Of a stretch of DNA of 16,103 nucleotides, positions 1 through 16,103 are shown one piece after another. Source of the DNA: Planctomycetota bacterium (GTDB lineage: Bacteria > Planctomycetota > UBA8108 > UBA1146); contig JAYZBV010000058.1 in assembly GCA_036338595.1 (NCBI GenBank), positions 1 to 16,103 of the forward strand. The letters are read 5' to 3'. A program made the translations under genes and the position numbers. The notes beneath the pieces are model-generated. The model was not told the origin of the DNA and did not search any database. It saw nothing but the letters and a program-made list of their open reading frames with translations. Position 1 is the first letter of the stretch. The number at the start of each line of letters is the position of its first letter.

Positions 1-458
1 ATGCAACTCTTGAGGATCAGCACCGGCGCGTCGGTGACCTGCCCCACATGGTGCCCGATGCCGATCTCGGGGCCGATGTTGCTGTTCGTGATGGTCATCC
101 ACTCGTTGTTGAAGGACTTCATGTTGCCGGTACCGCTCCCCATGACGCGCGCGTTGCGAACGTCTTTGCGCACGGTCCAGTTGCCAGCGTCGTCGACGAG
201 GTAGGGGTACTTGCCTTTCTGCTGGACTGCGTGCGTCAGGGAACCCGCCTTGTCGGCGGAGCCGATCTTACCGAAGCCCAGCATGTTGGACTGCCCCATC
301 AGGATGAACACCTGGACCGGTTTGGACATGTTTGCGGGCCTGCCATCGGGATCGGGCAGTGGCTTCGGCGTGTCCGCAACAAGAACGGAGAAGGTCAATA
401 CCATCGCCAATACGGCGGTCAGGGTTGGAACGGTCTTCGCCCGGGTTCTCTTGTCCAT
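1..458 (-). CDS. Secreted SGNH-type esterase, sialate O-acetylesterase (SASA)-like domain; 5' part only, runs off the left edge
   Basis: Not in the ORF track because it has no stop in the window. Manual translation from ATG at 458 gives MDKRTRAKTVPTLTAVLAMVLTFSVLVADTPKPLPDPDGRPANMSKPVQVFILMGQSNMLGFG...NIGPEIGIGHHVGQVTDAPVLILKSC. GQSNM and GPEIG...PVLILK match SASA/CE6-type motifs. Signal-like N-terminus; SD AAGGAG at 470-465. Confidence 0.85.
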   Translation of the reverse strand, partial: MDKRTRAKTVPTLTAVLAMVLTFSVLVADTPKPLPDPDGRPANMSKPVQVFILMGQSNMLGFGKIGSADKAGSLTHAVQQKGKYPYLVDDAGNWTVRKDVRNARVMGSGTGNMKSFNNEWMTITNSNIGPEIGIGHHVGQVTDAPVLILKSC

Positions 459-531
459 GAATCGCTCCTTAATATTGAGTATCGAGTGTGGTGATTGTCA
501 CCTGCCCTCCGCGGCGACTCAATGCCGGAGC

Positions 532-2424
532 CTACCTCCGACCTGCCCTGACGGATCTCCTGAACGCTGATTTCCCACCGACGATCGGCAGTTCGAGCGA
601 AGTGGCATCGAGATCGACGCTCAACTCGGTGCCCGGCTCGGGCCACAGCGTGAAATCTCGGTCGCTCGAGAAGATCATCAACCCGAGGCGTTGGCCGACC
701 GGGATGATCTGATCGTCCGGTTGCAATTCAAAACTCAACTCGTAAAACTTGCCCGGTTCGAGCGGCTCGCTGTCGGTCAACGACTCATGATTCTGCGGAT
801 CGGCCCAACCTCGGGTGACGATGTTGCTGGTGATCTTTCGAGTCGATTCATCCCACGGCAGCGAAACCAACCAGACGGACAGATTTGCCGCCGGTTTGCT
901 ACTGGCGAGACGGATGTTGAGACGGGCAAGTCCCGACAGGTGCAGTGGTGCCCGCAATTCGGGCGTCGTGAACAGCAGCCGGTGCTCCGACAGCCTTGCT
1001 CTGGCCAGTTCCTCGCCGCTCACAGAAGCATCATCGATGAGCGTTGAGACACCCTGTTTGCCACGGCTCGAGAGCGACAGCGTACCCGGTCGCCCCTCCC
1101 TGTTGCGAGGATGCAGAGGAACAGGCTTCGCCTTTGGATTCGGAAAGTCGGCATATGCAGTGGGCTCGCTGCGCTCGTCATCTTCACGAACGATCCACGC
1201 TTTGGGACCGTTCTCGACGCCGTTTTTCACGCCGTAGAGATAGTGACTGAACCAGCGATTCATCATCTCCAGCGGCGGTCTGCCGCCGTGTCCACCCTGG
1301 TGGTAGTAGATCTGAGCGGGGATGCCCATCTTGCGGACGGCGTTGTAGATGCGCCAGCTGTGCTCCGGCATCACATTCCAGTCATTGAAGGCATGCGCCA
1401 TCAACATCGCGGCTCGCATCGGCCCAAGATCGTTGATGTAATCTCTTCCGGCCCAGAACTCGTTGTAATCCCCGGTCTTGCGATCAAAGCCCATCAACAT
1501 CTCTTCATCTCGCACGTTGCAATCGCAGTACTCCCGTCGCTCGGGATCGCCACTATTGATCCAGTCGTACAGAACATCGATGTCCTCGCCGATGTAGCCA
1601 CCGGGATGCCGGACCAGACCGTGCGAACGGTAATAGTGATAGTAGGACGTGTTGGGTGCGATGGGGATGATCACCTCTAACCCCTCGACGCCGGTGGTCG
1701 CAGCAGCAAGCGGAATCGTGCCGTCGTAGGAAGTGCCAGTCATACCCACTTTCCCGGTACACCAGGTGGCGACCACTTCTTCGTCGCCATCGGGAGTCGT
1801 GTAGCCGCTGGCACGACCGTTGAGCCAGTCGATGACCGCCTTCGGACCCAGCGACTCGTTGTCACCACCGACCGTCGGGCAGCCTTGCGAAAGGCCAGTA
1901 CCCGGAGACGCCGAGTGCACCACGGCGAAGCCTCGCGGTACCCAGCGCTCGATCTGACGCTCGGACATCAGTGGTCGCTTGCTCTGATATTCCATCCGTG
2001 GCGGAGACTCGTGCATCGGCGGCGTCTGACCGACCTCCTGTCGTGGGTCCCAGGAGTACTTCGCATCGTTGGCACCGGTTCCAGAGAAGTATGGGCTGGA
2101 CTCGTAGATCACCGGGACCTTGAGACCCTCTGTCTTGGTCTGGAGCTGTCGGGTGACATCGACGTGCATGCGGTCGAGTTTGCCATCCCCATCGGTATCG
2201 AAGGTGGTCTCGACCCACAGATCGTGTTGGATCCACTGCTCTGCGTCAGCGAACTCCTCGACGATCTGGGCCTGGCCATCCTTGAACAGCGCTCGTGCAG
2301 GTTTCGCCTGTTGCGACTGTTGCGGATTCGCAGCCAGGGGTAGCCGATGCACTGTGCTGGACTGGCACCCGAGAAGGACCAGCATGCACAGATACGCCAG
2401 GCACTGGATGAAAAACGAAATCAT
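532..2424 (-). CDS. pepX: Xaa-Pro dipeptidyl-peptidase (peptidase S15, CocE/NonD superfamily), probable lipoprotein
   Basis: 630 aa. WVETTFDTDGDGKLDRMHVDV N-terminal motif, nucleophile GTSYDG, HAFNDWNV (Asp), HQGGHG (His), C-terminal TRGWADPQN...LEPGKFY PepX_C-type domain. Lipobox-like LLGC after a hydrophobic stretch. Confidence 0.88.
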   Translation of the reverse strand: MISFFIQCLAYLCMLVLLGCQSSTVHRLPLAANPQQSQQAKPARALFKDGQAQIVEEFADAEQWIQHDLWVETTFDTDGDGKLDRMHVDVTRQLQTKTEGLKVPVIYESSPYFSGTGANDAKYSWDPRQEVGQTPPMHESPPRMEYQSKRPLMSERQIERWVPRGFAVVHSASPGTGLSQGCPTVGGDNESLGPKAVIDWLNGRASGYTTPDGDEEVVATWCTGKVGMTGTSYDGTIPLAAATTGVEGLEVIIPIAPNTSYYHYYRSHGLVRHPGGYIGEDIDVLYDWINSGDPERREYCDCNVRDEEMLMGFDRKTGDYNEFWAGRDYINDLGPMRAAMLMAHAFNDWNVMPEHSWRIYNAVRKMGIPAQIYYHQGGHGGRPPLEMMNRWFSHYLYGVKNGVENGPKAWIVREDDERSEPTAYADFPNPKAKPVPLHPRNREGRPGTLSLSSRGKQGVSTLIDDASVSGEELARARLSEHRLLFTTPELRAPLHLSGLARLNIRLASSKPAANLSVWLVSLPWDESTRKITSNIVTRGWADPQNHESLTDSEPLEPGKFYELSFELQPDDQIIPVGQRLGLMIFSSDRDFTLWPEPGTELSVDLDATSLELPIVGGKSAFRRSVRAGRR

Positions 2425-2453
2425 GTTGCGGACTCCCTGATCAACGACCCCTG

Positions 2454-2474
2454 GTAATGATCCCCGTAATGATC
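2454..2474. repeat. 9-bp direct repeat GTAATGATC x2 (12-bp period) in the divergent pepX/DPP IV intergenic region
   Basis: GTAATGATC at 2454-2462 and 2466-2474, 30-50 bp upstream of the pepX start. Confidence 0.5.
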
Positions 2475-2765
2475 ACCGGGCATTGAGGCCCGGATCGGTG
2501 CGGGGGTCGAAGAGCCTTATGGTTGGGGCCCGGGCCCTGCGATGCAATACAGGTCCCCCGCACAGAAATCGCCATTTGTATGCTCATCGACACGATTCCA
2601 AGGGGATCGCTACGCCACGGCGGGCCATCGGGATCGAAAAGGACCGGGAACTGCTACCGGCGATGTCGCCTGCCTGTACTTGACGCATGCTCCATCTCGG
2701 TCGACCATCACCGCTTGCTCAATCCGAAATTCAGGCATAGTGCAGCAGCACCAAAGGAGTCCTCG

Positions 2766-4859
2766 ATGCGTTCCCATTCGAACTTCCCGGGGTTAGTTCT
2801 GGCCATGATCCTGGCCCTGTTCAGCGTCGATGTTGTCACTGCAAGCAGCGCAGATCCGGATCCGCGAGCAGGGCTCGTCACTGCCGTCGAATGGAGTGAG
2901 GATGGGCAGTACCTTTCCTACACCAACCTGGGAACCCGCCATCGAATTCACATGATGACAGGTGTGCGGGAAGATCTTGGCAAGGCAAAGGATGTCGATG
3001 AGCCTCCAAGGCGCAGAACTCGACGGGGCCGCGGCGGCGGTGGTGGTGGCCAGACCGGCACCTATGTCGGTCGACCCACGCGGGGTCGTCAGTACACCCA
3101 GGTCGATTCCCCCAATGGTCGCTGGGAAGCGCATTACGAGAAGTGGAATGTCGTACTCAAGGAAAAGGACACCGGCGAGTCGATCGCCGTCACCATCTCC
3201 GGAAATGAAGATATTCACTACGGCACTGCCAGCTGGGTTTACGGCGAAGAACTGGGGCAAAACCGAGCGATGTGGTGGACGCCCGATTCGCAGAAGCTGC
3301 TTTTTTACAGGTTCGATGATACCGGTGTGCAACCGTTTCACCTCGTGACCGGCTGGTCAAAGTTCAATACCGTTCACTACCCGGAGAACTACCCCAAGGC
3401 CGGTGCCAAGAATCCCGGCGCCGAGTTGATGGTGTACGATCTCGCTTCCCAGAAAATCACCCGTATCGATGTCGGCGGTGGCTCCGAGGAATACATCTAC
3501 AACATCCGGACCTCTCCCGATGGAGCCGTGATGCTGGTCAACTGGACCGATCGATTGCAACAACACCTCAAGGTGATGGCGATCGATCTCGAAACAGGAG
3601 ACTGCCGTCTGGTGGTCGAAGAGGAGCAGGAGACCTGGCAGAGCAACAGTCCCAGCATGCGCTACCTGGCCGACAACCAGCGCTTCATCTGGACCAGCGA
3701 GCGCTCCGGGTTCAGCCACTACGAACTACGCAATCTAGATGGCGAACTGGTCAACAATGTAACGAGTGGAGACTTCCAGACTGCTGGCATCGACTTCGTG
3801 GATGAGGAAAAGGGGCAGATCGGTTTTCGCGCTTACAGCTCGCAAAAAAACCCCTACTACATGCAGTATCACATCGCCGACCTCGATGGAGAAAACCACC
3901 GCCGCGTCACGACCCTTGACTTCCATCACTCAATTTTCCATCTGTCTCCCGATAAGAAGTGGCTCGTCGCCCAGTACGAAGAGGTCAACACTCCACCATC
4001 CACGGCCCTCTACAGCACCGATGGAAGACTGGTCGCCAAGCTGGCCGAGTCTGATCCAGCGGCTGCTGCCAATATCGCCGAGATGTTCAAATTTCGCTCC
4101 AGCGATGATCAGCATGACATCTATGGCATCCTCTACAAACCGAAGGACTTCGATCCGACCCAGCAGTACGCCATCATCAACTCTCTTTATGGTGGCCCCG
4201 GTTCCAATGAGATCTCGGCGCGCTACGCACCAAACCCTCGTTCAGAGAACAATCGTGGTTACCTGGTGGTCAAGGTCAACAATCGTGGCACTGGAAATCG
4301 AGGCAAGGCGTTCCTCGGCGCGGCCTACCTGCGCCTGGGAGACATCGACATCCAGGATCATGCCGATGCGATCCGGATGTTGCGTGAGCGCCCCTATGTG
4401 GACGGTTCGCGCGTTGGCATCGTCGGGTTTTCCTACGGTGGATACATGTCAGCGATGGGAATTCTGAAACATCCAGATGTCTACACCGCAGCGGTCAACG
4501 GTTCGGGAGTCACGGACTGGCGCCACTACGACACCATCTACACCGAGCGCTACATGAGCACTCCCCAGCTCAACCCGGATGGCTACGACATCGGGCGCGC
4601 CACACGCGAGGATTACGTCGAAAACTTCAAGGAGGCGGGAGGGCACCTGTTGATCATGCACGGAATGGTCGATGACAATGTGCACCCCAATAATGCCTTC
4701 CAGTTGATCGACGCTCTCGACAAGGGGGGAGCCCCGTACGAGAGTCGCTTCTTCCCCAACAACGGTCACGGTCTCGGGCGCGGAGCCGGATCGACCCAGT
4801 GGGAGTTCTTCGACAGGGTACTGAGACCCGATTTCAGGGGCCGGAGAACCTCTCTTTGA
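2766..4859 (+). CDS. Dipeptidyl peptidase IV-like serine peptidase (S9B), secreted
   Basis: DPP IV propeller motifs (WVYGEEL, WWTPDS, YPKAGAKNP), YGGPGS, nucleophile GFSYGG, YDTIYTERYM, HGMVDDNVH (Asp), NNGHG (His). Start reassigned to ATG 2766, which follows SD AAGGAG and begins a signal peptide (MRSHSNFPGLVLAMILALFSV). Confidence 0.92.
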   Translation: MRSHSNFPGLVLAMILALFSVDVVTASSADPDPRAGLVTAVEWSEDGQYLSYTNLGTRHRIHMMTGVREDLGKAKDVDEPPRRRTRRGRGGGGGGQTGTYVGRPTRGRQYTQVDSPNGRWEAHYEKWNVVLKEKDTGESIAVTISGNEDIHYGTASWVYGEELGQNRAMWWTPDSQKLLFYRFDDTGVQPFHLVTGWSKFNTVHYPENYPKAGAKNPGAELMVYDLASQKITRIDVGGGSEEYIYNIRTSPDGAVMLVNWTDRLQQHLKVMAIDLETGDCRLVVEEEQETWQSNSPSMRYLADNQRFIWTSERSGFSHYELRNLDGELVNNVTSGDFQTAGIDFVDEEKGQIGFRAYSSQKNPYYMQYHIADLDGENHRRVTTLDFHHSIFHLSPDKKWLVAQYEEVNTPPSTALYSTDGRLVAKLAESDPAAAANIAEMFKFRSSDDQHDIYGILYKPKDFDPTQQYAIINSLYGGPGSNEISARYAPNPRSENNRGYLVVKVNNRGTGNRGKAFLGAAYLRLGDIDIQDHADAIRMLRERPYVDGSRVGIVGFSYGGYMSAMGILKHPDVYTAAVNGSGVTDWRHYDTIYTERYMSTPQLNPDGYDIGRATREDYVENFKEAGGHLLIMHGMVDDNVHPNNAFQLIDALDKGGAPYESRFFPNNGHGLGRGAGSTQWEFFDRVLRPDFRGRRTSL

Positions 4860-4950
4860 GGCATCGACAGCGCTGATCGGCAACATCTGGCCTCCTCGGA
4901 CGTGTTATTGCACAACCGATCAGGACCTGTGGGGTTACCACCGCACCCGG

Positions 4951-4956
4951 TATAAT
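4951..4956 (+). promoter_or_regulatory. Candidate sigma70 -10 element for the arylsulfotransferase/flavoprotein transcript
   Basis: Perfect TATAAT in a GC-rich intergenic region, about 30 nt upstream of ATG 4985. No convincing -35 at 17 bp spacing. Confidence 0.3.
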
Positions 4957-4984
4957 CGATGGTTGGATCGGCAATCTTCAGGGC

Positions 4985-6922
4985 ATGAAAGGTGTGGTGA
5001 TGATCCTCATGAGACGATTCCTCTCCATCCTGTTGGTGGGATTTCCACTGCTCCTCTGCGCTGACGAGGGAGACCAGACGGTCGGTTGGTTCCATGACCA
5101 GATCGCCACTTACGGCGGCTACACCTTCTTCGCCCCTGGTCGCTCAACCACCACCTATCTCGTCGATGGGATCGGACGGGTCGTGCACAGCTGGCCCAGC
5201 AATTTCAACCCCGGCAACTCCGCATACCTTCTCGACGGCGGCGACATCCTCAGAGCTGCGCGCATACCGGGAAACCCACCGATGGCGGCGGGGGGGGTCG
5301 GCGGCCGTGTCGAACGAATCGCCTGGGACGGCACCTTGCTGTGGCAGTTCGAGTACTCCAGCACTCAAGTTCAACATCATCATGATGTGGAGCCACTGCC
5401 CAACGGAAATGTGCTGATGGTCGCCTGGGAATTGAAGACCGCTGCAGAGGCGCTCGCAGCAGGGCGAGATCCCGCTCTACTCTCCGACAACGAGTTGTGG
5501 CCCGATCACATCATCGAGATCGAGCCTACCGGCAATGTCGGTGGAAATATCGTCTGGGAATGGCACGCCTGGGACCATCTCGTCCAGGAGTTCGATCCCA
5601 CCCGGGACAATTACGATGTTGTGGCAGACCACCCGGAGAAGATCGACATCAATTTCGGCGGCGGGGCCAACAATGCCGATTGGCTTCATGTCAACAGCAT
5701 CGATTACAACCCCGAACTCGATCAGATCTTGCTCAGCGTCCCGACTTTTGCAGAGGTCTGGATCATCGACCATAGCACCACCACCGCCGAGGCTGCTGGA
5801 AGCAGTGGAGGAAACTCCGGGCAAGGCGGTGACCTGCTCTACCGCTGGGGAAATCCACGTTCCTATCAGGCGGGTACTTTCGCTGACCAGGTCTTCTACT
5901 TCCAGCATTGCGCCGAGTGGATCTCTCCCGGTCTGCCAGGAGCGGGAAATGTCATCGTCTTCAACAACGGTGTCAATCGGCCGGGAGGAAATGCATCTTC
6001 CTCCGACGAGTTCATTCCTCCCATCGATGCTGCTGGAAATTATGTGCTGAATCCAGGAAACGCATTTGGTCCTGCTGCGCTGGAATGGACCTACATGGCC
6101 CCGGTCCCCACCGACCTGTACGGACGCATTCTGGGTGGAGTTCAGCGACTCCCCAATGGCAATACCATCCTCTGTGAAGGAGCCCACGGCAATTTCATCG
6201 AGGTGACCGACGCTGGCGACGAGGTGTGGCGCTATGTCAATCCCATCGGTCCGGGGGGACCCTACAACCAGGGGCAAACGGTCCCGTCCACTCCCAATGC
6301 TGGCGACAATGCCACCTTTCGTGCACAACGTTACGGCACTTCTTCACCCCAACTTCTCGGTCTCGATCTGACTCCTGGCGCACCCATCGAGTTCTACCCG
6401 ACGCTCGGTGATTTCGATAACAGCGGTACCGTCTCGACTCTCGATGCCAATTGCTTCAGTGCCGTCTTCACCGGACCTTGTTCCAGCGACCCTTGCTCTG
6501 AGCCGATATTTAGCAGCGCGATGGCGTTTTTCGGCGATTTCGATCTCGATGGGGATGTCGATTGCACCGACTGGGACAGTTTTGTTGGCGCCTGGGATGG
6601 TCCCCCTGCCGCTCCTCCCGATCTGGGAGCCTGTAGTAGCAGCGGCGATCCTCAGTTCACTCGCGGAGATGCCAATCTGGATTCGACCATCAACATCGCC
6701 GATGTGGTGACGATCCTCGGCTATCTGTTCCAGGGACAGGGGGCCGATTGCCTGCTGAGCATCGACACCAATGACGATGAATCGAACGACATCAGTGATG
6801 CGATCGCACTGCTCGCATTGCTCTTTGGCGGAGGCCAGAGCTTGCCCGCTCCCTATCCTGCCTGTGGCCCCGATGGGACCCCGACAGGCACCCTCTCCTG
6901 TGAGATCAGCATCTGTCCCTGA
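4985..6922 (+). CDS. Arylsulfotransferase (ASST)-family beta-propeller protein with C-terminal dockerin-like/EF-hand modules, secreted
   Basis: Signal peptide (start may be 5009, MRRFLSILL). ASST-type motifs QHHHDVEPLPNGNVL, WEWHAWDH, DWLHVNSIDY, LYRWGNP, FQHCA, VQRLPNGNTILCEG. C-terminal GDFDNSG/GDFDLDGDVD pair and FTRGDANLDSTINIAD/DTNDDESNDISD pair. Confidence 0.82.
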   Translation: MKGVVMILMRRFLSILLVGFPLLLCADEGDQTVGWFHDQIATYGGYTFFAPGRSTTTYLVDGIGRVVHSWPSNFNPGNSAYLLDGGDILRAARIPGNPPMAAGGVGGRVERIAWDGTLLWQFEYSSTQVQHHHDVEPLPNGNVLMVAWELKTAAEALAAGRDPALLSDNELWPDHIIEIEPTGNVGGNIVWEWHAWDHLVQEFDPTRDNYDVVADHPEKIDINFGGGANNADWLHVNSIDYNPELDQILLSVPTFAEVWIIDHSTTTAEAAGSSGGNSGQGGDLLYRWGNPRSYQAGTFADQVFYFQHCAEWISPGLPGAGNVIVFNNGVNRPGGNASSSDEFIPPIDAAGNYVLNPGNAFGPAALEWTYMAPVPTDLYGRILGGVQRLPNGNTILCEGAHGNFIEVTDAGDEVWRYVNPIGPGGPYNQGQTVPSTPNAGDNATFRAQRYGTSSPQLLGLDLTPGAPIEFYPTLGDFDNSGTVSTLDANCFSAVFTGPCSSDPCSEPIFSSAMAFFGDFDLDGDVDCTDWDSFVGAWDGPPAAPPDLGACSSSGDPQFTRGDANLDSTINIADVVTILGYLFQGQGADCLLSIDTNDDESNDISDAIALLALLFGGGQSLPAPYPACGPDGTPTGTLSCEISICP

Positions 6923-6934
6923 ACGAGGAGGCTC

Positions 6935-8323
6935 TTGAGCACCGAACGGGAAGTGTTGGTGGTCGGTGGCGGTCCGACCGGCTCCATCGTTGCCACGATG
7001 CTGGCACAAAGCGGCCACCAGGTACTGCTCGTGTGCGAAGAGCGACGCGAGGGCGGATTGCCGGTCGAGACGGTGGTTCCCGGTGCGAGCACCACCCTTG
7101 AACGCCTGGGACTCTCCTGCGCAGTCGGTGAGTGCGCCATTCCAGGACCTGCTCGCCATGGTCGATGCTGGTCGAGTTCCGCACTCGACATCGAGGATCT
7201 CGATGACTCCCAGCGCGGTTGGCGATTCCTCCGTCCTGCTCTCGACCGATGGCTCAGAGCGCGCGCCAGGGAATCTGGCGTCGAGGTGATGCAAGCCACG
7301 CGCGCAACGAGTCCCTTGCCGATGACTGGCTGCGGCGAGGTGAAGCTGGAGCAAGCGGGGCGCACCATCACGATCGAAACGGGCCTCGTGATCGCTGCGA
7401 CCGGCCGAGCCTCGGGATCGCCACTGCTACCGGTCGAGGTGGTCGATCGCCTTCCCGATATGATTGCCATCAGCACCGTCGTCGACGGTACGCCCGCCGA
7501 TGCGGATGCATCGGTGGTGGAGGCGGTCGCTGAAGGGTGGATCTGGTGGCTTCCCTTCGCCGATGGAAGATCGAGCCTGGCACTCTTCTGTGATCCGGCA
7601 GAGGTCCGAACTCGAGGTCGCGATGCGGTGTGGACCTCGGCGATGAGCGCAGCTGTGGGCCCCGCCGCCACGGTCGAGTCGGCCCGGTTGCGTGGCACGC
7701 TGGCCACCGCTCGGCTGCATCGGGCCACCGGGAACCTGTTGCTGGCCGGAGACGCCATCAGCGCCATCGATCCCCTCTCCAGTCAGGGACTGGAGAAGGC
7801 ACTGGTCTCGGCAGAATCGACCGCGATGGCCGCTCGAACGGTACTGATCGGAAACTCCGATCTGGAAACGATGGTCGAGGCTCGTGGGCGCTGGGAGCGG
7901 CGCCTGTTCCGGATGCACCGACAGCGAGCTGTCGATCTGTATCGCTCTGAAGCTCGCTTCCCCGAACACCCCTTCTGGAGTACTCGTCACCTACTGGCGG
8001 AATCCAGGTCGCCGGAGTCGTCGGTGCCTACCGGCCGACTCACCCCTGCTTCCGATCTGCTGCAGTCGCCGCGCTGGGTCCCCGATGGGGATCGACTGGT
8101 CGCCCGCGATGGTCTGCGCCTCTCCAGCAGTGACGAGGAATCCATCGATCAGATCGGATCGATCCCGACCGGAGTCCTGATGGAACTGGTCGGAGACGGC
8201 ATCGAGATGCGGCATCTGCACCAACGAGTCGCCGAAGTGCCGTACTTCATCGACCAGACTCCCGACAGTCTGAGGAAAATCCTGCAGGAGATGTGTCGTC
8301 TCGGATTACTCGTCGAGGGTTAG
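6935..8323 (+). CDS. qhpG: FAD-dependent monooxygenase, probable QhpG-type Trp hydroxylase for CTQ biogenesis (LodB/halogenase-like fold)
   Basis: TTG start after SD GAGGAGG. Rossmann VLVVGGGPTG, IAATGR, GDAISAIDPLSSQG, YRSEARFPEHPFW, plus a small C-terminal extra domain. Abuts qhpE. The gene symbol rests on fold plus context. Confidence 0.72.
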   Translation: MSTEREVLVVGGGPTGSIVATMLAQSGHQVLLVCEERREGGLPVETVVPGASTTLERLGLSCAVGECAIPGPARHGRCWSSSALDIEDLDDSQRGWRFLRPALDRWLRARARESGVEVMQATRATSPLPMTGCGEVKLEQAGRTITIETGLVIAATGRASGSPLLPVEVVDRLPDMIAISTVVDGTPADADASVVEAVAEGWIWWLPFADGRSSLALFCDPAEVRTRGRDAVWTSAMSAAVGPAATVESARLRGTLATARLHRATGNLLLAGDAISAIDPLSSQGLEKALVSAESTAMAARTVLIGNSDLETMVEARGRWERRLFRMHRQRAVDLYRSEARFPEHPFWSTRHLLAESRSPESSVPTGRLTPASDLLQSPRWVPDGDRLVARDGLRLSSSDEESIDQIGSIPTGVLMELVGDGIEMRHLHQRVAEVPYFIDQTPDSLRKILQEMCRLGLLVEG

Positions 8324-8943
8324 CGACGGCTGGCGAGGTAGCCGGTCAAATTCGCGGCAGCCAGGCTGACCCCCGATAGGTTTGCCGCCGCAGGAAGCCG
8401 CGGCAGATCGCGCGGGTGAGGCGATGCGAACCAGACCTTCCGGTCACCCTGAGTTCTCTGCTGCGGCTCATTCCTGGCGAGTGAATCATCGACGAGCACA
8501 CCGTGGCACCCCGGTAGCATCCCTGGATAACAGGGCAACTCTCCGATGGCGGCGGGAGCCACCACCTCTATTCCTCTCTCCGTTGCCTTCGCCAGCATCT
8601 GTTCGAGGTCTCCGCATCGGGAAGGGCGGGTCGTCCCCAGGCTCAGGTTGATCCACTGCACGTCACTGGAGATGGCGTGATCGAGTGCTGCGAGTAACCG
8701 GGGAAAGGGGCATCGGGGTTGGTCCCTGAAAATTCTCAGCGACAAGATGGTGCTGCCGGGTGCCAGGTCGAGGATCGCTGCAGCGGCGCAGGTGCCATGG
8801 CCGAGCCGATCGGATGGATCTGGATCGTCGATCCACTGGTCATCATCATCGAGGATCGGTCCATGGATCACCTCACCTCGATCAAGGATGTGAGGATGCT
8901 GGTCGTTGACGCCACTATCGAGCAATGCGATGGAGACGGTCAT
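8320..8943 (-). CDS. qhpE: Small subtilisin-like (S8) serine protease, QhpE-type leader peptidase
   Basis: 207 aa, no signal or propeptide. Triad motifs IALLDSG (D), LGHGT (H), SGVSLAA (S), plus INLSLG. ATGA overlap with the qhpB stop at 8940-8943. Confidence 0.88.
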   Translation of the reverse strand: MTVSIALLDSGVNDQHPHILDRGEVIHGPILDDDDQWIDDPDPSDRLGHGTCAAAAILDLAPGSTILSLRIFRDQPRCPFPRLLAALDHAISSDVQWINLSLGTTRPSRCGDLEQMLAKATERGIEVVAPAAIGELPCYPGMLPGCHGVLVDDSLARNEPQQRTQGDRKVWFASPHPRDLPRLPAAANLSGVSLAAANLTGYLASRR

Positions 8944-10070
8944 TGCCAGACGCGATACAGCCAGCCCTCGAGCTCGCCATCCATCTCGACCGTCTTGAGG
9001 TACTGGTGAGTTCCATCATAGATCACCAGTTCATGACCACGCCCGGCGAGATATAACTTGCCCCCATCCGGAGAGATCCCGGCGAGGCGCAGGCCGTTTC
9101 GGCTGGGGACGCGCGTCTCGAGTTGCTTCGAACCATCTTCGAGGCTGTAATTGACGAATGTGATGATGGGGTCGACTCCATTCTCCTGCCCCCCACCGCC
9201 GCCACGCCAACCTCTGCCTCCGGTTCCCACGGCTCGCTTTCCATCCCAGGTCACATATCCCGGACTCACCGGTGGCCCCCACTCCTGTCGATGCGCCACT
9301 TCCATCGTCGTCAGATCCAGTTCGAGCACACCGCCGATGCGACGGTGGGAGTGCACCGGGTCCGCCATCGTGTAGAAGAGACGATAGCGTTCCTTGTCCT
9401 GGCCGTGGAGCAGATCGGTGCGTCCACTGACCTGGAATCGACCCATGCCACTGTAAATCGGCGTCGACAGATCGATCTTGGCCACCTCCTTGTTGGTCTC
9501 GGGATCGATCACCTGAAAGTCTCGACCAAAGACATGCCAGAACTTCCCATCGGGACTGATCTGTGCACTCCGGCGCAGGACAGATGGCAGCTCATCCATC
9601 CGCTTGAGAACCTTCTTCTCGACGGTGTCGTACAGAAGCCACTGCGATTTCTCGATCTTGTAGTGATCTGGCTCCAACTTGACCCGGTCGATCTGCACGT
9701 ACCAGTTTTTTGAGGCGGGGATCTCCCGGACATTCTCGACCCGGATTAACCAACCGGTCTCGTTGAAATCATGCTCTTCGATGACGGAATTCCCGATCAG
9801 ATCGAGCACCTCCACCTTCGATTTCTTTCCGGTGATCAAGAAGGCGCGTGTTTCGTCATGTGAGTAGGTGGTGCCATGACAGACACCGTGTTTGGTCTGG
9901 ATCCTGGCCGCCTCTTCATCTTTCTCGATGTCGTACTTGATGAGGAAGTCGGGCCACATGCGGATCCAGAAGTAGGCCCGCTTTTCGGCGGGTTCCTTCA
10001 TCTCCGGTTCCTGTGCCGTGGAGACGGTGGAAAGCAGCATCAGGATCAATAGCATCGAAGCGCGTTTCAT
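8940..10070 (-). CDS. qhpB: QHNDH beta subunit-like beta-propeller protein
   Basis: 376 aa from ATG 10070 (SD GGAGG overlapping the qhpC stop). Sec signal MKRASMLLILMLLSTVSTA. Propeller repeats (ISPDGKFWHV, ISPDGGKLYLAG, ELVIYD...YLKTVEM). Sits directly after qhpC as in qhpADCB operons. Sequence is divergent, so the call leans on synteny. Confidence 0.78.
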   Translation of the reverse strand: MKRASMLLILMLLSTVSTAQEPEMKEPAEKRAYFWIRMWPDFLIKYDIEKDEEAARIQTKHGVCHGTTYSHDETRAFLITGKKSKVEVLDLIGNSVIEEHDFNETGWLIRVENVREIPASKNWYVQIDRVKLEPDHYKIEKSQWLLYDTVEKKVLKRMDELPSVLRRSAQISPDGKFWHVFGRDFQVIDPETNKEVAKIDLSTPIYSGMGRFQVSGRTDLLHGQDKERYRLFYTMADPVHSHRRIGGVLELDLTTMEVAHRQEWGPPVSPGYVTWDGKRAVGTGGRGWRGGGGGQENGVDPIITFVNYSLEDGSKQLETRVPSRNGLRLAGISPDGGKLYLAGRGHELVIYDGTHQYLKTVEMDGELEGWLYRVWQ

Positions 10071-10080
10071 CGCCAACCTC

Positions 10081-10398
10081 CTAGGGAAACACCAGGTCGA
10101 TGGAAGCCCAGTCCTGGACAGGAGCCCCACACGAGCGGGACCAGTCGGCAAAATTGGTCAGTGCATCGGGAACCTGGGCAGGCCAGTAGCAGGAGTGGTA
10201 GCAGTCGTAAAGGTCGCGTTCGATGGGAGTGCAGAGACCGTAGGTGCCCCCACCACTGTCGACCTCCCAACCCGGTGCCAGTTGGGTGCTGCAGCCGAAG
10301 GGGATGCGTTCGGCAAGAGGTCCTACTGAATCCTCTGCACCGGCAAACCTCTCTTCGATCAATCTCGCTTTCTGATTGATGGCGCGGATGTGCTTCAT
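10081..10398 (-). CDS. qhpC: QHNDH gamma subunit precursor (CTQ-bearing, thioether cross-linked peptide)
   Basis: 105 aa from ATG 10398 (SD GAGGTG, ATGA overlap with the qhpD stop). Leader MKHIRAINQKA, core GCSTQLAPGWEVD...GLCTPIERDLYDCYHSCYWPAQVPD...DW...VFP. Spacings C-x8-E, C-x5-D, C-x7-D and C-x5-W match the QhpC cross-link and CTQ pattern. Confidence 0.96.
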   Translation of the reverse strand: MKHIRAINQKARLIEERFAGAEDSVGPLAERIPFGCSTQLAPGWEVDSGGGTYGLCTPIERDLYDCYHSCYWPAQVPDALTNFADWSRSCGAPVQDWASIDLVFP

Positions 10399-11879
10399 CG
10401 AATCACCTCGTCCTTCTCGATGACCGGCACGGGAGGAACCGACCCTGATTCGTAATTTCGGAGGAACTCCGGATTGCCCAGGGAGATGGCCGCATAACTT
10501 CGCAACCCGAGATCGGTCCACGCACGGATCCAATCGCAGTAGTGCAAATTAGGCGCGGCGGGATCCTTGTAGCGGACATACGCCTCGTGGTAGCAGCCGC
10601 CACTACAATGGGGCCGCGCAAAACACTGATGACAGGGGACCTTCTTCGATATGTGAGTCGATTGCAGAAACTCGCCACGTTTCTCCTCATCGATTCCGTC
10701 CTCGATGTTGCCGAGACCATGTTCACCCGATTCAACGAAGCGATGACACAGCCCCAGTTCTCCCTCGGTGGAGACCCCCATCAAGCCCAATCCGGCTCCG
10801 CACGGGTGAGCCTTGTTGATGCCCTGATGGATCTCCTGGATCAGATCGTGCAGGTTCGAGAAACCATGTCTCTTTCCAGCGAGAGCCGCCTCGACATATT
10901 GCCCTGCGAGCGTCTCGAAGTCGGCCAGGATCTTGCCCATGTGCCCCTCACCAAGGGCGTACTCCCGATCCTCGGCACTGGTGACCGGGGCAAAACCGAC
11001 CGAATCAAAACCGATCTCGTCGATCAGGTGCTGGAAGGTCTCCTGTACCGAAGCCATACCTGCGGTGAGAGTCACCCTGGCGCCGACCGGTCGACCCTGT
11101 GGACGGTTCTTCTCGAGGAACTTGCGGACTCTCGGCACGATGATGTCGTAACTGCCGCGACCGCTTGAAAAGGTACGATGGCGATCCTGATCACCCTTGT
11201 TGCCATCGATGCTGATATTGACGCCAAATTTGTGCTCGACCAGAAAATCGATCACCTCGTCGGTCAACATCGTTGCGTTGGTGGTCAGAGAAAAAGCCAC
11301 GAACCGACCCAACTCACGTCCACGACGCACAGCATGTTCAGTCGCGTCACGGATGGTACCAAAGTTGAGTAGTGTTTCTCCCCCGAAGAAGGTGATGGAA
11401 ACACCGTTGCGGCCCTCTGAACTCTTCAGCAAGAAGTCGACCGATTTGCAGGCGGTCTCGGAAGTCATCATCGGCAATCGTGGCGTGCCATCGGGCTTTT
11501 TCTGGTTGGATACACGGTCTTCGCCATATTCGTAGCAGTAGGTGCAGGACAGATTGCACTTGTTGGTGACATTGAGCACCAGCGTCGCCAGTGGATACGG
11601 ACTCGGAGGTTTCTGCTCGGGAGGGGCAGCCGGAGCACCGACCGGCCTCAGCATCCCCATCGCCGCCAGCTCGTCAAAGGCCTCTCGCACCTGCGGCTGC
11701 CGCTCCTCATCCAGGGTCTCCAGCCAGGGTCCCGGTTCGGCCCCCTCGGCAGAGGAAAAGTTCTCGATGATCTCCGAGGTCACATCGTCGAGCTGGACCA
11801 CGGCAGCGGTCGGCGTGACATAGGCAAACGGCACGCCGTCACTTTCGAATCGATGGAAGAGTGTGGTATGAAATTTCAT
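10395..11879 (-). CDS. qhpD: Radical SAM/SPASM thioether-forming maturase
   Basis: 494 aa from ATG 11879 (ATGA overlap with the qhpA stop). N-terminal RRE-like region, CNLSCTYC, FFGGETLL, TTNATML, ISIDG, SPASM cysteines CGAG...CHRF...CHQCFARPHCSGGCYHE...HYC. Confidence 0.95.
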   Translation of the reverse strand: MKFHTTLFHRFESDGVPFAYVTPTAAVVQLDDVTSEIIENFSSAEGAEPGPWLETLDEERQPQVREAFDELAAMGMLRPVGAPAAPPEQKPPSPYPLATLVLNVTNKCNLSCTYCYEYGEDRVSNQKKPDGTPRLPMMTSETACKSVDFLLKSSEGRNGVSITFFGGETLLNFGTIRDATEHAVRRGRELGRFVAFSLTTNATMLTDEVIDFLVEHKFGVNISIDGNKGDQDRHRTFSSGRGSYDIIVPRVRKFLEKNRPQGRPVGARVTLTAGMASVQETFQHLIDEIGFDSVGFAPVTSAEDREYALGEGHMGKILADFETLAGQYVEAALAGKRHGFSNLHDLIQEIHQGINKAHPCGAGLGLMGVSTEGELGLCHRFVESGEHGLGNIEDGIDEEKRGEFLQSTHISKKVPCHQCFARPHCSGGCYHEAYVRYKDPAAPNLHYCDWIRAWTDLGLRSYAAISLGNPEFLRNYESGSVPPVPVIEKDEVIR

Positions 11880-14395
11880 CGCTGGTTCCATTTGTATTGA
11901 TCCCACTTGACATAGATGGGCACCGTGACCAGCAGGTGTCCACGAGCTCGGAACTGTTTTTCGATCATCTTCGGTGGGCCCTCATCGATGGCGACCTCCG
12001 GGGCCGCAACCTGTTGCGCTGATCCGTCAGCATCGGAATCTGCAGCGGAATCACCGTCCGAATCTCCTTCGCTGCCATTCTCCGATTCGTGTCCAGCCTC
12101 ATCGTCATCTTCTGCATCGTCATCATCTTCATCATCTTCGTCATCCGAGTCTTCGTCTTTCTTGACTTCCTTGCGTTCGGGAATCGTCAAGGTGCAGGTT
12201 GCAACGACATAGACGTCTCCGATGTTGTTGGCATTGAAGCGTCGGTCGGGGTTGGGGCCATCGATGGCAGGGGTAAAGACCCCGGTCTCTGCATCGAGTT
12301 CACCCACAAATTGAATGTCATCATCACCCGGTCGAATCGGAAACTCCTCGAGGTGCCATCGCACCGGTACCGTCATCAGATCGACATCGTCCTCGTTGAA
12401 TGGAATGCCGTCGGGTCCTCGGGTGAAGGCGACCGCCTCGAAGCGTTCCAGTTGCTTGGGCCGAATCTTGCCGCCGACCCTGGAAAATCCAGGGTTGGGG
12501 CGAATTCGAATGCCATCGATGGTGTCGTAGAGGGTGATCTGACGGGGGCCCTGATGGATCCGGAAATCGATCGCCCGTTGGCCCAGCGGAATCCCGGCGG
12601 CGACATCGACCTGGATGTTGACCCGGGTGTCATCCTCTCGCTGGACAGCAGTGACCGTGAGTCCATTGCCGAGGTGGAAATCACCGGGTTCGATCTGTTC
12701 GGGGAAGCCGCATCCGATGATCTCCAGCCGGTTGCCGGTCGATGGCACCGCCATCTCGCCGCCGAGTACTCCCAGGATGGTCGGGGTCTCACTGGCTCGT
12801 AACAGTTCGATCTCGATGCCGAGTTCGTTGTATTCGCCGGTGAAGAGTCGCCCTTCCATCCGGGTCCACGATTCATCGAGCAACAAGACTTCCTTGAGGG
12901 ATTCCAGTTCTCCGGGAGCGGTGCTGGTCGATCTGCCCCTCCAGGAGTGGCCCGCATAGAAGAGGCCCGTACCGTTTCGAACCACTGTTCGCCCGTTGGC
13001 TCGCAGCCAGGTCCACTTCGATTCGTATTCTCCGGTGGCGATCCGCTTCAGATCGAGAGTGCCACGTATCGGTCCGCGACCCACCTCGTGCCCCTTGACG
13101 ATCCAGCGCCCATCGAGCGGCACTTCTCTTTTTTCCTGATTCCAGTGGCGCCACTCTTCACTGAAGAGACCCTGTTCCTTGGCCAGAGTGGCAAGCACCT
13201 GATCGGCCCGATCCTGACCTCGCCCTCTCGATGAGGAAGATGAGCCTCCTTCTTCCGATGAAGACTCGCCTTCACCTCGTTCGCCGCCGGAACCCCCACC
13301 ACGGCTTCTTCGACCCTGAAACGACTGGAAATCGACCAGTGGATAGAGCGCCAGGTGAGTCGCCTTGAGCAGTTTCCATTCCTGGTCGTCGCGGCGTTCC
13401 GATTTCACACGACCGAGGGTGTGACAGTCGGCGCAGGTTTCGCGCAACGCATCTTCTTCATCTTCCTCGGACCAGTGGACCCTGCGCTCGCTCTCGTACA
13501 TGCCGATGCGTGCCTCCGATCGGGACAGACCATGCTCCTCGGAAAGGTATCGCACCGCCTCCTTCGCCTCTTGGGGGGTGAGGGAGACGAAGTAGAGCCT
13601 CGCCATCCGCTTGATCGAGATCTCCCACGCCTCGGGTGACTTTCTCATGTAGGAGATGCGAGTCATCTTGCCATCGTCATCTCTGGCGTGGCAGACCACG
13701 CAGCGCTCCTCGATCAGAGGGTGATGCACCGGAATTCCCTCGCGCGGCTTCTTCTTCCTGCTCGCGCCCGATCTCTCCGAGCGATCAGAACGCGATCCGC
13801 GTGCCTCTCCCTCGCTGCTCTGCTCATCTTCATCGTCATCTTCTTCATCATCACCTTCAGACCCGGCGTCTTCGGAGCCAACCTGCGATTCGGTGGCGAC
13901 TGCCGGATCACCTGCCTGCGCCTGGCCCCGTCCCCGTCTTCCCGGACGATTGCGACGCCGATCGCCGCGCTCGGATCCTTCCCGGCGAACTCGCCTGACC
14001 TCGGTCTGCTCGGCGTCATCCTGGTCCTCGGCGGCATCCTGGGTGGCAGCATCGGGCGGGGCGGGAGGCGTCTCGGCATCTTCAGGAGCATCCTGATCGG
14101 GAGTGTCGGCTTCCGATCCAGGATCCTGAGGAGATCCACTGGCAAGTTTTCGGTAGTAATCGGCGATGGCAGAGGGCATCGAGGCCACCCTCTCCTGACC
14201 GGAGGCGAGGTCAGGGTCCAACGCTGGCTCCGAAGCGGTCGGACCGTCATCGGGGATGATGCTCTGCGCTGGCGACGAGGCGACGGTCGACGCTGTTTCC
14301 TGGTACGCGATCCCGTAACCGACTGCCACGACCAGCAGCGTCCAGATCAGCAGATTCCAGATGGAAGACCTGGGGCCGTTCGATGCTGGCGGCAT
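11876..14395 (-). CDS. qhpA: QHNDH alpha subunit (diheme cytochrome c, beta-barrel and Ig-like domains), extended
   Basis: 839 aa, SD GGAG. Heme motifs CVVCH (13688-13702) and CADCH (13421-13435). RISYMRKSPEAWEISIKRM (Met ligand region), ATHLALYP (His ligand region), WRG, ERFEAVAF...GPDG, GVFTPAIDGPNPDR...NNIGD, HLLVTV. Confidence 0.93.
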   Translation of the reverse strand: MPPASNGPRSSIWNLLIWTLLVVAVGYGIAYQETASTVASSPAQSIIPDDGPTASEPALDPDLASGQERVASMPSAIADYYRKLASGSPQDPGSEADTPDQDAPEDAETPPAPPDAATQDAAEDQDDAEQTEVRRVRREGSERGDRRRNRPGRRGRGQAQAGDPAVATESQVGSEDAGSEGDDEEDDDEDEQSSEGEARGSRSDRSERSGASRKKKPREGIPVHHPLIEERCVVCHARDDDGKMTRISYMRKSPEAWEISIKRMARLYFVSLTPQEAKEAVRYLSEEHGLSRSEARIGMYESERRVHWSEEDEEDALRETCADCHTLGRVKSERRDDQEWKLLKATHLALYPLVDFQSFQGRRSRGGGSGGERGEGESSSEEGGSSSSSRGRGQDRADQVLATLAKEQGLFSEEWRHWNQEKREVPLDGRWIVKGHEVGRGPIRGTLDLKRIATGEYESKWTWLRANGRTVVRNGTGLFYAGHSWRGRSTSTAPGELESLKEVLLLDESWTRMEGRLFTGEYNELGIEIELLRASETPTILGVLGGEMAVPSTGNRLEIIGCGFPEQIEPGDFHLGNGLTVTAVQREDDTRVNIQVDVAAGIPLGQRAIDFRIHQGPRQITLYDTIDGIRIRPNPGFSRVGGKIRPKQLERFEAVAFTRGPDGIPFNEDDVDLMTVPVRWHLEEFPIRPGDDDIQFVGELDAETGVFTPAIDGPNPDRRFNANNIGDVYVVATCTLTIPERKEVKKDEDSDDEDDEDDDDAEDDDEAGHESENGSEGDSDGDSAADSDADGSAQQVAAPEVAIDEGPPKMIEKQFRARGHLLVTVPIYVKWDQYKWNQR
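12098..12160 (-). repeat. Imperfect trinucleotide low-complexity tract encoding poly-Asp/Glu within qhpA
   Basis: TCA/TCG/TCT triplets on the + strand encode DEDSDDEDDEDDDDAEDDDE. A similar tract lies near 13826-13855. Confidence 0.7.
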
Positions 14396-14643
14396 CTGCT
14401 CACTCCGATCCAGTTGACGGGTTCTTCATCCTGCTACCCCGGGATCTGAACCCGACATCAGGGCACCTGCAATACGGGTAAGACGGCAATCATGGGTCCA
14501 TGACTGGCCGGGACACCCTCCTCGAAACTGCCCCTTGAGTATCCCAGATCGATGCTCCGGGCAACCCCCGAGAATTGGAGTCCCCCCTCGCATTCGATGC
14601 TACGGAGGCTTCTCATGAGGGTTGGCCAGATGGGAGCAAATCG

Positions 14644-16103
14644 ATGACGAGCGGTGACCCGGCGATGACCCAGAGATCCACGCCGAACAGCTACCGCCTG
14701 ATCGGTTTCCTGGGCCCGTATGTCGGCAAACTGGCCCTGGTGCTGGGGGTGCTGGTCCTCACCACACTGCTCGGATTGTTGCAGCCCTTCTTCATCCAGC
14801 AGTTGATCGACGAGGTGCTCAACAAGGGGCGAGAAGACCTGATCTGGATCTTTCCGATCGCGATCGTCGGCATCGCCGGCCTGCGTTTTTCCCTGGGCGT
14901 CGTTCATGCCGTGATGTATGCCGCCGTCACGGCACGTGTGCTGCTCGACATGAGGGTCGATTTCGTCGAGCACCTGCAGCGGATGTCGCCTCGTTTCTTC
15001 AGCGGGACTCGCTTCGGAGATGTCATCATCCGGCTCAATCGTGATCTGACCCAGTTGCAGGAACTCTCGACGGGAGCGCTGCTCGGATTCATCAGCCATT
15101 CCCTGACCCTGGTCGGAGTCGTGATCGCTGCCCTCCTCTACCAGCCGACCCTCTTTCTCATCTGTGCCATCCCGTTTCCCGTGGCACTGGCGATCGGATA
15201 CGCATACCGCGGACCGATCCGTCGCCTGACCGAGAGCCTGCGCCAGCTGGCAGCGGATCTCGCTTCCCAGGTGATGGAGACGCTGTCGGGGATTCGCACC
15301 GTCAAGACGCACGGACGCGAGCGCGGCGAGCTGGCTCGCTTTCTCCACATCGGCCATCAGATGGTGCGCAAGATGCTCTCCTTTCAACGCACACGAGCGT
15401 TCGCTTCGGGGCTTCCGCGCCTGTGCCTGGTCGGCTCCAGCGCCATCCTCTACGGCTACGGTGGACTGCTGGTGGTGCGAGGAGAGATGCCGCTCGGAGT
15501 GCTGGTGGCGCTCGGTCTGTACCTGGGGATGGCGTTCGCTCCCCTCCACGCACTGGTCGAACTGTACCTGCAACTGGTCCAGGGCAAGGTGGCACTGGAC
15601 CGTGTGCGTGAGATTCGCGAGCAATTGCCCGAGGTGATCGACGACGAGGGCGCGAAGCGTTGCGATTCCATCTCCGGAGAGGTCGAGTTCGAATCGGTCC
15701 TCTTCAGTTACCAGCCCGATCGACCGCTACTGCAACCACTCAGTTTTCGACTGGAACCCGCAGAGACGGTCGCCCTGGTCGGTGCCAGTGGCTCGGGAAA
15801 ATCGACCATCGTCGACCTGCTGCTCCGTTTTCTCGATCCACAGCAGGGGCGAATCCGCATCGACGGCACCGATCTCCGAGGGCTGGAGTCCGCCAGTTAC
15901 CGCCGACATCTGGCGCTGGTCCCGACCGAGACCTTTCTCTTTCACGGCTCCATCCGCGACAACATCCTCTTCGGCAGACCCTCTGCCACCGATGAAGAAG
16001 TGCGCCAGGCGGCGATCAAGGTGGGCCTACCGGCAGCGCTGGGACCCGCCTCCGAGGGGCTCGAGACGATCGTCGGGGAACGGGGCGAACAGCTCTCCGC
16101 CGG
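14644..16103 (+). CDS. qhpF: ABC exporter, fused TMD-NBD half transporter, probable QhpF; 3' truncated by the window edge
   Basis: Not in the ORF track because it has no stop in the window. ATG 14644 after GGGAG (alternative start 14665). Multiple hydrophobic helices, METLSGIRTVK, Walker A GASGSGKST (15781-15807), FLFHGSIRDNI, ends at IVGERGEQLSA. The gene symbol is from context. Confidence 0.8.
   Translation, partial: MTSGDPAMTQRSTPNSYRLIGFLGPYVGKLALVLGVLVLTTLLGLLQPFFIQQLIDEVLNKGREDLIWIFPIAIVGIAGLRFSLGVVHAVMYAAVTARVLLDMRVDFVEHLQRMSPRFFSGTRFGDVIIRLNRDLTQLQELSTGALLGFISHSLTLVGVVIAALLYQPTLFLICAIPFPVALAIGYAYRGPIRRLTESLRQLAADLASQVMETLSGIRTVKTHGRERGELARFLHIGHQMVRKMLSFQRTRAFASGLPRLCLVGSSAILYGYGGLLVVRGEMPLGVLVALGLYLGMAFAPLHALVELYLQLVQGKVALDRVREIREQLPEVIDDEGAKRCDSISGEVEFESVLFSYQPDRPLLQPLSFRLEPAETVALVGASGSGKSTIVDLLLRFLDPQQGRIRIDGTDLRGLESASYRRHLALVPTETFLFHGSIRDNILFGRPSATDEEVRQAAIKVGLPAALGPASEGLETIVGERGEQLSA

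Follow-up and report, generated by a model that had tools for sequence, protein, structure and literature searches.

Radical-SAM thioether cross-linking of a full-size enzyme subunit has its standard example in QhpC, and to our knowledge all that is known of this protein comes from two proteobacterial enzymes. The window, by which we mean the whole 16,103-nucleotide stretch of planctomycetal DNA analysed here, encodes a QhpC with an additional cysteine. Reading and translating the minus strand gives cysteines C36, C56, C66, C70 and C90, with D96 six residues beyond the last of them, exactly as a sequence-only reading of the window had listed. That reading went on to propose that the maturase QhpD may close a fourth ring between C90 and D96. 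What C90 is bonded to, if anything, is the question that this locus raises.

A five-cysteine QhpC in a qhp gene cluster

The membership of the protein in the QhpC family is clear. It scores 101.7 bits on PF08992 (cut-off 25) and 123.1 bits on NF037958 (cut-off 50), with residues 1-105 aligned to positions 1-104 of the 104-position model, and phmmer matches it to the two solved gamma chains 1jmx_G (2.3e-20) and 1jju_C (6.8e-20). Its closest relative among the best 80 of 599 loci, at 98% identity, is encoded in a Planctomycetota metagenome-assembled genome. The alignment to both solved chains is free of gaps across residues 34-105, with an offset of 29. In this alignment C36, C56, C66 and C70 correspond to Cys7, Cys27, Cys37 and Cys41, W72 to Trp43 (the CTQ tryptophan), and E45, D62 and D78 to Glu16, Asp33 and Asp49, the three known thioether acceptors. 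The window protein and the solved subunits thus share a Pfam and NCBIfam family, four cysteines, the tryptophan and the acceptors. They differ at mature position 61, where C90 faces Ala61 in both crystallised proteins, while D96 faces Asp67 in both. The statement in the sequence-only reading that this position is not Cys in P. denitrificans is therefore correct. The clade of the window also departs from that of the studied enzymes nearby, with C-G-A-P against A-P-S-A at residues 90-93, ERD against EAD at residues 60-62, and Asp against Gly at residue 65.

Table 1. Features of the window, in order along the forward strand; the coordinates of qhpC include the stop codon
Feature	Position	Strand	Basis or detail
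probable qhpG, flavin monooxygenase	6935..8323	plus	best NCBIfam match NF049967, 191 bits, below cut-off 240; PF01494
probable qhpE, leader peptidase	8320..8943	minus	best NCBIfam match NF049966, 124 bits, below cut-off 165; PF00082
probable qhpB, beta subunit with signal peptide	8940..10070	minus	gene position; relative in 76/81 sources
qhpC, QHNDH gamma-subunit precursor	10081..10398	minus	105 residues
QhpC leader and mature part			leader about residues 1-29; mature part about 30-105
W86-W97 segment of QhpC, WSRSCGAPVQDW	10108..10143	minus	spans the proposed 7-residue ring C-G-A-P-V-Q-D
D96 codon (mature Asp67), candidate acceptor	10111..10113	minus	gac
C90 codon (mature Cys61), fifth Cys	10129..10131	minus	tgt
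cross-link and cofactor residues C36, E45, C56, D62, C66, C70, W72, D78	10165..10293	minus	alignment to 1jju_C and 1jmx_G; 10293 is the first base of the C36 codon, 10165 the last base of the D78 codon
qhpD, radical SAM/SPASM maturase	10395..11879	minus	TIGR03906, 536 bits, cut-off 453; PF04055
qhpA, dihaem alpha subunit	11876..14395	minus	TIGR03908, 378 bits, cut-off 274; PF09098, PF09100, PF14930
probable qhpF, ABC exporter	14575..16101	plus	PF00664, PF00005; divergent from qhpA; runs off the window end

Judged from gene content, the window holds a complete qhp cluster, with qhpA, qhpD and qhpC joined by probable qhpB, qhpE, qhpG and qhpF genes (Table 1), a set common to the window and the studied QHNDH systems. 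The likely ATG of qhpD at 11879 overlaps the qhpA stop codon, and the qhpD stop codon overlaps the qhpC ATG, each as ATGA. The CX3CX2C motif of QhpD and seven further cysteines are kept in 71-72 of 72 loci. Where this QhpD has G467, Cys is found in 51 of the 72 QhpD relatives that come from five-Cys loci. The probable QhpB is a weak match to TIGR03907 (29.9 bits, cut-off 223), and a search of PDB sequences with it found no match. Relatives of qhpF occur in 52 of 81 sources.

QhpA matches 1jmx_A and 1jju_A in sequence. Unlike the alpha subunit of solved QHNDH, it carries long low-complexity extensions, and at 839 residues it is longer than the solved proteins, which have about 490. An N-terminal extension of about 220 residues consists of a hydrophobic segment and then about 190 residues of low complexity, rich in Asp, Glu, Arg, Ser and Gly, before the dihaem domain begins. 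An acidic insert lies near the C-terminus, at residues ~740-800.

Adjoining the qhp genes, positions 532-6922 of the window encode two serine peptidases (an S15 X-Pro dipeptidyl-peptidase and a DPP IV/S9 protein) and a protein that resembles arylsulfotransferases and matches dockerin weakly. Genes of this part are present in only 2-4 of 81 related loci and are probably outside the qhp cluster. Plasmids of Bradyrhizobium, Nostoc and Streptomyces (L088-L090) carry QhpD-like radical SAM genes at 33-36% identity to the window QhpD; these adjoin ferritin-like or tryptophan-halogenase-like genes, and no qhp genes.

Conservation and distribution of C90 and D96

A Cys followed by an Asp at this distance would mean little by itself. 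Asp accounts for 8 of the 105 QhpC residues, so the chance of an Asp at +6 from any Cys is about 8%. By these numbers the C90-x5-D96 motif alone is within chance, and what goes beyond chance is the conservation of its two residues. In the query together with 120 listed of 204 homologues found, at 50-99% identity, position 90 is Cys in 121/121 and position 96 is Asp in 121/121. The residues between them are less constant, with G82/A35 at +1, A100/S15 at +2 and P76/A45 at +3. C90 is likewise Cys in 79/79 QhpC rows from the best 80 of 599 confirmed genome loci plus the window, all of them Planctomycetota or Acidobacteriota-type records; two partial rows with a gap at this position are left uncounted. 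Variation of C90 among close homologues, which would have refuted the sequence-only reading, is not seen.

For a broader comparison, sequences from two targeted searches and one representative search were pooled, giving an alignment of 354 sequences with 263 near-complete cores, 138 with the Cys and 125 without, a ratio that reflects the choice of searches and not natural frequency. All 138 full-length cores with the Cys carry Asp96; those without it comprise 118 with Asp96, five with Gly and two frameshifted-looking rows (P0150 and P0234). For counts of invariant residues P0150, P0234, P0237 and P0184, which look frameshifted or aberrant, were left out. The canonical residues C36, E45, C56, D62, C66, C70, W72 and D78 are invariant or nearly so among homologues. 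Four acidic residues, and no others, never vary in 128 unique Cys-bearing cores: E45, D62, D78 and D96. Two other acids, D65 and D101, are usual in the close clade and replaced in divergent Cys-bearing members. D101 is invariant in the close clade and Asp in 121/128 Cys-bearing cores, with Thr, Asn, Lys, Gln, Pro or Glu in P0138, P0154, P0147, P0158, P0174, P0145, P0206 and P0210, in none of which D96 is replaced. The tryptophans that bound the segment, W86 and W97, are nearly or fully invariant in Cys-bearing cores and equally invariant in the clade that lacks the Cys.

The fifth cysteine reaches well beyond the close relatives of the window protein. The representative search returned 118 matches, many of them fragments, and an equivalent of C90 is found in divergent lineages (P0138, P0154, P0147, P0158, P0174, P0206, P0210 and the P0217 group) down to about 35% identity. 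In P0145 the Cys is present too, and one residue is inserted within the putative ring. The giant repeat proteins P0153, P0218, P0200 and P0228 were dropped as QhpC relatives, since their scores are sums of weak repeated matches. In P0158, P0222 and P0224 a Thr replaces the CTQ cysteine (Cys37), and the C90 equivalent is kept. Cultured bacteria also have the five-Cys form, namely Edaphobacter modestus DSM 18101 and Novosphingobium sp. RL4. In the latter, an unannotated qhpD-qhpC-qhpB set lies at 6529-9481 of NZ_CP141945.1, an essentially unannotated 1.8-Mb replicon. Its QhpC is of the Acidobacteria-like five-Cys type, unlike the proteobacterial four-Cys type, and its QhpD falls among Acidobacteriota sequences, a pattern suggestive of horizontal transfer.

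A further clade has seven cysteines (P0217, P0221 and P0238, together with P0362-P0388, which lie outside the pool), with sources that include Candidatus Glassbacteria and Deltaproteobacteria. Its members have a second Cys beside Cys7 (28/30), the C90 equivalent (28/30) and a Cys at position 101 (27/30). Cys101 sits in a conserved L-C-[TA]-[VI]-P-D tail and forms a C-x3-D motif like that of PapB substrates.

The Cys is missing from a proteobacterial clade that includes both studied enzymes. This clade was sampled with the proteobacterial-type QhpC P0144 as query, which found 758 sequences. Among the 120 listed, 119 have four cysteines and none has Cys at column 90, where Ala is commonest (A80, K25, S7, V3, E2, and Q, N and I). 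Column 96 is Asp in 115 and Gly in five, the Gly rows falling in two separate subgroups. As to co-conservation of C90 with D96, which the sequence-only reading had proposed to check, Asp96 accompanies the Cys in all 138 full-length cores that have it, and Asp is usually kept where the Cys is absent. By these counts the two residues are not evolving in lockstep.

A FastTree of 251 unique cores was built from 70 columns with the Cys column removed; its support values are mostly weak. The 119 sequences without Cys form one group in it. The Cys state changes four times on this tree, of which two are the aberrant rows P0150 and P0234 and one is the singleton P0127 (Cys to Tyr). The Planctomycetota/Acidobacteriota-type clade (124 rows) is split off, with support 96, from 127 rows that combine the no-Cys group with Cys-bearing lineages. 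A QhpD tree was also built, with SCIFF and LodA-associated maturases to root it. The four proteobacterial QhpDs form a clade there (support 100), and the root lies outside this clade; the outgroup maturases attach to it by a join that was flagged as long branches meeting. The branch that divides the five-Cys group from the rest has a support of only 41. The most parsimonious reading, with modest support, suggests a single loss of the Cys in one proteobacterial clade. The five-Cys QhpC is apparently ancestral and the form with the widest phylogenetic spread, and the textbook three-ring enzymes appear to come from one clade that lost the Cys.

The case for a possible fourth thioether and its rivals

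The accessible text of PMC8172795 describes three Cys-to-Asp/Glu thioethers and CTQ in QhpC, the thioether pairs being spaced x8, x5 and x7. C90-x5-D96 lies within this range of x5 to x8, and its would-be donor Cys is N-terminal to the acceptor. The closest known counterpart is the Cys27-Asp33 thioether, a bond from sulfur to the beta-carbon in which the Cys is again N-terminal, five residues intervene, both partners are invariant and QhpD is encoded next door. That C90 and D96 have the same spacing as C56 and D62, as the sequence-only reading remarked, holds in both the translation and the alignment. The ring sequences differ, C-T-P-I-E-R-D for Cys27-Asp33 and C-G-A-P-V-Q-D for C90-D96, and the first bond has been seen in crystal structures whereas the second is only proposed. 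According to the accessible part of PMC7876137, Asp33 also occupies a place like that of the active-site Asp conserved in other tryptophylquinone enzymes.

Several observations point towards a cross-link. C90 is invariant and lacks a disulfide partner, and no full-length Cys-bearing core is without D96. D96 is also the only acid, besides the three known acceptors, that never varies in Cys-bearing cores. The order of donor and acceptor and the x5 spacing match the Cys27-Asp33 pair, and an intact QhpD with the remaining maturation set is encoded alongside qhpC. Finally, replacement of D96 by Gly is confined to sequences without the Cys (5/120 against 0/138). We consider that QhpC may well contain a fourth intramolecular thioether, to which C90 contributes the sulfur and, most likely, D96 the beta-carbon, and give this reading a probability of roughly one half. 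The existence of the bond, the choice of D96 as acceptor and the role of QhpD as its maker are all things that we infer.

By analogy with the three known QhpD cross-links, the QhpC leader would dock on QhpD in the cytoplasm. QhpD would then cleave SAM, and the 5'-deoxyadenosyl radical would take a hydrogen from the Asp96 methylene. Coupling of the resulting carbon radical to the Cys90 sulfur would close, towards the C-terminal end of QhpC, a ring of seven residues, the size of the Cys27-Asp33 ring. Four rings (C36-E45, C56-D62, C70-D78 and C90-D96) would in this scheme precede the action of QhpG, QhpE and QhpF. Afterwards, QhpG would hydroxylate W72, QhpE would remove the leader, QhpF would export the protein and C66 would join W72 to give CTQ.

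Installation of several cross-links in one substrate has precedent. The accessible text of PMC8172795 reports that the ranthipeptide maturases PapB and SCIFF ScfB/CteB install several non-alpha thioethers, from Cys to Asp, Glu or Thr, per substrate. The window QhpD falls below the cut-offs of both corresponding models, with 260 bits on that of PapB (cut-off 340) and 229 bits on that of the SCIFF maturase (cut-off 425). It differs from those maturases in being a QhpD equivalog that acts on an enzyme subunit, not on a peptide natural product. In the searchable QHNDH, QhpC and QhpD literature, as far as its accessible text extends, we found no description of a fifth QhpC Cys or a fourth thioether, only of three thioethers and CTQ.

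Other observations weaken the pairing of C90 with D96. Since D96 is kept in 115/120 sequences without the Cys and in both solved proteins, it has another, Cys-independent role. Helices are often N-capped by Asp or by Gly, and an N-cap role of D96 could explain the Asp/Gly pattern without any cross-link. With about one real change of Cys state on the tree, the contrast between Gly and Asp carries little statistical weight and is suggestive only; for the same reason, co-evolution of C90 and D96 is not statistically demonstrable. The known selectivity of QhpD also counts against the pairing, as the enzyme does not join every Cys to a nearby acid. Cys37 stays unlinked by QhpD although an Asp stands two residues on in the solved sequences (accessible text of PMC8172795 and PMC7876137), and Glu31, which lies between Cys27 and Asp33 in those sequences, is skipped as acceptor (accessible text of PMC8172795). 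AlphaFold2 models were too poor to place C90 relative to D96, both for the precursor (84-row alignment, mean pLDDT 51.8) and for mature QhpC (144-row alignment, mean pLDDT 46.8).

In a different reading, C90 is a free thiol conserved through a buried subunit interface or through a redox, sensing or maturation role, such as a transient contact with an auxiliary cluster of QhpD. No C90-D96 bond is required if D96 is conserved with or without the Cys, and Cys37 is at least one Cys that escapes linkage by QhpD in the proteins studied (PMC7876137, accessible text). In the seven-Cys clade Cys101 could pair with C90 in a disulfide, a hint that C90 may be a free thiol elsewhere. Tight burial is difficult to reconcile with the Lys, Glu, Gln and Asn that the no-Cys clade tolerates at this site. 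The full spectrum there (A/K/S/V/E/Q/N/I) speaks for a solvent-accessible position, at which an invariant free periplasmic thiol would be unusual. A second free thiol beside C66 would presumably also be liable to add wrongly to the Trp-quinone and to be oxidised in the periplasm, and no metal- or cofactor-binding pattern co-occurs with C90 in the conservation of the 128 unique Cys-bearing cores. On balance we regard a free thiol as rather unlikely, while taking it seriously.

Cysteine pairing within QhpC finds no room, because the other four cysteines all have known partners; the remark in the sequence-only reading that C90 lacks an intramolecular disulfide partner is sound. Of the five cysteines four are committed, which leaves C90 without the conserved partner Cys that marks a structural disulfide. 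As an unpaired Cys in a periplasmic protein, C90 might instead form an intermolecular disulfide, to QhpA, to QhpB or between two gamma subunits. The conserved cysteines of QhpA (72 sources) are confined to the two haem CxxCH motifs, at 68/68 each, and the other two cysteines of the window QhpA are kept in 3/71 and 7/57 relatives. QhpB has no conserved Cys in 76 sources, the single one of the window protein being kept in 7/73. A conserved disulfide from C90 to either large subunit is thereby excluded. Gamma-gamma pairing sits poorly with the description of QHNDH as an alpha-beta-gamma heterotrimer in the accessible text of PMC7876137, and we consider an intermolecular disulfide of any kind highly improbable.

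A cross-link within QhpC from C90 to a partner other than D96 seems improbable as well, if less extremely so. The candidates are D101 and, as a second Cys-Trp link, W86 or W97. That D101, Asp in nearly all Cys-bearing cores, becomes Cys in the seven-Cys clade hints that residues 90 and 101 may be spatial neighbours, and the constancy of the two tryptophans would suit a partner of C90. Yet D101 is replaced in divergent Cys-bearing members where D96 never is, and W86 and W97 are just as invariant where there is no Cys to join.

What a fourth ring would mean for the family

The five-Cys QhpC, as judged from its sequence, is a real and strongly conserved variant of a known family, and an extra cross-link in it is plausible. 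A test of the thioether hypothesis should cost little, since co-expression of QhpC with QhpD, intact mass measurement and iodoacetamide labelling are already established for the Pseudomonas proteins (accessible text of PMC7876137). If C90 proves to be free, an invariant unpaired periplasmic thiol beside a quinone cofactor will need an explanation of its own.

A wider picture, which we put forward tentatively and at somewhat less than even odds, is that the QHNDH gamma subunit in its ancestral form, also the most widespread one, carries four radical-SAM rings and CTQ, with the three-ring protein as a reduced proteobacterial form. Ring number would then vary across the four-, five- and seven-Cys clades, the last adding a C-terminal C-x3-D, and QhpD would staple proteins into multiple rings with more flexibility than the studied examples reveal. 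If C90 is cross-linked, most of the diversity of the family, in Planctomycetota, Acidobacteriota and several divergent lineages, lies one ring above the textbook enzyme. The cross-links that QhpD makes in order would then number four, with the studied enzymes as the exception.
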